This document shows positions 1 through 64,000 of a stretch of 64,000 bases of DNA, piece after piece (position 1 is the stretch's first letter; the number at the start of each line of letters is the position of its first letter). The translations under genes and the position numbers were made by a program. The notes under the pieces were generated by a model, which saw nothing but the letters and a program-made list of their open reading frames with translations, had not been told where the DNA came from and did no database searches. The stretch is from a virus (lineage: Duplodnaviria > Caudoviricetes). The stretch spans positions 1 through 64,000 of IMG/VR virus record IMGVR_UViG_3300002220_000189; one strand, given 5' to 3'.

Positions 1-34
1 GCTTTTGTACCATAGGGTTAGCTTTTGTACCATA
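1..34. repeat. Direct repeat GCTTTTGTACCATA x2 (period 20), possibly the end of a longer array cut by the window edge
   Basis: Identical 14-mers at 1-14 and 21-34. Confidence 0.7.
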
Positions 35-333
35 TTATATTTTAGTTTAAAGGGATTTTTGGGGGGTGATAAGTGAGTTTTGGGGAGAAGGAGAATAATC
101 TTTCATAATTTCTAACATATGAATTATAGTATTTTCTGTAATTTCTTGTTTTTGTTGTATAATTTGAAATGACTGTTCGATTTCTTTTATAAGAATACTA
201 TACTCATTTTCATACATAGTTACAAACATTTAAAAACCTCTTTTTTTAAAAAAATACTATTGTGTGGACATGTGCTATATATGTATTTATAAAAATGTTT
301 ATGAAATTTTGGGTAAAATAGATAAATAATTAT

Positions 334-1071
334 ATGAAAAAATATACTGTATATAAAATAATTAATGTAAAAACTGGTAAATGTTTCATAGGTTTCAGTG
401 AACTACCTTTGAATGCTATAAGGGAAAGAGTATTGAGAAGGTATATAACAGGTGATTGTAAATTATATAAATCAATGATAGAATATGGTATGAAATATTT
501 TAGATGGGAAGTGATTAGAATTACTGATGAAAAATATGTTCAGGAGGTAGTATCTAATTTAATTAATCTTTACAATAGTATAGAAGATGGGTATAATGAA
601 ATAGTTATAGAGAAGATTAATAATAGGCCGGAGTGGGTAAGGCGTAAAATTAGTGAATCTTTAAAAGGTATTCCTAAAAATGAAAAATGGTATGAATCAT
701 TTAATGCTACTATATCTAAAAGAGAACCTGGATTAAAATTTCCTAAGTGTAGTATTCCATTAAGTAATGAGACTAAGCGTAAGATTAGTAAAGTAATGAC
801 TGGAAGGATTGTGAGAGATGTTAGTAATATGAGTTTGGCTCAATGTGGGAAGCGTAGAAGTGATGCTGTAAAGCGTAAGATTAGTGAACGTAACAAATTA
901 AGTTATATGAATAGAGAAGTTCCTTTTGTATTTAATAATGTAAATTATAGAAGGGTTGTGGAGATGAAACTGGTGAAGGTTGGGAACATACAAATAAGTA
1001 GGGATTTGGGAATAAGTAAGAGTGGAGTTGAGAAGTATGTGCGAAAAGCGAAATCGGAGGGATTATTATGA
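334..1071 (+). CDS. GIY-YIG (Seg-like) homing endonuclease with NUMOD3-like repeats and C-terminal HTH
   Basis: VYKIIN...FIG, GYN, repeated ETKRKIS/VKRKIS, C-terminal HTH-like ISRDLGISKSGV. Confidence 0.75.
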   Translation: MKKYTVYKIINVKTGKCFIGFSELPLNAIRERVLRRYITGDCKLYKSMIEYGMKYFRWEVIRITDEKYVQEVVSNLINLYNSIEDGYNEIVIEKINNRPEWVRRKISESLKGIPKNEKWYESFNATISKREPGLKFPKCSIPLSNETKRKISKVMTGRIVRDVSNMSLAQCGKRRSDAVKRKISERNKLSYMNREVPFVFNNVNYRRVVEMKLVKVGNIQISRDLGISKSGVEKYVRKAKSEGLL

Positions 1072-1643
1072 AAATAAAGATAATTAGAGAATGTGGATAT
1101 ACAGAAGCTTTGCTGGGACTGGGTTTATCATATGGGATTACTAGCGAACATGATGTAAATTACTTTATGATAGATCACGATTTGAGGAATCGTATGTATG
1201 GCGTAGCTTTGAAGTTAGCTGATAAAGATGGTGGGCATAATAAGTTCTTAGAGACTATTGCTGTGTGGTTGGATGTTGCTGGACCGGCCTACTGGTGGAT
1301 TGAATTTGACACTTATAGGATAGGTGTTAGTAAGCAAAGTGAGAGTACTATGCATACCGTAATACGTAATGAAATCAAGGGTTTTATGTTTGAAGGTGGA
1401 CTGGATGATGTAGTAGTAGAAAGGCTTGAGAAGATTAGACTGGATGGGGATTTATTGAGATTGAAAAGAGAATTGCCTATGTCATTTATTCAAAGAAGAA
1501 TAATATGTTTAAATTATAAAGTGTTAAGACATATGATAAAACAAAGGAAAAATCATAGATTGCCTGAATGGAAATTATTTTGTACAGAAATATTATCTCA
1601 AATAAAATACCCTGAATTTATAAATAATGATGTGGAGATTTAA
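1068..1643 (+). CDS. thyX: ThyX-like flavin-dependent thymidylate synthase family protein
   Basis: GHNKFLE, WWIEFDTYRIG, QSESTMH, RKNHRLPEW motifs of phage ThyX-like proteins. Confidence 0.6.
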   Translation: MKIKIIRECGYTEALLGLGLSYGITSEHDVNYFMIDHDLRNRMYGVALKLADKDGGHNKFLETIAVWLDVAGPAYWWIEFDTYRIGVSKQSESTMHTVIRNEIKGFMFEGGLDDVVVERLEKIRLDGDLLRLKRELPMSFIQRRIICLNYKVLRHMIKQRKNHRLPEWKLFCTEILSQIKYPEFINNDVEI

Positions 1644-1646
1644 AAT

Positions 1647-1868
1647 ATGAAAAAATTGATATTTAGTAATGATGGAACTATAAGAGGTTCTTTTGTAAAT
1701 CTTATAATTACTTGTAGTATATTAGGTGTATTGATGTATGGATTGTTGTTCAGTCAGGAGATTGTTATGCGTATTAAGATGTTAGATACATTTATAGTGG
1801 GATTTTTTACAGCATCATTTGGAATATGGGCGGCCAAGAATGTATTAGAAAGTAAGAAAGATGATTAA
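1647..1868 (+). CDS. Small two-TM membrane protein (holin-like)
   Basis: Two hydrophobic segments and a charged C-terminus. Confidence 0.45.
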   Translation: MKKLIFSNDGTIRGSFVNLIITCSILGVLMYGLLFSQEIVMRIKMLDTFIVGFFTASFGIWAAKNVLESKKDD

Positions 1869-1885
1869 TAAAAAAGAGGAATATA

Positions 1886-2693
1886 GTGAGATATAACAAA
1901 TATTTAATAGAGTATAGTGATGAGATAGAAGATTCCAGTTTAAAGAGATCTAAATCTATTTCAAAAGATAAATTTTATAGTCTATTTAAGAAAAATTGTA
2001 TGAATAGTCTTAAATCTCCTCCCATATATAGAGGAGTGAAAGGAAGTGATGAAGAATATTTATATATAAATCCAAGAGGAAAAGAAAGAGTAAGTAGATA
2101 TACTGCTAATTGGTATATATTGATAATGAGATTATTAAAGTGTTGGGATGAATATCCCGATTTGGGATTTAGTTTAATTGGATCATTATCTGAAAGTGGT
2201 GCTCATGGTTGGTCTGATGATGTATATAGAGTATTTCCTTTATGATGGGGCTAAATTAGGAATAACTCCTGGTATACATTTTTGGTCATCTTTTGGGTCA
2301 TATTTAAGTGGAATGGAAAGTGTTACAGAGATATTAAAAGTATTATTTGATAAATTAAATATTAATGTAGATGGTAATTCAACTAATAAAATGGAAATGA
2401 AAAAAGCTCTTGATATTATAGATAAAAAGAAAGATGATATAGATGATGATTGGAAAAATTATTATTTACAATATTATTGTGTGCCAAAAGTAAGATCTAT
2501 TTTAGAAAAATATTTTTCTAATCCTAATGGTAATATATTAGAGGATGTATTTGGTATTATATTAAATAGTGATAAATTTAATCTTGTAACAATAGGTCAG
2601 AATTTTTCATATGAGCATAGACAATTTTGGACTGAAAGTGAATGTTTATTATTACGCATAGACAGTTCTGATGATTTTGATTATTACGCATAG
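1886..2693 (+). pseudogene. Frameshifted YRG-family (ART-like) putative internal virion protein, paralog 1
   Basis: ORFs 1886-2245 and 2178-2693 join at CCTTTATGAT (~2240) to give VFP-YDGAKLGITP, which aligns with VYPYDGTLIGIAP of paralog 3388-4215. Confidence 0.65.
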
Positions 2694-2715
2694 ACAGTTC
2701 TGATGATTTTGATTA
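2648..2715. repeat. 32-bp perfect tandem duplication
   Basis: ATTATTACGCATAGACAGTTCTGATGATTTTG at 2648-2679 and 2680-2711. Confidence 0.95.
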
Positions 2716-2729
2716 CTAAAAGAGGGGAA

Positions 2730-3395
2730 ATGAGATTAAACGGATATTTAATAAATGAAGATATAACAGATATTAATGAAATTGTAGATTTTTTAAAAGA
2801 AAAATGCTCTATTTTTATTAAAGAAAGTAATGGTTTAATGGTGTATCGTGGAGATGACCATTTAAGTTCAGATAATAAATTTATTATAAAACATAGTAGA
2901 TTACAGGATAGAAGACCATCAAGTACTCCTAAATATTGGCATGATATATTAAATGGATTATTTAAGAAGAAGTTTGGTTGGAATGTTAGAAATGGTATAT
3001 TTACTTCAAGTAATTGTTCTGTTGTTAGTGTGTATGGTCGGCCACGATTTTTTTATCCTATTGGTGCATATAGATATTGTTGGTCACCAGCTGTTGAAGA
3101 TTTATATAGTGAAGATTTTATAATGTCAAAACCTAAATTAAAAGATATGTATAACATATTTAAAGATCGTGGTGGTAGAGAATATTATTGTTTTGGACGT
3201 TACGAAAAATTGAATTTGGATTCACCCGAAAAATTTTTAGAATCTATTACTGAATATGTAGAAGAAGAGATTATAAGTACATATAAAGGTATTTCATTAC
3301 CAAAAGGTATTGCAAGTGGTAATGAAATAGTATTTGAATGTAAAGAGTATGTCTTATCTATGATTAATCATTTTGGGGAAAAATTATATGAGTAG
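2730..3395 (+). CDS. YRG-family ART-like putative internal virion protein, paralog 2 (likely start MRLNGYLINE)
   Basis: RBS AGAGGGG before ATG 2730; VYRG...IFTSS...GNEIVFE. Confidence 0.55.
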   Translation: MRLNGYLINEDITDINEIVDFLKEKCSIFIKESNGLMVYRGDDHLSSDNKFIIKHSRLQDRRPSSTPKYWHDILNGLFKKKFGWNVRNGIFTSSNCSVVSVYGRPRFFYPIGAYRYCWSPAVEDLYSEDFIMSKPKLKDMYNIFKDRGGREYYCFGRYEKLNLDSPEKFLESITEYVEEEIISTYKGISLPKGIASGNEIVFECKEYVLSMINHFGEKLYE

Positions 3396-4215
3396 ATTAG
3401 TATATTATTTGAATGAAAATAGAAGTGTACAAATTGATAAAGAAATGGCAAGTAGTCTTATGGAAATGAATTGTAAAAAAGCAGTAAATTCTAAATGGAT
3501 GATATATAGAGGAAATAATACTTTACGACAACGAGAACATTATTTTAAATCTGGTAATGAAAGAACCAGTCCATATGCTAGAAATAATATTTATAATTTG
3601 TTATTAAGTAATTTACCATCTTGGAAGAAATATCCTATAAGAAATAAATCGTTAGTATGTACAACAAATAAAATGAAGGCTGCTGGTGGATATGGTGGTG
3701 ATTATTATTTTACAGTATATCCATATGATGGAACATTAATTGGTATAGCTCCTGAATATGATATATGGGAATCATTTCGTAAAGTAATACAACCATTAGA
3801 TTCATTAAATTATTATTTGAATGATTTGATTTATAATGCTACAGGAAAAGGATATGATGAAGGAGAACCGAGAACGTATAGAGAATTATTAGATACTCTT
3901 TCAAAAGTTGATGAATATAAAGAAATGGTTGATGATTTCTGGGAACATTTTCATAATAAGTTGGTAAAATTTTTTACAGAAAAAATACCATATTCAAATA
4001 CTAAAAATAAAAAATTAATTGATTTATTGAATAAAGCATTAAGTCCCGAATATAATAATTTTGAATTAAGAAAAGTTGGGGAAGGTAGTTTAAATTCAGA
4101 TCATGAATTATGGTTTGAGGGTCAGGCCATATTATTACCTTCTGGTAGATATAGATATGATTGGGAAGAAGATGATGAAGATAACTATTTGGAAAAGGAT
4201 CTCAATAAAACTTAA
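3388..4215 (+). CDS. YRG-family ART-like putative internal virion protein, paralog 3 (likely start MSRLVYYLNE)
   Basis: IYRG...SLVCTT...HELWFE; clear similarity to paralog 1. Confidence 0.55.
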   Translation: MSRLVYYLNENRSVQIDKEMASSLMEMNCKKAVNSKWMIYRGNNTLRQREHYFKSGNERTSPYARNNIYNLLLSNLPSWKKYPIRNKSLVCTTNKMKAAGGYGGDYYFTVYPYDGTLIGIAPEYDIWESFRKVIQPLDSLNYYLNDLIYNATGKGYDEGEPRTYRELLDTLSKVDEYKEMVDDFWEHFHNKLVKFFTEKIPYSNTKNKKLIDLLNKALSPEYNNFELRKVGEGSLNSDHELWFEGQAILLPSGRYRYDWEEDDEDNYLEKDLNKT

Positions 4216-4234
4216 TAATAGGGAAGAATATTAA

Positions 4235-5616
4235 ATGAGACTTAATAATTATGTAACAGAAAAATTAAAAAGTTATGAATATGATGAAGCATTGAATAAT
4301 CCTAACATTATAATAGGTGCTGAATTTGAATTTAAGTTCAAAGAAAATTTAATGGAATATGATTATAATGATAATGAGGATTATATTCGTGATTTTAATC
4401 AATATGAATATTATTGTTCGGATTTTGATGAGTATGAAAATAAGAGGGATGAGTGGAAAATTCAAGTAAAAGAATGGGAAAATCAAGTAAAAGAATGGGA
4501 AAATCAAGTAAAAGAATGGGAAAATCAAGTAAAAGAATGGGAAAAAAGAAAAAAGTGGAGTGAAAAAGAACCAGCACTTCCAGGATTTGAAAAATATAAA
4601 AAACAAGAAAAAATGCCAGAAAAGCCAGAAGAACCAGAAGAACCAGAAAAGCCAGAATTACCATATTACGTACACAATAACCGTAGTATGTATTTAAATA
4701 GTGATGGTTCTATAGATCCACCGCATCCAGGAAATTATGAACGTCCTACGCATGTTGTAGATGTATTTTATGATATAGTTAGAGGTACAATGTGGAATAA
4801 TATTATGGATAATATTTGGAAAGTAGAAACTGATGAGTCTCTTTCAGGGGGCAATGGTATAGAAGTTATATCCCCACCAATGCCATTAGAGAAATTCTTA
4901 AAAATTTGTCCTGAAATATTTGATTTTATTGATACATATGGATATACTGATAATGATTGTGGATTTCATATTAATATAAGTTTGAAAAATGTTAGTAGAC
5001 TTGAAAAAACATTAGATGTTTTAAAACTTATTTTGTTTTTTGAAGAAGATATGGTTTATAAATATTTTGATATAAGAAGACATAGTACATACGCATTATC
5101 ATCTAAAAAAAAATAATATTTAAAGAATTTGGTGTTGATGATATACGTAAAATTATTGATACTGAAAAAGTAAAAAAAGCATATAAACAAGAAAAATTTT
5201 TAGGTATAAATATTTTAAAATTATTAGAAAGTGATATACCATATATAGAATTTAGATATTTAGGTGGTAAAGATTATCATAGAAAGTGGGCAGAAATAAA
5301 GAAAATTATTGCACATTATTGTCACAGTATGTCAATAGCATGTGATCCAAATTATAAAAGAAAAGAATATTTATTAAAAATAACAAGATTGCAACATAAA
5401 ATTGATATGGCAAGAATTCTTGACAGTATTACAAGATCAACAAAGAGAATTGAATATTTAGAATTTAATATAGATCCTAAAGATCAAAAAGAAATTGATA
5501 TACTTAGGAAAGAAGTTAAAAAATTAGAATCAAAACTTAATATATTAAAATCTAGAGTAAAGTTTAATGTTGGTGAATTAGACAATATTAAGAATAGTAT
5601 GACGGGGGAAGAATGA
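4235..5616 (+). pseudogene. Putative amidoligase (COOH-NH2 ligase type 2), frameshifted at an A9 run (~5105-5113)
   Basis: IGAEFEF, DESL..GIEVISP, CGFHINIS; after a -1 shift continues IIFKEFG...IEFRYLGGKDYHRKW, matching the paralog at 5613. Confidence 0.7.
4463..4545 (+). repeat. 21-bp coding tandem repeat x4 (QVKEWEN)
   Basis: CAAGTAAAAGAATGGGAAAAT repeated. Confidence 0.95.
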
Positions 5617-6821
5617 AGGTTAGAGATTATTTAGTATTGGAAAAAATTACAAGAAGTGAAATAGATGCTATTTTAAAAAATCAGAATCTTCAAATAGGTG
5701 CTGAATTTGAATTCGTCATTCCCAAATTTGTAGAAAAGTATAAAGAAAAAGTTGATGCATATGAATTAGCAAGAGGATATGAACATCAGTTATCTGAATA
5801 TGAACGAGAGCACGAAGAATGGGAAGAAAGTTTAGAAGATGATATACCTCTTGAACCACCTATACCACCAGAATGGGCAGTTGAATTAGGGTATGTGCCA
5901 GGTGATGATATACCAGACGTTTCTGATATATTTCCAGAATTGACAACAGAAGTGAAATATACTTTTAAGAAGATGATAAACGAATTTATACCATTAGATA
6001 AACTTCCATTTAATAATTATACTATAACATCAGACGAAAAAGCCAGAAATTCTAAAAAGTGGATTATAAAGCCAGATGGATCATTGGGAATTGCCGGTGT
6101 TGAAATTGTTACACCAGTGTTATCCATAACAGAATTTATTAAAGTTTGCCCAAAAATGTTTGAATTTATTGATAAATATGGTATTATTGATAATGATTGT
6201 GGATTTCATATTTCAATGAGTATTAAAAATGTAAAAAATTTAGGCGAACAACTTGATATTGTAAAATTATCTTTGTTTACAGATGAAGGATATATTTATA
6301 AATACTTTGATATGAGAAAATATAATGAATATGCCAGATCAGCACATTCAACAGTAAGAACTAATATGGGTTCTAGTGATTTTAAAGAATATGTGAAAAC
6401 TAAAAAAATGGAAATTGATTATTCTGATAGTCATAATATGGCTATTAATATTGAACATTTGTATACTAATAATGAATATATAGAATTTAGATACTTAGGT
6501 GGTAAAGATTATCATAGAAAGTGGAACAGAATTAAAAGTGTTATAGCACAGTATGGTCATAATCTTATTTTGGCATGTGATCCAGAATATAAAAAGAAAG
6601 AATATTTATTAAAACTACATAATGTATTATTAAAGGCTGATTTATTTAGTGATATGATTAATATAACACAGTTAGATAAAAATTCTGAAGAGTATCAAAA
6701 AGCATTCAAAAGAATTACTTTATTAAATAAAAGAATTAAATTAAGTACTGATGAAATTGCCGATTTTGCTCATAATGTAGGATCTGATGTTCTTAAAAAA
6801 ATGGATGATAGATTATTTTAA
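5613..6821 (+). CDS. Putative amidoligase (COOH-NH2 ligase type 2)
   Basis: IGAEFEF, PDGSL..GVEIVTP, CGFHISMS, IEFRYLGG. Confidence 0.75.
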   Translation: MKVRDYLVLEKITRSEIDAILKNQNLQIGAEFEFVIPKFVEKYKEKVDAYELARGYEHQLSEYEREHEEWEESLEDDIPLEPPIPPEWAVELGYVPGDDIPDVSDIFPELTTEVKYTFKKMINEFIPLDKLPFNNYTITSDEKARNSKKWIIKPDGSLGIAGVEIVTPVLSITEFIKVCPKMFEFIDKYGIIDNDCGFHISMSIKNVKNLGEQLDIVKLSLFTDEGYIYKYFDMRKYNEYARSAHSTVRTNMGSSDFKEYVKTKKMEIDYSDSHNMAINIEHLYTNNEYIEFRYLGGKDYHRKWNRIKSVIAQYGHNLILACDPEYKKKEYLLKLHNVLLKADLFSDMINITQLDKNSEEYQKAFKRITLLNKRIKLSTDEIADFAHNVGSDVLKKMDDRLF

Positions 6822-6825
6822 CCAA

Positions 6826-6854
6826 TTTACATTTGATATAAATTAGAGTATAAT
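6826..6854 (+). promoter_or_regulatory. sigma70-type (early) promoter
   Basis: TTTACA-N17-TATAAT. Confidence 0.7.
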
Positions 6855-6860
6855 ATTCTT

Positions 6861-7046
6861 ATGAATTATATTTGTTTATATGCTAATGACTGCAATACTT
6901 CTATTTGTATACATAGAAAACCACATGATTATAGAATTACTTGTGATAATAAACCATGTATACATCTAAAAGATGAGTTTGTAACGTGTATAAAAATTAA
7001 TGATTTCAAGAATGAAATAGATAAAATATTATTAGGAGATTTATGA
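6861..7046 (+). CDS. Small Cys/His-rich protein with C-terminal EIDKIL tag
   Basis: Starts 6 nt after the -10 box; similar to 26918 and 27106. Confidence 0.6.
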   Translation: MNYICLYANDCNTSICIHRKPHDYRITCDNKPCIHLKDEFVTCIKINDFKNEIDKILLGDL

Positions 7047-7049
7047 AAT

Positions 7050-7292
7050 ATGGGTTTATGTATGAAATGTAAAAAGATGCTACCTCCGGGATTTGTGGAG
7101 GAAGAAGTATGTATATTTTGTAAAAGAAATACTGAAAAAATTGAATATAGTAACGGAAAAATAGCAACAAAAACAGAAATAGTGAATGAGTATGATATTT
7201 TTCTTAAAGTAGTAAAAGAAAAAAATGAAATATTGAAAAATGCGGTAAAAGGTGATACATCTGGTATTCCAGATAAATTAATTTTAGATTAA
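7050..7292 (+). CDS. Small zinc-ribbon protein
   Basis: CMKC...CIFC; RBS AGGAG. Confidence 0.55.
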   Translation: MGLCMKCKKMLPPGFVEEEVCIFCKRNTEKIEYSNGKIATKTEIVNEYDIFLKVVKEKNEILKNAVKGDTSGIPDKLILD

Positions 7293-7307
7293 AGAAAAGG
7301 TAATGTT

Positions 7308-7823
7308 ATGATTACTAACGTGGTTTTACTGAATTCAGATTTTACACCATTGGGTGTTATTTCTTGGAAAAAGGCAATTAGACTTCTGGTGAAGGGTAAA
7401 GCAGAAGTTATTAAATTTTCAACGAAAATAATTAGAAATTTTGATAGAACTGTTGAAATTATTCTACCTGAAATTATGAGACTTATCAAACTTATAAGAG
7501 AAGTGTGGAAAGGTAGGGTACCTCTGAATAAACGAAATGTTTTGATAAGAGATCAGTATACTTGTCAATATTGTGGAAAAGTATCAAGAACACATATGAG
7601 TATTGATCATGTTATTCCACGTTCTAAAGGAGGCAAAAATACATTTGATAATCTTGTAACTTGTTGTGTATCATGTAACAATAAGAAAGATAATCGTTTG
7701 CCTTCTGAAGCTAAAATGTATCTCAAACATCAGCCTAAAACACCTACTATCATGGAATTTTTGATGGTGAGTATCAAGAATGCTGGTTTAGCAAATGTGT
7801 TGAAAGAGGCTGGTTTGGCCTAG
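7308..7823 (+). CDS. HNH endonuclease (McrA/HNH_5-like)
   Basis: VLLN.DF.PL, RDQYTCQYCG, IDHVIPRSKGG, NLVTCCVSCNNKK. Confidence 0.9.
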   Translation: MITNVVLLNSDFTPLGVISWKKAIRLLVKGKAEVIKFSTKIIRNFDRTVEIILPEIMRLIKLIREVWKGRVPLNKRNVLIRDQYTCQYCGKVSRTHMSIDHVIPRSKGGKNTFDNLVTCCVSCNNKKDNRLPSEAKMYLKHQPKTPTIMEFLMVSIKNAGLANVLKEAGLA

Positions 7824-7833
7824 GAGAAAATAT

Positions 7834-8964
7834 TTGTCAAAAGAGTTAAAAATTGTTAAAACACCCGGAAGAATAAGTTTTTTAAGTTATATAAGTGATA
7901 GACAAGGTTGTGGACATATAAGAGTAATATTTCCTGCTATGTTAATGAATATGTTACGATTACCAGATTATATATTTGAACATGATTATGGGATGGTATT
8001 TTGTAACGATATTAAATATTTCATTCATTATTCAATGGTTATATTTCAAAGAGCTGCTACAGATAGACATCTTGAATTAATTAAACATTATAAGACTAAT
8101 CTAAAACCCATAGCAAGAGTTCCTATGGTATATGAGATTGATGATTTATTGACTGATATACCATTATGGAATTATGCGAGTACATATTATAATTCACGTT
8201 TTAATGTTACATCTGAAATTATGAAACTTGTTGATGGTATAAGTGTGTCTACTGAAAAATTGAAAGAAATATATTCACAATTCAATAATAATATAGTTGT
8301 CATACCTAATCATCTCCCCAAATTCTTATGGGGTAATATTATCAAAAAACACGAAACAACGCCAAATATTATCAAGCCAAGAATACTTTATGCAGGTTCT
8401 GAAAATCACTTCTGTAATAAAAAATCTGATGAATATAAAAAAGGTTTGATATCAGATGGCGGTGATTTTGGATTAGAATTTCTTGATTATATAAAGAAAA
8501 CCACTGATAAATATCAGTGGGTGTTTAGTGGAGCTTATCCACTTGAACTGGAAAACCTTATTAATGATGGAAAGATAGAGAAATATCCTTGGAAAAATAT
8601 ATTAGAATATCCGAGACATATAAAGTCTTTAGATATTGATATATGGTTAGCACCACTACAGAAATGTTTATTCAATGATAGCAAATCAAATATCAAAGGT
8701 TTAGAAGCTGTTGCTAGTGGTTGTCCTTGCGTATTTTCTAATGCGGAGCCATATAAAAATTTCATGTTGACTTGTAATAGCGATAATGAGATAATATCCT
8801 ATATAGAGAAATTAGCAGTGGATATAGATTTCAGAAAAAAGGTATATGAACATGATTATAATGTAGTGAAAGAATTATTGTTTTGGGAAGAATATGATAA
8901 TGTTAAAAAGTATGTAAATTCATATATTAGTTTGTTTGGTAAGATATTAAAAGATGATAGATAA
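7834..8964 (+). CDS. Glycosyltransferase (GT-B, phage GT4-like)
   Basis: GCGHIR, YEIDD, IPNHLP, LAPL...FNDSKSNIKGLE. Confidence 0.8.
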   Translation: MSKELKIVKTPGRISFLSYISDRQGCGHIRVIFPAMLMNMLRLPDYIFEHDYGMVFCNDIKYFIHYSMVIFQRAATDRHLELIKHYKTNLKPIARVPMVYEIDDLLTDIPLWNYASTYYNSRFNVTSEIMKLVDGISVSTEKLKEIYSQFNNNIVVIPNHLPKFLWGNIIKKHETTPNIIKPRILYAGSENHFCNKKSDEYKKGLISDGGDFGLEFLDYIKKTTDKYQWVFSGAYPLELENLINDGKIEKYPWKNILEYPRHIKSLDIDIWLAPLQKCLFNDSKSNIKGLEAVASGCPCVFSNAEPYKNFMLTCNSDNEIISYIEKLAVDIDFRKKVYEHDYNVVKELLFWEEYDNVKKYVNSYISLFGKILKDDR

Positions 8965-9292
8965 TAGATCTGTAATTGGTTATATTCCATATTTTATTCA
9001 ACGTGAATTGAGTGATCTTTCGATGTTTGATATTGAAATATATGAAAGATTTGAATTAAATCAAATGATTATAAGTTGCAGATGCAAAGCCTGTAATCAG
9101 ATTTTGGGTATGAAGATAGATCGTTCAAGTTTATTGACTTTAGATAGTGTTATCTCATATTTTAAATCTATCATAGAAACTTTAAGAAATGAGCTTACAC
9201 ATCATATGTGTAAACAAATTCAGTTAATAAAGATGACCATAAACATAAAAAGTGAATATATAGAGGAGATTGAAAAAATATTAGATATATGA
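8954..9292 (+). CDS. Hypothetical Zn-binding protein with C-terminal EIEKIL tag
   Basis: CKAC...HMC; ends EEIEKILDI. Confidence 0.55.
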   Translation: MIDNRSVIGYIPYFIQRELSDLSMFDIEIYERFELNQMIISCRCKACNQILGMKIDRSSLLTLDSVISYFKSIIETLRNELTHHMCKQIQLIKMTINIKSEYIEEIEKILDI

Positions 9293-9307
9293 TAAAAGGT
9301 TAGATAA

Positions 9308-9670
9308 GTGAAGGATTATTTTGATAAATTAGAAAATGTTAAATTTATAACATATATAGAAGATACGATTCAGAATTATTGTATATATGAAAAAAAGCAT
9401 ATTGAAATATTAACACATGGTCATTCTATGCATTATCAATCTTTTCCTGGTACTTATGATTTTATATTGTATTGCAATAACTGTTGTAAATATGGAGTAT
9501 TAGATATATATGAAGAAAAAATAAAACAATATGCACATCTTATTATAAGTATGATTAAAGGGGCAGTTGATGAACATATTTGTTATGTTTCTACATCATC
9601 TATTCAAAGGTTAAATATTTTTAAAAATAATAAAATAAAAGAGGAGATTGAAAAAATTTTAGAGTTATGA
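9308..9670 (+). CDS. Hypothetical Zn-binding protein with C-terminal EIEKIL tag
   Basis: CNNC...HIC; ends EEIEKILEL. Confidence 0.55.
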   Translation: MKDYFDKLENVKFITYIEDTIQNYCIYEKKHIEILTHGHSMHYQSFPGTYDFILYCNNCCKYGVLDIYEEKIKQYAHLIISMIKGAVDEHICYVSTSSIQRLNIFKNNKIKEEIEKILEL

Positions 9671-10002
9671 AAACATCGTATTTCGCAAAGAATGGAAATC
9701 ATAAGAATGCTGTATCCATTGCTGGTTCATGTCCTAAAAATTTTGTTGGAAGGGAATATAAAAAATTAGCACCCCATTATTGGTTTTTTCAAAAATATAA
9801 AGAAGATGGTGATAAAGATTATTATATAAAAAAATATAACGATTTAGTATTGGAACCACTCAATCCCGAAGAAGTATATAATGAGCTTGGTGAAGATGCT
9901 GTATTACTTTGTTGGGAAAAGAATGGTAAATTTTGTCATCGTCATCTTGTGGCAAAATGGTTTAAAGAAAAATTAAAAAATATAGAAATAAGTGAATTAT
10001 AA
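9667..10002 (+). CDS. DUF488-like protein
   Basis: MKTSYFA, KLAP, LLCWEK...FCHRHLVA. Confidence 0.8.
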   Translation: MKTSYFAKNGNHKNAVSIAGSCPKNFVGREYKKLAPHYWFFQKYKEDGDKDYYIKKYNDLVLEPLNPEEVYNELGEDAVLLCWEKNGKFCHRHLVAKWFKEKLKNIEISEL

Positions 10003-10004
10003 AA

Positions 10005-10247
10005 ATGTTATATTCAGGACCAGTAATATCAGATAATTATTTGCAATATTTAGACGTACCGGTATCATCTGGTAGGGTTTTTTATAATGAATCTAATAAT
10101 AATACATATCATTATGTTAATAATACGTGGAGTACGTTATATATATCAGACTCCAGTATACTTGAATGGAAGTCAAATTTAGAAGGGCAGGAAAATATTA
10201 ATAATATATTTAAAAAAGAAATAGATGAAATATTAGGAATATTATGA
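10005..10247 (+). CDS. Hypothetical protein with C-terminal EIDEIL tag
   Basis: Coupled ORF ending FKKEIDEILGIL. Confidence 0.5.
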   Translation: MLYSGPVISDNYLQYLDVPVSSGRVFYNESNNNTYHYVNNTWSTLYISDSSILEWKSNLEGQENINNIFKKEIDEILGIL

Positions 10248-10867
10248 GTATTGATAAATATGATGTATATATAGCATTTAGAAGAGCTCAGGCAAAAGCA
10301 TTAAATAGACCGTTTCGCATACCCAAAGATCTTAATAAGCATTTTGAAACTAAAATAACATTATCTAATCATAATAATATTGAGAATTTGTCCAAAGCAT
10401 TTAATACACGGTGGCAAAATATTGATATTGATCGCTATCTAGATTATGGTTTTCAGTTATTCGGAAGCAATTTTTCATATAATATGTTTTTTAATCCTAA
10501 ATTAATTATGTTTTATATTGAAAAAGATAAAAATTTAAAACGTGAAACAGGGCAGATAAAAGTTAATATTGTTAATTCAGCTAAATTTGTAAAAAAGTGG
10601 ATGAAAGAAAAAAATTTGAGAAAAGATTTATCATTAATAACTCAATATTGTATGATAACAGTGGATGGTATAAAAGCCCCTATAAAACATTTTGTATTAG
10701 GGAAAGTAGATAAATATTTTATCGTGTGGCTCATTGATAAAAAATTATTAACACTGTCTGATACAGAAGAAGGATTAATACCTTTAATATGTGAAAATTA
10801 TAGAATATATTTAGATGATATAAGAAAGATTGATAAATTTTTAAAGGAATTGAGTGGGAGGATTTGA
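10244..10867 (+). CDS. Conserved phage protein (possible gp59-like helicase loader by position)
   Basis: Basic helical protein just upstream of gene 32; the function is only a positional guess. Confidence 0.35.
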   Translation: MSIDKYDVYIAFRRAQAKALNRPFRIPKDLNKHFETKITLSNHNNIENLSKAFNTRWQNIDIDRYLDYGFQLFGSNFSYNMFFNPKLIMFYIEKDKNLKRETGQIKVNIVNSAKFVKKWMKEKNLRKDLSLITQYCMITVDGIKAPIKHFVLGKVDKYFIVWLIDKKLLTLSDTEEGLIPLICENYRIYLDDIRKIDKFLKELSGRI

Positions 10868-10870
10868 ATA

Positions 10871-11008
10871 ATGACTACAAAAATAGAAGGTGAGCCGTTA
10901 TGGACCACAGATACTAAACCAACTTCAGGAAGTAAAAAACTTCTTTATGGTATAGAAGTAGAAGATGAAATTAAAGAACTTTATAATGTTATAAATTTGA
11001 ATGAATAG
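10871..11008 (+). CDS. Small hypothetical protein (45 aa, not in ORF track)
   Basis: GGGAGG RBS; MTTKIEGEPLW...INLNE*. Confidence 0.45.
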   Translation: MTTKIEGEPLWTTDTKPTSGSKKLLYGIEVEDEIKELYNVINLNE

Positions 11009-11041
11009 TATGTTTACAAGTTGTTGTAAACATAGTATAAT
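11009..11041 (+). promoter_or_regulatory. sigma70 promoter overlapped by an 11-bp perfect inverted repeat (operator-like)
   Basis: TTTACA(11013)-N17-TATAAT(11036); TATGTTTACAA-GTTG-TTGTAAACATA. Confidence 0.7.
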
Positions 11042-11152
11042 AATGATGATAATAAGCCGGAATGGCTAAAATAAAAATAAGGAGATATAAAAATGAGCAA
11101 ATGTGGAAAAATTTATCCCTTTAACTAAATATATGTAGTGGAGGGATAGATA

Positions 11153-11854
11153 ATGGGAAAAAGATTATATGAAATAGAAAATATTGATGTGTTTAAAAAA
11201 TTATCATCATTGTCATCATATTGGTTAGGTTTTATTGCTGCTGATGGATATATAAGTGATAAAGGAAATGTTGTTGGAATAGGATTAAATAAGAAGGATT
11301 TACAACATCTTGAAAATTTCAAATCATTTTTAGGGAGTTTTCATCCAATAATATATAGAAAAGAAGTAGAATCAACCGTAATTAGAATTACGAGTAAAAT
11401 TGTAAAAGATGATATAAGAAAATGGCTACCAACTAAATCATTAAAGGGTGCAGAAGATAGTATGATAAAAATAATACCTGATGATTTTAAAAGATATTTT
11501 ATAGCAGGATATTTTGATGGAGATGGAAGTGTATTCTCTTATAATAAAATAGGAAAATATAAAGATAAAATCTATAATCCTATTGAACAATATGTTGTTA
11601 GTATAGTAGGTAATTATAATACTATATCAGATATTAATGAATTTTTACAAAAATATTATAATTTCAATAAACTTACGATTGTTAAAAATGATAATGTAAG
11701 CAGAGTAGCATGGACATCAAAAACGGATATTTCAGAGTTTTTTAAATTATATATTTCATCACCTTTACAACTGGAAAGAAAATTGATAAAATATAATTAT
11801 ATTATAGATAAATTACAAAATAAGAATGGCCGGAATGGCAAAAGGAGGAATTAA
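11153..11854 (+). CDS. Free-standing double-motif LAGLIDADG homing endonuclease
   Basis: WLGFIAADG and FIAGYFDGDG, LERK. Confidence 0.9.
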   Translation: MGKRLYEIENIDVFKKLSSLSSYWLGFIAADGYISDKGNVVGIGLNKKDLQHLENFKSFLGSFHPIIYRKEVESTVIRITSKIVKDDIRKWLPTKSLKGAEDSMIKIIPDDFKRYFIAGYFDGDGSVFSYNKIGKYKDKIYNPIEQYVVSIVGNYNTISDINEFLQKYYNFNKLTIVKNDNVSRVAWTSKTDISEFFKLYISSPLQLERKLIKYNYIIDKLQNKNGRNGKRRN

Positions 11855-11855
11855 A

Positions 11856-12803
11856 ATGTCACGTTGGATAGATAAAGATTTATTCGCAAAGTATGTAGAG
11901 CAAAAAGAAAGAGAAATTGATGCACCACCTTCTGGTGGATTACGAAGGTCTGATTTTGTGTGGCCAACACCAGCACCAGGAACAGCAGAAAAACCAAAAG
12001 TTTATGAAGGTAGACTTCTTCAAGACCCAAAAGGACTTTTTACAAAAAAATATTATTATCATATGTGGAAAAGCAATGATAAAATGGTATTTTATCTTTG
12101 TCCTAAAACAGATGATTTTAGTAATTGGTGTGCGTTATGCGCAATTACTTCAAAACTTTATACAGGAACAGAATCTGATAAGAAATTGGCATATGAAGTA
12201 AAAAGGAAAGAACGTCATATTGCAAACTTTTATATTGTTAATGATCCAAGAGATAGAGATGTTGATGATGTAAATAAAAAATCTACTGGAAAAGTAAAGA
12301 TTTACGAATTTCCATCAAAATTAGAATCTAAAATTAAAGATGTTTTACTTGATAAGCAAGAAGGATTGGGATATGCTATTTTTGATCCTGATGCAAATGG
12401 ATTTAATTTACTTGTTAAGGTATCAACTACAAAGGCAGATAAGTCAGGTAAAATATATCCAGATTATTCTAATTCATTATTTTCAAGACGTTCATCAACT
12501 TTAGGAACACAATCTGAAATTGAATCTATAATGAAACAGAGATTTAGTTTAAATGACTATTTAAATGATTTAAAAACTAAAGATTCAGATTTAAAAGCTA
12601 TTTTGAAAAATGAGAGATTATGGGATTTGATTGAAGATGAATGGAATAGGATGAAAGGTAGTACATCTAATTTATTAAGTGGAACGCCACCTACAAAAGT
12701 TGAATCTGATCCAGATTCTATGGATGATGAAGATGATGTAAAAGATTATGATCCAGATATATCTTCAGAAGAAGATTTATTGAAAGAATTGGAAAATTTA
12801 TAA
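11856..12803 (+). CDS. gp32: Single-stranded DNA-binding protein, T4 gp32-like (start MSRW at 11856)
   Basis: AGGAGG RBS; H...CP...C.LC Zn motif, GKVKIYEF, IFDP..GFN, YPDYSNS, acidic tail EEDLLKELENL. Confidence 0.85.
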   Translation: MSRWIDKDLFAKYVEQKEREIDAPPSGGLRRSDFVWPTPAPGTAEKPKVYEGRLLQDPKGLFTKKYYYHMWKSNDKMVFYLCPKTDDFSNWCALCAITSKLYTGTESDKKLAYEVKRKERHIANFYIVNDPRDRDVDDVNKKSTGKVKIYEFPSKLESKIKDVLLDKQEGLGYAIFDPDANGFNLLVKVSTTKADKSGKIYPDYSNSLFSRRSSTLGTQSEIESIMKQRFSLNDYLNDLKTKDSDLKAILKNERLWDLIEDEWNRMKGSTSNLLSGTPPTKVESDPDSMDDEDDVKDYDPDISSEEDLLKELENL

Positions 12804-12826
12804 AAAATTTTAATTATTTTATAAAG

Positions 12827-12865
12827 AAAACCCATTATAGAAATTATAATGGGTTTTTTATTTTT
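12827..12865 (+). terminator. Rho-independent terminator
   Basis: AAAACCCATTATA-loop-TATAATGGGTTTT followed by T-tract. Confidence 0.8.
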
Positions 12866-12870
12866 CTTTA

Positions 12871-12901
12871 TATAAATAAATATGGTAAATTTTTATAAAT
12901 A
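12871..12901 (+). promoter_or_regulatory. Two T4-type late promoters
   Basis: TATAAATA at 12871 and 12894. Confidence 0.65.
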
Positions 12902-12908
12902 ATACATA

Positions 12909-15563
12909 ATGAAATATTTTTCAAGGAAGAATATAATGAGATTTAATGATTATATAGAAGAAGCATTTACTGGTAAGAAAAAATCAGATAAGAAAAAGCC
13001 AGTAAGAACTACTAATGTTATAACTCCTGTTAAAAAATTAGAACAGCAAAAAAAACATAGTGGTACAACAAAAACAGTTCCTTCAAATACAGAAGAAAAA
13101 CAAATAAGTCAGGCAACAAAAAATTGGTGGAATTCACATTCAGAAGAAATGCAGAAAGCCCATGTAAAAGAACATCCAGAAGGTATTATTGCGAAACTTG
13201 TTGCATCTAATAAATTGAAATATGGTGTGAAAACTGATGGTTCTGGCCCTACTGGAAAAGTTGGTCCAGATGGTAAAGTAAAAGATACTGAAAAATCAGA
13301 AGAAAAACCAGAAGATCAAACAGGTACTGAACAACAAGAAACTCCTTTAAAGAAACATTTATTTTCATTCGATGCTTTTAAGTTGAGTGGTCATAAGATT
13401 GAATTTGATAAGGAAACTATAAAGCATGCTGAAAAAGTTGCTGATGATATTGCTGATGTTCTGGATAAAAAATATCATTACGGGAAATCGGAGCCGGGTT
13501 CATTTGGTCATGAAACTAACATCTCTATGGCAAAATACGCTCTGAATGCAATAAAAAATGGTGAAAAAGATCCTGATAAAATAGCTGCTGAAGTCCATAG
13601 AGGATGGGGTGCTGCTGTTGAAGAATATTATAAAGATGATGAAAAAGAAGAAATAAACAATATAGAAAACAATATAAATGAAATGAATATATTTAAAAGT
13701 ATTTTGCTTAATGAAGGAGGAACACCTGAACAGAAGAAAGCTATTATAAAAGCAAAAGCTGAAGGATATGAATATTTAGGTCGTAGTGTATGGAAAGGTA
13801 ATGATGGTAATTTAATTAAAATAAAAGATGGTAAACGTAAAAAACTAACAGATAAAGAAAAATCATCATTTATAGATGATTCTGATTTAGAACAACCTAG
13901 AAAAGCTTTAGCACGAACCGATTATTCAAAATTGCCAGTAGATCAAAAAGAAAAACTTAAAAATATTGCAAAAGAAACAATTTCTGCCCAAAAGAAAAAA
14001 AAGATTGAAGATAAACAAAAAGAAGAAATAAAAGGTACTTCAAAACTTAAAGGTACTCCAGCATCTAAACCTATTATTATCAATGGTAAGGTTAAAACTC
14101 TTATAAAGACTAAAACATCAAAATCTGATATATGGAATAAAGAAAATTCACAAACTATAGAAAATATTCTGAAAAATAATAAAAACTATCAAGGTGAAGA
14201 TATTTCTGCTCCAGGAAATCCTTATAAAATACCAGATTTCGTTAGCAAATCCGATAAGTTTCCTAAAAAATATGCACAAGTAATAGAAGCAATGATGAAT
14301 ACAAGAACCACTGGTAAGGGTGGATTTGAACCGCCTATATCATATTTTATTAAAGATTCTGCAGGTGCTGGTAGAATTAATGCGCAAGCAGGAGAATTAC
14401 TTACAATGGTGTCTGTATCAATGTCTGATGATGAATTTAAAGATTTTAAAAAATCTATGATTGATCATATGGATTCAACAAGAGATAAGAATGATACAGA
14501 TTTTATTATAAATAAAGACTGGATTAAAGCTGCAGAAAATAATAGAAAAGCAATATTGAATAGAATTAGTAGAGAATATAAAACAAAAGATCCATCTTCC
14601 TTGATTGTAAATACTTGTTGGGATACCAAAGAAGAAGTAGAATCAATGGGTATGACAGATTATGATAAAAATAAAGGATTTTCAACTGATATTTATATTA
14701 AAATACGAGACAAAAATGGTGATGAATTAATCAATGAAATATCACTTAAAAAAGATAAAAATGTTAACTTTTTAAACTCTGGAACTGGAAAACTTAGAGA
14801 ATGGGATAAAAATCTTCCTAAAGATGCTGATATGGGCGTATATTCGTCAACACAAAAAGATATGTTATTAAAATTAGATATTAAAAAAACACAAAAAGTT
14901 CTTGAACAGACTATGACACCAGAGGTTAAAGAAGCTCTTGAACAAATGAAAAAGAAAAAATTAACATTAGAACAAGTAATGGAAAAACCTAATAGAGAAA
15001 AGAAAAAAATACTCAAATTGATTCATACAGCTCTTGCTGCACACGGTGATGAAGACTCTATTAAAATATTGGATGATTTGAAAATCCATGAAAAGAAATA
15101 TCAAGAGGCAGTAATAAGAGAACTCGCTAATAATCAGAAAATAAAAGATAAAATGCTTGAAGAAATTAGAAGTGAATTTCCATTGAAGGGTGTATTAGAT
15201 AGGGAAGAAACAATGGCTATTGGTGATATGTCAGTTGATGTTGATACCATAAAAGAGATTTTCAAAACTGATAAATGGGAGAATATCAAAGAAAGTCTTA
15301 AATCATATAAAGGACCTCCGCCATTTATAGGATATGAAGCAGATACAGGAAAAGAAATTATTCCAATTGCTGAAATTGGAATTAGAGAGGATGGAACTGG
15401 TTATGGTGGGACATGGAAATTTGAAATGAAAATGGCAAAAGAATTTGCCAAAAAACTTAATGAAGCAAATAAAAATATTGAAAGTTCTAGTAAGAATGAA
15501 AGCCATGTTTCACGATGGCTTACAGATACAGATAGTTATATAATTGAAAAATTTAGGATATAG
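12909..15563 (+). CDS. Large multidomain putative internal virion protein (likely start 12936 MRFNDYIEE); RyR-like segment and C-terminal PD-(D/E)XK-like domain
   Basis: Late promoter; CTS-like N-terminus; IAAEVHRGW...YSKLPVDQKEK; STDIY...EISLKK. Confidence 0.5.
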   Translation: MKYFSRKNIMRFNDYIEEAFTGKKKSDKKKPVRTTNVITPVKKLEQQKKHSGTTKTVPSNTEEKQISQATKNWWNSHSEEMQKAHVKEHPEGIIAKLVASNKLKYGVKTDGSGPTGKVGPDGKVKDTEKSEEKPEDQTGTEQQETPLKKHLFSFDAFKLSGHKIEFDKETIKHAEKVADDIADVLDKKYHYGKSEPGSFGHETNISMAKYALNAIKNGEKDPDKIAAEVHRGWGAAVEEYYKDDEKEEINNIENNINEMNIFKSILLNEGGTPEQKKAIIKAKAEGYEYLGRSVWKGNDGNLIKIKDGKRKKLTDKEKSSFIDDSDLEQPRKALARTDYSKLPVDQKEKLKNIAKETISAQKKKKIEDKQKEEIKGTSKLKGTPASKPIIINGKVKTLIKTKTSKSDIWNKENSQTIENILKNNKNYQGEDISAPGNPYKIPDFVSKSDKFPKKYAQVIEAMMNTRTTGKGGFEPPISYFIKDSAGAGRINAQAGELLTMVSVSMSDDEFKDFKKSMIDHMDSTRDKNDTDFIINKDWIKAAENNRKAILNRISREYKTKDPSSLIVNTCWDTKEEVESMGMTDYDKNKGFSTDIYIKIRDKNGDELINEISLKKDKNVNFLNSGTGKLREWDKNLPKDADMGVYSSTQKDMLLKLDIKKTQKVLEQTMTPEVKEALEQMKKKKLTLEQVMEKPNREKKKILKLIHTALAAHGDEDSIKILDDLKIHEKKYQEAVIRELANNQKIKDKMLEEIRSEFPLKGVLDREETMAIGDMSVDVDTIKEIFKTDKWENIKESLKSYKGPPPFIGYEADTGKEIIPIAEIGIREDGTGYGGTWKFEMKMAKEFAKKLNEANKNIESSSKNESHVSRWLTDTDSYIIEKFRI

Positions 15564-15566
15564 ACT

Positions 15567-15890
15567 ATGGAATTTAATGTAAGAAATATAGTAAGTTCTA
15601 TTGCATTAGCAATCACTATTGTAACTGGTGTATTTACTATTGATGCGAGATATGCAACATCAGAAGATTTAAAACATACTGAAATTCAGTTAGTACAAAC
15701 ATTAGAGCGTTTCAAATCTGATATGGTTCAGGATAGATTGCAACAACGATATATTACTCTTACTGATCAAGCAATGCAACTGAAAATTTTGATGAAAAAG
15801 AATCCATCTGATATGGAGCTGAAAGAAGATTATAATATAATAGAACAAGAGCGTCAAGAAGTAAAAAAGAAATTAGAGGATAAAAGATGA
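15567..15890 (+). CDS. Membrane-anchored coiled-coil protein
   Basis: N-terminal TM segment followed by heptad-rich tail. Confidence 0.5.
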   Translation: MEFNVRNIVSSIALAITIVTGVFTIDARYATSEDLKHTEIQLVQTLERFKSDMVQDRLQQRYITLTDQAMQLKILMKKNPSDMELKEDYNIIEQERQEVKKKLEDKR

Positions 15891-16390
15891 GACTGAAGAA
15901 ATTTATTGAGTTAGATGATGCTAATATTGTCATCAAACCAGTTTCAGATTGTTCAAAAGAAGAAATAAATATGTTTTTTGATATGGTAGATGATGCAAAT
16001 GAAGCATATATATCAAAAAGTGATGTAAAAAGATATGGTAAATTGTTAGGATTTTATTATATTGATGATGATTTAGCAGCTGTTTCTGCTATAAAGAAAC
16101 CATATAGAAGAAGAAATACTTTTGAAAATGCTAATGTAACAGAAGATCCTAATGACTATCCTTATGAATTAGGTTGGTCATATACTAAACCAGAGTATCA
16201 AAGACAGGGAATAAGTTATAAATTATCAATGACATTAATAAAAAAAATAAATACTGGTGTTTTTGCTACTGTGAGAACAACAAATAATGAATCAATAAAA
16301 AATCTTATAAAACGAGGATTTAGAAAAATAGGTGATCCTATGGATGTCGGTGTTTTTAGTATTTTTCTTTTTATCCGTGAAAAAATATGA
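15887..16390 (+). CDS. GNAT acetyltransferase
   Basis: ELGW.YTKPEYQRQGIS, N..S...L.KRGF. Confidence 0.8.
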   Translation: MRLKKFIELDDANIVIKPVSDCSKEEINMFFDMVDDANEAYISKSDVKRYGKLLGFYYIDDDLAAVSAIKKPYRRRNTFENANVTEDPNDYPYELGWSYTKPEYQRQGISYKLSMTLIKKINTGVFATVRTTNNESIKNLIKRGFRKIGDPMDVGVFSIFLFIREKI

Positions 16391-16440
16391 AAATATTTGG
16401 AATTATTTTATATTAAAAGAATTAAGTTGAGGAAAATAAA

Positions 16441-16749
16441 ATGAGATTATTAGAATTTTTAACCGAAAGTGATTTTGATAAACTTGCTAGATGGGGGCAT
16501 ACATTTGGAAAAAATCATGGAATAATGCCTGATGAGAAGGGATTTCATTCTTTATGTGTTGAACATATGGAAGGTAAAATAGATGATGCACCAGCATATT
16601 GTGCAAGAGTAAAAGACGCATATTTTGGAAGTCAGCACTGGCGTGGCAAGGGTAAATCTGAAAAACAGGTTAAGGCAGATGTGAAAGCCAATCCAGATTA
16701 TCCAAAGGGGAAACGAGAACCAATAAATAAAAAAGAAAAAGAAAAATAA
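16441..16749 (+). CDS. Hypothetical protein with CTS-like N-terminus
   Basis: MRLLEFLTE; RBS GAGG. Confidence 0.55.
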   Translation: MRLLEFLTESDFDKLARWGHTFGKNHGIMPDEKGFHSLCVEHMEGKIDDAPAYCARVKDAYFGSQHWRGKGKSEKQVKADVKANPDYPKGKREPINKKEKEK

Positions 16750-16781
16750 TTTACATTTCCTCGCCAATAAGAACACTTTTC

Positions 16782-16789
16782 TATAAATA
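16782..16789 (+). promoter_or_regulatory. Late promoter upstream of homing endonuclease
   Basis: TATAAATA. Confidence 0.6.
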
Positions 16790-16815
16790 GATGCAGGAAT
16801 TCTTTTTACAGGAAT

Positions 16816-17712
16816 ATGGTAAATATGATAATATATAAGGCAATAAATTTAGTAAATGGAAGATGTTATATAGGTCAAACAATACAAAAATTAGAAAATA
16901 GACAAAAACACCATATAAGAGCATCTAGAGAAAATTATGATAATATGGTATTTCATAAGGCTATAAGAAAGTATGGTATAGATAATATATCATGGGAAAT
17001 ATTATGTGAATGTAGTGATAAAAATGAAATGGATTTTATGGAAAAATATTTTATTCGATTTTATAATTCAAAGACACCTAATGGATATAACATAACAGAT
17101 GGTGGTGATGGATGTTTTGGATATAAGCATACAGAAAAGCATAAAAAGTATATTGGAGAAAAATTAAAGGGATATAAACATTCAGAAGAAGCTAAAAAGA
17201 GAATGGGTGAAAGTGGTAGAGGAAAAAAAAATGCCATATGGATTTGGTGAAAAAATTAGTGCACGGTTAAGAATTAATAATAATTGGAAAGGTAAAAAGC
17301 ATAGTGTAGAATCAAGAAAGAAAATGTCTGAAAAACAAAAAGAAATTTCTTATAAAATACATACATTGGAATCTAATAAAAAACGATCTGAAACATTGAA
17401 AGGAAGAGTGATTTCTGACGAAACAAGAAAAAAATGAGTATAACAGCATCAAAACTTTATTTATCGGTATATGGAATGGAATTAAAGAAAAAAATATCAC
17501 AACCAGGTGAAAAAAATTCTCAATATAAATATTATTGGAAAGTTAAAAATGTTATCACTGGTAACATTGAAATTATTAAAAATAAAACTGAGTGGTGTAA
17601 AAAGAATGATATTAGTTTGGGAATGGCTAAATATCACTCAAAAACTGAAAAAGAATATAAAGGATTTATAATAAAGAGGTTTTTAGATGAAAATAATAAA
17701 CAAAATAAATAA
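16816..17712 (+). pseudogene. GIY-YIG/NUMOD3 homing endonuclease broken by two homopolymer frameshifts
   Basis: IIYKAIN..YIGQT, GYNITDGG; continues through 17207-17437 and 17434-17712 after A9 (~17223-31) and A7 (~17428-34) runs. Confidence 0.75.
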
Positions 17713-17719
17713 ATATTTA

Positions 17720-17860
17720 ATGATTGATGAAGGATTAACAATTCATTATACTTGTGAAAAATGCCCTAGTAGATATGGGTTTAAATGTAGAATACTTGAT
17801 AGAAAAATTAATCCTAAAGGTGAGCCACCAAAAGATTGCCCATTGAGGAGAAGACGATAA
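17720..17860 (+). CDS. Small Cys-rich protein (46 aa)
   Basis: CEKCP...C...DCPL. Confidence 0.45.
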   Translation: MIDEGLTIHYTCEKCPSRYGFKCRILDRKINPKGEPPKDCPLRRRR

Positions 17861-17863
17861 AGA

Positions 17864-17892
17864 TTGACATTCTATAAGTTATATGTTATTAT
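17864..17892 (+). promoter_or_regulatory. sigma70 promoter with extended -10
   Basis: TTGACA-N17-TATTAT, TG upstream. Confidence 0.7.
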
Positions 17893-17930
17893 ATTTTAAT
17901 AGATAAATTTTATTTGAATAGGAAAATAAT

Positions 17931-18209
17931 ATGTCAAAAGAAATTGTTATTAAATGGGGTAAATGCCCTAAATGTTCTGGTAAGGGATTTTATTTTGGGG
18001 AACCTAGAGATTCAAATTTGATTGATATTTGTATGTTATGTTTTGGAGAAGGAAAGATAAAAATAAATAGCGATATGAAAATTTGTGGAAAATGTAAAGG
18101 AAAAGGAATAGTAATGTTACGACACAGAACATCTTTTGGAATACAGCAAATACCCGGAAAATGTGATAGATGTGATGGTAAATGTATAGTATTGAAGGAT
18201 GATAAGTAA
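17931..18209 (+). CDS. DnaJ-type zinc finger protein
   Basis: Four CxxCxGxG-like repeats. Confidence 0.75.
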   Translation: MSKEIVIKWGKCPKCSGKGFYFGEPRDSNLIDICMLCFGEGKIKINSDMKICGKCKGKGIVMLRHRTSFGIQQIPGKCDRCDGKCIVLKDDK

Positions 18210-18239
18210 AAATAGGAGAACAAACATAATAAAAAAAAT

Positions 18240-18821
18240 ATGAAAATAACTGAAAAAATTGATAGGTATCTTATAGGAGAAGCGAAGGGTGTATATATAA
18301 GAAAAGTTAATCCATTTTCTACCGGTAAAAAAAGAGATAAATTTCAAACACTTATAGATAATGAATTAGAAAAATTAGGATTTAAATATACAGGATATTC
18401 TCATAATAAGATGTGGTATAAGTATATTTTAAAATTTAACTATAAAAATAATTTGATTCCTATTAATATATCGTTTGCGATGAGAGATATAAATGAGAAT
18501 GGTACTATCTATTTTAAAGTATATGGTAATATGGGTGATTTTGAATTATGGAGAGATTGGAATGGATGGGGTAGATTTCATGCATACGATTTAGACAATC
18601 CTACACCAGAATATTATGCGAAAAAAATATTTGATTATATTACATCTGAAAGTGAAAAAGATGATGAATTTGGTAATAATAGTATAAAAAAAGATATATT
18701 AGATGCTTTAAATAAAACATTTCGTAAGTTACCAGATGAGGATATTAGTAAGTTTGTAGAATATTTAGCAAGTGGGCGTTATAAAATTGATGCTATGAAA
18801 CGTGCTTTTGGTGGATTATGA
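18240..18821 (+). CDS. Hypothetical protein with CTS-like N-terminus
   Basis: MKITEKIDRYLIGE. Confidence 0.5.
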   Translation: MKITEKIDRYLIGEAKGVYIRKVNPFSTGKKRDKFQTLIDNELEKLGFKYTGYSHNKMWYKYILKFNYKNNLIPINISFAMRDINENGTIYFKVYGNMGDFELWRDWNGWGRFHAYDLDNPTPEYYAKKIFDYITSESEKDDEFGNNSIKKDILDALNKTFRKLPDEDISKFVEYLASGRYKIDAMKRAFGGL

Positions 18822-19345
18822 GTAACGGAAAAAGAAAGGGATCTAATTTTGAAAGAGAGATAGCTAAAACATTATCTGTATGGGTAAATGGAGAATCAAA
18901 GCCTTATGTGTTTTGGAGAAGTCCATCATCTGGATCATTAGCAACTATAGCAGAAAGTATGGATGCTTCAGGAGATTTAATAGCATTGAGACCAGAAGGT
19001 AAGTTTCTTACTGATAGATTCAGCATAGAATTGAAAACAGGATATGAAGATGTGGATTTTATGAAGCATTTTAAAGATAATAAAAACAATATTATTGAAG
19101 ATTTTTGGAAACAATGTATTAGAGATGCAAGAAAAGCTAATAAATACGGAATGTTGATATTCAGAAAGAAGGGATATCAACCTATTATTGGTATTGAATT
19201 AATAGTAAATTCACTTATAAAAGAAGTGTGTAATTTACCAAAAAGTCTGGTTTTACTTTTTGAAAATGATACACCAGCAATCGTGTTTTATGATTTTAAT
19301 CAATTTTTTGAAAAAGTAAAACCCGAAATGATACAAACTATTTAA
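18818..19345 (+). CDS. Holliday junction resolvase (Hjc-like PD-(D/E)XK)
   Basis: GKRKGSNFEREIA, RSPSSG, GDL, IELK. Confidence 0.8.
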   Translation: MSNGKRKGSNFEREIAKTLSVWVNGESKPYVFWRSPSSGSLATIAESMDASGDLIALRPEGKFLTDRFSIELKTGYEDVDFMKHFKDNKNNIIEDFWKQCIRDARKANKYGMLIFRKKGYQPIIGIELIVNSLIKEVCNLPKSLVLLFENDTPAIVFYDFNQFFEKVKPEMIQTI

Positions 19346-19363
19346 TGTAGAGAGATAAAATAA

Positions 19364-19720
19364 ATGCCGTCATTACATCTTAAAAGTTCGCAGTTTTCAG
19401 ATATTGTTATATGTTTTTTATTAGATAAACTTATGCATCCTGGCGAAGTTATACCGGTTGAAATAAATGAAAAGTTTGATGATTTATCAATAGTTATGTC
19501 TAATAAAGGATTAAGAACTGTCTTTTTACAATATTATATGAATATGGACCCTAAACTTAGAATACAATATAAACTTATACGAGAAGTGTTTACAGATAGT
19601 AATCAAACAGAAACATCGTTTATACGTATTGATAAGGAGCATATTCCAGAAAAACCAACAATAATAGGAAAAACTAGAAAATTTTTGAAAAAAGTTCTAA
19701 CTTTAGGACTTATAAAATAA
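19364..19720 (+). CDS. Hypothetical protein
   Basis: ORF in operon context. Confidence 0.5.
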   Translation: MPSLHLKSSQFSDIVICFLLDKLMHPGEVIPVEINEKFDDLSIVMSNKGLRTVFLQYYMNMDPKLRIQYKLIREVFTDSNQTETSFIRIDKEHIPEKPTIIGKTRKFLKKVLTLGLIK

Positions 19721-19736
19721 TTGGAGAAAACAAATA

Positions 19737-20042
19737 ATGGGTGAATTAACAAATAAAATCAATAAATATTTATATGAAACAAATTATGATGATGAAGATG
19801 ATATACTAAAAGAAATGGAAAATGATGTAGAAATTGCTATAAAATTAATTAGAGAAGAGTTTGATGATGCCGAAAATGATTTATATCGTAAAATAGAACC
19901 AATTATTGCAAGATATAAACGACATTATGGAAAAAATAATGATATATTTAATGACTTTATTTCAAGAATTTCTGAAATTCTTGAATCATTTGTTTCAATA
20001 AATGAAAATATTGTGGAAAGAATAGAAGATAAATTTTTTTAA
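19737..20042 (+). CDS. Acidic hypothetical protein; start region duplicated with the next gene
   Basis: MGELTNKINKYLYE. Confidence 0.55.
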   Translation: MGELTNKINKYLYETNYDDEDDILKEMENDVEIAIKLIREEFDDAENDLYRKIEPIIARYKRHYGKNNDIFNDFISRISEILESFVSINENIVERIEDKFF

Positions 20043-20077
20043 GAGTATATAAAATAAAAATAGAGAGGAAACAAATA

Positions 20078-20398
20078 ATGGGTGAATTAACAAATGATGG
20101 TGGTGTAAATCCAGGAATGGAAGCTGCAAATATGAGAATTGCGGTTCCTGTAAATGATCCGGGTAAAATTACTACAGATGTAGAAGGTATTTTTGCAGAT
20201 GGTAAAAGAAATGAATTACCGGTATTTGATGTAGATCATGATGATTTCTATAATAATATGAAAGCGGATAGAAAAAGAATTAGATTTAAGGCAGATACTA
20301 GTGCTTCACAATATTTACGCGGAACAAAGTATAATAGACCATTCTATCTTAGAACCACAGCACCTGATGGAAATCAATTACTTAGAAAGGTAAAATAA
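20078..20398 (+). CDS. Hypothetical protein
   Basis: GAGAGG RBS; MGELTND. Confidence 0.6.
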   Translation: MGELTNDGGVNPGMEAANMRIAVPVNDPGKITTDVEGIFADGKRNELPVFDVDHDDFYNNMKADRKRIRFKADTSASQYLRGTKYNRPFYLRTTAPDGNQLLRKVK

Positions 20399-20463
20399 TG
20401 AAAATTAAAAATTATATTTACAGTCTAATGGTGGCAGAAGCAGCATATCCGAGTAATCTATGA
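20398..20463 (+). pseudogene. 5' fragment (MKIKNYIYSLMVAEAAYPSNL) of a small gene split by the following endonuclease
   Basis: TAATG coupling upstream, ATGA overlap with the endonuclease; apparent continuation FEEMVKFY... at the endonuclease C-terminus. Confidence 0.45.
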
Positions 20464-21314
20464 TTATATATAAAATTACTAATAAAATAAACAACATATC
20501 TTATATTGGTCAAACTATATATTCATTAAATGATAGATGGAAAAGACACTTGTATCAAATTAAAAATAATAGTAAAGTATATTTTCATAATGCTATTCGT
20601 AAATATGGTGTAGAGAATTTTACTATAGAAGTTCTTTGTGAATGTGATACAAGAGAGATATTGAATATCATGGAAACATTTAAAATTATGGTTCATCGTA
20701 CCCATGTTTCTGAAGGTGGCTATAATCTTACATGGGGCGGTGATGATAATCCTATGAATTATCAATATTTTAGAGATAAAATTAGTAAAGATAATCATTA
20801 TCTTAATAAATTTACTATTAATAAAAAAGAAGAATGGTTTAAAATATATAGAACAAATATTTGGAAAGGAAAAAAGAGTCCTCGAACATCTGAAATGAAT
20901 AAAAAAAGAATTGGATGTCTAAATCCTAATTATGGAAAACATAATGAAAAATTAGCCGAATTTAATAGAACTAGAGAATATTCTTTAGAAGATAGAAGAA
21001 AAAAATCTGAACGTCTTAGTAAATATTATGTAATAACATTACCTAATAACAATGAAATTATTATTAAGAATTTATCTAAATTTTGTAAAAATAATAGTTT
21101 AAGTAATGGTACATTATTATCTCATGGTAAATCTAAAGGATTTTTATGTAATAAAATAGATAAAAATCACTTGTTGTTATTTGAAGAAATGGTAAAATTC
21201 TACAAAGTTGCTAATGATGAAGATATAAAAAGATTAGAAAAGGCTATTTTAAAGAATGATTGGAATGAATTTAAAAGAATTATAAAAGATGTAATTGGAG
21301 TTGCTTTACATTAA
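20460..21314 (+). CDS. GIY-YIG homing endonuclease with fused non-nuclease C-terminal tail
   Basis: IIYKITN..YIGQT, AIRKYG, GYNLTWGG. Confidence 0.85.
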   Translation: MIIYKITNKINNISYIGQTIYSLNDRWKRHLYQIKNNSKVYFHNAIRKYGVENFTIEVLCECDTREILNIMETFKIMVHRTHVSEGGYNLTWGGDDNPMNYQYFRDKISKDNHYLNKFTINKKEEWFKIYRTNIWKGKKSPRTSEMNKKRIGCLNPNYGKHNEKLAEFNRTREYSLEDRRKKSERLSKYYVITLPNNNEIIIKNLSKFCKNNSLSNGTLLSHGKSKGFLCNKIDKNHLLLFEEMVKFYKVANDEDIKRLEKAILKNDWNEFKRIIKDVIGVALH

Positions 21315-21318
21315 TGAC

Positions 21319-21347
21319 TTGACAGCTGATATGTTATATGTTATAAT
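21319..21347 (+). promoter_or_regulatory. Consensus sigma70 promoter
   Basis: TTGACA-N17-TATAAT with TG. Confidence 0.8.
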
Positions 21348-21381
21348 TATAAAAATGTGAAAGGAGAATATAATAAATTTA

Positions 21382-22251
21382 ATGATATCAAATATTTTTG
21401 ATTTTAATAATTTGTGTGTGAGGCACTATTTTGTAAAAGATGTTGAGGCAGAATCAGATAATCCGAATATTCAATTATGGAAGTATAGAATTATAGAAAG
21501 TGTTTACAATTCAATATTCAAAGAAAATGATGTAAATGAAATTATTTTAGCAGTCGATGATAGAAAATCATGGCGAAAATTATATTGTAACAGATATAAA
21601 GAATCAAGAGAAGGAAAAAGACAAACATCAAAAATAGATTGGTCTATTTTTCATAAAGAGTTTGATCAATTTAATAATGAAATTCATAAATATTTACCAT
21701 TTAAAGTTTTAAAAATTCAAGCAGCAGAAGCTGATGACATTATTGGTACTATTTGTCTTACTCAAACAAATAAAGAATTTGTTATTATTTCTGTTGATGA
21801 AGATTTTCTACAATTAGTTTCACCAAGAATTCGTTTATATCATCCACTTAAAATGACTTATGTAAGTGTAGACGATCCAGAATTGTTCATTATTGAAAAA
21901 TGTCTTACAGGACAATCTAAAGATGATATATTTAATATTCTTACTCCTCTTGATTGGCCAAAAGACAAAAGAAAACCAGGTTTTGGTGAAGTTTCTGCAA
22001 AAAAAGTCATGAAAGAAGGATATGAAGATTGGTTAAAAAAGAAAAATTTAGAAGAGAGATTTCATATAAATAGAGTATTGATGGATTTAAAATTAATTCC
22101 AAATACTGTAAAATCAAGAATTCTTAATGAGTATAATAATTATAGGCTTCCTGATCCCGCATTATCTTACGAGTTTTTCAAAAATAACAATTTTACGGGA
22201 TTTTTAGAAAAAATTCATTCAGTAGAACAAAATTTTATGAGGTTTTATTAA
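21382..22251 (+). CDS. rnh: T4-like RNase H / 5'-3' exonuclease
   Basis: DFNN, SWRK..YK..R, AEADDII, SVDEDFLQL, GQSKDDIFNI. Confidence 0.85.
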   Translation: MISNIFDFNNLCVRHYFVKDVEAESDNPNIQLWKYRIIESVYNSIFKENDVNEIILAVDDRKSWRKLYCNRYKESREGKRQTSKIDWSIFHKEFDQFNNEIHKYLPFKVLKIQAAEADDIIGTICLTQTNKEFVIISVDEDFLQLVSPRIRLYHPLKMTYVSVDDPELFIIEKCLTGQSKDDIFNILTPLDWPKDKRKPGFGEVSAKKVMKEGYEDWLKKKNLEERFHINRVLMDLKLIPNTVKSRILNEYNNYRLPDPALSYEFFKNNNFTGFLEKIHSVEQNFMRFY

Positions 22252-22252
22252 T

Positions 22253-22456
22253 ATGATAGTATATGTTATTGTAAATGAGTGTGAGAGAACACATTTTGAA
22301 AAAACATTTCAAATACCTTTTGGTTATGGAAATGAAGAATATGTTAAAATATTTATTGATGAACTATCAGCAAGAAGATATTTTGATATTTTGCCATCTA
22401 AAGATGAATGGGTTATTGAGAAAATATCTTCAGGTGTAAAAGAAATAATTAGTTGA
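22253..22456 (+). CDS. Hypothetical protein
   Basis: Short ORF with GAGG RBS. Confidence 0.45.
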   Translation: MIVYVIVNECERTHFEKTFQIPFGYGNEEYVKIFIDELSARRYFDILPSKDEWVIEKISSGVKEIIS

Positions 22457-22461
22457 TATAT

Positions 22462-22492
22462 AAACTACTATTACTAAAATAGTAGTTTTTTT
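22462..22492 (+). terminator. Terminator-like hairpin immediately upstream of the nrdJ RBS
   Basis: AAACTACTATT-ACTAA-AATAGTAGTTT plus T-tract. Confidence 0.55.
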
Positions 22493-22503
22493 ATGGAGTA
22501 AAA

Positions 22504-25500
22504 ATGGTTTTAAGTGAAATGGCACAACGTATATTTAAAGATTTATATTGTTTTTCAGAAGAAACAATAGACGATGCAATTAAAAGAGTTGCAAAAGAAT
22601 TTAGTAATAATGATGTAAAAATAGCATATGATTTATTGAAAGAAAATAAATGGAGACCAAATTCGCCAGTTTGGTTTTCAGCTGGAACAGATCATAAAAT
22701 ATTTAGTGCATGTTTTGTATGTGGTCTTATTGATAGTATGGATGGAATTTATGATATTGCTAATGTTGCTAGAAAAATATTTCAGAATGGCGCTGGTATT
22801 GGTATACCAATAGGTAATTTAAGAGAAAAAGATGCTTTAATTTATGAAGGAAGGAAGAATAATATTAAAAATGGTGATGAGCCTATGCCAGTTGGTAGAT
22901 CTTCAGGTCCATTATCATTTATGCACCTTTATGATGCTGTAGGTGCAACAACAAAATCTGGTGGTAGAGCCAGACGAGCAGCAATAATGATTTCAATGCC
23001 AGTATGGCATCCAGATATTTTAGATTTTATAAAATGTAAAGAAATTGATGGTAAATTATCAAACATGAATATTTCTGTTGCTATTACAGATAAATTCATG
23101 CAAGCATTTAAAGATAATGTTCCTTTTACACTTATTTCACCTTCTGATGGTTCAGAAATAAATGAAATAAATGCAAGAACATTATGGGATGCAATTATTG
23201 ATATGGCATGGAAAACAGCTGATCCTGGAATTATGTTTATTGATACTGTAAATAAGTATAATGCATTGAAGAAACTTTACCTTATAGAGACAAGCAACCC
23301 GTGCGGGGAACAGTTTCTACAACCATTCGCTTCTTGTCAATTAAGTTCAATAAATATTCATAAATTTTGTAAAGAAAAAATATTTGATTTTGAAGGACTT
23401 TATAAAACAGCATATAATGTCGCTGTTCTTATGGATAGTCTTATTGATAAAATGGAATTTCCTGATCCACGTTTTAAAGAAATGGCTATTAAATACAGAC
23501 CATTTGGTGTAGGATTTATGGGTGTTGCTGATACTTTATTTGAACTTGATATACCATATGACAGTCATGAAGGTAGAATACTTATATCAGAATGTATGAA
23601 AACTATAACAACAGCTTGTGTTGAAGCAAGTTCTGATATAGCAAAAGAAAAAGGAACATTCAGTGATTATGAAATTGTTAAAGATGATATTGAAGAAATT
23701 GTTACCGAACATACTGGAAATAATGAACGAGTAATGGAAAAAGTAAAAAAGTATGGTCTTCGTAATTCTCAATTTACTACTGTAGCACCTACTGGTTGTT
23801 TAGTTTCAGACACATTAATATCTTCAAATAAAGGAATTAAAAAAATTGTTGATTATGATGAAATTTTAAAAAACGGTAGTGATAGAATATCAACTATATC
23901 AGATTTTGGTAAAAATCATTTAAAAGCTTATTATAATCAAGGAATTGCAAATACTATAAAAATAACATCTAAAAGGGGATATGATATTGAAGGAACATTT
24001 GAACATAAACTTAGAGTTCTTTCAGATGGTAATGGTTATCTATGGAAAACATTAAATAAAATTTATATTGACGATATTATATTATTAAAAAAGAATTTTA
24101 TTATTGATAAATCTACATGGTTAAGTGATAATAAAGCTGAATTTCTTGGATTGTATATGGCTGACGGATGGTGGGACAAGGGATTGAATGGAAAAGGAAG
24201 ATTATACATTTCTTTTAATGACAAAGATAAAGATTATATTATAAATCTTATTGATAACTCATTTGGTAAACAATTTACATTTAACACGTTCATCAGACAA
24301 GACAATGAAACATATGGTAAAATAGACATTTCTTCTAAAAAAATGTATGATTGGTTTATTGAATATGATTGCATAAAAGAAGGTGCTCAAAACGCTTTTA
24401 TACCGCAAATTATTTTAGATGGTTCTAAACAAACATTATTATCATTTATTAAAGGATATTGGAAAGGAGATGGTCATGTTAGAAGTGATGATGGTAGAAT
24501 AGGATTTAAAACAATTTCTAATAAACTGGCTCATCAACTACATACTATTTTATTAGGATTGGGTTATCCATCGAATTTATCTTATACAAAAAAAACTTCA
24601 ACTGATGTAAAATTTATAAACGGAAGAGAAATCCATCAAAATTATGATACATATTCTATTAGTTTAAATAAGGAATATTCTGAATTATTATTAAAAGAAT
24701 TTGGATATAATATTGAAACAACCCTTAAATATCCAAGAGAATATGTTCCAATATTACCACATGAAGAAATATATTTTCCTGAAAAAGTAAATATATCAAA
24801 AATAAACACTAATTATTGTGTTACATTAAAAAGATATAAAGAAGTTATTGATGAATTAAAATATAATTGGTTTGTTGAAAATGAATTATATTTAGATTTT
24901 GTGTCAAACAAAGAATTTTTTGAACAAAAAGAAGTTCATGATTTAGAGATAGTAGAAAATACTCATACATATGTTGCTAATGGGTTTATAACACATAATA
25001 CTACAGCTTTATCTGCAGATTGTTCATATGGTATTGAACCAAGTTTCGGACTAGTATTTACTAAAACACTTTCAGAATCCGGAGATAAATATTTTATTGT
25101 TAATTCTATATTTAAGAAAAAATTTGAAAATGAATCATGGTATACGCCAGATTTAATTGAAAAAATAGAACAAAATAAAGGTTCTCTAAAAGGTATTAGA
25201 GGAATTCCTAAAGAAGTAAGAGATGTATTTATTACTGCACATGATATTAAATTTAAGGATAGAATTGATATGCAAGCTGGTGTTCAAAAATATACATCTA
25301 ACGCAATTTCTTCTACATTAAATTTACCTTCCACAACAACAAGAGATGAGGTATCAGAGTTATATAGATACGCATATCAAAAAGGCCTGAAAGGTGTTAC
25401 TATATATAGAGATGGAAGTAAAAAATCTCAACCTATTACATTTACAAAAGATAAAACTCAAGTTCAATCTAATTTTGTAAGACCTAGTGTTTTAAAAGCT

Positions 25501-25941
25501 AATGTACATACTCTTGAGACTGGTAATGGAAAATTATATATTACTATATCAACTTATAATGGTAAGCCGATTGAAATATTTATGTCTATGGGAAAATCAG
25601 GGCAACTTTTTAATGTTTTTACAGAAGCATTAGGAAGGTCTATATCTATAGCATTACAACATGGTGTTCCAATAAAATCAATTATTAAAACTTTGATTGG
25701 TATTAATTCTGATAGGCCAACATGGGCTAGATTTGAAGATAATGATAGAAAACCTACACAAATATTATCAATTCCAGATGGTATAGCAAAATTACTTCAA
25801 AGATATTATACAAGTGATGTAATACTTGATGAACTAGATATTAGTGAAAAACAATTATGTTCTAAATGTGGAACATATTCTGTAATACTTACTGAGGGTT
25901 GTAAGATTTGCTATAATTGTGGCCTTTCGGAGTGTAATTAG
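22504..25941 (+). CDS. nrdJ: Class II (B12-dependent) ribonucleotide reductase with intein, TSCPD domain and C-terminal Zn ribbon
   Basis: PNSP, SACF, GGRARRAA, NPCGE, APTG, GLKGVTIYRDGS, CSKCG...EGCKICYNCG. Confidence 0.9.
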   Translation: MVLSEMAQRIFKDLYCFSEETIDDAIKRVAKEFSNNDVKIAYDLLKENKWRPNSPVWFSAGTDHKIFSACFVCGLIDSMDGIYDIANVARKIFQNGAGIGIPIGNLREKDALIYEGRKNNIKNGDEPMPVGRSSGPLSFMHLYDAVGATTKSGGRARRAAIMISMPVWHPDILDFIKCKEIDGKLSNMNISVAITDKFMQAFKDNVPFTLISPSDGSEINEINARTLWDAIIDMAWKTADPGIMFIDTVNKYNALKKLYLIETSNPCGEQFLQPFASCQLSSINIHKFCKEKIFDFEGLYKTAYNVAVLMDSLIDKMEFPDPRFKEMAIKYRPFGVGFMGVADTLFELDIPYDSHEGRILISECMKTITTACVEASSDIAKEKGTFSDYEIVKDDIEEIVTEHTGNNERVMEKVKKYGLRNSQFTTVAPTGCLVSDTLISSNKGIKKIVDYDEILKNGSDRISTISDFGKNHLKAYYNQGIANTIKITSKRGYDIEGTFEHKLRVLSDGNGYLWKTLNKIYIDDIILLKKNFIIDKSTWLSDNKAEFLGLYMADGWWDKGLNGKGRLYISFNDKDKDYIINLIDNSFGKQFTFNTFIRQDNETYGKIDISSKKMYDWFIEYDCIKEGAQNAFIPQIILDGSKQTLLSFIKGYWKGDGHVRSDDGRIGFKTISNKLAHQLHTILLGLGYPSNLSYTKKTSTDVKFINGREIHQNYDTYSISLNKEYSELLLKEFGYNIETTLKYPREYVPILPHEEIYFPEKVNISKINTNYCVTLKRYKEVIDELKYNWFVENELYLDFVSNKEFFEQKEVHDLEIVENTHTYVANGFITHNTTALSADCSYGIEPSFGLVFTKTLSESGDKYFIVNSIFKKKFENESWYTPDLIEKIEQNKGSLKGIRGIPKEVRDVFITAHDIKFKDRIDMQAGVQKYTSNAISSTLNLPSTTTRDEVSELYRYAYQKGLKGVTIYRDGSKKSQPITFTKDKTQVQSNFVRPSVLKANVHTLETGNGKLYITISTYNGKPIEIFMSMGKSGQLFNVFTEALGRSISIALQHGVPIKSIIKTLIGINSDRPTWARFEDNDRKPTQILSIPDGIAKLLQRYYTSDVILDELDISEKQLCSKCGTYSVILTEGCKICYNCGLSECN
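23797..24999 (+). mobile_element. 401-aa intein with LAGLIDADG endonuclease in RNR
   Basis: APTG|CLVSDT...T.EH...FLGLYMADG...FIKGYWKGDG...GFITHN|TTALS. Confidence 0.92.
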
Positions 25942-25989
25942 TAATACCAGTAATGAAAAATTGATGTTTTGATAAAATGGCTTATTTCT

Positions 25990-26027
25990 TATAAATAAGA
26001 ATATGGTGTGACAAGTTTCACATCATA
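25990..26027 (+). promoter_or_regulatory. Late promoter followed by an inverted repeat TGTGA-N6-TCACA
   Basis: TATAAATA at 25990; TATGGTGTGA-CAAGTT-TCACATCATA. Confidence 0.55.
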
Positions 26028-26049
26028 ATTCAAATTTAAGGAATAAACC

Positions 26050-26892
26050 ATGAATAAAAATAAATTTTATGTTTATGCGTATTTAGATCCTAGAAAACAA
26101 GGAAATTATTTATTTAACGAATATTATTTTAATTATGAGCCCTTCTATATTGGCAAAGGACATGGAAGGCGAAAATATATTCATTTACATAATTCTTACA
26201 ATAAACATCTCAATAGTAAAATTAAGAAAATTAGAAAAGAAACGGGATATGATCCATTTATTATTGTTTATAAAGAATTAATGATTGAATCTGATGCTTT
26301 TATTTTAGAAACAGATATGATTCAAAAAATAGGAAGATCAGATATAAAAAAAGGGCCTTTATGCAATCATACAAATGGTGGAGAAGGGCCATCGGGGCAT
26401 ATAAAAACAGAAAAATTTTTACAACGCGTAAGAAAATTTTCATCTAAAATAATAAAACAAGCAAAAGAATTACGAAAAGAAGGTAAAGCATGGTCTGATA
26501 TAGCAAAAGAAACAGGAATATCAACCAGACAAATCAGACATTATTGTAAAAATATAATAAAAAATCCAAAATTTTCATCACATATCATAAATTTAGCAAG
26601 ACAAATGAGAGCTGATGGTAAAAGTTGGAATGAAATATCAAAACACATAAATGTTGCTGTTTCAACAATTAGACATTGGTGTAGAGATATTATATTAGAT
26701 CATTCAATAATAGAAGGAAAAAAGCATTTAGTAAGACAAATGAGAGCTGATGGTAAAAGCTGGAACGAAATATCAAATAATATTAACTTATCAGCAGCCA
26801 CAATTAGATACTGGTGTAGAGATTTAGAACCAATAAATCAACAATTTAAAAATAAAAGAAATGTAGTTAATATAAGTAAAGAAAATCCTTGA
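26050..26892 (+). CDS. GIY-YIG-like homing endonuclease with three HTH repeats
   Basis: FYVYAYLDP, PFYIGKG, GPLCNHTNGGEG; repeats R..GKSWNEIS......TIR.WC. Confidence 0.85.
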   Translation: MNKNKFYVYAYLDPRKQGNYLFNEYYFNYEPFYIGKGHGRRKYIHLHNSYNKHLNSKIKKIRKETGYDPFIIVYKELMIESDAFILETDMIQKIGRSDIKKGPLCNHTNGGEGPSGHIKTEKFLQRVRKFSSKIIKQAKELRKEGKAWSDIAKETGISTRQIRHYCKNIIKNPKFSSHIINLARQMRADGKSWNEISKHINVAVSTIRHWCRDIILDHSIIEGKKHLVRQMRADGKSWNEISNNINLSAATIRYWCRDLEPINQQFKNKRNVVNISKENP

Positions 26893-26917
26893 TTTTTTTA
26901 TAGAAAGATGATAATAT

Positions 26918-27109
26918 ATGAAAGTGATTTGTGATAAATGGGTAGAAGATTGTTATATGTATTGTAATCATTATGGAGTACATGAAAAAACAAATCACTG
27001 TATTCCTGCTCCTTGTTATAAATCAATAGACATATCAGTGTCTTGTATATCATCATGTATACCATATCAATTATTTAAAAATGAAATTGAGAGAATTCTT
27101 GACATATGA
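26918..27109 (+). CDS. Small Cys/His-rich protein with C-terminal EIERIL tag
   Basis: MKVIC..C..C.H.GVH; ends FKNEIERILDI. Confidence 0.6.
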   Translation: MKVICDKWVEDCYMYCNHYGVHEKTNHCIPAPCYKSIDISVSCISSCIPYQLFKNEIERILDI

Positions 27110-27306
27110 AAATGATTTGTACCGGATATGATAGTGATAGTGATATTTGTAGATTTGTTGGTTGTGAACATAAAGGAGTGCATGACTATCAAAGTCCTTG
27201 TGATATAAGTTATTATTGTAGTACATCAAAAAGAAATGTTATTTGTATGAAAAGTATTAATTATAAAGATGAAATAAATAAAATATTAGAAATAGGAGAT
27301 CAATAA
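27106..27306 (+). CDS. Small Cys/His-rich protein with C-terminal EINKIL tag
   Basis: MKMIC..C...CEHKGVH; paralog of 26918. Confidence 0.6.
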   Translation: MKMICTGYDSDSDICRFVGCEHKGVHDYQSPCDISYYCSTSKRNVICMKSINYKDEINKILEIGDQ

Positions 27307-27308
27307 AT

Positions 27309-27590
27309 ATGTATTATACTAAACCTATGGATGGTGCTGAAATTGCAAAAGAACTTGGTGGTATTTCAAGACAAGCTGTGTCTAATACATTAAAAAGAGC
27401 AATGAAAAAGGTTTATAATAATGTTAAAAAATTAGATAAATCATGGACACCATTTGAATGTATGTGTGTAATGATGAAGATGTTTTCCATTCCAAATGAT
27501 AATAATGAAATAAAAAAATTTTATAATCTTTTTCCTCCTGAAGTAAAACAGGAAGTAATGGATAGTATGAATAATAAAAATGAAAATTGA
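27309..27590 (+). CDS. Sigma70 region-4-like HTH protein
   Basis: MDGAEIAKELGGISRQAVSNTLKRAMKK. Confidence 0.7.
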   Translation: MYYTKPMDGAEIAKELGGISRQAVSNTLKRAMKKVYNNVKKLDKSWTPFECMCVMMKMFSIPNDNNEIKKFYNLFPPEVKQEVMDSMNNKNEN

Positions 27591-27907
27591 ACCTTGTTAT
27601 ACTTTATGTAGTAATTGTATACATTATCAAATAATAAACACGTTAGCAAATTGTAATTTACAATATTTTGAAAAAATATTAATTACAACAAGTTTATTAT
27701 TTACACCATTTGATTTTAATTGTATAGAATTTCAAAAAAGGGAATAGTTAATATGCTTACAAAAAAATTATTTACAGATGAACAATTAGAAGAATTATGT
27801 AATAAATTTAAAATTATTAAAAAAAAGAAATATGATATTATAAAAAAAGATAATAAACAATACAGACCGATTAAAAAAATTTTTAAGAAAAATAAACCTG
27901 TAGAATA

Positions 27908-28921
27908 ATGTTAACTTTAGATATTGTTAATCAATTTGTTTTAGAACATTTTTCCAATGTAACCGTTTCTAAAAATGGTTCACATTTTCATGCTAGATGT
28001 GTGCTTTGCGGTGATTCTAAAAAATCATTATCAAAGAAGAGATTTCATCTCGAATTTAATAACGGGCAACCATTTTGGCATTGTTTTAATTGTAATAGAT
28101 CAGGTTCATTTTTAGAATTATATTGTGAACTTAATAGTATTTCAATTTCAGAAGCTAAAAAACAGTTATACAAATTTGATGTTAATTATCTTACACAAGT
28201 ATTATCACCTAAAAAGAAAAAGAAACTTTTAAAAGAAATAAAATTTGAAAATCATGATTATATTTTAAAAGATTCTATTGGAAAATATGATGAACCAGAA
28301 GGTTATATTCAATCAAAATATAAGGAAGATTTATTAAAATTTATTAAAGATAGAATAATTCCAGAAGATTTTCCTATATTTATTGCATATCAAGGAGAAT
28401 ATAAAGGAAGAATTATTATTCCAATTTATAATAATGGTAATATTGTATATTTTCAAGGTAGATCTCTTAGTATAGATGAATATGGAAAAAAATATAAAAA
28501 TCCTACATTACAAAAAGGTAGTATTATATTAAATAAAGAAAAATTTAATTTTAATAAATATATTATAGTAACAGAAGGTATTTTAGATGCTATTCAAGTT
28601 GGGACTCAAGGAACATCTTGTTTGGGATCATCTGTTAATGAAAGTTTTATTTCTGAATTATTACCTTTAACTAATATTGGTATTATTATAGTAATGGATA
28701 ATGATGAATCTGGAAATGATAGTATTATTGATATAATAAAAAATAATAAGTTCGCAAATTTATTAAAATTTTTTCTCATGCCGTATAAATATAAAGAGAT
28801 AAAGGACTTGAATGAATTAAAACAAAAAGAAAATAATATTGATATTTATCAATTTGTAGTTAATAATTCTTATACATGCTTTGAAATTCAAGTGAAATTG
28901 GCTATTGGAGGTAATAAGTGA
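27908..28921 (+). CDS. gp61: DNA primase, T4 gp61-like
   Basis: RCVLCGDS..HCFNC Zn domain; RIIIP, FQGR, TEGILDA, DND TOPRIM, KDLNE. Confidence 0.88.
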   Translation: MLTLDIVNQFVLEHFSNVTVSKNGSHFHARCVLCGDSKKSLSKKRFHLEFNNGQPFWHCFNCNRSGSFLELYCELNSISISEAKKQLYKFDVNYLTQVLSPKKKKKLLKEIKFENHDYILKDSIGKYDEPEGYIQSKYKEDLLKFIKDRIIPEDFPIFIAYQGEYKGRIIIPIYNNGNIVYFQGRSLSIDEYGKKYKNPTLQKGSIILNKEKFNFNKYIIVTEGILDAIQVGTQGTSCLGSSVNESFISELLPLTNIGIIIVMDNDESGNDSIIDIIKNNKFANLLKFFLMPYKYKEIKDLNELKQKENNIDIYQFVVNNSYTCFEIQVKLAIGGNK

Positions 28922-29382
28922 TGAAGTTAACCTATCCCGGAAAAGATTATATTGTTATAAATGAAAGTAATATTAAAGAAGAGGAATTAATTAATCTTCC
29001 TAAAATTCACCTTATTCATTTAAATTTTAAAATACCGACACAAGAAAAAATTGATGCGGTATTGATGTTATTTAATAAAACAAACAGATTTGTTATATCA
29101 AATAATATAAAATTTTATAATGATATTTTGAAAAAAACAACAAAAAAATATTACGTAATGAATAATATAGGTGATAATCTTATTACATTTTTTAGAAGAA
29201 ATAATAAAGTTCTTTTAAATTTAAATAATTTGAGATTATGTGAAAAAGAATTTGTATGTCAAAATATAGTTTTACAAGATATTTTAAAAAATATTGAAGT
29301 TATCCAATTACATAAGAAGTTATTCTTAGAATTGAGTGTATTGTTTGATTCATGGGATGGCAATGTAATTATAGAAGATTAA
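28918..29382 (+). CDS. Hypothetical protein
   Basis: GGAGG RBS, coupled to primase. Confidence 0.55.
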   Translation: MMKLTYPGKDYIVINESNIKEEELINLPKIHLIHLNFKIPTQEKIDAVLMLFNKTNRFVISNNIKFYNDILKKTTKKYYVMNNIGDNLITFFRRNNKVLLNLNNLRLCEKEFVCQNIVLQDILKNIEVIQLHKKLFLELSVLFDSWDGNVIIED

Positions 29383-30186
29383 ATGAAAGAAACATTACTC
29401 GTTTTGGGTCCATATGTAGGTGATTGGGAAACTGAAATTATTTTATTCAGACCTTATGTTAGATGGATTTCAAAAATCTTATCATATGATAAGATTTTTA
29501 TTTCTACGCATGCTAATAGGTCATTTTTATATAATTGGGTTGATATAAATAATATAACCCCGATTTATGGTAATTTAAGTAGGGACGAATTATATCAAAA
29601 AGGGATAATTAATAAAAATTTACAACAAAAAGATTTTTATATTATTCAAAAACAATTATTACATCAAATACAATCAACTAGAAAAAAGAATAAAAATTCT
29701 ATTTATAACTTCTTTTTAAATTATACAAACAGAAATATTCATTATCCGTTTTATAAAAGAATATATGAAAAAATACCGACTGATATTAAAGAGAGAAATG
29801 GTGTATTTTTTATACCTGATAATAGTGAAACAGATATAAATTTAAGAAAAATATTAGAATGTGTGAAAAATTTTAATCCTATTATAATTGGCGATATGAA
29901 AACACATTTAAATGAAGAAAATATAATACTTAAACAAATAGATTATTTTGAAAATGGATATAAATATATAATAGAGAAGATTTCTAATGCTAAAATTGTT
30001 ATATGTCCGTTAAGTCATTGGACTTTTATATGTGAATTACAAGGAACACCTGTTATTTCATGGGCAACAATTACGAATAATAAATATATGATGTTAGAAA
30101 ATAGTAAGAATTGTGTTATAATAAACGATAACAATATAAATTCAGTATGTAGTGTATTGAAAAGTTATATTGAGAGGTATTTATGA
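29383..30186 (+). CDS. GT9-like glycosyltransferase
   Basis: LGPYVGD; ISNAKIVICPLSHWTFIC...GTPVISW. Confidence 0.5.
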   Translation: MKETLLVLGPYVGDWETEIILFRPYVRWISKILSYDKIFISTHANRSFLYNWVDINNITPIYGNLSRDELYQKGIINKNLQQKDFYIIQKQLLHQIQSTRKKNKNSIYNFFLNYTNRNIHYPFYKRIYEKIPTDIKERNGVFFIPDNSETDINLRKILECVKNFNPIIIGDMKTHLNEENIILKQIDYFENGYKYIIEKISNAKIVICPLSHWTFICELQGTPVISWATITNNKYMMLENSKNCVIINDNNINSVCSVLKSYIERYL

Positions 30187-30488
30187 AATTTATAGATTAT
30201 ATATCTGAAAAGGTTGGTTTTTTTGATAAAGATGCTGATTATATGATAAGAGAAATAGGATCTAATGAGTATGAAGTAACAAAATGGATAAAGGGTAAGA
30301 ATCCAGACGAAATTTATAGATGCTTTCATAATAAATCTAATAATAAGTGGTCCTGTTCATGTCCTGTGAAAGTAATGCCATGCAAGCATGTAAAAATGAC
30401 CAAATCGTGGTTGGCTGCAGGTAAGCCTAATCCATACGAACCTAAAGATATCCAAAAATGGGTAAAAGAATTATTCGGAGACAAATAA
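30183..30488 (+). CDS. SWIM zinc-finger protein with CTS-like N-terminus
   Basis: MKFIDYISE; WSCSCP....CKH. Confidence 0.7.
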   Translation: MKFIDYISEKVGFFDKDADYMIREIGSNEYEVTKWIKGKNPDEIYRCFHNKSNNKWSCSCPVKVMPCKHVKMTKSWLAAGKPNPYEPKDIQKWVKELFGDK

Positions 30489-30491
30489 AAT

Positions 30492-31259
30492 ATGCAATAT
30501 TATGTATATTTATATTTAAATACAATGAAACCGGGTGAATATCAATATGGTGATAACATATTTGAGTATGAACCTATATATTGTGGAATGGGTAAGGGAA
30601 AGAGGGCATATAATCATCTAAAAGGTAATAAATATAATCCATATTTTTATAATACTATAAATAAAATTTTAAAATCTGGATGTAATCCATTGGTTATCTT
30701 TATAAGAAAAGATATAGACCAAAAAGAGGCAAAAGAAGTAGAAATGAGTATTATTGAATGTATTGGTAGGAAAGATTTAAATAAAGGCCCGTTACTTAAT
30801 TTAACAGATGGTGGAGATGGTAAAGAAAATTATATAACACCTAATTATGTAAAATGCAAAATTAGTGATAGTGAAAAAATATTTTATAAATTAAATCCTG
30901 ATAAGAAAAATGATATGAGTTTGAGACAAAAAGAACGATATAATTGTATGACAAGTGATGCGTTTGAAATATATCGTTCAAAACGTAAAGATATAATGAT
31001 AAGACCTGATGTGAGGGAAAAAATAAGTAAGAAAGCCATTGAACGATATTCAAAAATAGAAAATAGAAAATTGATGAGTGAAATTAAGAAACAATACTAC
31101 ATAGATAATCCAGAACATAAAATACCAGAAAAATGTACATTTAAAGGAAGAAGACATTCAGAAGAAACGAAACAGAAAATGAGAGATGCTAAAAATATTA
31201 AATTAAAAAATCCACTTTGTCCTAATTGTCATAATAATATTTGGACTAAGGAGAAATAA
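30492..31259 (+). CDS. GIY-YIG-like homing endonuclease (NUMOD3)
   Basis: YYVYLY, PIYCGMG, GPLLNLTDGGDG, HSEETKQKM. Confidence 0.85.
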   Translation: MQYYVYLYLNTMKPGEYQYGDNIFEYEPIYCGMGKGKRAYNHLKGNKYNPYFYNTINKILKSGCNPLVIFIRKDIDQKEAKEVEMSIIECIGRKDLNKGPLLNLTDGGDGKENYITPNYVKCKISDSEKIFYKLNPDKKNDMSLRQKERYNCMTSDAFEIYRSKRKDIMIRPDVREKISKKAIERYSKIENRKLMSEIKKQYYIDNPEHKIPEKCTFKGRRHSEETKQKMRDAKNIKLKNPLCPNCHNNIWTKEK

Positions 31260-31261
31260 CA

Positions 31262-31543
31262 ATGGGAATAGAAGAAAAATATTTGAGAGAAATTTCTAGT
31301 AAGAAGAAAGATTTAAAAAGAAATTACGAATCATATAATCAAGATAAAGTAGATGCTATTACTGATGAAATTAATTTACTTGTTAATGATTTAGAAAAAT
31401 CAATTAAAAATTTACCTAGAGATTTAAAATTAATTTTAGGTGATGATTTATTGACAGCAAAAGAAAAAACAGCAATTAGAGATTATATTGATAACTTAAA
31501 ACCTTTTGACCTTCAAAGACATATTAAACGTGTGATATGGTAA
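31262..31543 (+). CDS. Hypothetical protein (CTS-like N-terminus)
   Basis: AAGGAG RBS; MGIEEKYLRE. Confidence 0.5.
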   Translation: MGIEEKYLREISSKKKDLKRNYESYNQDKVDAITDEINLLVNDLEKSIKNLPRDLKLILGDDLLTAKEKTAIRDYIDNLKPFDLQRHIKRVIW

Positions 31544-31570
31544 ATAGAAAGAAAGGAAGGAGAAATTATT

Positions 31571-31804
31571 ATGCCTTGGTATGTATATAAATGTGAATGT
31601 GGATATGAATATGATGTTATTGAGTTTGGAGATGAAATAAATAAAGATCATATTTGTATAAAATGTAATAAAAAAATGCAAAGAGAATTTACACCGACTT
31701 CAAATTTTATATTAAAATATAATCCAGCAAAAGATTCCGTTTCGTGGGGAGCGGAATCATATAGTTCCACTCAGAGGAACAGGGAGATAAAAAAGAATGA
31801 TTAA
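31571..31804 (+). CDS. FmdB-family zinc ribbon protein
   Basis: MPWYVYKCECG...CIKC...MQR. Confidence 0.75.
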   Translation: MPWYVYKCECGYEYDVIEFGDEINKDHICIKCNKKMQREFTPTSNFILKYNPAKDSVSWGAESYSSTQRNREIKKND

Positions 31805-32753
31805 TTTTTCAACTAAATTAGAAAGAGCTATCTGTCATGTATGGAATAATGAGACATGGAAAAAAGAATTGGATGATTCTATTGAAGCTGCAAAATCTGC
31901 TGTTGAATGGTTAAAGAAACAAGGAATAACAGGAAATGCGGAATATTATGGCACTAAAAATTTTTCCACAACAGCACAATGGCAAGAATATGGAGGACCT
32001 AAAAGATCAACATCAAAAACAGATTTTATTATAGGAAATTATAGAATTTCATTAAAGGTTGGTAAATCTCGTCTTATGTCTGGTGGAAAACCAGACTCAA
32101 CTGCAATTTTTTCTTGTATTCAACAACAAATGAAATGTCCTAATGATAGAATAAATGAAATTCTTTCATATATTCAAACCTTCATAAACGGTGTGTGTTC
32201 TGATACAGTTGCAAAATCAAGAAAAAATAATGAAATAATACAAGAAGGTGATAAATTACATAAAAAACTTACAGGAATACTCACAGATACTGTAAATAGT
32301 GATAAAGAATTGAGTGTTATGTTTGTACGTGAAGCAATAACAGGAAGATCAAAATTTGGTGATTCACCAGCCGTTCCTACACATCTATTTTCAGTGGGAA
32401 CTTCATACAAATTATATGATGTAAATGATAATTCTATTATGGAAAAAATTGCACAGTCTGCTGATGTAAGAGTATCATTTAAAGCCTCGCATTTAAAAGG
32501 TGCCCCACGTAAAGGATATAGATTTTGGTCTGTTATTGAAATGGCACTTAATAAAATAAGAGAAGAATATAGTTTTCACAGACACGACATGTTATCAGAA
32601 ACTGTTGCATCTGATATGTGGAATAAAATAAAAGGATATTTTATAACATTATTTAATAATATAAAAAGTTACATTAGTGATAATATGAAAAATTTATTAG
32701 ATTTTCTTGAACTTGAACCAGAAATTACATATAATGAGGAGATAGTTATATAA
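31797..32753 (+). CDS. PD-(D/E)XK nuclease-like phage protein
   Basis: SKTDFII...RISLK, EAITG.SKFG. Confidence 0.55.
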   Translation: MINFSTKLERAICHVWNNETWKKELDDSIEAAKSAVEWLKKQGITGNAEYYGTKNFSTTAQWQEYGGPKRSTSKTDFIIGNYRISLKVGKSRLMSGGKPDSTAIFSCIQQQMKCPNDRINEILSYIQTFINGVCSDTVAKSRKNNEIIQEGDKLHKKLTGILTDTVNSDKELSVMFVREAITGRSKFGDSPAVPTHLFSVGTSYKLYDVNDNSIMEKIAQSADVRVSFKASHLKGAPRKGYRFWSVIEMALNKIREEYSFHRHDMLSETVASDMWNKIKGYFITLFNNIKSYISDNMKNLLDFLELEPEITYNEEIVI

Positions 32754-32755
32754 AA

Positions 32756-33568
32756 ATGAATATTACTGTAATCTTGCCTACTAAACAAAATTTTGAACTT
32801 GAACATGATATTAGAAAACAAATTGATATACTTGATGAATTAATAATTTTTGATTCTCCGCAATATCCAGCAAGAAAAATTGATGATATAATAAGAAATT
32901 CTATGAAAGATGTTATTTTTATAGTAAATCCATTATCTATCAGATTATCCGATGAATTTTTAAATACTATACGAGAATATACTGAAAATGGTATACATCT
33001 TAGACAATATAATGAACCACTAGATTGTTTTGTACAGGGATCGTATAAAAATTTTACTAAACATGATTCAATTTGGTTTATAAGAAGTATGTACAAAGGA
33101 GCTTTAAGAGGTTATTCTGGAAGTATGAATTTAGATACTACATTAAGAACTTTAGTAAAAACATTTTATAGTAATATATTTGTTCCTAATGTAAGACTTA
33201 ATATAAATTATGAAGAAATGATGAAAGAATTAAAAGAGGTAGATGTTAAAAAAAAGAGAACTGAATTAGAAGAAAAACTTGAAAAAGAACGAAAAAAACA
33301 GATTCTTAATAGTAATTTAGAAAACGAACGATTGAAAGCAATTGATGATTATAGAAAAGAATTAAGTAAATTAAAATATTTTAAAAAAGTTAAAAAAGAA
33401 ATAATTCCGATACAGATAGTAAAGCCTCAGACAGTAAAGCCTCAGATAGTAAAGCCTCAGATAGTAAAGCCTCAGATAGTAAAGCCTAAAGAAAGTATAT
33501 CAATTCCTAAATTACGGGTTATAGATGTCGAATCTGTAAAAATAGAGGAAATAATTTTAGAGGATTAA
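32756..33568 (+). CDS. Hypothetical (degenerate GT-like N-terminus, coiled coil, QIVKP repeats)
   Basis: ITVILPT start; repeat tail. Confidence 0.4.
   Translation: MNITVILPTKQNFELEHDIRKQIDILDELIIFDSPQYPARKIDDIIRNSMKDVIFIVNPLSIRLSDEFLNTIREYTENGIHLRQYNEPLDCFVQGSYKNFTKHDSIWFIRSMYKGALRGYSGSMNLDTTLRTLVKTFYSNIFVPNVRLNINYEEMMKELKEVDVKKKRTELEEKLEKERKKQILNSNLENERLKAIDDYRKELSKLKYFKKVKKEIIPIQIVKPQTVKPQIVKPQIVKPQIVKPKESISIPKLRVIDVESVKIEEIILED
33413..33487 (+). repeat. 15-bp coding tandem repeat x5 (QIVKP)
   Basis: CAGATAGTAAAGCCT. Confidence 0.95.
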
Positions 33569-33570
33569 TT

Positions 33571-34326
33571 GTGAAAAACAAATTAATTGTGTTTTCGTGT
33601 AGTTATAATTGTGAAAAGTATATAAAAAATCATATTGAAAGTGTGCAAAAACAAACATATCAAAATTTCATTCATATTATTGTGGATGATGCAAGTACAG
33701 ATAATACTTATAAAATCATTCAAAAATATCAAAATAATAATACAATAATATATCACAATACCAAAAATCAAAAATGGATAAAAAATGCAAAAAATTATTT
33801 AAAAAGTAATTCTACAAAAAATTTTATCATTAATGATAATGATATAATAATTTTGCTTGATGGTGATGATTTTTTTGCAAAAAAAAATGTATTAGAAATA
33901 TTAAATAATTTTTATAATAATAATGATTGTTGGATAACATATTCTAGAATGTATTACTTATCTAGGAAAATTACTTCACATTGGATACCAATATATTCAA
34001 AAAAAGATTTAGAACAAAAAAAATTCAGAAATAATATTTGGTCATATACTCATTTACGAACATTTCGTTATTTTCTTTGGAATCATATACAGGATAAAGA
34101 TTTAAAAGATGAAAATGGCGAATATTTTAAATATTGTTATGATCAAATTGTTTGTATACCAATGTTGGAAATGGCAAGTCCTAATCATGTTGGTTTTATT
34201 GATGATATTTTGGTAGTATATAATGATGCGAATCCTTTATCTGTAGAAAAAATCCATAGAAAAGAACAAGAAAATATTAGAGATTATTTATATAGTAAGG
34301 AAAAGTATCATACTTTACATTTTTAA
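33571..34326 (+). CDS. GT2 glycosyltransferase
   Basis: YNCEKYI, VDDASTD, LDGDD, HLRTF. Confidence 0.88.
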   Translation: MKNKLIVFSCSYNCEKYIKNHIESVQKQTYQNFIHIIVDDASTDNTYKIIQKYQNNNTIIYHNTKNQKWIKNAKNYLKSNSTKNFIINDNDIIILLDGDDFFAKKNVLEILNNFYNNNDCWITYSRMYYLSRKITSHWIPIYSKKDLEQKKFRNNIWSYTHLRTFRYFLWNHIQDKDLKDENGEYFKYCYDQIVCIPMLEMASPNHVGFIDDILVVYNDANPLSVEKIHRKEQENIRDYLYSKEKYHTLHF

Positions 34327-34342
34327 TAATAAGTGGTATAAT
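34314..34342 (+). promoter_or_regulatory. sigma70 promoter
   Basis: TTTACA-N17-TATAAT with TG. Confidence 0.7.
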
Positions 34343-34368
34343 GAATAAATTAGAAAGGGAAATATTAA

Positions 34369-34872
34369 ATGAATAATAAATATTGGTCATATTTTAAGTA
34401 TATAATAACTCATAAATGGTATGTATGGAAGGAATGTAAAAAATATAAATTATATTGGCAAGGTATAACACATGATTTATCAAAATTTAGATTAGATGAA
34501 TTTATACCATATGCAAGATTTTTTTATGATGATAATGGAAATTTGAAGCAAAAGAGAGACGAATCAGGATATTATAAACCTACTGATACTGGTGATATAA
34601 ATTTTGATATGGCGTGGGCATTACATTGTAAAAGAAATAAACATCATTGGCAATTTTGGACTACTCCTAATGATTATGAAGGTTTAAAAATTTTTAATAT
34701 ACCAGAAAAGTATATAATGGAGATGATTTGTGATTGGAAAGGAGCGGCAAAAGCACAAGGAATAGAAAATCCTAATATTACTAAATGGTATAAATTAAAT
34801 AGGGTAAAAATGCAATTAAGTAGTAAATCTGCTAAAATGATTGCGGAATATTTAGGGTATATGAAAAAATGA
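34369..34872 (+). CDS. HD-fold protein (DUF5662-like)
   Basis: HKWYV, HDLSK, AW.LH..RNKHHWQ, EMICDW. Confidence 0.75.
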   Translation: MNNKYWSYFKYIITHKWYVWKECKKYKLYWQGITHDLSKFRLDEFIPYARFFYDDNGNLKQKRDESGYYKPTDTGDINFDMAWALHCKRNKHHWQFWTTPNDYEGLKIFNIPEKYIMEMICDWKGAAKAQGIENPNITKWYKLNRVKMQLSSKSAKMIAEYLGYMKK

Positions 34873-35810
34873 TAATACAAGGTAATTGTTTAGAAATTCT
34901 AAAAACATTGGATGATGAGATAGTACAATGTGTTGTGACTAGCCCGCCATATTTTGCACTTAGAAATTATGAAATAGATGGTCAAATTGGAATGGAAGAA
35001 ACACCTGAAGAATATATTTTAAAACTTGTTGAAATTTTTAGAGAAGTTCATAGAATACTAAAAAAAGATGGTACTTTTTGGTTAAATATAGGTGATAGTT
35101 ATGCGGGTAGCAATCAAGGAGTTGGTGCCAAAAAAATAAATCCGTTACAATTTGCTAATAGGGGCACTAATTTTATGCATGATAGAAAAAAAAGTTTATT
35201 ATCTAGACTTCCGGGATATAAGCCTAAAGATCTTATAGGTATTCCTTGGATGTTAGCATTTGCATTACGTAACGATGGCTGGTGGTTAAGACAAGATATT
35301 ATATGGCATAAACCAAGTTGTATGCCGGAGAGCGTAAAAGATAGATGTACAAGAAATCATGAATATATATTTTTACTTACTAAGAATAAGAAATATTATT
35401 ATGATATTGAGGCGGTAAAGACACCATGTAAAGGAAATTGGGGAACAAGAGACAGAAAATTAGGTAAGTATCATAATGAAGGAACTGGTTTGAATCCTCA
35501 TACTGGATTAGATAAGGAATATGAAAAAGCTAATCTCCGTTCAGTATGGTCAATTACAGTAAAACCCTTTAAAGGTGGGCATTATGCGACTTTTCCGCCA
35601 GAATTACCTGAAATATGTATAAAAGCTGGTAGTAAAGAAGGTGATACAATACTTGATCCATTTGTGGGTACAGGAACAACTTGTATAGAAGCTAAAAAAT
35701 TAAAAAGAAAATATATCGGAATTGATATAAATCCAGAATATATAAAAATTACAAAAGAAAGAATCAAAAATGAAGTTCCAGATGTTATAAATAATCCGTT
35801 TATGAGGTAA
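34869..35810 (+). CDS. N4-C/N6-A DNA methyltransferase (beta class)
   Basis: TSPPY, HYATFP, LDPFVGTGTT. Confidence 0.92.
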   Translation: MIIQGNCLEILKTLDDEIVQCVVTSPPYFALRNYEIDGQIGMEETPEEYILKLVEIFREVHRILKKDGTFWLNIGDSYAGSNQGVGAKKINPLQFANRGTNFMHDRKKSLLSRLPGYKPKDLIGIPWMLAFALRNDGWWLRQDIIWHKPSCMPESVKDRCTRNHEYIFLLTKNKKYYYDIEAVKTPCKGNWGTRDRKLGKYHNEGTGLNPHTGLDKEYEKANLRSVWSITVKPFKGGHYATFPPELPEICIKAGSKEGDTILDPFVGTGTTCIEAKKLKRKYIGIDINPEYIKITKERIKNEVPDVINNPFMR

Positions 35811-35818
35811 GGTTGTAA

Positions 35819-36997
35819 ATGAATATATTATTGGTAGAACCAAAGAAGAGTAAAAATTGGGGTAAAAATAATCAATATGTTGGTTTATTAAGAATTGGAA
35901 ATTGGCTTATTCAAGAGGGAAATAATGTACAATATATTCAATTTCCTAATTTACCAAAATTTGTTCCAGATGAAATTTATGTAACGTCAATGTTTACATA
36001 TGATTATAAAATGGTGTGGGATGCAATAGATTTTTATAAGAAGCGATATCCGAAAAGTTATATCAGACTGGGTGGCATATATGCAACGATATGTCCAGAT
36101 CATACTGCTAAAAGTGGTGCTGATGAAGTAATTGCAGGACAGCATCCTGAAGGAAAAGAATATCCGCCTGATCCAAGTATTTTACCATATGAACAAGATT
36201 TTGCATATTTATTTACATCATATGGTTGTAATAGAGCATGTACCTATTGTGCAACTCATATACTTTATGGTGCCGGTATAAGACAGTTATCACCAGATAG
36301 AGTATTGAGTGATATTGTATTTTTAAGAAAGAAGGGTTTCAAGAAGATATATTTTGGTGATGATAATATACTTTATAATTCAGAAAATCATATCAATAAA
36401 GTTTTAGAAGAAATTATAAGAAATAAAATAAAAGTAGAAATTCATATTCCCGGTGGTATGGCTGGTAAGGATTTCACTAAAGAAACAGCATTTTTGATGA
36501 AGAAAGCAGGTGTTACTGAAATAAGTTTTGCTATTGAAAGTGTGTCTGCTGATGTTAGAAAGAAAATGGGAAGAGCAAAGGGTACAACAGAAGATGACTT
36601 GGAAACTGCTTTACAGTATGCTGATGCAGCGGGATTTAAGAGAAATGAGATAAATACATACTTCATTATAGGACTTCCATATCAAAAAGTTGAAGATATG
36701 TCAGAAACACTTGTATATCTTTTGAAATTAGGTGTTTGGGCACATCCACAAAGATTGACACCAATACCTAATACTATTGATTGGAAAAGGATGAAATTAG
36801 AAAATGTAGATTATTCTGATTTGGATTATAAAACTTTTGTTGCACCATCAGAAGATTTTACAGAAGATGATTTAGATAAAATTTATAAGATTGCAAGATA
36901 TTATAATATTGGCAATCGTTATACCGGTGGTTATAATATATTTACAGATGATAGTAAAGTAAGTAATAAAGTAAATGAAGTAATAAGAAAGGAATAA
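35819..36997 (+). CDS. Cobalamin-binding radical SAM protein
   Basis: LGGIYA N-terminal domain; GCNRACTYC; DDN; IIGLP. Confidence 0.82.
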   Translation: MNILLVEPKKSKNWGKNNQYVGLLRIGNWLIQEGNNVQYIQFPNLPKFVPDEIYVTSMFTYDYKMVWDAIDFYKKRYPKSYIRLGGIYATICPDHTAKSGADEVIAGQHPEGKEYPPDPSILPYEQDFAYLFTSYGCNRACTYCATHILYGAGIRQLSPDRVLSDIVFLRKKGFKKIYFGDDNILYNSENHINKVLEEIIRNKIKVEIHIPGGMAGKDFTKETAFLMKKAGVTEISFAIESVSADVRKKMGRAKGTTEDDLETALQYADAAGFKRNEINTYFIIGLPYQKVEDMSETLVYLLKLGVWAHPQRLTPIPNTIDWKRMKLENVDYSDLDYKTFVAPSEDFTEDDLDKIYKIARYYNIGNRYTGGYNIFTDDSKVSNKVNEVIRKE

Positions 36998-36999
36998 AA

Positions 37000-37185
37000 A
37001 TGGAATGTAGTTGTAAAAATTTAAAACCTATTTTTTGGGAAAATCCAGAATCTGAACAACTTGAAGTTGATGTTTTAGTGTGCCAAGATTGTTTAAAAGA
37101 ATACTGTGTATCTTCTTTAACAAAATATGAATATTTTACAGTTATAGAAAATGAAAGGATAGGAAGGAGAAAATTAAATGTCTGA
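37000..37185 (+). CDS. Small Cys-containing protein
   Basis: CSC...CQDC; AAGGA RBS. Confidence 0.45.
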   Translation: MECSCKNLKPIFWENPESEQLEVDVLVCQDCLKEYCVSSLTKYEYFTVIENERIGRRKLNV

Positions 37186-37918
37186 AGAGAAGGATGAATG
37201 GTCATTAATATTAAAGTCTTTTTTTAATGCAAGTATGCGAATTATTGAGTTAGAGGCAAAACTTGAAGAAAGAAATAAACGAATATCAGATTTAACTGTA
37301 CGTATTAATACTATTAACAAATTACAAAGTAAGTATCCAAACAGAGCAAATGGATGTTGTTGTTTATTTGATGATAATGGTAATCAAATAGAATCGTGTA
37401 AATATCATGCAGAAATACGGAATCTGATGAGTAATGAAATTTCTATTATCAGGAGGAAGATTGAAGAAATTGAGAATATAGCAATATCAAAGCAGTGGAT
37501 ATTACAGAAAAGTAACATACCTTTAAAATCAAAAGATGAGAAGGAGAAAATGAAAAAAGAAAATTTATGTGTTGATTTTGATGGCGTTATTCACAAATAT
37601 GTTTCAAAATGGGTATCAGAATATGTTATTCTTGATTCGCCAGTAGATGGTGCATTAGAATTTATAAATGAAGCTGTTAAACATTTTAATGTATATATTC
37701 ATTCAACTAGATGTGGATATCCAGATGGTTGTGAAGTAATATATAATTGGCTTAAAAAATATGGTTTTCCAGTTGATAAATTACAATATACACATTCTAA
37801 AATACCAGCAATTATGTATATTGATGATAGGGGATATCAGTTTAATGGTATATTTCCAAGTATTGATTTTATAAAAAATTTTAAAACTTGGAATTATAAT
37901 GAAAAGATAAGAGATTAA
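37178..37918 (+). CDS. Coiled-coil protein in frame with a HAD-family phosphatase (second start likely at 37550)
   Basis: Internal AAGGAG-ATG; VDFDGVIH, HSTR, K.PA..YIDDR. Confidence 0.7.
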   Translation: MSEEKDEWSLILKSFFNASMRIIELEAKLEERNKRISDLTVRINTINKLQSKYPNRANGCCCLFDDNGNQIESCKYHAEIRNLMSNEISIIRRKIEEIENIAISKQWILQKSNIPLKSKDEKEKMKKENLCVDFDGVIHKYVSKWVSEYVILDSPVDGALEFINEAVKHFNVYIHSTRCGYPDGCEVIYNWLKKYGFPVDKLQYTHSKIPAIMYIDDRGYQFNGIFPSIDFIKNFKTWNYNEKIRD

Positions 37919-37930
37919 GGGGTGCTTAGT

Positions 37931-38092
37931 ATGATTGATAGGTATAAGTTGCAAGTTAAATGTCCTTGGTGTGCTTGGTGTGCAGAGGTTGAGCTAATTA
38001 TTAACGCACCAAAAGAAGCAGTTGACGATGCATCTAAGTTATTAGGTTATGAAATGCAAAAGCATTGGGATATTAGAAAACATGCTTTATGA
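37931..38092 (+). CDS. Small C2H2-like protein (53 aa, not in ORF track)
   Basis: AAGGGG RBS; CPWC...HWDIRKH. Confidence 0.4.
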   Translation: MIDRYKLQVKCPWCAWCAEVELIINAPKEAVDDASKLLGYEMQKHWDIRKHAL

Positions 38093-40157
38093 AGGTGATT
38101 GTTTAGACATAATGCTGACGTTAGAAGCTAATTCAGTAGATTCGATAGTAACAGATCCGCCTGCTGGTATATCATTTATGGGAAAAGAATGGGATAAAAA
38201 TAAAGGTGGTAGAGATAACTGGATTAAGTGGATGGAAGAAATTGCAATAGAATGCTTACGGGTTATCAAACCTGGAGGGCATGCTCTTGTATGGTCTATT
38301 CCAAGAACTTCTCATTGGACAGCAACGGCATGGGAGAATGCAGGATGGGAACCAAGAGATAAAATATATCATTGCTTTGGAACAGGATTTCCTAAATCGT
38401 TAGATATAAGTAAAAATCTGGATTCATTTGCTAAAAAAAGATGGTTTGATATAAATAAAGGTATAGATAATTTAGATAAAGGAGCTATACTTGAATTATG
38501 GAAAAGAGACTTAAACAATGTGAAATTTGTGGAGCAATTATTTCCAAAGAATATAATAGAAACTGGAATGAGTATAGAAAAAAACGATTTTGTTCAAGAA
38601 AATGTTCTGCTCAAAATCAATATAAAAAAATATTATGTAGATGCGATAATTGCGGAATTGAATTTTATAGATCAAAATCACATACAACAGGAAAAAAATC
38701 AATATATTGTTCAAGAGAATGCAGAAGTAAACATAAAACAATTACAAAACAATGTGAAATTTGCGGTAAAATTGTTACCAAACCTATATCAAATACTATT
38801 GAAAGCAAACATTTTTACTGTGGAATACAATGTTCAGGATTTGCTAAACGAAAACACAATTATACAGAAGAAAGTAGAAAAACACCTGAAAACTATATAT
38901 GGCGAACCACAATTATTAAACAATCAAACAATACTTGTATTATGTGCGGAGATAATAGAAGACTTGAAGTTCATCATATTAAACCTTTCTCCGTATTTCC
39001 AGAATTTAGATATGACATCTCAAATGGAATGTGTGTCTGCCACCGATGTCATTATTACAGAATACATGATGGAAAACCTAATTTTAAACATGGTAAATAT
39101 TCTAAAAAATAATGCTCTTATCAAATCTAAAGGTGCTGAAAGAAAAATCGTAGGAAAGATAACTGAAGGTAGAGCAGCAACACCTAGACAAGATATAAGA
39201 GGCGGGAAGTTTCATGCCTGTTCTGAGGGTGATACAAGAGGTTATGATGGAAGTAATATAACAGCACCATCAACAGAAGAAGCCAAACAATGGGATGGAT
39301 GGGGGACAGCACTAAAGCCAGCAGTAGAAGAATGGTGGTTATTTCGTAAACCATTAAGAGGAACAGTTGTAGAAAATGTTTTAGAACATGGTATTGGCGG
39401 ACTGAATATAGATGGTTGTAGGGTGGAAACAGCTCCTGATGATATACCTGGTTGGCATAAATCTGGAGCAAAAGGATCAGATGGTTACATGAATACAGAT
39501 ACGTTCAAAATTCGGAACATGACAGCAGAAGAAATACAGGAACGATGTGGCGGAAAAGGTCGTTGGCCAGCCAATCTTATCCATGATGGTAGTAATGAAG
39601 TGGTAGGGTTGTTCCCAAATACTGGTAAATCTGCTGGTGGTAAATCAGGACACACAGCCGCATATTGCGGTGGTTATAAAGAAGAATATTACGGTGATTT
39701 GAAGCCCGGCTATGGTGATAATGGTTCTGCTGCCCGTTTTTTCTATTGTGCAAAAGCATCAAGAGAAGAAAGAGAAGCTGGATGTGAGAATTTACCCGGA
39801 AGAAAAATGGATGAGAGTAGAAAAGAAGGTAATCCCGGAGGTGATAATCCAAGAAATAGAGGAGTTACCGAATATAAAAATCATCACCCGACTGTCAAAT
39901 CCTTAGAACTTATGCGATATTTATGTAAATTAATAACGCCTCCAAAAGGGATTGTTCTTGATCCGTTTATGGGTAGTGGAACAACAGGTATTGCTTGTAA
40001 ATTAGAAGGTTTTGATTTTATTGGAATTGATTTAGATCCAGAAAATGTTTCAATAGCAGAAGCTAGAATAAACCATTGGGAACATGTTATGGAAAAGAAA
40101 AAGAAAAAGAAAATAAAAAATAAAAAAGAAGTAGAAAATCCATTTTTGAAAGGGTGA
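38049..40157 (+). CDS. N4/N6 DNA methyltransferase (beta class; likely start 38082) with ~233-aa in-frame insertion
   Basis: GDC, TDPPA, GFPKS, GWGTALKP, GRWPAN, RFFYCAKAS, HPTVK, LDPFMGSGTTG. Confidence 0.88.
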   Translation: MKCKSIGILENMLYEGDCLDIMLTLEANSVDSIVTDPPAGISFMGKEWDKNKGGRDNWIKWMEEIAIECLRVIKPGGHALVWSIPRTSHWTATAWENAGWEPRDKIYHCFGTGFPKSLDISKNLDSFAKKRWFDINKGIDNLDKGAILELWKRDLNNVKFVEQLFPKNIIETGMSIEKNDFVQENVLLKINIKKYYVDAIIAELNFIDQNHIQQEKNQYIVQENAEVNIKQLQNNVKFAVKLLPNLYQILLKANIFTVEYNVQDLLNENTIIQKKVEKHLKTIYGEPQLLNNQTILVLCAEIIEDLKFIILNLSPYFQNLDMTSQMECVSATDVIITEYMMENLILNMVNILKNNALIKSKGAERKIVGKITEGRAATPRQDIRGGKFHACSEGDTRGYDGSNITAPSTEEAKQWDGWGTALKPAVEEWWLFRKPLRGTVVENVLEHGIGGLNIDGCRVETAPDDIPGWHKSGAKGSDGYMNTDTFKIRNMTAEEIQERCGGKGRWPANLIHDGSNEVVGLFPNTGKSAGGKSGHTAAYCGGYKEEYYGDLKPGYGDNGSAARFFYCAKASREEREAGCENLPGRKMDESRKEGNPGGDNPRNRGVTEYKNHHPTVKSLELMRYLCKLITPPKGIVLDPFMGSGTTGIACKLEGFDFIGIDLDPENVSIAEARINHWEHVMEKKKKKKIKNKKEVENPFLKG
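38498..39112 (+). CDS. Zinc-finger HNH endonuclease nested in the +2 frame of the methyltransferase
   Basis: Three CxxC...(F/Y)CxxxC fingers plus CIMCG...VHHIKP...NGMCVCHRCH; upstream AAGGAG. Confidence 0.85.
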   Translation: MEKRLKQCEICGAIISKEYNRNWNEYRKKRFCSRKCSAQNQYKKILCRCDNCGIEFYRSKSHTTGKKSIYCSRECRSKHKTITKQCEICGKIVTKPISNTIESKHFYCGIQCSGFAKRKHNYTEESRKTPENYIWRTTIIKQSNNTCIMCGDNRRLEVHHIKPFSVFPEFRYDISNGMCVCHRCHYYRIHDGKPNFKHGKYSKK

Positions 40158-40162
40158 AAAAT

Positions 40163-40659
40163 ATGGAAAAATTAAAATTTAGAGTATGGGATGAAAATGA
40201 TAAAAAGTTGTTATATTTCAATGGCATTTTTAATGTGCATCCATATACAGAATATTCTGCACAATATGAAAGTATTAAAAATACCATGAAATAAAAATCT
40301 CACAATTTATTTGCCAATATGATAAAAATAATAGAGAAATATATGAAGATGATATTATTAGAGAATGCGTTGTTGATGAAGTAATATGGGATGGTGATGG
40401 TATTGTTGAAGAATGTCCTATTGGTATAGTTTATTGGAATGAAGTAGGAGTATATTATAATATAAGACAGATAAAGAAGGGTAGAGTTAGATTGGATAAA
40501 ACATCTCATATGAGAAAACACTATCCTGATGGTTATTGTTCGTTGAATTTATCAAGATATGATGGTCAATTTTTATGGTGGAGTAGAACGCTTAACATTG
40601 AAGTTATTGGGAATGGACTTGAAAATCCCGAATTATTAGAGGAAGCATGGAAAAATTAA
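40163..40659 (+). pseudogene. YopX-family protein, frameshifted at an A5 run (~40277-81)
   Basis: MEKLKFRVWD... then ...QF...DKNNREIYEDDI...EVIGN..ENPELLE in the other frame. Confidence 0.75.
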
Positions 40660-41318
40660 AGGTAGTGTCACTTATACCAGCACGAGGCAATTCAAAGTCT
40701 ATACTAAAGAAGAATTTATATCCTCTTAATGGAATTCCTTTAATTGATTTTACACTTAAAGCATCAACTATGTCAATAGTAGATGAAACATGGGTTAGTA
40801 CTGATGATATTGAAATTGCCGAACATTGTGAAAATTTTGAATATTTTGATGCTCCTGTAAATGTTTTGATGAGACCAGATTATTTAGCAACGGATGATGC
40901 GACAACAGAAAGTGTTATGAAACATTTTACGGAAAATGTTGAGTATGATATAATTGTTCTGATACAGGCAACATCACCAATGATAACACATAGAGATATC
41001 AATAATGGATTAGAGATACTTCTCGTTTATAACTATGATAGTGTATTTTCTGTCGCAGAAGCATCTGATATGTTGATTTGGGATAAGGAAACAAAAAAAC
41101 CACTCAATTATGATCCATTTGATAGAGGAAACAGACAAAGTAGAAATAATAACATAGTAATTGAAACAGGCGGATTTTATATAACACACAGAAGACAATT
41201 TATAGAAACGGAATGTAGAATGTCGGGTTCGATTGGATTTGTGAAAATTCCATTTTGGAAAATGTTTGAAGTTGATGATATTGAAGATGCTAAAATGATA
41301 GAAAAACTTATGAAATAA
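40647..41318 (+). CDS. neuA: CMP-N-acylneuraminate (nonulosonate) cytidylyltransferase
   Basis: IPARGNSKSILKKN, VSTDD, RP..LA.D, QATSP, ETGGFY, EVDDIED. Confidence 0.9.
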   Translation: MEKLKVVSLIPARGNSKSILKKNLYPLNGIPLIDFTLKASTMSIVDETWVSTDDIEIAEHCENFEYFDAPVNVLMRPDYLATDDATTESVMKHFTENVEYDIIVLIQATSPMITHRDINNGLEILLVYNYDSVFSVAEASDMLIWDKETKKPLNYDPFDRGNRQSRNNNIVIETGGFYITHRRQFIETECRMSGSIGFVKIPFWKMFEVDDIEDAKMIEKLMK

Positions 41319-41323
41319 AATAC

Positions 41324-41390
41324 TTGACATTTTATATATTTTATAGTACAATTACTTATACATGAAATTTTACAAATGTTTTTATAAATA
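41324..41390 (+). promoter_or_regulatory. sigma70 promoter plus late promoter
   Basis: TTGACA-N17-TACAAT (41324-41352); TATAAATA (41383). Confidence 0.65.
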
Positions 41391-41420
41391 CCTATGATAC
41401 CAAATTCATGAGAATCAATT

Positions 41421-42215
41421 ATGAAGATAAAATTAGGAATATATCATGAAATGTTTTCTAAAATAGATAAACCGGGAGTTTATCTTATCATAAATACTAA
41501 AAACAATAAATATTATGTAGGTAGTTCAGTAAATATATCAAAAAGATGGATAAATCACCAAAGATGTTTGAAATTAGGAATACATAAAAATCCTATATTA
41601 CAAAATTCATATAATAAATATGGTTCGGATTCTTTTGTTTTTATTATATTACAAAAAACTAACTGTATTAAAAGTGAAATACTATCATATGAACAATTTT
41701 GGTTAGATATGTTATTTGATATATGTCCAGAATGTCTTTACAATATATGTAAATCAGCAACATCTACTTTAGGTCGTACATTATCAAAAGAAACTAAAGA
41801 GAAAATAAGTAAATCTCATAAAGGTAAAAAACTTTCTTATGAAACCAGAAAAAAGATGTGTGAAAGTCATAAAGGTAATAATAATGGAATGTATGGAAAA
41901 AAACATACAGAAGAAACTAAAATAATTCAATCACAACATAAAAGGGGAATGTATAATGGTGATAACAATCCTTTTTATGGGAAAAAACATACTGATAAAA
42001 CAAAGAAAATAATCGGGAATAAAAATAGAGGTAAGATAAGTAGTAGAAGACTATTGAATATTGAGCAGGTATTAGAAATAAAAAAAATTATCCAGCAAAA
42101 ACCTCATAATATTATGTGGAAAGATTATTATTGTGAAATAGGAAAACAATATAATGTTAGTTCAAATTATATTCATAAAATAAAGAAAGGACAGAAATAT
42201 GGTAACGAGTATTGA
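41421..42215 (+). CDS. GIY-YIG homing endonuclease (I-TevI-like, NUMOD3)
   Basis: GVYLIIN..YYVGSS, LQNSYNKYG, MYGKKHTEETK, NPFYGKKH. Confidence 0.9.
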   Translation: MKIKLGIYHEMFSKIDKPGVYLIINTKNNKYYVGSSVNISKRWINHQRCLKLGIHKNPILQNSYNKYGSDSFVFIILQKTNCIKSEILSYEQFWLDMLFDICPECLYNICKSATSTLGRTLSKETKEKISKSHKGKKLSYETRKKMCESHKGNNNGMYGKKHTEETKIIQSQHKRGMYNGDNNPFYGKKHTDKTKKIIGNKNRGKISSRRLLNIEQVLEIKKIIQQKPHNIMWKDYYCEIGKQYNVSSNYIHKIKKGQKYGNEY

Positions 42216-43194
42216 AAATAACATAAAAATAATCAGAACTAATAGTTACGAAATCAAATTTAATATGCTAACTGGTGTAGAAATAACACAGGGTATTAAT
42301 GGATATAATGATCCTCGTGTATTAGAAATGTGTTCACTCATAGATATTGGTGTAATGGGACATTGTAATAATAGATGTAATTTTTGCTATCAGGGAGATA
42401 TACAGCAACCAAATATGAAACTTCAAGATTATAAAAAAATAATTTTAGAATCAAAAAATTCTGTTATGCAAGTGGCATTAGGTGGTAGAGGAAATCCTGA
42501 TGAACATGAAAATTTTTATGAATTATTAGCATTTGCAAGACAGAATAATATTATTCCTAATTATACAACAGCTGGTAATACTATGACTAAAGAAAAAGCT
42601 GAATTGTCAAAAATGACCGGAGCAACCGCTGTAAGTGATTATAATGAAAATTTTACATATAATGCCATAAATCTTCTTATGGCTGCCGGTGTAAAAACTA
42701 ATATTCATACTATTGTTTCAAAACAGTCAATGGATCGTATATTGAAAATATTAGATGGTGAAGATGTTTGGGGTGGTAGAGTAGATATTTCTAAATTAAA
42801 TGCTGTTATTTTTCTTTTATTCAAACCACAAGGAAGAGGAAAGCAGTATCCAGAATGGGCACCAACTAATGAGCAGATAAAAGATTTCATCAAACTTATG
42901 AGAAATCCAAAATGTGAGTTCAAAATAGGACTTGATTCTTGCATGGTGTGCCGTATTTCACAATTAGATAATCTTTCAGAACAAGAAAAAATGTTTATTG
43001 ACACTTGTGAAGCATCAAGAATGAGTATGTATATTACACCAAATATGATTGCTAAACCATGTTCATTTGGAGATGATTCATATGGTATTAATTTAAAAAA
43101 TATTTCTATAGAATATGCATGGAATTCATTAAATTTTAATATTATAAGAAGTAAGTTATTATTTAATCCTACTAAATGCCCATTTGGATTATAA
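42199..43194 (+). CDS. Radical SAM protein
   Basis: CNNRCNFCYQ, QVALGG, NYTT, CEASRMSMYI. Confidence 0.85.
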   Translation: MVTSIENNIKIIRTNSYEIKFNMLTGVEITQGINGYNDPRVLEMCSLIDIGVMGHCNNRCNFCYQGDIQQPNMKLQDYKKIILESKNSVMQVALGGRGNPDEHENFYELLAFARQNNIIPNYTTAGNTMTKEKAELSKMTGATAVSDYNENFTYNAINLLMAAGVKTNIHTIVSKQSMDRILKILDGEDVWGGRVDISKLNAVIFLLFKPQGRGKQYPEWAPTNEQIKDFIKLMRNPKCEFKIGLDSCMVCRISQLDNLSEQEKMFIDTCEASRMSMYITPNMIAKPCSFGDDSYGINLKNISIEYAWNSLNFNIIRSKLLFNPTKCPFGL

Positions 43195-43385
43195 GAAAGG
43201 AATATATTATGATGTGCAATTTATGTCGAAAAATATTAAAAAAAGGAACAAAATATATTATAAATAATGAAATGAAAATTTGTGAATTATGTATTAAAAT
43301 ATGCGTAAAAATTATAAATGATCCAAAAGAAAGTAATAAAAAAATAACATATCTTAATGAATATCGTGAACGGATTGGAATATGA
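43176..43385 (+). CDS. ClpX C4-zinc-finger-like small protein
   Basis: CNLC...ICELCIKIC..II. Confidence 0.5.
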   Translation: MPIWIIRKEYIMMCNLCRKILKKGTKYIINNEMKICELCIKICVKIINDPKESNKKITYLNEYRERIGI

Positions 43386-43558
43386 TAAAAGATGTTTGTT
43401 TTATATTAACATCATTGATAACAGTTTTATCTATTGGTATTATTTCAGTGAAATTAGAAATTTCTTTTGATGTGGGATTTTTCTTAACTATACTTGCTTG
43501 GTTATGGTTGCATTATAATTGGGAATATATATATTATGGGATATTTGGAGGAAAATAA
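43382..43558 (+). CDS. Small two-TM membrane protein (58 aa, not in ORF track)
   Basis: ATGA and TAATG coupling; hydrophobic. Confidence 0.5.
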   Translation: MIKDVCFILTSLITVLSIGIISVKLEISFDVGFFLTILAWLWLHYNWEYIYYGIFGGK

Positions 43559-43887
43559 TGAAAATAAAATGTGATTTTGTAACAAACAGTTCAAGTGCAT
43601 CATTTATTATGTATTTCAGAACAAATGATGATACGGTAGAAGAATTCGTTACCAGAATTGAAAAGCTCTTATCAGATATATCATACCATAGAAATTTTTC
43701 TAATGCAAGAATAGAAAGGGTAACTGAAGGAATATATAGAATGATAGATTGGACTTCAATGTATAATTATAATGATGATATGCCTAATTATATGAAGTCT
43801 ATTTTGGTTGAATATCATTTGAATAGATCAAATATTTTTAAAAATGGTATAAAAGAAATAATCTTTGAAATATCAGATGATTACTAA
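43558..43887 (+). CDS. MKIxxDFVTNSSS-family phage protein
   Basis: GGAGG RBS; MKIKCDFVTNSSSASF. Confidence 0.65.
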   Translation: MKIKCDFVTNSSSASFIMYFRTNDDTVEEFVTRIEKLLSDISYHRNFSNARIERVTEGIYRMIDWTSMYNYNDDMPNYMKSILVEYHLNRSNIFKNGIKEIIFEISDDY

Positions 43888-43899
43888 AAGGAATACAAT

Positions 43900-44094
43900 A
43901 TGACATTAGGTGAATTTAGAGAAAAAACTAAACATTATCCAGATGATACAGATATACAAGTCAATGGAAGTTGTTTTATCCATGTACTGTTTGAAGAATT
44001 TGTTTATTTTAAATGCCCTCCAACTACTTTTTTTGTGGAAGTACCTGGTAGATCTAATGCAACAAGGAAATTAAAAATAGAATCACTCAAATAA
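43900..44094 (+). CDS. Hypothetical protein
   Basis: AAGGA RBS. Confidence 0.5.
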   Translation: MTLGEFREKTKHYPDDTDIQVNGSCFIHVLFEEFVYFKCPPTTFFVEVPGRSNATRKLKIESLK

Positions 44095-44104
44095 GGAGAG
44101 AATA

Positions 44105-44320
44105 ATGAAAATTGTTATAGATGAAAGACCGTCATCAAATAATAATCCTAAGCCGTTTTTTGCTATACGTTTATATCCAGAAACGAATGAAGAAATGGGT
44201 AAGATGGAATGGGGATTATCTGTTATGAGTGATCCCTATCGTGTAGATAGAATATGTAATGGTAAAGGAGATACTACTTTTCATTATGCTATATTATTTA
44301 AAGAAATTATATGGAAATAA
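44105..44320 (+). CDS. Hypothetical protein
   Basis: AAGGAG RBS. Confidence 0.5.
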   Translation: MKIVIDERPSSNNNPKPFFAIRLYPETNEEMGKMEWGLSVMSDPYRVDRICNGKGDTTFHYAILFKEIIWK

Positions 44321-44371
44321 AAATAAAAAATAATATTTAAAAATAATCTTTACTTTTGGTCATTATCGTAT

Positions 44372-44408
44372 AAATAAAAGAGAATATACAATATATTCTC
44401 TTTTATTT
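44372..44408. terminator. Perfect 17-bp hairpin, bidirectional terminator-like, overlapping late promoter at 44369
   Basis: AAATAAAAGAGAATATA-CAA-TATATTCTCTTTTATTT. Confidence 0.65.
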
Positions 44409-44497
44409 TGTACAGTACAATTTTGTACATATTCTGTCCTCCGGACAACTGGTATATTATATCATATATTCGGAAATTGTAAATTAAAAATATTTGG

Positions 44498-45493
44498 ATG
44501 AATAATATGGAAAGACAAGTATGGTGGAATGGAAATTTTGTTCCAGAAAGTAATGCAAAAGTATCTATATATGATAGTGCTATGATGTTTGGTGATATAA
44601 TATTTACTATGATGCGAACATTTAATGGTAAAGTATTTCAGTTAGATAGACATATGGATAGATTATTTAATAATTTAAAATATATGTATCTTGATATACC
44701 ATATACTAAAAATCAAATAAAAGATGCTGTATATCAAACAATAGAAGTTAATAAACCTACAATGCAAGATGATGATGAACACAGAATATTAATAGATATT
44801 ACAAGAGGTTTATTATCAATATATCAAGATGTAGTAGGAGTAGAAAAAGGAATAAATGTAATTATCGCAGATTTTCCTTTACGATGGACTACAAAAGGAA
44901 TGAGTAAATATTATCAAGAAGGAATAAATGCTATTATACCATCACAAAGAACTATTCCTGCTAATCTATTAGAACCAAAAGTTAAAAATAGAAATCGTAT
45001 ACATTATCTTATGGCAAATATTGAAATATCACAACATAAAGGTAATAATAATTGGGCATTATTATTAGATAATGATGGTTATATAACAGAAGGAACAGGT
45101 GCTAATTTCTTTATAGTTACTAAAGAAAATGAGGTTGTAACACCAGAACCCAGAAATGTTCTTAGAGGAATTAGTAGAAATTATGTTATGGAAATATGTA
45201 GAAAACATGATATTAAATGTTATGAAAGAAATATTGAATTATATGATGTAGTTACCGCACAAGAAGCATTTTTTACAGGAACGCCATTTTGTTTACTACC
45301 TGTTGTTTCCATAAACGGCTTGCAGATCGGAGAAGGTATTCCATTAAAAAAAGATGGTATAACTAATAAAATATTAACATTTTGGAATTCTTATGTTGGT
45401 TTAAATATTAAAAATCAGATAGAATCTTGGGATAACGAACTAAATACTATTGGAAACTTTGTTTCGCCATATACATTTAATAAGGATAATTAA
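44498..45493 (+). CDS. Class IV PLP aminotransferase (IlvE/DAT-like)
   Basis: FGD..F...R, HMDRL, ITEGTGANFF, VLRGISR, EAFFTGT. Confidence 0.88.
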   Translation: MNNMERQVWWNGNFVPESNAKVSIYDSAMMFGDIIFTMMRTFNGKVFQLDRHMDRLFNNLKYMYLDIPYTKNQIKDAVYQTIEVNKPTMQDDDEHRILIDITRGLLSIYQDVVGVEKGINVIIADFPLRWTTKGMSKYYQEGINAIIPSQRTIPANLLEPKVKNRNRIHYLMANIEISQHKGNNNWALLLDNDGYITEGTGANFFIVTKENEVVTPEPRNVLRGISRNYVMEICRKHDIKCYERNIELYDVVTAQEAFFTGTPFCLLPVVSINGLQIGEGIPLKKDGITNKILTFWNSYVGLNIKNQIESWDNELNTIGNFVSPYTFNKDN

Positions 45494-46290
45494 TGAATTT
45501 TAATGAACAACCTATTGATATAGCAGTAACTTGCTATAATACGGGAAAATATATAGAAGAATGTATAGAAAGTATTATTTATCAAACTTATAAAAATTGG
45601 AATTTGATTATTGTTGATGATCATTCAAAAGATCAAACACTAAATATTATTAAATCAACAATTAAAAAATTTAAAATTTCTAAAAAATGTAAGTTATTTA
45701 CATTAAATGAAAATTGCGGATATGGGATGTCACTAAAAACTGCTATTGAAAAGGGTTCTAGTGACATTATTTTTATTGTAGATTCTGATGATATATTAGC
45801 AGAAAATATGGCATTTGAAAAAATGGTTAATGCTCATAAAAAATTCCCAAATGCTTCTTTAATATATAGTAATTATTATGAATGTACAAATACTACGAAT
45901 AAAAAATCTTTAATAAAATGTAGAGAACCACGATATGGTGAAACATATTTAGGAAAATTTTCAGGATATACATATTTGGGCTCGCATCTTACAATAAGTC
46001 ATTTGAAATCTTTTAAACGTAAATATTATAATATGACAGAAGGATTAAATCCGATGTTAAAGAAAGCAGTTGATAAGGATTTGATTTTAAAATTAGAAGA
46101 AGTTGGAGAATTAAAATATATTAACGAAGATTTATATATTCATAGAAAACATAATGATAGTATATCATCAAAATTTAAAAGTTTAAGGTTTATAGATCAA
46201 TTAAGAATTTTAGAAATGAAAACTTCTATGTATCTCAAAGCTAGAGATCGTAGAAGAAATAAGGTAAAAAATGAAGATATTATTGGATAA
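45493..46290 (+). CDS. GT2 glycosyltransferase
   Basis: YNTGKYI, VDDHSKD, VDSDD. Confidence 0.88.
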   Translation: MNFNEQPIDIAVTCYNTGKYIEECIESIIYQTYKNWNLIIVDDHSKDQTLNIIKSTIKKFKISKKCKLFTLNENCGYGMSLKTAIEKGSSDIIFIVDSDDILAENMAFEKMVNAHKKFPNASLIYSNYYECTNTTNKKSLIKCREPRYGETYLGKFSGYTYLGSHLTISHLKSFKRKYYNMTEGLNPMLKKAVDKDLILKLEEVGELKYINEDLYIHRKHNDSISSKFKSLRFIDQLRILEMKTSMYLKARDRRRNKVKNEDIIG

Positions 46291-47212
46291 TGCTCTCGGA
46301 CATATAGCAATTACAAGGATGCTACCATATTGGAAAAAGAACCATCATAATATAACAACAAATGCTAATGATAAGCCAAATATTCAATTATCTTTTGTAA
46401 GATTTGGTATTCATACTAATTTACCAAAAATTCTTCGCTTAGATGGTATTTATTATGATTCTGCTACCGATTACAATAATAGGAATTTAGCAATAAGTAA
46501 TGGTCATCAGATTGCCGATGGTATAATATATCAAAGCATACATTCCTCTATGATGTGTGGAAAATATTTAGGAAAGAAAAAGAATTTAGTAAGTACTAAA
46601 ATTATTTATAATGGTATTGATCCTAATTGGTGTGGATCACCTATAGAACATGATGGTATAAACATTGCAGTTGCTAATAAATGGAGACGCCATAAAAGAT
46701 TGAAGGAGACTATTGAATTATTTATTGAATTTTTGAAAATAAAGCCAAATTCGATGTTACATATTTTTGGTAGATTACATGATAATATTGAGATCAAACA
46801 TCCTAAAATCAAATATTACGGTCAAGTTGAAAGAGAAAAATTGATTGACATATATAGAAAAACAGATTTTACGCTACATTTATCTAAAAGAGATAGTTGT
46901 CCTAATAGTGTAGTAGAATATATAGGTGCAGGAATTCCTGTTATTACAACAAATAATTGCGGCGGTGCAACAGAAATGTGCAAACTCACAGAAGGTTGTA
47001 TTATAATTGATAATGACGGGGATTATAATAATCTTGATCCGGTTTCACATTATCAAGAATCATGGAATATATTACCTAAAAATGTGAAAAATGATATACT
47101 GGATGCTATGATATTATTAGCAAATGAAAAAAGAAGGGTTCAAATACCTAAAGAATTGACCGCCGAGTGTATGGCAAATGAATATATAAAATATATGGAG
47201 GATGTTATATAA
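46271..47212 (+). CDS. GT4 glycosyltransferase
   Basis: LRLDG, IYNGID, HKR, DSCPNSVVE. Confidence 0.85.
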   Translation: MKILLDNALGHIAITRMLPYWKKNHHNITTNANDKPNIQLSFVRFGIHTNLPKILRLDGIYYDSATDYNNRNLAISNGHQIADGIIYQSIHSSMMCGKYLGKKKNLVSTKIIYNGIDPNWCGSPIEHDGINIAVANKWRRHKRLKETIELFIEFLKIKPNSMLHIFGRLHDNIEIKHPKIKYYGQVEREKLIDIYRKTDFTLHLSKRDSCPNSVVEYIGAGIPVITTNNCGGATEMCKLTEGCIIIDNDGDYNNLDPVSHYQESWNILPKNVKNDILDAMILLANEKRRVQIPKELTAECMANEYIKYMEDVI

Positions 47213-48006
47213 TGTTAGCAGGATTATCTGTAATTAATTGTGAATTAACCAGTAGATGTAACAAAAACTGCTGGCATTGTGGAAGACGAGAAAGAGAACG
47301 ACTTTATGGTGATCAGGGGTATGGTGATATGCCATTACATATAGTTGGGTTGATAGCATCACAAATACCGCCAGGAATTATGGTTCAATTACATAGAGAT
47401 GGTGAACCACTTGTATATCCCGAATTTAGAAAAGCTGTAAAATTATTCAAGCACTGTATTACAAATATTGTATCTAATGGTAAATTGATAGTTGAAAAAT
47501 CTAATGAAATTATAAATAATTTAGATATTCTTACTATTTCTATAATTGAAGATGATGATTCTAATGAAAAATACTTTCAACTTCAACAGATTGAAAAGTT
47601 TTTAAAGATTAAAGGAGAAAAGAAGCCACATACAATATTGAGGTTTGTTGGTGATGTTGATGAAGAACCTTATAAAAAGTTTAATCTTCTCCATGTAAAC
47701 AGAACATTACATTTACCTAAAGGAAGTGTAGGATATAGAAAACAGCCAATTATACCAGAATATGGTATATGTTTAGATTTTCTAACGCATTTAGCAATAG
47801 ACAGACATGGTAATGTAAGTATGTGTGTACGTTTTGATCCAGAGGGAGAATTGAGACTAGGTAACATCACATATACAAAATTATCTATTTTATGGAACAG
47901 TGAAAAAAGATTATATTACAAAAAGAAATTTATTGAAGGAAAGCGAGATGAATTACCATTTTGTGGTAATAAATGCGAATTTTGGGGCTGTCCGATTGGG
48001 AGATAA
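47212..48006 (+). CDS. Radical SAM/SPASM protein
   Basis: ELTSRCNKNCWHC, GEPL, C-terminal C...G.VSMC...C..KC. Confidence 0.85.
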   Translation: MLAGLSVINCELTSRCNKNCWHCGRRERERLYGDQGYGDMPLHIVGLIASQIPPGIMVQLHRDGEPLVYPEFRKAVKLFKHCITNIVSNGKLIVEKSNEIINNLDILTISIIEDDDSNEKYFQLQQIEKFLKIKGEKKPHTILRFVGDVDEEPYKKFNLLHVNRTLHLPKGSVGYRKQPIIPEYGICLDFLTHLAIDRHGNVSMCVRFDPEGELRLGNITYTKLSILWNSEKRLYYKKKFIEGKRDELPFCGNKCEFWGCPIGR

Positions 48007-48284
48007 AAATGAAAAAGAAAAAAAAATCTAATGATGATTTACTTAAAATGTTAGATAATATCTCAGAATTTTTAGATAATGAAATAAAAGGAGTTAATGC
48101 ATCTTTACCACAAAGAGGTATGGATACGATGTCTGGAAAAAGATCATTATGTAATGTATTGATAGAGATATATTCTTCTACAGAAGATCAAAATATAAAA
48201 GACTTAGCAACAGAAGCAACAATGATGGCAAAAAAAATGACTAAAAAACTTGTAGAATATTATAAAAAAGAAAGAGGAAGATAG
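47973..48284 (+). CDS. Hypothetical protein (likely start 48009)
   Basis: GGGAG RBS. Confidence 0.5.
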   Translation: MRILGLSDWEIKMKKKKKSNDDLLKMLDNISEFLDNEIKGVNASLPQRGMDTMSGKRSLCNVLIEIYSSTEDQNIKDLATEATMMAKKMTKKLVEYYKKERGR

Positions 48285-49034
48285 ATGATATTACCGTTCA
48301 AGGAGTTATATAATAAAAAGAAAAGTCATATAGCTGTTTTTCTTGGTTCTGGAGCATCTGTAAATGATATAACTGAAGAACAATGGAGTATATTGACTAG
48401 ATTCGACTTGTGGGCTGTAAATAATTGGGTTTATCATCCATTTATAGTTCCAGATTTTTATCATATAGAAGTTAAAAAGTATGATGCGCTTATTGTAAAA
48501 GAAAGGCTTACAGAAAAATGGTCGAAATATAAAAATGTGAATTTTGTTATACCTAAACCAAAAGGAGAAAAATCACTTGTATTAGATACAATAGGGCATG
48601 AAAAACAGTCAAAAATTTATACATATGATTTTAATAAACGTGGTGCACATCCACTTCGTAGTTCTGCACAAATAATTGATGCTAATTATGATGTTAAATC
48701 ACCGATATTAATAAAATCATATGATGCTTCTGTAACTCTTTTAATTGATATGTTATATAAATTTGGTTATAAACATATTATTCTTGTTGGTGTTGATTTA
48801 TCAGATTCAAGATATTTTTGGACAGGTGGTGATTCAAAAGTATATGGTAGAGTACATCATCAATGGAATAAACAACATGAAGGAAAATCTCCAAATTCTC
48901 CACACAATACATTTCATGTTATATATTTTATTGTAGATTTTAATAATAGACATATGAAACCTAATAGAAAAGAGATTTTTATACAATCTAAAAAATCTTT
49001 ACTTTATAAATATATGAGACACATAGAAATTTAA
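48285..49034 (+). CDS. Maf/DUF115-like (sialyltransferase-like) protein
   Basis: FLGSGASV, AVN, FGYKHIILVGVD. Confidence 0.6.
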   Translation: MILPFKELYNKKKSHIAVFLGSGASVNDITEEQWSILTRFDLWAVNNWVYHPFIVPDFYHIEVKKYDALIVKERLTEKWSKYKNVNFVIPKPKGEKSLVLDTIGHEKQSKIYTYDFNKRGAHPLRSSAQIIDANYDVKSPILIKSYDASVTLLIDMLYKFGYKHIILVGVDLSDSRYFWTGGDSKVYGRVHHQWNKQHEGKSPNSPHNTFHVIYFIVDFNNRHMKPNRKEIFIQSKKSLLYKYMRHIEI

Positions 49035-49064
49035 TTAATAAATTAAAATGTTGAGAGACAGAAT

Positions 49065-49418
49065 ATGAAAAATATGGAAAATAAAAATATTGTTTTAAAA
49101 CCTTGGGGTAATGAAGAAATAATATATTCTGATGACAAATATACTATAAAAAAATTATTTATTAAACAAGGGCATAGAACTAGTTTACAATATCATGAAT
49201 ATAAACAAGAAACCATTTATGTTTTAAATGGTCATCTAAAAATAATTAGCAATACTGTAAATTTAGAATATATTATTTTATATCCAAATACCGGAATAAC
49301 TATTTTTCCTAATGAAATACACAGAATGGAAGGAATAACAGATGCTACTTATCTTGAATGTTCAACAAGTTTTTTAAATGATACAATTCGTCTTGAAGAT
49401 GATTATAATCGTGTATAA
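49065..49418 (+). CDS. Cupin (mannose-6-P isomerase type II-like)
   Basis: KPWG, SLQYH..KQET, HR, RLEDDYNR. Confidence 0.85.
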   Translation: MKNMENKNIVLKPWGNEEIIYSDDKYTIKKLFIKQGHRTSLQYHEYKQETIYVLNGHLKIISNTVNLEYIILYPNTGITIFPNEIHRMEGITDATYLECSTSFLNDTIRLEDDYNRV

Positions 49419-49464
49419 TTATAAGATTTTTTAAAAGGATGAATATTCAAAAATACGATAAAAT

Positions 49465-50088
49465 ATGAAATATAATAAACCAAATTCTTTGTATTATTAT
49501 AAAAATAATATAGCAAACGAATATATAAAAACCAGAGAAAGAAAAAAATCTTGGAAAAAAGAACAAGAAATTGTTGAGAAATATATTCAAATATTAAACA
49601 TTAAAAATGTTCTTGATGTACCATTTGGTACAGGAAGATTTGTATTACCATATTTAAAAAAGGGTCTTGATATTCATGGTATTGAAATTTCTGAAGATAT
49701 GATAAATGAAGCTAAAAAAATCTTAAAAAAAAACTTTTTATACTGTAATATTATACAAGGAAATTCTATAAATTTACCTTATAAAAATAATTCTTTTGAT
49801 TTTTTAGTTTGTACAAGATTTTTATCAGCTATTATTTCATTTTCTGATGTTAAAAAATCGTTAAAAGAATTTAGTAGAGTTACAAAAAAATATGCTTTAT
49901 TATTTATAGGACAAAGAAAAAACGATGATTTCAGAGAAAGATTACCTAATGATGATGAAAAAATGGATAAATGGTTATATCGTAAAGAAATTATTAAATT
50001 ATTACACGATTCAGATTTTGAAATTATTGAAGATACATATTCTGCAGATGATGCATATGCTTTTCTATGTAAAAGGAAATATAATTAA
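49465..50088 (+). CDS. Class I SAM methyltransferase
   Basis: VLDVPFGTGR, GIEIS..M, LPY.NNSFD. Confidence 0.85.
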   Translation: MKYNKPNSLYYYKNNIANEYIKTRERKKSWKKEQEIVEKYIQILNIKNVLDVPFGTGRFVLPYLKKGLDIHGIEISEDMINEAKKILKKNFLYCNIIQGNSINLPYKNNSFDFLVCTRFLSAIISFSDVKKSLKEFSRVTKKYALLFIGQRKNDDFRERLPNDDEKMDKWLYRKEIIKLLHDSDFEIIEDTYSADDAYAFLCKRKYN

Positions 50089-50726
50089 TGGCAAAAATAA
50101 TAGAAATAATGGGGTCTACTGCAATAGGGAAAACAACTATATATAAACATTTAACAACTATCTATAAACCTAATGAAATTTGTGATTATTATATACCGAA
50201 TTCTCCTCCATGCTTTCTAGATTCTTTTACATCAAAAGTAGAAAAATATGATATAAAACATTGGGGAAGATTAAAAAAATCAGGTATCAAATATGAAGAT
50301 ATATTACATTATAATAGATCAAAATATGTTATTGTAGATAAAAGAATTTATCATTATCTTTTTTCTATATTATTTTATTCAAATAAAAAAAATAATTTAA
50401 TAAGAAAATCTGATAATTTTATGAGAGAAAAATATGTAATAGAAAATTATGACGAAAATATTTTAAAAGAAATATTAAATGATTTTCCACAAATTCATGC
50501 TGTATTCAATTTAAAATGTGATATCAATGAAATATTAAGAAGAGAAAATGAAAGAAAAAGAGATCAAGAAGTTAATTTAGAAATATTAGAAACAACAATA
50601 AATTATATTGATCTAATATGTAATTTTTTAAAAAATAATAATGTTCTAGTATATGAAATTGATACCAGTATTGAAAAAGAAATAAATGCTGATAAAATAA
50701 AAAAAATATTAATGGAAGCAATATAA
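50088..50726 (+). CDS. P-loop (NMP-like) kinase
   Basis: IEIMGSTAIGKTT, R..ER. Confidence 0.65.
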   Translation: MAKIIEIMGSTAIGKTTIYKHLTTIYKPNEICDYYIPNSPPCFLDSFTSKVEKYDIKHWGRLKKSGIKYEDILHYNRSKYVIVDKRIYHYLFSILFYSNKKNNLIRKSDNFMREKYVIENYDENILKEILNDFPQIHAVFNLKCDINEILRRENERKRDQEVNLEILETTINYIDLICNFLKNNNVLVYEIDTSIEKEINADKIKKILMEAI

Positions 50727-50729
50727 AGG

Positions 50730-51197
50730 ATGGAAATGCAGAATAATATAAATTATCGTGTACTACTTACGACATCTGGCATAGGTTCAAGATTAGGAAC
50801 TGCTACCAAATATACGAATAAATCCCTTGTAACTGTTGGTGATAGAGCGGCTATCTCACAAATCATAGAATCTTATCCAGATGATATTGAAATTGTTATT
50901 ACTGTTGGATATTTTGGTGATCATGTGCGTGACTATGTTTCACTTGCATATCCTAATACTGTATTAGATATATGGGAGGAATTATTGACTGAAGAAAACT
51001 TAATTTATATTGAAGTTCCTACATATGATAGTATTGATATGAAACAAAGTTATTGGTTGGTTTATGAACATATGTCATATTTTAGTAAGTATTCGTTTCT
51101 TAAACTGATGAATGCAAAATTTAGAGAAGTCGAGTATGGTATACATAAAGATAATAATATATACTATATTGGTAGAAAAAGGAATAAAAAGATATGA
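50730..51197 (+). pseudogene. Chimeric ORF: sugar-nucleotidyltransferase N-terminus fused to methyltransferase C-terminus
   Basis: SGIGSRL...NKSL..VG, VGYFG then LL....IYIEVP...YEHMSYFS. Confidence 0.55.
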
Positions 51198-51211
51198 AAA
51201 TTAATGATTTT

Positions 51212-51219
51212 TATAAATA
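51212..51219 (+). promoter_or_regulatory. Late promoter upstream of neuB
   Basis: TATAAATA. Confidence 0.6.
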
Positions 51220-51255
51220 ATAACATCTAACAGTTATGATATTTAGGAGATACTC

Positions 51256-52089
51256 ATGAATAAGATTGAAATTATATGTGAAATTGGCATTAATGCAAAT
51301 GGAGATATTGAAATAGCAAAGAAACTTATTGATATTGCAGTATCAAACAATATTGATTATGTAAAATTTCAAAAAAGAGATATTGAAACATGCTATTCTA
51401 AAGAAGAATTGGATAAACCACGCGAATCACCTTGGGGTACAACAACAAGAGAACAAAAACAGGGATTAGAATTTTCACAAGACGATTATGATGAAATAGA
51501 TTGGTATTGTAATAAAAATAATATAAAATGGTTTACTTCAGTATGGGATATTCCTTCAGTAGATTTTATGTGTGATTATTGTATACCATATATTAAAATT
51601 CCATCGGCAATGATAACACATAAAGAACTTCTTAAATATATTAGTGAGAAAAATTTTCCTGTAATAATGTCAACAGGGATGAGTACAAAAAAAGAAGTTG
51701 ATGTTGCTCTTAATATTCTTGGTAAAAAAGTAGAAATCTTGTTACATACAACTTCCATATATCCTGCTAAACTCAATGAAATAAATCTTAAAAAGATTGT
51801 TACATTAAAAAAAGAATATGGTAAAAAATATAAAATCGGATACTCTAATCATTCACCTTCTGTTATGGCTGTAATGATAGCAGCTGGATTAGGAGCTGAA
51901 GTAATAGAATTTCATATAACATTAGATCGTTCTATGTATGGAACAGATCAGTCGGCAGCTATTGAAAAAAGAGGTGTTGAAATGATTTCTGATTGGTTAA
52001 AAGATTTTCCTGAAGCAATGGGTGATGGAAAATGGAAAATATTTGATAAAGAATTAGAAGTGATGAAAAAATTAAGAAAATATTCTTGA
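51256..52089 (+). CDS. neuB: N-acylneuraminate (nonulosonate) synthase
   Basis: EIGINANG, VKFQKR, KIPSA, STGMS, S.YP, GYSNH, EFHITLDR. Confidence 0.92.
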   Translation: MNKIEIICEIGINANGDIEIAKKLIDIAVSNNIDYVKFQKRDIETCYSKEELDKPRESPWGTTTREQKQGLEFSQDDYDEIDWYCNKNNIKWFTSVWDIPSVDFMCDYCIPYIKIPSAMITHKELLKYISEKNFPVIMSTGMSTKKEVDVALNILGKKVEILLHTTSIYPAKLNEINLKKIVTLKKEYGKKYKIGYSNHSPSVMAVMIAAGLGAEVIEFHITLDRSMYGTDQSAAIEKRGVEMISDWLKDFPEAMGDGKWKIFDKELEVMKKLRKYS

Positions 52090-52114
52090 CATTTTATTAT
52101 AAATAGTGTATAAT
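52086..52114 (+). promoter_or_regulatory. Consensus sigma70 promoter (also contains TATAAATA)
   Basis: TTGACA-N17-TATAAT. Confidence 0.75.
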
Positions 52115-52135
52115 ATTATAAAAATTAGGAGAACT

Positions 52136-52300
52136 ATGATGTTTGAAGATTTATTTGACAATATATTGAAAGATAATGAAATAGATAAAGAAAGAAGTGG
52201 ATTTGAAGATGAATATTGGGATACTTGTGTAGGTGACAGTACATGGACTATATTTGATACACCAATAAAAGATCAAATTTGGTCTACTTTTACGAAATAG
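52136..52300 (+). CDS. Small acidic protein starting MMFEDLF
   Basis: AGGAG RBS; last + strand gene before the strand switch. Confidence 0.5.
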   Translation: MMFEDLFDNILKDNEIDKERSGFEDEYWDTCVGDSTWTIFDTPIKDQIWSTFTK

Positions 52301-52952
52301 ATAAAAATGGATGAATATATCGCTCATAGATAAGTTTCTTTGTTGTTATAAACTCATCCATTTTTCCTGCTGAAATATCATCCTTTGTACTCATAGCAAT
52401 AAAGCTTGTATCATAACATATACTGCCTATATAACCATGATTGTACATTTTTAACCACATTGCCCAATCTGAGAGTCTGTGAATATCTTCCTCCATCACA
52501 AATCCTCCAACATCTTCAATTGCCTTAATCCTATAAAGACTGTTAGAAGAAATATAATTATTTACTCTCAATTTATTTATATCATATTTCATTGGTGGGA
52601 ATGAAACATTAATAAATCCTTTATATGCAAAGGAACAATAAGAAAATCCAACATTTTCAGGCTGTTTTATAAGATGATTATACAATCTATCTAACATTTT
52701 TCTACCACATATAATATCTCTATCTAACACTTGAATATATTCTGGTAGTTTTCCAAATTGTGATTTATATTCATCTAAGCCTGCTTGAACATTAGCAGCA
52801 TGTTTTCTATTACTAGAAAATGAAATCCACTTATATTTTATTTTATTACTTTTGATTGATAATTTTGTTTCATGTGATATTTGATGTTCTGGAAGTAATG
52901 GCGAGATGATTAAAATAAGCGGATCAATACAATCTTTTATAATGCTAATCAT
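52290..52952 (-). CDS. GT2-like glycosyltransferase
   Basis: VLDRD, NNYISSNSL, RLSDWAMWL. Confidence 0.7.
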   Translation of the reverse strand: MISIIKDCIDPLILIISPLLPEHQISHETKLSIKSNKIKYKWISFSSNRKHAANVQAGLDEYKSQFGKLPEYIQVLDRDIICGRKMLDRLYNHLIKQPENVGFSYCSFAYKGFINVSFPPMKYDINKLRVNNYISSNSLYRIKAIEDVGGFVMEEDIHRLSDWAMWLKMYNHGYIGSICYDTSFIAMSTKDDISAGKMDEFITTKKLIYERYIHPFLSIS

Positions 52953-53247
52953 CTAACAAATTCACCACTTCTCTTTCAAGATTAGGAGCATCTGGTATAC
53001 TTACTTGTTCATCATATCCTATAAAATCAGCTGAAAATCTGTTTTTTTCAAAATTCAAATTAGATATTTTAAATTTTTTACCATCTAAATTAAGTATAGT
53101 ACTTATTTGTGGTAACTCATTTCCAGTTGCTGTAATTCTAAATTGAGATTCATTTACATATATAACTTTATATTTATTCTCTATTATTGATCCTATTGAT
53201 GGTAAAATAATTTTAGATATTTGCTTTTTAGAAATAAAATTTTTCAT
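52945..53247 (-). CDS. Hypothetical protein
   Basis: Coupled ORF. Confidence 0.5.
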   Translation of the reverse strand: MKNFISKKQISKIILPSIGSIIENKYKVIYVNESQFRITATGNELPQISTILNLDGKKFKISNLNFEKNRFSADFIGYDEQVSIPDAPNLEREVVNLLDD

Positions 53248-53546
53248 TATAAGGGCGCCTTTTCTAAATATTTTCTTAGTTCATTTTCGAGTTTTTCCGA
53301 TTTTTTTAGTAATATTCTAAGATACGCACCGAAACCATTATCAGATATGGTCATCATTTCAGTACCCATTTTTATAATTTCTAGTGCTATCAAAGCATCA
53401 GCCAATTCTGATAATCTCATATATTCTTTAGTAATATTTTGTTCTTCAATATCTTTCAATGTTATACTTATTGAAGGTTTTATAGAAGAATAATTGCCTG
53501 TTGCAATTGTTAAGCTTCTACCTATTACGATGTCCATCTTACACAT
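53247..53546 (-). CDS. Hypothetical protein
   Basis: TGNYSSIK motif; coupled ORF. Confidence 0.5.
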   Translation of the reverse strand: MCKMDIVIGRSLTIATGNYSSIKPSISITLKDIEEQNITKEYMRLSELADALIALEIIKMGTEMMTISDNGFGAYLRILLKKSEKLENELRKYLEKAPL

Positions 53547-54459
53547 TATATTTTCTCCTTTTCCACCACCATTGTATTGTTGTTTGAGGTATTTTCATTA
53601 TTTTAGAAATATCTTTGAACATTATTCCTTTTTTTCTGTATTGTATTGAGTCTATTTGTTGTTTATTTGTATATTGTGATATTTTTATGTCTTTACACCA
53701 ATGTCTCATATTTCGTATATCATTGATGTTCATTATTTTGGATATTTCTTTAAAAGACATTCCTGTTCTTCTATAATTTTTAACCTTTTCTACTATTTCA
53801 TTAGAATATTTTTTACTTAAATGTTTAATTTTTATATCTTTACACCAATCATTCATTGTACCAGTATTTATATTCATTATATCTGAAATTTTTTCAAATG
53901 TCAACCCATTTTTTCGATATTCTCTAACTTTTTCTATTTGACTATCTGTATATTTTCTTACTTTTTCACGCCATTTTTTAATTGTTTCATCAGATGGATG
54001 TTTTCCATATCGGTGATTGTTTTTACCCAACATTTTTTTACTTAATTCTTTTTTATTTCTCTCTGCACCTTCTATACCTCTAATTTCATCCCATGTTTTA
54101 CCTTTTTTGGCATTACACATTTTTAATTTTGTTTCTTCTGAATGATAATAACCTCGGTTTCCGAGACATTTTTTTAGTCTATTATATCCACCTTCAGTAT
54201 AATGTGTGTGATGTAATACAATCATTTCCTCTTCTGTTTTGTTGAGATCTTTATATGGCACATTCTTATAAAGGATTTCCCATGTAAAGTTATCAAAACC
54301 AAAATCACGAATGGCTTGATGAAATAACATACATCTAGTTTTTGATTGACTTTTGTGTTCTTTTTTTCTTTTTTTCATTGGATAAGTTGTCTGGCCTATA
54401 TACCCACAGCCATTGACTTTATTGGTTGCTTTATAAATTATTCCAAAATGTTTGTTCAT
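53539..54459 (-). CDS. GIY-YIG homing endonuclease with NUMOD3 and HTH repeats
   Basis: GIIYKATN..YIGQT, GGYN; late promoter TATAAATA at 54497-54490 on -. Confidence 0.88.
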   Translation of the reverse strand: MNKHFGIIYKATNKVNGCGYIGQTTYPMKKRKKEHKSQSKTRCMLFHQAIRDFGFDNFTWEILYKNVPYKDLNKTEEEMIVLHHTHYTEGGYNRLKKCLGNRGYYHSEETKLKMCNAKKGKTWDEIRGIEGAERNKKELSKKMLGKNNHRYGKHPSDETIKKWREKVRKYTDSQIEKVREYRKNGLTFEKISDIMNINTGTMNDWCKDIKIKHLSKKYSNEIVEKVKNYRRTGMSFKEISKIMNINDIRNMRHWCKDIKISQYTNKQQIDSIQYRKKGIMFKDISKIMKIPQTTIQWWWKRRKYNV

Positions 54460-54619
54460 TTTGTAATTCCTATAAATATGTTCTATATCTATTTATAAAA
54501 ATTATATTATTTATGACAATTTTTATTAATAGTGATATCTCTACTAAGAGATATATCCATTTTATTCGACATATTGAATCCTTTCTTTACATAATTTTAA
54601 TTAGTATATCATAAATCAA

Positions 54620-55072
54620 TTATTTTGTAAATCTTAAAATAACTGTTCCTGTTTGTTTATGATATTCTAATTTATAACCATCTTTTAGTTTTCTGTATAT
54701 AGGAACTATCGGTGTTTTAGTAATTTGTAATGTCCCATGTTCTTCAAAAGGTAACTTAGGTTCACAATTTGATTCTTGAACAGGTTCTGGATCATATGTT
54801 GTATATTCCGGTTCATATTGTGTATCAAATACTTTTCCAGAATCATCAGGTTCTTCTTTAGGTCGATTATTATAACCGCTAGTACCACTTTTACCACTTT
54901 TACCACTTTTACCACTAGTTGGGACACTTTTACCACTAGTACAACCAGTTGGAATACAAGTTGAACCATCAGTCTTTTTTTCTTTTTCTTTTTCTTTAAA
55001 ATCTAATGTTGTTTGCCCAAATGGTTTTTTATTACAATTTTCTTTTTTTTCATATATTAAATCATCAAACAT
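54620..55072 (-). CDS. Low-complexity protein starting MFDDLIY (SGK repeats)
   Basis: GGAG RBS; TSGKSGKSGKSGTSG. Confidence 0.5.
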   Translation of the reverse strand: MFDDLIYEKKENCNKKPFGQTTLDFKEKEKEKKTDGSTCIPTGCTSGKSVPTSGKSGKSGKSGTSGYNNRPKEEPDDSGKVFDTQYEPEYTTYDPEPVQESNCEPKLPFEEHGTLQITKTPIVPIYRKLKDGYKLEYHKQTGTVILRFTK

Positions 55073-55195
55073 TTTTTCTCCTGTTTTATAATTATTTACT
55101 TTTCATTAATAAATTATAAACCTTTAATAGTACTTTTTCATTAAAAATTTGTAATTTAGTATTTAAACCTTCGAGTAACTTCAATTTTTCAATAA

Positions 55196-55378
55196 TTACA
55201 ATACGTTCTTTTTTATGATTTCTAAAACTTCCTTATCATTAAAAATTTCTATATCAATATTTTTAATTTTATCATCCATTTCATTAATAGAAATATTGAT
55301 TGAAAATAATTCATTTTGTAGTTCTTCTACTTTTAAATCAAAATCTTTATATTCATTATATATTAAATCATCAAACAT
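55196..55378 (-). CDS. Small coiled-coil protein starting MFDDLIY
   Basis: GAGGAAGG RBS. Confidence 0.5.
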   Translation of the reverse strand: MFDDLIYNEYKDFDLKVEELQNELFSINISINEMDDKIKNIDIEIFNDKEVLEIIKKNVL

Positions 55379-55551
55379 TTTTCCTTCCTCGTTTTATATT
55401 CATTTATAGTTTCACATTTACAACATTTTATATTATACAGAATCGCTAAACCACATTTTTTACAATATGTAAAATTACAACCCCAACAAGGTTCACCATT
55501 ATCTAAAAAACCCATATTTTCACCACAAATTAAACAACCTAATTCATTCAT
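55363..55551 (-). CDS. Small Cys-rich protein
   Basis: Four CxxC pairs. Confidence 0.5.
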   Translation of the reverse strand: MNELGCLICGENMGFLDNGEPCWGCNFTYCKKCGLAILYNIKCCKCETINEYKTRKEKCLMI

Positions 55552-55712
55552 CTTTAACTCTTTTCAACGGTGAAATTAATTCTTTTGATAATACATCACA
55601 AATTCTTCTTTGTATTTCATTAATTTCCCAAAATTGTTCACATGTTATTTCTAATTGTAATGAATATATGTTTTCCCATGCACTACCAGTAGCTTTTATA
55701 ACAGTAAATTTT

Positions 55713-56582
55713 TTAATATTCATTATATTTATCCTTTTCTTTGTTTTCTTTTTTAGGTGCATCATTATAAAATGTGTTAGTCGCAGTAAAAATTTTAAAT
55801 GATCCATCAATATCTTGCTGTATATTTTTTCTATTATCCATATATGTTTTCACAGAAGTTGAGTGAGAATTCATAGCACTATCTAATGAATTAGTAGCTG
55901 TCATACCAGAATTTGTATAACCTAAAACTTGACTATTTCCCGATGTTCCTGAAACTCCAGATCTTCCTGAAACTCCATTTAATGGTGATGCGCCAACATA
56001 TCCTATATTAGCATTTTGTTGTGCAAAATACATTGTATTAGTACCTGCAATACCCAAATCTTTAGATACTTCATCAACATCAAAATTAGATCCAATAAAT
56101 GAAAATGTCCATCTGTTTGTTTCTTTCATTTTATTCATCAATTCTACTATCTTTTTTCCATTATATTCTTTAGAACTATTCTCACATCCATCTGTAATAA
56201 TAACAACTAAATATGAAGTCTTTATATCATCAGCATCTTCATCCATATTTAATTTATTAATAGTGGTACCAATAGCATCATATAATGCAGTTAAACCTCC
56301 TAATTTATAATCATCATCTTTCATATCTCTTACATTATTGATATCTTTTTTCCAAAAAATAGGTTTATCAACTACTGTTTCAAATGTCACTAATGATACT
56401 GTAGTTTTCATAGTACTAGATATTTCTTTTAAATCTTTTAACTGTCTATTAAATGCTCCGGGAACTTCAATTTGTAAAGTACTCATTGAACCAGATCTAT
56501 CTATAATCATTACTATATGATTAATTAAATCAGATTCTTTTACCTTTTCATTTACTTTTATAATTAAATCTTCAAAACTCAT
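55713..56582 (-). CDS. vWA domain protein
   Basis: IDRSGSM MIDAS, TALYDAIG, ITDGCENSS. Confidence 0.9.
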   Translation of the reverse strand: MSFEDLIIKVNEKVKESDLINHIVMIIDRSGSMSTLQIEVPGAFNRQLKDLKEISSTMKTTVSLVTFETVVDKPIFWKKDINNVRDMKDDDYKLGGLTALYDAIGTTINKLNMDEDADDIKTSYLVVIITDGCENSSKEYNGKKIVELMNKMKETNRWTFSFIGSNFDVDEVSKDLGIAGTNTMYFAQQNANIGYVGASPLNGVSGRSGVSGTSGNSQVLGYTNSGMTATNSLDSAMNSHSTSVKTYMDNRKNIQQDIDGSFKIFTATNTFYNDAPKKENKEKDKYNEY

Positions 56583-56766
56583 TTACATCATCCCTCCTTA
56601 TACACTTATCCCCATAAAGTTCAATCGCTGCTTCATAGGATTTTTTCTTCTCATCATCTAAAATTTCGGCAAATACTTCTGCCAATTCGGGTATCATAAC
56701 TAATTTTTCGGTAGTTGGTTTACACCATGCTTGTGCAGCTCTTTGTAAAGAATATTCTGTTGGCAT
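56572..56766 (-). CDS. Hypothetical protein
   Basis: AAQAWC..T..LVMIPELAEVFAEIL. Confidence 0.55.
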   Translation of the reverse strand: MPTEYSLQRAAQAWCKPTTEKLVMIPELAEVFAEILDDEKKKSYEAAIELYGDKCIRRDDVNEF

Positions 56767-57671
56767 TATAATTCCCCCTTTATTATTTGTGCTGTATATT
56801 CTACATTCATTTCAGGATAAAACATCTCAATTTCTTGATATATATTATATATAAGACCTAAATATACATCATTATAATTCATCCCAATATACCAACTTAA
56901 ATCTTCTGGACTTATTATAATTCCTTTTAAACTAGCATAATATCTATGTTCAATAGGTAATAATGGAATACATCCTTTATTTAATGCGGTAAAAAATGTT
57001 GGATCAATATATCCGTCCTTATATTCAGGATTAGAACCTATTATAATAGTAAATCTTGCACTATCATAATCATCTTCTGTAGCATTGACTGAAAATGATT
57101 TATATTCATTAATTTTATTTGATATAATATTTTTACTATTATAACATATCAAATTTTTATGATATATTTTAGCGGATTCTACATAATAATTATCAAATGC
57201 TTTTATTCTATCTGATAATAACCTACCTTTATATAATAGAGTAATTTTTCTTTCATGATCATCAATTTCTATTTCTGAAAGAGTTTTTATTTTAGTCCAT
57301 AATGGTAAATAACGAAAACCAGATCTTAAATGAATAGATGGTTCAAAAAGTTTTACATTCATTTTTTTAAACCAATCAACTTCTTTGTTAGTTAATCCTC
57401 TAAATTTATCAAATATTATTGTCGGTATTTTCTTTTTAGTAGTATATTTTTCAATAATATCTACTTGTTTTAATAATTTATTAGCACTATTTTTATCATA
57501 TGTAGGTATCCAATCAATAAAAATGGCTTTAATATTACTATCAAAGCCATCTTCTATTTCAGTTACTTTTATAGATTTTGCTAATTCTCTGGATAACACA
57601 TAGTCAACATTGAACAATCCTAACATACTTAAAATCCTGAGAAAAGTATTTCTTCTATAGTTGTTCTCCAA
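56766..57671 (-). CDS. GT-B fold protein (resembles the C-terminal lobe of beta-glucosyltransferase/CgeB-type GTs)
   Basis: LLYKG, ARFTIIIG..EY..GYI...F.AL..GCIPL. Confidence 0.4.
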   Translation of the reverse strand: MENNYRRNTFLRILSMLGLFNVDYVLSRELAKSIKVTEIEDGFDSNIKAIFIDWIPTYDKNSANKLLKQVDIIEKYTTKKKIPTIIFDKFRGLTNKEVDWFKKMNVKLFEPSIHLRSGFRYLPLWTKIKTLSEIEIDDHERKITLLYKGRLLSDRIKAFDNYYVESAKIYHKNLICYNSKNIISNKINEYKSFSVNATEDDYDSARFTIIIGSNPEYKDGYIDPTFFTALNKGCIPLLPIEHRYYASLKGIIISPEDLSWYIGMNYNDVYLGLIYNIYQEIEMFYPEMNVEYTAQIIKGEL

Positions 57672-58990
57672 CCATTTTTATTTTCTACTTCATATTGCTG
57701 TATCCATTCAATAACAGCGTCTGAAAATCCATGAACACGAATCCAGTCTCTATCATATCCTATTCCATATTGATATGATGCAACATTTACCATATATGCA
57801 TTATTTATAGGTTGATAAAATGAAATATCTGTTTGTGATTGTTCATCAGTAAAAACTATTAATCTATCATAATCAGTAACATTATTTTGTAGATATTTCA
57901 TAGCTTTACCCATATCTGTTCCATTATGTTTTTGTGAATTTTTAATTTCATCACCTAAAGTAAATCCTCTTGCCGGTTCAATTCTTACAATATTGTCGGA
58001 AAATGAATAAATATCTACATCATCACAAATTTCACGAAGAAGAATTGCTAAACCATTAGCAACATCAATTCTATTCGTTTGTTCTTTTTGTAAATATTTT
58101 GTTCCCCAAAGATCACCCTCATAACCTAAAGGCCAGTCCATAGAACCAGAAACATCTACAACAAGAATAGTTTTACCATATAATTTTTGTTGACTAGAAA
58201 GACATTTCATCATGGCATTTTCTAATTCTTTTGAATATTCTTTTGCATATTTTTCAGCTGTTATGAATCTATATGGTAAAATCCTTTCAATTTTTATTTC
58301 ATTTAACGCTTGTTTAATAATTTCTGGCATAACACCGTCCCTCTGAAAATTACGTAAATTTCTAAGAACGGCAAGTGCGCCCATTTTATTATGTGTTAAT
58401 AAATCTTCCCATGATTGTTTTTTATCTGCACCCGAAGAAAGTCTTACTTCCCAAGTATCAGGAGATTCTAATGTTTTATTTGCCAATTTAGAAAATATTA
58501 CTGCCTGTTCAGTATCTTTAGGTTTAGGATGTGTTAGAAACATAATATCTCTAAGATCAATTTTACTATTATTATTCCATTTAGATAATTGATAAGCATC
58601 AAATTTGTTGAAAGCTAATGCTAATCCTTTTTTTACTTGAGCAGACAAAGGTTTTTTACCATCTTCCCAATATAAGTTAAGAAATTTCACCATTTCATCT
58701 GGTCTTTGTATAACTCTTGAAAGAACCTTACTTACAAGATTTGTACCTCTTTGTGTTGATGCTAGTTGTTTAACAAGGAGTAAAGGAACACTTCTTAATT
58801 TGAATTTTTCACGAGCTTCTATAGCAAGAGATGCTACTATTTTAGCATCTACTTCATTACATAAATCTTCAATTCTTTCTTTGATTGATGAACCACTTTC
58901 ATAGAAAGTATCTTCCCATAACATACAAGAAAGAACTGACCTTCTAAGTAATTGTTCAGAGGAAATTTTATGATTTTGTAGCATTTTCAC
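57629..58990 (-). CDS. rsr: Ro60/TROVE-domain RNA-binding protein with vWA domain
   Basis: LWEDTFYESG, R...LRSVP, IQRPDE, FDAYQLSKW, HPKP, TWE, ALRNLRN-like, LPYRF, VDVSGSM, GT, FTDEQ. Confidence 0.93.
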   Translation of the reverse strand: MKMLQNHKISSEQLLRRSVLSCMLWEDTFYESGSSIKERIEDLCNEVDAKIVASLAIEAREKFKLRSVPLLLVKQLASTQRGTNLVSKVLSRVIQRPDEMVKFLNLYWEDGKKPLSAQVKKGLALAFNKFDAYQLSKWNNNSKIDLRDIMFLTHPKPKDTEQAVIFSKLANKTLESPDTWEVRLSSGADKKQSWEDLLTHNKMGALAVLRNLRNFQRDGVMPEIIKQALNEIKIERILPYRFITAEKYAKEYSKELENAMMKCLSSQQKLYGKTILVVDVSGSMDWPLGYEGDLWGTKYLQKEQTNRIDVANGLAILLREICDDVDIYSFSDNIVRIEPARGFTLGDEIKNSQKHNGTDMGKAMKYLQNNVTDYDRLIVFTDEQSQTDISFYQPINNAYMVNVASYQYGIGYDRDWIRVHGFSDAVIEWIQQYEVENKNGWRTTIEEILFSGF

Positions 58991-59007
58991 ACTCCTTTTA
59001 TTTTTTA

Positions 59008-59089
59008 ATAGGGAACAGTCTAATAGAATCGTATCAAAGATTTGACAATCTTTTTCCTGGTCGATGTATTTCTATTATATCACCACTAT
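59008..59089 (-). ncRNA. Y RNA-like ncRNA copy 1
   Basis: AUAG-U-GG-UG...UAAUAGAA.UACAUCG...UUCUAUUA...UUCC-CUAU; adjacent to Ro60. Confidence 0.7.
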
Positions 59090-59106
59090 AATTAACATAT
59101 TGTTCA

Positions 59107-59170
59107 TAAGAGGGAATAAGTAATAAGAATATTTTATCTACCGATGTAATTCTTATTTTCACCACTCTTA
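59107..59170 (-). ncRNA. Y RNA-like ncRNA copy 2 (minimal, 64 nt)
   Basis: UAAGAG-U-GG-UG..AAUAAGAAU.UACAUCG...AUUCUUAUU...UUCC-CUCUUA. Confidence 0.7.
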
Positions 59171-59186
59171 TTGTAAATTATATAAA

Positions 59187-59289
59187 TGATGGGGTTCGAT
59201 CAAGGAGGCTCTAATTTAATACGCTTTTAATCTTTGTGTTACCAAAAAACTTTTCATATACGAAGAAATCCTTCTTTACGCCACCATCA
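59187..59289 (-). ncRNA. Y RNA-like ncRNA copy 3
   Basis: UGAUGG-U-GG-CG..AAGAAGG..UUCUUCG...CCUCCUU...CC-CCAUCA; 5' end coincides with the predicted TSS. Confidence 0.65.
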
Positions 59290-59294
59290 ATAAG

Positions 59295-59323
59295 ATTATA
59301 CCATAATAAATTTATATTGTCAA
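59295..59323 (-). promoter_or_regulatory. Consensus sigma70 promoter for the Y RNA-Ro60 operon
   Basis: TTGACA(59323-18)-N17-TATAAT(59300-295) with TG extension. Confidence 0.85.
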
Positions 59324-59324
59324 C

Positions 59325-59627
59325 TTATTTTTTCTTTAATTTTGGTTTTTCTGCTTTTTTTGATTCTTTTGGTTCATTTTTTATAACAATTTCTTCGATT
59401 TTTACATTTTTGCCCATATAAGCATTTACAATTCTGTCTCTTACTTCAAATGTTACAGAATCCAATCTACTATGCATACCAGCAATCATAATTCTAATAG
59501 GTCCAACAACTTTTTGAATATAATTCTCCGCTTCCTGTAAGTCATGTGCCGCAATAAATGTAGTCCATGAACTCATTGTTGATAATTTTTCATATTCAAT
59601 ACGAAAAACAAACATTTCTTTTGCCAT
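59325..59627 (-). CDS. Hypothetical protein
   Basis: GAGG RBS. Confidence 0.55.
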   Translation of the reverse strand: MAKEMFVFRIEYEKLSTMSSWTTFIAAHDLQEAENYIQKVVGPIRIMIAGMHSRLDSVTFEVRDRIVNAYMGKNVKIEEIVIKNEPKESKKAEKPKLKKK

Positions 59628-59628
59628 T

Positions 59629-59832
59629 TTACACCTCTTCTAAAGTATCAAAATTCATTACATATTCTATATTACCATTTTTAGAAACATTGATAATTTT
59701 ATAATACGTAATCGTATCGTCCTTTCCTTTTTCTAATTTTTGTTTCGCCAATTCTTTTGTAAGAAATACATCATCAATTTTACCATTCAATGGAAAATCT
59801 TCTTGCATTTGTAGAAAATCAAATATTTTCAT
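59629..59832 (-). CDS. Hypothetical protein
   Basis: TAATG coupling. Confidence 0.5.
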   Translation of the reverse strand: MKIFDFLQMQEDFPLNGKIDDVFLTKELAKQKLEKGKDDTITYYKIINVSKNGNIEYVMNFDTLEEV

Positions 59833-59915
59833 TATTTTTTCTTTCCTTTCTTTTTTTTACCACCTTTTTTTGTATCCTGTTTTACTGGTTGTGAACCCTG
59901 TTTCTTCTTTGACAT
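59832..59915 (-). CDS. 27-aa lysine-rich peptide
   Basis: Late promoter (59955-48), GGAGG RBS; MSKKKQGSQPVKQDTKKGGKKKKGKKK. Confidence 0.55.
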   Translation of the reverse strand: MSKKKQGSQPVKQDTKKGGKKKKGKKK

Positions 59916-59959
59916 CTTATTCTACCTCCAAGTAATAGTATTTTATTTATTTATATATA

Positions 59960-61120
59960 TTATTTCTTTTTGGTAGTTTTTCTTGTTTTCTTTACAGTAC
60001 TCTCATCTTCCACCACATCCTCTGTAACTTGTGTAGTTTCATCTGTCATAATATTCATTAATATTTCTTCTGCTTGTTTGAGATTTTCATTAACCGTTGA
60101 ATATCCTGTTGTTTTAAGCCATTCATTCAAATCGTCTAATATTTTATTTGATAATTCTTGATTTTCTTTCAATGCTATTGTAGAGTTTGCTTCACCTTGA
60201 GCTAATCTTTCACCTTTATATGAATACCATGAACCAGATTTTTCAACAAGTCCAGCTTCTACTGCTAAATTCAATATACCAGCATAAGAATTTATACCAT
60301 TTACATAATCTATTTCTATAGTCGCTTCCTGAAATGCTGGATAAAATCTATTTTTTGTAGTGTATGCTGTAATTACATTTCCTGTAACATTTTTATCATC
60401 ATCTTTCATTTGAGATTTTTTAAGTTGGATAAAAATTGATGGTAAATATTTAAAAGCCTTGCCACCACCAACTTCATCTGGTTTTGTAAATTTTCCTATT
60501 GAACCCGGTGCGCCATACATATGACCAGTTAAGATAGCAATAGAATTTTGTAAAACACAAATACCAGTAATCATTTTTATAATAGTTCTAATATTTCTCT
60601 GTAACTGACCCTGATCAGCTTTTGGTTCTCCTTCTAATGCATCTTCATATGTTTTTAAACGATCAAGACCACCAACAGAATCAAGTATAATAATCATTTT
60701 TTCCATACCAGAATTTTTTAATTGAGCCAGAAACACCATAATTTCTTCAACCCATTGACTATAAAAATAAATAGCTTTTGAAGTATCCAATCCCCATCTT
60801 TGACAGAATTCAGTTTTTAATCCACCTTCAGTATCAATCAATATAGGTTGAAATCCATTTTTTGATGCATCTGCTGCACATAATACAGCAAAAGAACTTT
60901 TAAAACTACCTTCTGGCCCTGCTATACCAACAACAGCTCTTGTAGGAATTCCAATATTAAGATTACCTGAAAGAATTCTGTTTAAATCTAATGCAGGCGT
61001 TTTTATTGTTTCAGTTATATTAGCAATATCAGATTCTGTCATAAGAGAAATATGAGTACCTTTTATATTTTTTCTAACGGCTGCTAGCAGTTTTTCAATC
61101 TTATCATTCATTCTTTTCAT
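59960..61120 (-). CDS. uvsX: RecA-like recombinase
   Basis: AGPEGSFKS, IDTEG, ILDSVG, GGGKA..Y, KNRF, SGSWY. Confidence 0.92.
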   Translation of the reverse strand: MKRMNDKIEKLLAAVRKNIKGTHISLMTESDIANITETIKTPALDLNRILSGNLNIGIPTRAVVGIAGPEGSFKSSFAVLCAADASKNGFQPILIDTEGGLKTEFCQRWGLDTSKAIYFYSQWVEEIMVFLAQLKNSGMEKMIIILDSVGGLDRLKTYEDALEGEPKADQGQLQRNIRTIIKMITGICVLQNSIAILTGHMYGAPGSIGKFTKPDEVGGGKAFKYLPSIFIQLKKSQMKDDDKNVTGNVITAYTTKNRFYPAFQEATIEIDYVNGINSYAGILNLAVEAGLVEKSGSWYSYKGERLAQGEANSTIALKENQELSNKILDDLNEWLKTTGYSTVNENLKQAEEILMNIMTDETTQVTEDVVEDESTVKKTRKTTKKK

Positions 61121-61170
61121 TCTCCTTTAAAATATTTCACATTTTTCAACTTGTTCAAAAATTTTCTTGA

Positions 61171-61776
61171 TTATATTATATTTAACTGACTAAATCCATT
61201 TATTTTTTGTCTGTTTCTTTGTGCGATAGCCATTTTTCTTTTTGTTTCTTTTGAAAAAATTCGTTTTTTCCCATACATAGGGTTATTTTCACCTTTTGTT
61301 GCATCACTTATTTTTCTTTTTGCTTCTTCTGTATGGTTGTTTCCTTTATGTGATTCACTATTTTTTCTTTTTGATTCTTCTGAATGATTTTTTCCATACA
61401 TGGGATTTGATGTACCCGCTTGTAATCCTTTATGTGATCTACTCATTTTTATTTTTGATTCTTTTAAATGTTTGAAACCATGCATTCCTTCGCCTCCCCA
61501 TGTTAGATTATATCCATCTTCACTTACATGGGTTTTATGAACCATTATCATGAAAGTTTCCATTATACTCATTATTTCCCAAGAAGAACATTCACAAAGA
61601 GTTTTAAGAGTAAAGTTTTCAATTCCATATTTTCTTAATGCGTTATAAAAATAAATATTATCTTTATTATATTTTAATCTATTTAAATGTTTTGACCATC
61701 TTTTATTTAAAGTCTTTGTAGTTTTACCAATATAAGATTTATAATTAAGAATATTAGTTATTTTATAGATTATCAT
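61171..61776 (-). CDS. GIY-YIG/NUMOD3 homing endonuclease
   Basis: IIYKITN..YIGKT, GYNLTWGG, NPMYGK; close paralog of 20460. Confidence 0.9.
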   Translation of the reverse strand: MIIYKITNILNYKSYIGKTTKTLNKRWSKHLNRLKYNKDNIYFYNALRKYGIENFTLKTLCECSSWEIMSIMETFMIMVHKTHVSEDGYNLTWGGEGMHGFKHLKESKIKMSRSHKGLQAGTSNPMYGKNHSEESKRKNSESHKGNNHTEEAKRKISDATKGENNPMYGKKRIFSKETKRKMAIAQRNRQKINGFSQLNII

Positions 61777-64000
61777 TTAATATTACCTGGCTATAACCAT
61801 TTATTTTATTTACCATATATACAGTGTCAATTTCTAAGTTAGTGATTTCACTTCTATGAGTTATTAAAAATACTTTACTATTATCTTCTCTTTGTTTAGA
61901 ACGAATTATTTTTAGTAAATTATGTAATCCTGATGCGTCAATAGAAGAATCTAATATCTCATCGAATATTATTATATCAGGAAATATAGCCGCTTGTAAA
62001 CGTAAAATATCTAAAAATGCTAATTGTAATGCTAAGTCAATACTTCTTGCTTCACCACCGCTCAAATTACCGTATGAGCAATTTGTAATACCAGGTCCTA
62101 ATATTTCTTCTTCTAACCAACCAGTAAATTTTAAATAAAAGTTACATCCACCTTCAGCCAAATAATGATTTACCTGTTTCGTCAAAAATGGCATAATTGA
62201 TGATATTGCAAATTGTTTTACATTTTCATCTTTACATAATAATTTTATTTGTTCAAGATAATCAATTATATTATTAAATTTATTTACTTTTTCTACATCT
62301 TCATCAATCTTTTCTATTATTACCTTGATGTTACTTTCTAAATCATAAATATTTCTTGATATTTCATCATTTACCTTATCCTCAAATAATACTTTTTCCC
62401 GTAAAGTTTGTAATTTGTTATTCAGTTCATTCAATAATTTCAATTTTCCTACTACAACACCATATTCATTATTTAAAATACTTAAAACTTCCTTATCATT
62501 AGAAATTTCAGAAGTTATATCTTTCAATCTATTATTCATTTCCATAATAATATTTTGGATTGTTAATAAACTATCTTCTAATTCTTTAATCTCCAAACTG
62601 AAATCCCTATATTCTTCATATTTTATACATTCATTTTTAATGTCTATAATTTCTTTGATAATACTTTTCAAGGTTTCTATTTTAGTACTCAAAACGTCTT
62701 TATTCTGTAACATATACTGAAGTTGTTCGGTATAATATTTAATATCATTATCAATTTTTAAAATATCTTCCTTTAAATTAGTAGCTTGTTCGGTAAAAGA
62801 AGAAGAAAAGCCATTAAATGATATTATAGAACCACAAGTGGGACAAATATCTTTACCTTTTAGATTATCAAGTTTTTTTATTATTTCATCATAATGTTTT
62901 TTATTACTATATCGTTTACCATTTAGAATACTACATTTTTCTTTCATATTATCAATTTCATTACAAAGTATTGATAATTCTGACATCAACAATGAAAGTT
63001 CAATATTCAACTTATCTGATTCGCCATATTCTTTAATTCTATTATTATATAAATCAAATGCTTTTATATACTTATCCGCATTTTCCTTCTTTTTTCGCAT
63101 ATCATGAATTTTAAAATTAATATTTTCTTCTTTTGTAACACTAATACTTTTACTTATTTCTAATGTTCCTTTTCTTGTCGTATTCTTTTCTATTGATTGT
63201 TTTAAGTCATAAATTTTATCGTCAATAAGACGTAAATCTTCTTCTGTTACATCAATATCATTAATTTTCTTTATAATACCATCCATTTCTTTCTTTGATG
63301 ATATCATATTACGTTGTTTATCTTTTAATTGAGTTAATTGAAATTTTAATTCATCAGATTTCTTCTCATTATATCTAATTTCTATATTAAGTTCGTGTAT
63401 TTTGTTGTTTATAACATTAAGTTTTTCATTTGATTTTTCATTGATTTTAGTGTATATATTCAAACCAAACACTCTTTCCAAAAATGCTCTTTTTTTCTGA
63501 GTATCCATTTTTAGTATAGGTGTTAAAGTATTGAGATTTGTATGTACTATGGATACAAATGTATTAAAATCAATATCTAATATTTCAGTTTCTAATTGTT
63601 TTTGATATAATCTAACATCAGATAATGGTGGAATTGGATCATTATTACGATATATTTCCAATTTATCAGGTTTTATTCCTCTTATTATAGTAAATATATC
63701 GTTATTTTTTTTAAATCTTATTTTGACTTCACAATTTTTACGATTTTTCCAATTTACTATTTGTTCTTTCTTAACACTTCTATTCAATTTACCAAAAAGT
63801 GCAAATGTAATAGGTTCAAGACATGAAGAATTATGTGAAAGAATACCGTTTGAATAGTACTGTTCTACTTCTTCCACTTGAATATCATATAATGTATATT
63901 TTAACGGAAGTTTATAACATTCTATAACTTGTTCATGGCCTTTTTTAGTTTGAATATTGTTTGATATTTTTAGATTTTTTACAAACACCCAATTACCATA
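61763..64000 (-). CDS. gp46: gp46/SbcC-like recombination endonuclease ATPase (5' end outside window)
   Basis: ALFGK, coiled coil with CPTCG hook, LSGGE, FDEILD, ITH. Confidence 0.92.
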   Translation of the reverse strand, partial: YGNWVFVKNLKISNNIQTKKGHEQVIECYKLPLKYTLYDIQVEEVEQYYSNGILSHNSSCLEPITFALFGKLNRSVKKEQIVNWKNRKNCEVKIRFKKNNDIFTIIRGIKPDKLEIYRNNDPIPPLSDVRLYQKQLETEILDIDFNTFVSIVHTNLNTLTPILKMDTQKKRAFLERVFGLNIYTKINEKSNEKLNVINNKIHELNIEIRYNEKKSDELKFQLTQLKDKQRNMISSKKEMDGIIKKINDIDVTEEDLRLIDDKIYDLKQSIEKNTTRKGTLEISKSISVTKEENINFKIHDMRKKKENADKYIKAFDLYNNRIKEYGESDKLNIELSLLMSELSILCNEIDNMKEKCSILNGKRYSNKKHYDEIIKKLDNLKGKDICPTCGSIISFNGFSSSFTEQATNLKEDILKIDNDIKYYTEQLQYMLQNKDVLSTKIETLKSIIKEIIDIKNECIKYEEYRDFSLEIKELEDSLLTIQNIIMEMNNRLKDITSEISNDKEVLSILNNEYGVVVGKLKLLNELNNKLQTLREKVLFEDKVNDEISRNIYDLESNIKVIIEKIDEDVEKVNKFNNIIDYLEQIKLLCKDENVKQFAISSIMPFLTKQVNHYLAEGGCNFYLKFTGWLEEEILGPGITNCSYGNLSGGEARSIDLALQLAFLDILRLQAAIFPDIIIFDEILDSSIDASGLHNLLKIIRSKQREDNSKVFLITHRSEITNLEIDTVYMVNKINGYSQVILNDNL
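63830..64000 (-). mobile_element. C-terminal part of an intein in the gp46 Walker A motif
   Basis: LYDIQV...YYSNGILSHN|SSCLE..FALFGK. Confidence 0.85.

Follow-up and report, generated by a model that had tools for sequence, protein, structure and literature searches.

An HNH endonuclease gene nested out of frame in an open phage DNA methyltransferase gene, a probable unspliced homing cassette

The methyltransferase gene and the nested HNH gene

The window, which is the whole stretch of 64,000 nucleotides that was analysed (positions 1 to 64,000 of the IMG/VR virus record IMGVR_UViG_3300002220_000189), contains an open reading frame for a beta-class DNA methyltransferase, and a complete HNH endonuclease gene lies inside it on the same strand in a second frame (Table 1). 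A preliminary description, made from the sequence alone, had proposed that the HNH gene is wholly nested in a methyltransferase frame free of stop codons, and the positions of the two frames bear this out. The DNA that holds the methyltransferase frame has a GC content of about 28%.

Table 1. Positions of the features of the locus in the window
Feature	Position	Strand	Remarks
MTase ORF	38049-40157	+	702 aa, stop-free through the insert; beta-class N6/N4 DNA methyltransferase (ORF listing and Pfam)
SKNLD, target peptide at the N-edge	38409-38423	+	
Insertion	38424-39122	+	699 nt = 233 codons = MTase residues 126-358; missing from uninterrupted homologues
Leader, from the MTase N-terminal part to the HNH ATG	38424-38497	+	74 nt; length fixed in most relatives
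Echo of the target peptide within the leader	38448-38486	+	Its codons provide the -35 hexamer in relatives
TATAAATA, T4-type late-promoter-like motif	38450-38457	+	The HNH ATG follows 40 nt downstream
Weak sigma70-like promoter	38464-38491	+	TAGATA, 16 nt, TATACT; 9/12; ends 6 nt before the ATG
AAGGAG, possible Shine-Dalgarno sequence	38479-38484	+	13 nt before the HNH ATG, a long spacing
HNH endonuclease gene	38498-39112	+	204 aa; frame +2 relative to the MTase; three Cys4 fingers, then a C-terminal HNH core
C-edge, where native MTase sequence restarts	39108-39146	+	Overlapped by the HNH stop codon (39110-39112); native motif intact in relatives
MTase residues 120-154	38406-38510	+	Two predicted helices from the N-edge and leader; AlphaFold pLDDT about 55-70
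MTase residues 270-362	38856-39134	+	Predicted helices, last third of the insert; MTase-frame conservation beyond HNH demands

The methyltransferase matches the Pfam family PF01555 (N6_N4_Mtase; 1e-26), scoring 94.6 bits where the cut-off is 26.7, and is assigned to PHROG 67. An alternative start codon is located at 38085, where the homology to relatives begins. Its relatives in the PDB cover residues 6-81 and 609-677 only; motif I (FxGxG) is present, 9c3u and DpnA, two enzymes of solved structure, align with its region, and the protein is 40% identical to mycobacteriophage homologues. In the catalytic motif IV, where D/N/S-P-P should precede an aromatic residue, the sequence reads DPPA instead of DPPY, so the enzyme may be impaired or atypical. 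The same DPPA is found in the uninterrupted homologue LR745208 and in five other insert-bearing genes (L007, L011, L015, L072, and L073), in which motif I is otherwise intact.

The nested protein matches the Pfam HNH family (PF01844) with 29.9 bits against a cut-off of 21.4, belongs to PHROG 1271 (2e-24), and is 50-61% identical to its relatives. The three zinc fingers that the preliminary description had recognized are three N-terminal Cys4 fingers, and both these and the Cys4 site of the HNH core are invariant among the relatives; the invariant residues include H159, H160, N176, H185, C147, C150, C181, and C184. A frameshift fusion of the N-terminal methyltransferase part with the HNH frame was considered and dropped, because the HNH frame has a stop codon two codons before the ATG and M1 is invariant. 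When we searched PDB sequences with the HNH protein, nothing was found at E <= 0.1, and tblastn against the phage collection at E <= 1e-5 detected no mycobacteriophage. A word-indexed protein search returned only 18 matches, probably because nested HNH genes are seldom called. Scanning IMG/VR with the single HNH protein gave only one weak locus, and loci were recovered with an alignment as the query.

Borders and relatives of the insert

In LR745208 and in phages Lilac and Taj, the SKxLD motif is joined directly to K-x-AGAER at the insert site, and since the homologues pass straight from one motif to the other, the insert corresponds to the methyltransferase residues given in Table 1. The junction given in the preliminary description, with ISKxxD running into xxGAER, was therefore correct, and the alignment to uninterrupted homologues sets the insert at the borders it had given. 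These borders are uncertain by 5 codons because SKxLD is present at both edges. The copy of the native motif at the C-edge of this phage has diverged. Translated in the methyltransferase frame, the insert matches no Pfam or PHROG family.

Escherichia phage BUCT618 has the same layout, and its gene is annotated as a single methyltransferase, the nested HNH gene being missed. About 40 loci from metagenomes, IMG/VR, and MAGs share this layout with the 74-nt leader and the +2 offset, and their C-terminal part resumes about 20 nt past the HNH gene. The BUCT618 gene had 0 matches among 5,426 complete E. coli genomes, so that no recent pair of filled and empty alleles was available for setting the borders at the nucleotide level. 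The closest relatives of the methyltransferase in the window include a gene with a same-orientation insert (L015, 76% identity), one with an opposite-orientation insert (L034, 74%), and the insert-free LR745208 (72%), and insert-free close homologues are common. The HNH lineage is found in both orientations and in both split and read-through host genes, and decayed copies exist, among them L029 with stop codons in both frames. Identities of the HNH protein and of the methyltransferase were only weakly correlated (r about 0.4).

Selection on the methyltransferase frame

When we recoded the HNH gene with the codon usage of the 41 other ORFs in the window, the methyltransferase frame acquired 6.6 stop codons on average and remained free of them in 20 of 200,000 trials (P = 1e-4). 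When the own codons of the HNH gene were permuted, the probability of 0 stops was 0.001. Every NTA or NTG codon in the HNH gene precedes a stop-avoiding codon. Stop codons of homologues in the methyltransferase frame had been named in the preliminary description as evidence that would refute its reading, and 0 were found at all same-orientation loci with an uninterrupted HNH frame (about 40 loci). All nine loci of the opposite-orientation group carry 4-8 stops in the methyltransferase frame, the orientation being confirmed at seven of them by an N-terminal methyltransferase part on the contig. A profile of the insert in the methyltransferase frame had matches at E <= 1e-30 in 111 representatives of clusters formed at 50% identity, and most of these matches span almost all of the insert. 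Related sequences do not count as independent samples. Chance is excluded as the origin of the open frame, and the stop-free methyltransferase frame is selected, which agrees with the earlier proposal of selection on both frames.

We then compared synonymous codons at identical HNH residues, and their identity was 0.57 in same-orientation pairs, and 0.44 and 0.39 in pairs including opposite-orientation HNH copies; the reference values were 0.35 for single-coding parts of the methyltransferase and 0.43 for a stop-free simulation. Over HNH residues 121-195, the identity in the methyltransferase frame was 0.53 compared with 0.34 expected, while residues 61-120 showed no excess. In the methyltransferase frame, the insert is thus more conserved at its two ends than the HNH protein demands, which is a new observation of this study. 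The excess synonymous conservation could partly come from shared ancestry or from a nucleic-acid signal rather than from selection on the peptide.

In the AlphaFold models, the lobes of the methyltransferase are confident and the insert is mostly disordered, with pLDDT values of 25-73 and means of 54 and 45 in two runs. The constrained segments coincide with the predicted helices at residues 120-154 and 270-362, and residues 154-268 between them are disordered. At this low confidence, helical ends of the insert are only a suggestion.

Leader and expression of the HNH gene

The arrangement TTGACA-N16-TATAAT-N6-ATG was present with a score of at least 10/12 at 31 of 51 distinct HNH starts, compared with 0.6% of 6445 other ATGs. 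Within the -10 hexamer, 27 of 30 loci use ATA as the Ile codon, for which the background is 31%, and the promoter is perfect in the opposite-orientation loci, where no methyltransferase peptide overlaps it. In this family, the 74-nt leader constitutes a near-consensus sigma70 promoter from which transcription would start on the HNH ATG, a feature described here for the first time. Since the promoter ends 6 nt before the ATG in most relatives, the transcript would begin at the ATG itself, and a leaderless mRNA is predicted.

The weak sigma70-like promoter in the window is the positional homologue of this near-consensus promoter, and its 9/12 match taken alone is not above chance in such an AT-rich window. 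The AAGGAG that the preliminary description had assigned to the HNH gene is indeed present, but its spacing is long and it is not conserved among the relatives. Matches of the TATAAATA type are only mildly enriched overall (41 compared with 32 expected); on the + strand, 8 of 25 are positioned 10-60 nt before an ORF start, where 1.3 would be expected randomly, and the one at 38450 is among them. We suggest, as a further new point, that in this AT-rich phage TATAAATA and AAGGAG probably replace the degraded sigma70 promoter.

Interpretation and alternative explanations

Since no intron or intein signature accompanies the insert, an unspliced, read-through mobile insert is the best reading of the locus, and we consider it probable (about 0.8) that the window contains a mobile cassette of a hidden out-of-frame HNH homing endonuclease in a beta-class methyltransferase gene. 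The cassette would occupy a loop after the GFPKS motif, at the start of the variable region of the methyltransferase. Ribosomes would read through the cassette in the methyltransferase frame, which lies one base after that of the HNH gene, and produce a single protein of 702 residues, possibly an active enzyme, whose extra segment of 233 residues would be helical at its ends and floppy between them. Through the codon choice of the HNH gene, selection purges stop codons from the methyltransferase frame, and it would also maintain the peptide sequence at either end of the segment. The HNH protein would be produced separately from its own start codon, and the nuclease would presumably cut insert-free alleles at the conserved site coding for SKxLD/AGAER, whereupon repair would copy the cassette in. 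The preliminary description had suggested a mobile element that needs no splicing and is accommodated as a loop, and this is supported by the open frame, by the lack of intron and intein signatures, and by the disorder in the AlphaFold models.

A more demanding version, to which we give somewhat less than even odds, is that the cassette is a true dual-coding unit and not a tolerated shadow, which takes selected end helices, a self-contained HNH unit, and the rewiring to TATAAATA jointly. Here the helices of the host frame at both ends might hold the ends of the insert while the methyltransferase folds around a floppy middle of 115 residues. The HNH gene might be a host-independent expression unit whose promoter, firing on the ATG, yields a leaderless mRNA, and in this phage the unit might have come under the control of the TATAAATA late promoter that belongs to the phage, together with a Shine-Dalgarno sequence. 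If this is true, such a host-independent unit would explain the spread of one HNH lineage among phages of very different bacteria.

Removal of the insert, either by an unrecognized compact self-splicing RNA overlapping the HNH frame or by non-canonical protein splicing or proteolysis, would mean that the open frame is needed only before removal or never. The conserved insert site, the echo of the flanking peptide at the insert start, and the conservation of both insert ends, as intein splicing blocks would show it, are in line with removal, but an RNA intron gives no reason for about 230 stop-free codons in about 40 divergent loci and 111 clusters. Moreover, no Rfam intron of group I or group II was detected in the window at E <= 10 or, at the gathering threshold, across 20 related loci, and the insert extends beyond the HNH gene by no more than 74 nt on one side and about 10 nt on the other, which the preliminary description had already judged too little for a group I/II intron core. 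When we searched Pfam with 26 inserts translated in the methyltransferase frame, no family was found, including Hint/intein; the residue at the start of the insert differs between loci (S, Q, L, A, K, and others), and an HN before C/S/T is lacking at its end, so the earlier statement that intein ends are missing holds as well. We therefore regard removal as very improbable. In an equally improbable scenario, the methyltransferase is non-functional here, as a relic or as fragments, and its open frame was inherited from a recent functional ancestor. The DPPA motif, the diverged native motif at the C-edge, and the dispensability of the methylase in related mycobacteriophages (PMC11855218) fit such a relic. 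However, the divergence of the HNH protein from its relatives (50-61% identity) has left ample time for the 6.6 expected stop codons, of which there are 0, and DPPA is common to the uninterrupted homologue and to the five insert-bearing genes with an intact motif I. The remainder of the frame is also intact over 702 codons at about 28% GC.

The HNH protein and the methyltransferase might otherwise form a co-adapted restriction-modification-like or exclusion module that is nested in one gene and serves the phage, in which the HNH protein, for example, cuts unmodified or insert-free DNA of competitors and the methyltransferase shields the phage's own DNA. Homing endonucleases of T-even phages mediate marker exclusion, and an arrangement that is ancient and widespread, the purifying selection on both frames, and the cassette's own promoter are compatible with a module. 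Nevertheless, we consider it unlikely, and no specific support was found for the restriction-modification-like pair that the preliminary description had offered. The divergence of the two proteins is weakly coupled, one HNH lineage sits in either orientation, also in close relatives of this methyltransferase, and in split as well as read-through hosts, and nothing ties the HNH target to the recognition site of the methyltransferase. The weak coupling, the two orientations, and the two kinds of host gene, together with the decayed copies and the common insert-free homologues, are typical of a selfish element.

In textbooks, a homing endonuclease resides inside an essential or useful gene by means of an intron or an intein. 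A homing cassette with a hidden HNH gene would represent a third way, namely a stop-free overlap without splicing, which has been documented so far mainly in actinophages. The design is widespread: it occurs in 111 protein clusters and in MAGs, an E. coli phage has it, and a cyanophage carries the sister type. Selection on the host frame can be measured. Gene callers overlook such nested nucleases, as in BUCT618, and the inflated methylases contaminate protein families with shadow sequence.

Comparison with known systems

Inteins whose homing endonuclease is antisense or out of frame (bioRxiv 10.1101/2025.01.02.630785; 10.64898/2026.09.14.751524) resemble the locus in that the endonuclease is encoded in another frame and the host frame is open. 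In those inteins, splicing domains excise the insert, whereas none is detectable in the insert of the window. Free-standing homing endonucleases that split genes, such as mobE in nrdA of Aeromonas phage Aeh1 and those in the split methylases of mycobacteriophages Fishburne and Seagreen, are likewise intron-less and intein-less endonuclease genes within a conserved gene, and the opposite-orientation relatives of the HNH gene do the same. Their host genes are separately translated pieces, while the host frame in the window is continuous.

Two hidden HNH insertions in methylase genes are described in PMC11855218. The second of them, in Pacc40 gp60, also has an out-of-frame HNH-like ORF and an open methylase frame, but its host belongs to a helicase-fused methylase family, and its ORF of 160 residues has an uncertain HNH assignment. 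Related HNH genes are also found free-standing beside insert-free methylases, and no relationship of the window element to Pacc40 gp60 was detected.

The closest counterpart is the ShiLan domain, a hidden out-of-frame HNH endonuclease in the mycobacteriophage DNA methylase gp65 (Gosselin et al. 2023, PMC9957025; Arsenault, Gosselin & Gogarten 2025, PMC11855218). Both elements reside in PF01555 methyltransferases as inserts of about 200 codons through which the host frame is open, and both contain a complete zinc-finger HNH gene in the third frame (offset +2), whose stop codon lies at the 3' edge of the insert. In both, the insert begins with a repetition of the adjoining host peptide, which recalls the pairing of intron guide sequences (Arsenault et al., PMC11855218); neither has an intron or intein signature, and the predicted structure of the host frame is poor except for some helices. 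The ShiLan-type site, however, is after ALKP (phage Mantra, Cr-LKS3, L013, and L017), about 60 residues downstream of SKxLD, and the ShiLan-type HNH protein has a central core between two fingers, in contrast to the three fingers followed by a C-terminal core in the window. Based on the differences in site and domain order, we rejected the window element as a ShiLan domain proper. Two further candidate ShiLan carriers were rejected, since phage Lilac carries an intein and phage Taj a LAGLIDADG insert.

The start of the HNH gene is also different. In ShiLan it begins with GTG 18 nt into the insert, phage Mantra carrying an atypical member without GTG at this position, whereas the window type has a 74-nt leader with an embedded promoter and an ATG. 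The metagenomic genes L013 and L017 carry both types, so that one gene can house two different elements, and their ShiLan-type elements have an ordinary Shine-Dalgarno sequence and no promoter on the ATG, which indicates that the promoter-on-ATG design is peculiar to the HNH family of the window. This family-wide promoter offers a testable answer to the question of how hidden nucleases are expressed that was raised by Arsenault et al. (PMC11855218). The novelty implied by the preliminary description was overstated, because this kind of hidden HNH element had already been published (PMC11855218). The element in the window represents a separate lineage, which is widespread and occupies a different site in this methyltransferase family, and it extends beyond actinophages to an E. 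coli phage, to MAGs of several phyla, and to an AT-rich 127-kb virus contig.

Architecture of the methyltransferase gene and its hidden HNH gene

The preliminary description had placed a complete HNH endonuclease gene in a second frame of a stop-free methyltransferase (MTase) ORF, and this arrangement was confirmed by the ORFs and by the Pfam and PHROG matches listed in the table. The alignment of the MTase with solved amino-methyltransferase structures is limited to its residues 6-81 and 609-677. In the uncultured phage LR745208 and in mycobacteriophages Lilac and Taj, SKxLD runs into K-x-AGAER without a gap. Since these uninterrupted homologues join the two motifs directly, the extra segment comprises residues 126-358 (38424-39122), in agreement with the limits proposed earlier, although SKxLD is present at both edges and leaves the borders uncertain by five codons. 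Three Cys4 fingers make up the N-terminal part of the HNH protein and the HNH core its C-terminal part, and every relative keeps its Cys, His and Asn residues. Separately, motif IV of the MTase reads DPPA instead of DPPY, and DPPA also occurs in the uninterrupted LR745208 enzyme and in five relatives that carry the insert; MTases with this motif may form a subfamily whose catalysis is unusual or reduced.

Features of the hidden HNH element, its host gene and related loci
Feature	Position	Strand	Evidence or remark
MTase ORF, 702 aa	38049-40157	+	Pfam N6_N4_Mtase match at both ends; PHROG methyltransferase families; solved beta-class amino-methyltransferases
MTase motif IV	38145-38160		DPPA
T4-type late-promoter-like motif TATAAATA	38450-38457	+	before HNH
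sigma70-like promoter match	38464-38491	+	9/12; not above chance in AT-rich window DNA
AAGGAG	38479-38484	+	before HNH; candidate Shine-Dalgarno sequence
HNH endonuclease ORF, 204 aa	38498-39112	+	offset +2 inside MTase ORF; Pfam HNH above cut-off; PHROG 1271 at 2e-24
GIY-YIG homing-endonuclease-like ORF, 264 aa	41421-42215	+	free-standing, 1.3 kb downstream; preceded by TATAAATA at 41383
Separate HNH, 216 aa	~98.7-99.4 kb of virus contig (L079:1432-2082)	-	free-standing
Opposite-strand HNH (L004, L026, L030, L031, L034, L036, L041)	e.g. L004:1-1899	-	same HNH lineage, same MTase site
Second hidden HNH, ShiLan type	L013:3910-4590 and L017:2010-2492		offset +2, after ALKP; both inserts open in host frame
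ShiLan-type hidden HNH, Cylindrospermopsis phage Cr-LKS3 (OM373202.1)	L080 539-2389, hidden ORF 934-1548		methylase g59; HNH unannotated

Distribution of the element

Using an alignment of four HNH proteins as the query, we recovered about 70 loci from metagenomes, IMG/VR and three MAGs. The layout is identical in about 40 of them, with the MTase N part, a 74-nt leader and the HNH gene at offset +2, and the MTase C part picks up about 20 nt 3' of the HNH gene. The window architecture recurs in Escherichia phage BUCT618, where it is annotated as one methyltransferase. When a profile of the MTase-frame insert was compared with 1.84 billion proteins, it matched, at E <= 1e-30, representatives of 111 clusters (50% identity); most of these proteins are 500-900 aa long and place the insert near residues 90-360. 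Decay or a frameshift is suspected in two or three loci (L029, L014, L051); L029:566-1578 has stops in the MTase leader and in the HNH gene, and the leader of L014:951-2234 is out of the N-part frame, each being a probable decaying or frameshifted copy.

In the opposite-strand loci, the N fragment carries a conserved 30-aa tail and ends 91 nt past the motif. An ORF of about 250 codons antisense to the HNH gene is stop-free in five of six distinct loci of this kind and overlaps the N-fragment stop and the C-fragment start, an overlap that could reflect translational coupling or a split enzyme.

The open host frame is selected

The stop-free MTase frame across the insert exceeds chance and is selected, as the preliminary description had proposed. 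When the HNH protein was recoded with the codon usage of 41 other window ORFs, the MTase frame contained a mean of 6.6 stops and was stop-free in only 20 of 200,000 trials. When the already biased codons of the HNH gene itself were permuted, P was 0.001. In the real gene, each NTA or NTG codon precedes a stop-avoiding codon. All same-layout loci with an uninterrupted HNH frame have 0 stops in the MTase frame, at 28-55% GC. The nine opposite-orientation loci (orientation confirmed in seven by the MTase N part on the contig) serve as a natural control, and their corresponding frame contains 4-8 stops.

We then considered splicing of the insert, of which no sign was found. No Rfam family was detected in the window at E <= 10 or in 20 related loci, none of 26 MTase-frame inserts matched a Pfam family, and no intein-like insert end was seen in the window or its relatives, whose first insert residue is variable. 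An RNA intron would be an unlikely fit, since selection keeps the MTase frame open and an open frame would be pointless for it. These results support a splicing-free mobile element, the main interpretation put forward before.

Three copies of the native target peptide are present, one at the N edge, one at the C edge and one inside the 74-nt leader. The C-edge copy reads in relatives exactly as in uninterrupted enzymes, and its first two codons share nucleotides with the HNH stop codon. Identities of HNH and MTase proteins are weakly correlated (r about 0.4), and among the nearest MTase relatives of the window the insert has the same orientation at 76% identity, the opposite orientation at 74%, and is absent at 72%. 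This weak coupling and the mixed insert state of near relatives are compatible with homing.

Expression of the HNH gene

The 74-nt leader resembles a conserved peptide, but its nucleotides spell a promoter, with the family consensus TTGACA, 16 nt, TATAAT, 6 nt and ATG; the codons of the leader echo of the target peptide supply the -35 hexamer. Of 51 distinct HNH starts, 31 match at least 10 of the 12 promoter positions; the corresponding share among 6445 other ATGs of these loci is 0.6%. A -10 element with at least 5/6 matches is present in 27 of 34 loci, compared with 23% predicted when the same peptide is recoded with each locus's codon usage, and 27 of 30 loci use ATA for the Ile codon within it (background 31%). 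Opposite-orientation loci have a perfect promoter with an extended TG and without an overlapping MTase peptide. Since 6 nt separate the -10 element from ATG, transcription would start on the A of ATG, and the HNH mRNA of consensus-promoter relatives should be leaderless.

In the window itself, an ORF start follows 8 of 25 plus-strand TATAAATA sites at a distance of 10-60 nt, compared with 1.3 expected, and the site upstream of the HNH gene is among these eight. This association suggests T4-type late promoters in the 127-kb virus contig. Plus-strand examples of the motif are at 12871, 16782, 35786, 41383 and 51212. Based on the gene-start enrichment and AAGGAG, it is plausible that a T4-type late promoter and a Shine-Dalgarno sequence serve to express the window HNH gene.

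Constraint on the host-frame peptide

Synonymous-codon identity, scored at columns with the same residue in two HNH proteins, was 0.57 for same-orientation pairs at 55-70% protein identity, 0.44 and 0.39 for pairs with opposite-orientation copies, 0.35 for the single-coding MTase parts of the same pairs, and 0.43 in a simulation with each gene's codon usage and stops forbidden. The excess MTase-frame conservation is confined to regions of the insert: identity was 0.53 over HNH residues 121-195 (0.34 expected) and 0.24 over residues 61-120 (0.23 expected). AlphaFold models give a similar picture, with confident MTase lobes, helices at MTase residues 120-154 and 270-362 (pLDDT about 45-73) and disorder at residues 154-268 (pLDDT below 30). 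These low-confidence helices agree with the "hairpin or helical bundle on loops" predicted for ShiLan by Arsenault et al. (PMC11855218). We suggest that the host-frame peptide is in part more than a shadow, with extra constraint at the insert ends.

Comparison with ShiLan and other invaded methylases

Gosselin et al. 2023 (PMC9957025) and Arsenault et al. 2025 (PMC11855218) reported the ShiLan domain, in which 202 aa are inserted into a mycobacteriophage methylase belonging to the same family as the window MTase. Its host frame is open, the third frame hides an HNH gene, and neither an intron nor an intein is present. ShiLan shows a flanking-peptide echo of the same sort as in the window's family. 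However, the window element is a different member of this kind: the ShiLan type lies after ALKP, about 60 residues downstream of the window site (phage Mantra), and its HNH core is central, between two fingers, while the window core is C-terminal. No mycobacteriophage match to the window HNH was found by tblastn in the phage collection at E <= 1e-5.

Both types occur in one gene in the metagenomic loci L013 and L017, where the whole 843-899-aa frame is open and the ShiLan-type copies have ordinary Shine-Dalgarno sequences. The cultured cyanophage Cr-LKS3 carries the ShiLan type only, so this type extends beyond actinophages. In mycobacteriophages Donovan, Fishburne, Seagreen and Kari, the homologous methylase is annotated as methyltransferase, endonuclease and methyltransferase; a free-standing endonuclease gene apparently divides each of these methylase genes, a third invasion route in the same enzyme family.

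A hidden out-of-frame HNH in a methylase is of an already published kind. To this kind, our analysis adds statistical proof of selection for the open frame, evidence of extra constraint at the insert ends, a family-wide self-promoter that predicts leaderless expression, and two hidden HNH elements co-resident in one gene.

What the first reader, a model, noticed from the sequence alone, without database searches (positions are those of the whole stretch)
57629..59323. Phage Ro60 operon led by a tandem array of three minimal Y-RNA-like RNAs
Seen: a consensus TTGACA-N17-TATAAT promoter places +1 at about 59289, the 5' end of the first of three units (103, 64 and 82 nt) preceding the Ro60/TROVE gene. 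The units differ in sequence but share one architecture with compensatory changes. Each has a terminal helix (AUAG/CUAU, UAAGAG/CUCUUA, UGAUGG/CCAUCA) with a single bulged U before GG:CC, a second helix (UAAUAGAA/UUCUAUUA, AAUAAGAAU/AUUCUUAUU, AAGAAGG/CCUCCUU), a conserved UACAUCG/UUCUUCG linker and a variable apical insert. Known: Ro60 binds Y RNAs via a bulged helix; bacterial YrlA RNAs lie next to rsr and carry a tRNA-like domain. Inference: these are Y RNAs lacking the tRNA-like module, expressed early. They may program a phage Ro60 RNP for RNA protection or decay, or act as decoys against host RNA-targeting defence. No rtcB/rtcR is present in this window; the operon continues into a GT-like gene and a vWA gene.
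Basis: partly seen in the sequence, partly recalled or inferred. Interest (0 to 1): 0.88.

Follow-up and report, generated by a model that had tools for sequence, protein, structure and literature searches.

The report
Three minimal Y RNAs before phage Ro60
An uncultured AT-rich phage carries a gene for the ring-shaped RNA-binding protein Ro60, preceded by three small hairpin RNAs with the conserved Ro60-binding "handle" of bacterial Y RNAs but no tRNA-like part; this is a real but fairly ordinary member of a widespread, already known protein-RNA partnership.

Summary
A perfect TTGACA-17-TGnTATAAT promoter (59323-59295, minus strand) is followed by three hairpin units and then a TROVE+vWA gene (58984-57629). 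The predicted fold of that protein matches solved Ro60 structures.

The key test was a covariance model built only from 19 RNA units beside distant TROVE genes, with no window sequence.

The same model finds 375 units beside TROVE genes in phage, metagenome and bacterial loci, all on the gene's strand. Both helices covary strongly. The bulged U, the GG:CC pairs and a UUACUUC motif are nearly invariant.

The longer units in relatives carry T and D arms and match Rfam YrlA below its threshold. The window's units have only the basal module, so they resemble YrlB. The 127-kb record holds no tRNA-like RNA.

Transcription, processing, Ro60 binding and any anti-defence role remain untested.

Phage Ro60 with Y-like RNAs is published (Chen 2014; Thermus phage phiLo 2025). 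This scan has also noted Ro60-like genes with RNA arrays in at least 190 other genomes. I rate it a new member of a known kind, of moderate interest.

The parts
59295..59323 (-). Sigma-70-type promoter: TTGACA, 17-nt spacer ending in TGG (extended -10), TATAAT. The predicted start is about 59288, at the 5' foot of unit 1.
   Evidence: 12/12 match. One of four perfect sites in the 127-kb record. Activity was not tested.
59185..59291 (-). Unit 1 (core 59289-59187, 103 nt). Terminal helix UGAUGG/CCAUCA, bulged U, GG:CC, GGCGUAAAG motif, imperfect second helix, UUUCUUC motif, and an apical insert of about 60 nt with no tRNA-like features.
   Evidence: Model R1: 19.8 bits, E 0.003 in the window. 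Fold. This is the weakest of the three matches.
59105..59172 (-). Unit 2 (core 59170-59107, 64 nt). A canonical minimal unit: UAAGAG/CUCUUA, bulged U, GG:CC, GGUGAAAA, a 9-bp second helix, UUACAUC motif and a short loop.
   Evidence: Model R1: 42.7 bits, E 1e-9. Close counterpart at L040:1244-1324.
59004..59093 (-). Unit 3 (core 59089-59008, 82 nt). AUAG/CUAU, bulged U, GG:CC, GGUGAUAU, an 8-bp second helix, AUACAUC motif and an apical 7-bp hairpin.
   Evidence: Model R1: 33.1 bits, E 6e-7. Its counterpart L040:1338-1448 differs by four two-sided pair changes in the second helix (read by eye).
57629..58984 (-). Ro60 homologue (TROVE HEAT-repeat ring + vWA domain with DVSGS MIDAS motif), 451 aa. 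AAGGAG ribosome-binding site at 58997-58992, 7 nt before the ATG at 58984.
   Evidence: Pfam TROVE E 2.6e-20, with vWA_Ro60 (26.4 bits against 27.7) and VWA_2 (25.7 against 27) both just under their cut-offs. PHROG 850 'RNA-binding protein' E 2e-45. PDB 9KOP/9L5Y phage phiLo Ro60 E 1.3e-22. AF2 model pLDDT 84.6 with TM 0.74 to 9KOP and 0.57-0.65 to Xenopus, human and Deinococcus Ro60.
56766..57626 (-). Downstream gene of 286 aa, probably a GT-B-type glycosyltransferase. It starts 5 nt after the Ro60 stop codon.
   Evidence: No Pfam or PHROG hit. ESM Atlas feature and structure neighbours are glycosyltransferases, which is a lead only. A 37%-identical gene follows TROVE in L040/L042. Not generally linked to TROVE in other loci.
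55713..56582 (-). Separate vWA-domain protein, 289 aa, further downstream on the same strand.
   Evidence: Pfam VWA E 6e-7. PHROG 7371. Only one weak relative in the other loci (L020), so it is probably not part of the RNP module.

Best explanation
The three units are genes for Y-RNA-type partner RNAs of the phage's own Ro60 protein, of the short YrlB-like kind. Each keeps the Ro60-binding handle: a terminal helix formed by the 5' and 3' ends, one bulged U, two G:C pairs, an internal loop with GGYG(A/U)A on the 5' side and a U-rich 3' side, a second helix, and a UUACUUC-like motif. None has the tRNA-like effector module of YrlA.

Inferred steps:
1. Host RNA polymerase starts at the strong sigma-70 promoter early in infection.
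2. It reads through the three units into the Ro60 gene. No terminator lies between them.
3. Host RNases trim the leader down to the stable hairpins.
4. Each hairpin binds the outer basic surface of a Ro60 ring.

The resulting particles most likely gate access of other RNAs to the ring. Through the variable apical parts of units 1 and 3 they may tether a host exoribonuclease such as PNPase, reshaping decay or survival of structured RNA during infection.

What is shown here: family membership of the protein and of the RNAs, covariation, and linkage. What is not shown: transcription, processing, binding and the downstream function.
For: (1) Model R1 was built from 19 units of other genomes, with no window sequence. 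It hits only the three units in 64 kb on both strands and in the whole 127-kb record.

(2) R1 finds 250 units in 99 sources (98 viral and metagenome loci plus the window), 19 in six cultured phages and 106 in 28 bacterial loci. Every one is on the TROVE strand, and most lie directly upstream.

(3) Covariation:
- On the structure-blind MAFFT alignment, 87.8% of cells pair, against 61% when shuffled and 44-52% when slid.
- On 120 distinct model-aligned units, 94.8% pair against 63%. All 16 pairs change on both sides. There are 640 two-sided cells against 198 expected.

(4) Near-invariant positions: bulged U 119/120, G after GGY 120/120, UACUU at least 114/120.

(5) The long units of relatives match Rfam YrlA RF02553 at 31-48 bits. 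Some span the full model. The YrlA model's outer helix is R1's second helix.

(6) The protein is a Ro60 homologue by sequence and fold. Four of the eight basic residues whose mutation weakens Yrl2 binding in phiLo Ro60 are K/R here and invariant or nearly so in the family: K118, K119, R145, K154.

(7) A syntenic relative, L040, has orf100, three units, TROVE and the GT-like gene, and keeps three tRNA-less units. Unit 3 and its counterpart differ by four compensatory pairs.

(8) From the literature: Ro60 binds Y RNAs, phage Ro60 binds upstream Yrl RNAs in vitro and can assemble with host PNPase (PMC12135203), and bacterial YrlA/YrlB carry a GNCGAAN0-1G motif near the 5' end (PMC4201824).
Against: - There is no expression data.
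- No Rfam family reaches threshold in the window.
- The published CGAA motif is only approximated: GGCGUAAAG, GGUGAAAAU and GGUGAUAUA.
- Unit 1 scores weakly (19.8 bits) and has a mismatch in its second helix.
- Folding energies are not significantly better than shuffles.
- Only half of the mapped RNA-contact residues are conserved.
- The units lie in the leader of the Ro60 mRNA, so action in cis is not excluded.
- The record is about 60% complete, so a tRNA-like Y RNA could lie on the missing part.
Confidence: 0.8

Rival explanations
1. The hairpins act in cis as an autoregulatory leader. Ro60 protein binds its own mRNA's 5' untranslated region at Y-RNA-like sites and sets its own translation or stability, and no free small RNAs are made.
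For: All three units lie between the promoter and the Ro60 start codon, on the same strand and with no terminator. Unit 3 ends 23 nt before the start codon. Most relatives also have the units upstream.
Against: In other loci the same units lie downstream of the gene (L004, L010, L017, L074, crAss001, Microcystis phage). Some are separated from it by an ORF (L040) or lie about 1-3 kb upstream (L022, L090). Salmonella YrlA/YrlB lie 3' of rsr and are free RNAs bound by Rsr (10.1101/312249). Arrays of up to eight units are hard to explain as operators.
Confidence: 0.1
2. The units are decaying remnants of YrlA genes that lost their tRNA-like domain and no longer function.
For: Their motifs are degenerate relative to the family consensus: UACAUC instead of UACUUC, an A:U closing pair seen once in 120 units, and no exact CGAA. 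Unit 1 scores low.
Against: Minimal units of 66-77 nt are the commonest size class in the family, so small size is not decay. The syntenic L040 lineage keeps three tRNA-less units with compensatory changes although its Ro60 is only 47% identical. G:C to A:U shifts fit a 27% G+C genome.
Confidence: 0.06
3. The units are chance AT-rich hairpins, or another element such as terminators, RNase III sites or DNA-level repeats, that happens to lie beside a TROVE gene.
For: Folding z-scores are unremarkable. AT-rich DNA forms many hairpins. My first hand-made descriptor gave 1.2 hits per shuffled window.
Against: An independent covariance model finds exactly these three sites. The family shows strand-specific linkage and two-sided covariation. 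No terminator-like site is present.
Confidence: 0.02

Closest known systems
Bacterial YrlB / YrlA Y RNAs with Rsr (Salmonella rsr-yrlBA-rtcBA, M. smegmatis, 22 phages; Chen et al. 2014, PMC4201824; Rfam RF02553)
   Same: The RNAs are encoded next to the Ro60 gene on the same strand. A helix is formed by the 5' and 3' ends. A G-rich 5' motif resembles GNCGAAN0-1G, and the family consensus GGCG(A/U)AG fits it. A YUAY motif follows the second helix. A short RNA (YrlB-like) often sits beside a long one (YrlA-like).
   Different: All three window RNAs lack the T, D and acceptor-like arms that define YrlA, and none matches RF02553. Chen et al. reported at least one tRNA-like Y RNA per species. No RtcB/RtcA/RtcR is linked. 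The units lie upstream rather than downstream of the gene. The CGAA motif is degenerate.
Thermus phage phiLo Ro60 with Yrl1/Yrl2 (PMC12135203; PDB 9KOP, 9L5Y)
   Same: A phage-encoded Ro60 with Y-like hairpin RNAs directly upstream of the gene and without a full tRNA-like domain. It is the closest solved structure to the window protein (E 1.3e-22; TM 0.74).
   Different: Protein identity is only about 24%. phiLo has two RNAs and the window has three. I did not test whether Yrl1/Yrl2 fit model R1. The window RNAs have not been shown to bind anything.
Metazoan and Deinococcus Y RNAs (hY1-5, Xenopus Y3, Yrn1)
   Same: A modular design: a conserved bulged terminal helix that binds Ro60, plus a variable loop that binds effectors.
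   Different: The sequence motif and the bulge differ: a bulged C in GGUCCGA against a bulged U before GG here. No match to Rfam Y_RNA appeared in the permissive scan of 58900-59400.

Membership tests
Ro60 / Rsr protein (TROVE + vWA) | TROVE (HEAT-repeat ring) domain, Pfam PF05731 | tested here: met
   73.5 bits against a cut-off of 23, E 2.6e-20. PHROG 850 E 2e-45.
Ro60 / Rsr protein (TROVE + vWA) | C-terminal vWA domain with a MIDAS DxSxS motif | tested here: met
   vWA_Ro60 26.4 bits and VWA_2 25.7 bits, both just under their cut-offs. DVSGS has D277, S279 and S281 invariant across 37 homologues. The model shows a beta-alpha-beta domain from residue 268 to 437.
Ro60 / Rsr protein (TROVE + vWA) | Overall fold like solved Ro60 rings | tested here: met
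   AF2 pLDDT 84.6. Foldseek gives 9KOP E 7e-20 with TM 0.74, and Xenopus 1YVP, human 9NEN and Deinococcus 2NVO E 1e-11 to 1e-14 with TM 0.57-0.65.
Ro60 / Rsr protein (TROVE + vWA) | Basic residues that contact Y-like RNA in phiLo Ro60 (R137, K141, K142, R163, R169, R173, R178, K193) | tested here: inconclusive
   Four of eight align to K/R: K118, K119, R145 and K154. These include the two with the largest effect (K142, R178). Three align to S, S and F, and one falls in an insertion. The numbering offset of 8 was inferred from the R/K pattern.
Y RNA of the YrlA/YrlB lineage (Ro60-binding module) | Encoded beside the Ro60 gene and on the same strand | tested here: met
   The units lie 23-305 nt upstream on the same strand. 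The same holds for 375 of 375 family units.
Y RNA of the YrlA/YrlB lineage (Ro60-binding module) | Basal module (terminal helix, bulge, conserved internal loop, second helix) matching a structure model of the family | tested here: met
   R1, built without window sequence, scores 42.7, 33.1 and 19.8 bits and gives no other hit in the window.
Y RNA of the YrlA/YrlB lineage (Ro60-binding module) | GNCGAAN0-1G motif near the 5' end (PMC4201824) | tested here: inconclusive
   The window has GGCGUAAAG, GGUGAAAAU and GGUGAUAUA, none a literal CGAA. The family consensus is GGCG(U/A)AG, with A in 46 and U in 70 of 120 units.
YrlA (Rfam RF02553) | tRNA-like domain with T arm, acceptor-like stem and D arm | tested here: not met
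   No RF02553 hit in the window at gathering score, around the units at E up to 10, or in the 127-kb record at E up to 10. ARAGORN finds nothing. Relatives' long units do hit RF02553.
Y RNA (any) | Stable discrete small RNA bound by Ro60 in vivo or in vitro | not testable with these tools
No RNA-protein docking tool is available.

The most novel reading that the evidence does not exclude
The handle-only units (66-77 nt, the commonest size class beside TROVE genes) may be a distinct functional class rather than reduced YrlA. They could be gatekeeper RNAs that load or close the Ro60 ring. On this reading, a phage that carries only such units uses Ro60 without any tRNA mimic. It might, for example, capture host PNPase or shield phage RNAs from host RNA-targeting defences. 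The highly conserved UUACUUC loop would then be a second, undescribed protein-contact site.
Probability: 0.2. Interest if true: 0.6.

Novelty: new member of a known kind. Interest (0 to 1): 0.4.

Why it matters
- It adds a well-supported phage example of the Ro60/Y-RNA particle from a phage lineage with no cultured relative. Its RecA-like protein is at most 29% identical to any GenBank phage.
- A tRNA-like module is not obligatory. About a fifth of the surveyed loci, including this one, carry only handle-type RNAs.
- The work produced a covariance model of the basal Ro60-binding module, which Rfam's YrlA model does not cover. It recovers several hundred unannotated RNAs in phages and bacteria. 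In cultured phages some of them are mis-annotated as tRNA genes, for example tRNA-Thr in Xanthomonas phage 10KY502B and tRNA-Gln in CcrColossus.
- The three small units are convenient substrates for binding and structural studies of a compact 451-aa Ro60.

Tried and rejected
- Rfam at gathering score over the whole window gave no hit. Rfam at E up to 10 around the units gave only chance-level hits: SIB_RNA 17.8 bits against 56, and Bacteroid-trp. I rejected these.
- ARAGORN found no tRNA or tmRNA in the window or the whole record.
- blastn of the locus against GenBank phages gave no match.
- Thermodynamic stability is not significant, so I did not use it as evidence.
- My first hand-written descriptor was derived from the window itself. 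It is therefore circular, and it missed unit 1. I replaced it with a model built from relatives.
- I considered whether each unit has its own promoter. Unit 2 has TATAAT 6 nt upstream (59182-59177), but the best -35 (TTGATC) has a 15-nt spacer. Unit 3 has no fitting -10. This idea is not supported, so a single transcript with processing is preferred.
- Linkage of the downstream GT-like and vWA genes to TROVE holds only in the L040 lineage (GT-like) or hardly at all (vWA). I do not treat them as core parts.
- PMC10870794 (a review) is not held.
Full report
WHAT IS THERE

On the minus strand, an upstream 100-aa ORF ends at 59325. The 340-nt gap that follows begins with a perfect sigma-70 promoter: TTGACA at 59323-59318, a 17-nt spacer ending in TGG, and TATAAT at 59300-59295. 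Only four such perfect sites exist in the whole 127-kb record.

Three hairpin units follow, with cores at 59289-59187, 59170-59107 and 59089-59008. After them come an AAGGAG ribosome-binding site and the ATG at 58984 of a 451-aa ORF that ends at 57629. No terminator-like site lies in between.

One exception is the second helix of unit 1, which has an A.C mismatch. Folding energies are not better than shuffles in a convincing way: z = -0.5 for the whole leader and -1.9, -2.0 and -0.7 for the units. The case therefore cannot rest on stability.

THE PROTEIN

- Pfam gives TROVE (73.5 bits), plus vWA_Ro60 and VWA_2 just under their cut-offs.
- PHROGs gives family 850, 'RNA-binding protein'.
- The only solved structures found by sequence are the Ro60 of Thermus phage phiLo (9KOP and 9L5Y, E 1.3e-22, nearly full length).
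- An AlphaFold2 model from 37 homologues has pLDDT 84.6. It matches 9KOP at TM 0.74. The next matches are Xenopus, human and Deinococcus Ro60 at TM 0.57-0.65, with E down to 3e-14.
- Mutating any of eight basic residues weakens Yrl2 binding in phiLo Ro60 (PMC12135203). Four of them align to K/R here: K118, K119, R145 and K154. These are invariant or nearly so in the family.

The family is very large. More than 7,900 proteins score at E <= 1e-30. It occurs in phages, in viral and metagenome contigs, and at about 50% identity in Acidobacteriota, Alphaproteobacteria and other bacterial genomes.

THE RNAS: AN INDEPENDENT TEST

Relatives of the gene have noncoding gaps of 200-800 nt upstream. By eye, these gaps hold repeats of one plan:
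- helix 1, a bulged U, then GG;
- YG(A/U)AGA;
- helix 2, then (U)UACUUC;
- a variable insert;
- helix 2', then CG.UUGUU, CC and helix 1'.

I aligned 19 such units from 14 loci with MAFFT (A1), none of them from the window. I wrote the two helices as the structure and built covariance model R1.

Searched over the whole window on both strands, R1 returns exactly three matches. Nothing else matches in the 127-kb record. This shows that the units belong to a family defined elsewhere.

THE FAMILY

R1 finds the following, every unit on the TROVE strand:
- 250 units in 99 sources, that is 98 viral and metagenome loci plus the window;
- 19 units in six cultured phages: Xanthomonas 10KY502B, Caulobacter CcrColossus, crAss001, Microcystis Mvi-JY20 and Rhizobium TM30, with none in Ralstonia RsoM2USA;
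- 106 units in 28 bacterial loci.

Most units lie directly upstream of the gene, and some lie downstream.

Covariation is strong.
- On the structure-blind alignment A1, 87.8% of cells pair. The figure is 61% when the 3' letters are shuffled and 44-52% when partners are slid.
- On 120 distinct model-aligned units, 94.8% pair against 63%. All 16 pairs show two-sided changes, with 640 such cells against 198 expected.
- This includes GG:CC changing to GC:GC.

Near-invariant unpaired positions are the bulged U (119/120), the G after GGY (120/120) and UACUU (at least 114/120).

LINK TO KNOWN Y RNAS

Unit lengths have two main modes, 66-77 nt and 130-149 nt. The long units carry T-arm and D-arm motifs. 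They match Rfam YrlA (RF02553) at 31-48 bits, below its gathering score of 69. Several match over the full model.

In that alignment, the outer helix of the YrlA model is R1's helix 2. R1 is therefore the Ro60-binding base of YrlA-type RNAs, extended by helix 1 and the bulge. This also explains why Rfam cannot see units that have only the base.

The family consensus GGCG(A/U)AG fits the GNCGAAN0-1G motif, and UUAC fits the YUAY motif. Chen et al. (PMC4201824) described both for YrlA and YrlB.

The usual locus has one short and one long unit, like Salmonella yrlB-yrlA. About a fifth of the surveyed loci have only units without T or D motifs: L003 with six, L052 with five, and L006, L066 and L040 with three each. 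Some of these contigs are short.

THE WINDOW'S OWN LINEAGE

L040, L042 and L043 share gene order with the window: orf100, the units, TROVE and the GT-like gene. Their Ro60 is 47% identical. They also have three tRNA-less units.

Unit 2 is close to L040:1244-1324. Unit 3 corresponds to L040:1338-1448 and differs from it by four two-sided pair changes in helix 2. Both lineages share the UACA(U/A)C variant of the loop motif.

The window's departures from the consensus (A:U for G:C pairs, no literal CGAA) fit a genome of 27% G+C. The record has no tRNA, no YrlA hit and no RtcB. CheckV rates it only about 60% complete.

HOW IT PROBABLY WORKS

The following is inferred, not shown.
1. The host polymerase transcribes the array and the Ro60 gene from the strong promoter.
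2. Host RNases trim the transcript to the stable hairpins.
3. Each hairpin binds a Ro60 ring through the bulged helix and internal loop.

This matches what is shown for Xenopus Ro60 with Y RNA and for phiLo Ro60 with Yrl2. The variable apical parts of units 1 and 3 may contact an effector such as host PNPase, as shown in vitro for phiLo. Unit 2 may only gate the ring.

A cis-regulatory role of the leader cannot be excluded. It is made less likely by loci where the units lie downstream of the gene or far from it.

NOVELTY

The following are already published:
- phage Ro60 genes with YrlA-type RNAs (22 phages in Chen 2014, including CcrColossus);
- a phage Ro60 with two upstream tRNA-less Yrl RNAs (phiLo, 2025).

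This scan's own notes list Ro60-like genes with RNA arrays in at least 190 other genomes. I did not rely on those notes.

The finding is therefore a sound new member of a known kind, with some extra points of modest interest:
- the array is entirely tRNA-less;
- the phage lineage is uncultured and distant;
- the basal module model covers a part that Rfam lacks.

LIMITS

The closest relatives (59-64% identity) and any expression data could therefore not be examined.

Noticed in passing
L106:2256-2391 (Xanthomonas phage 10KY502B) and L107:1598-1766 (Caulobacter phage CcrColossus): The annotated 'tRNA-Thr' (L106:2262-2329) and 'tRNA-Gln' (L107:1604-1671) lie inside R1 units. They are most likely the tRNA-like domains of YrlA-type Y RNAs, not real tRNA genes. 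CcrColossus has eight units in a row upstream of its TROVE gene.
   Followed up: partly
L185:1490-2039 (Desulfococcaceae bacterium HSG8): Three 66-nt minimal units are spaced exactly 242 nt apart upstream of a bacterial TROVE gene. This looks like a tandem duplication of a longer repeat unit.
   Followed up: no
window 56766-57626 (-): The gene directly after Ro60 has no Pfam or PHROG hit. Its nearest ESM Atlas clusters and structural neighbours are GT-B glycosyltransferases, including a cluster with the T4 glucosyltransferase family. A 37%-identical gene follows TROVE in L040/L042.
   Followed up: partly
window 59309-59316 (-): TATAAATT, one base off the T4-type late-promoter motif TATAAATA that other notes on this genome mention, lies inside the spacer of the sigma-70 promoter. 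It could be a nested late start or simply AT-rich chance.
   Followed up: no
L040:974-1240: In the syntenic relative, a small ORF of about 88 aa is inserted between the first and second Y-like units. Each of its three units is preceded by a -10-like hexamer 5-7 nt upstream, so that array may be transcribed in pieces.
   Followed up: no
window 59960-61120 (-): The RecA/UvsX-like protein is at most 29% identical to any GenBank phage, and the whole locus has no blastn match. The phage belongs to a lineage without cultured relatives.
   Followed up: partly
L007, L019, L035, L109, L110: Real tRNA genes often cluster next to the TROVE gene and its Y-like units, for example six tRNAs in L007 and three after the gene in Microcystis phage Mvi-JY20. 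This suggests a shared tRNA/Y-RNA expression region in many phages.
   Followed up: no
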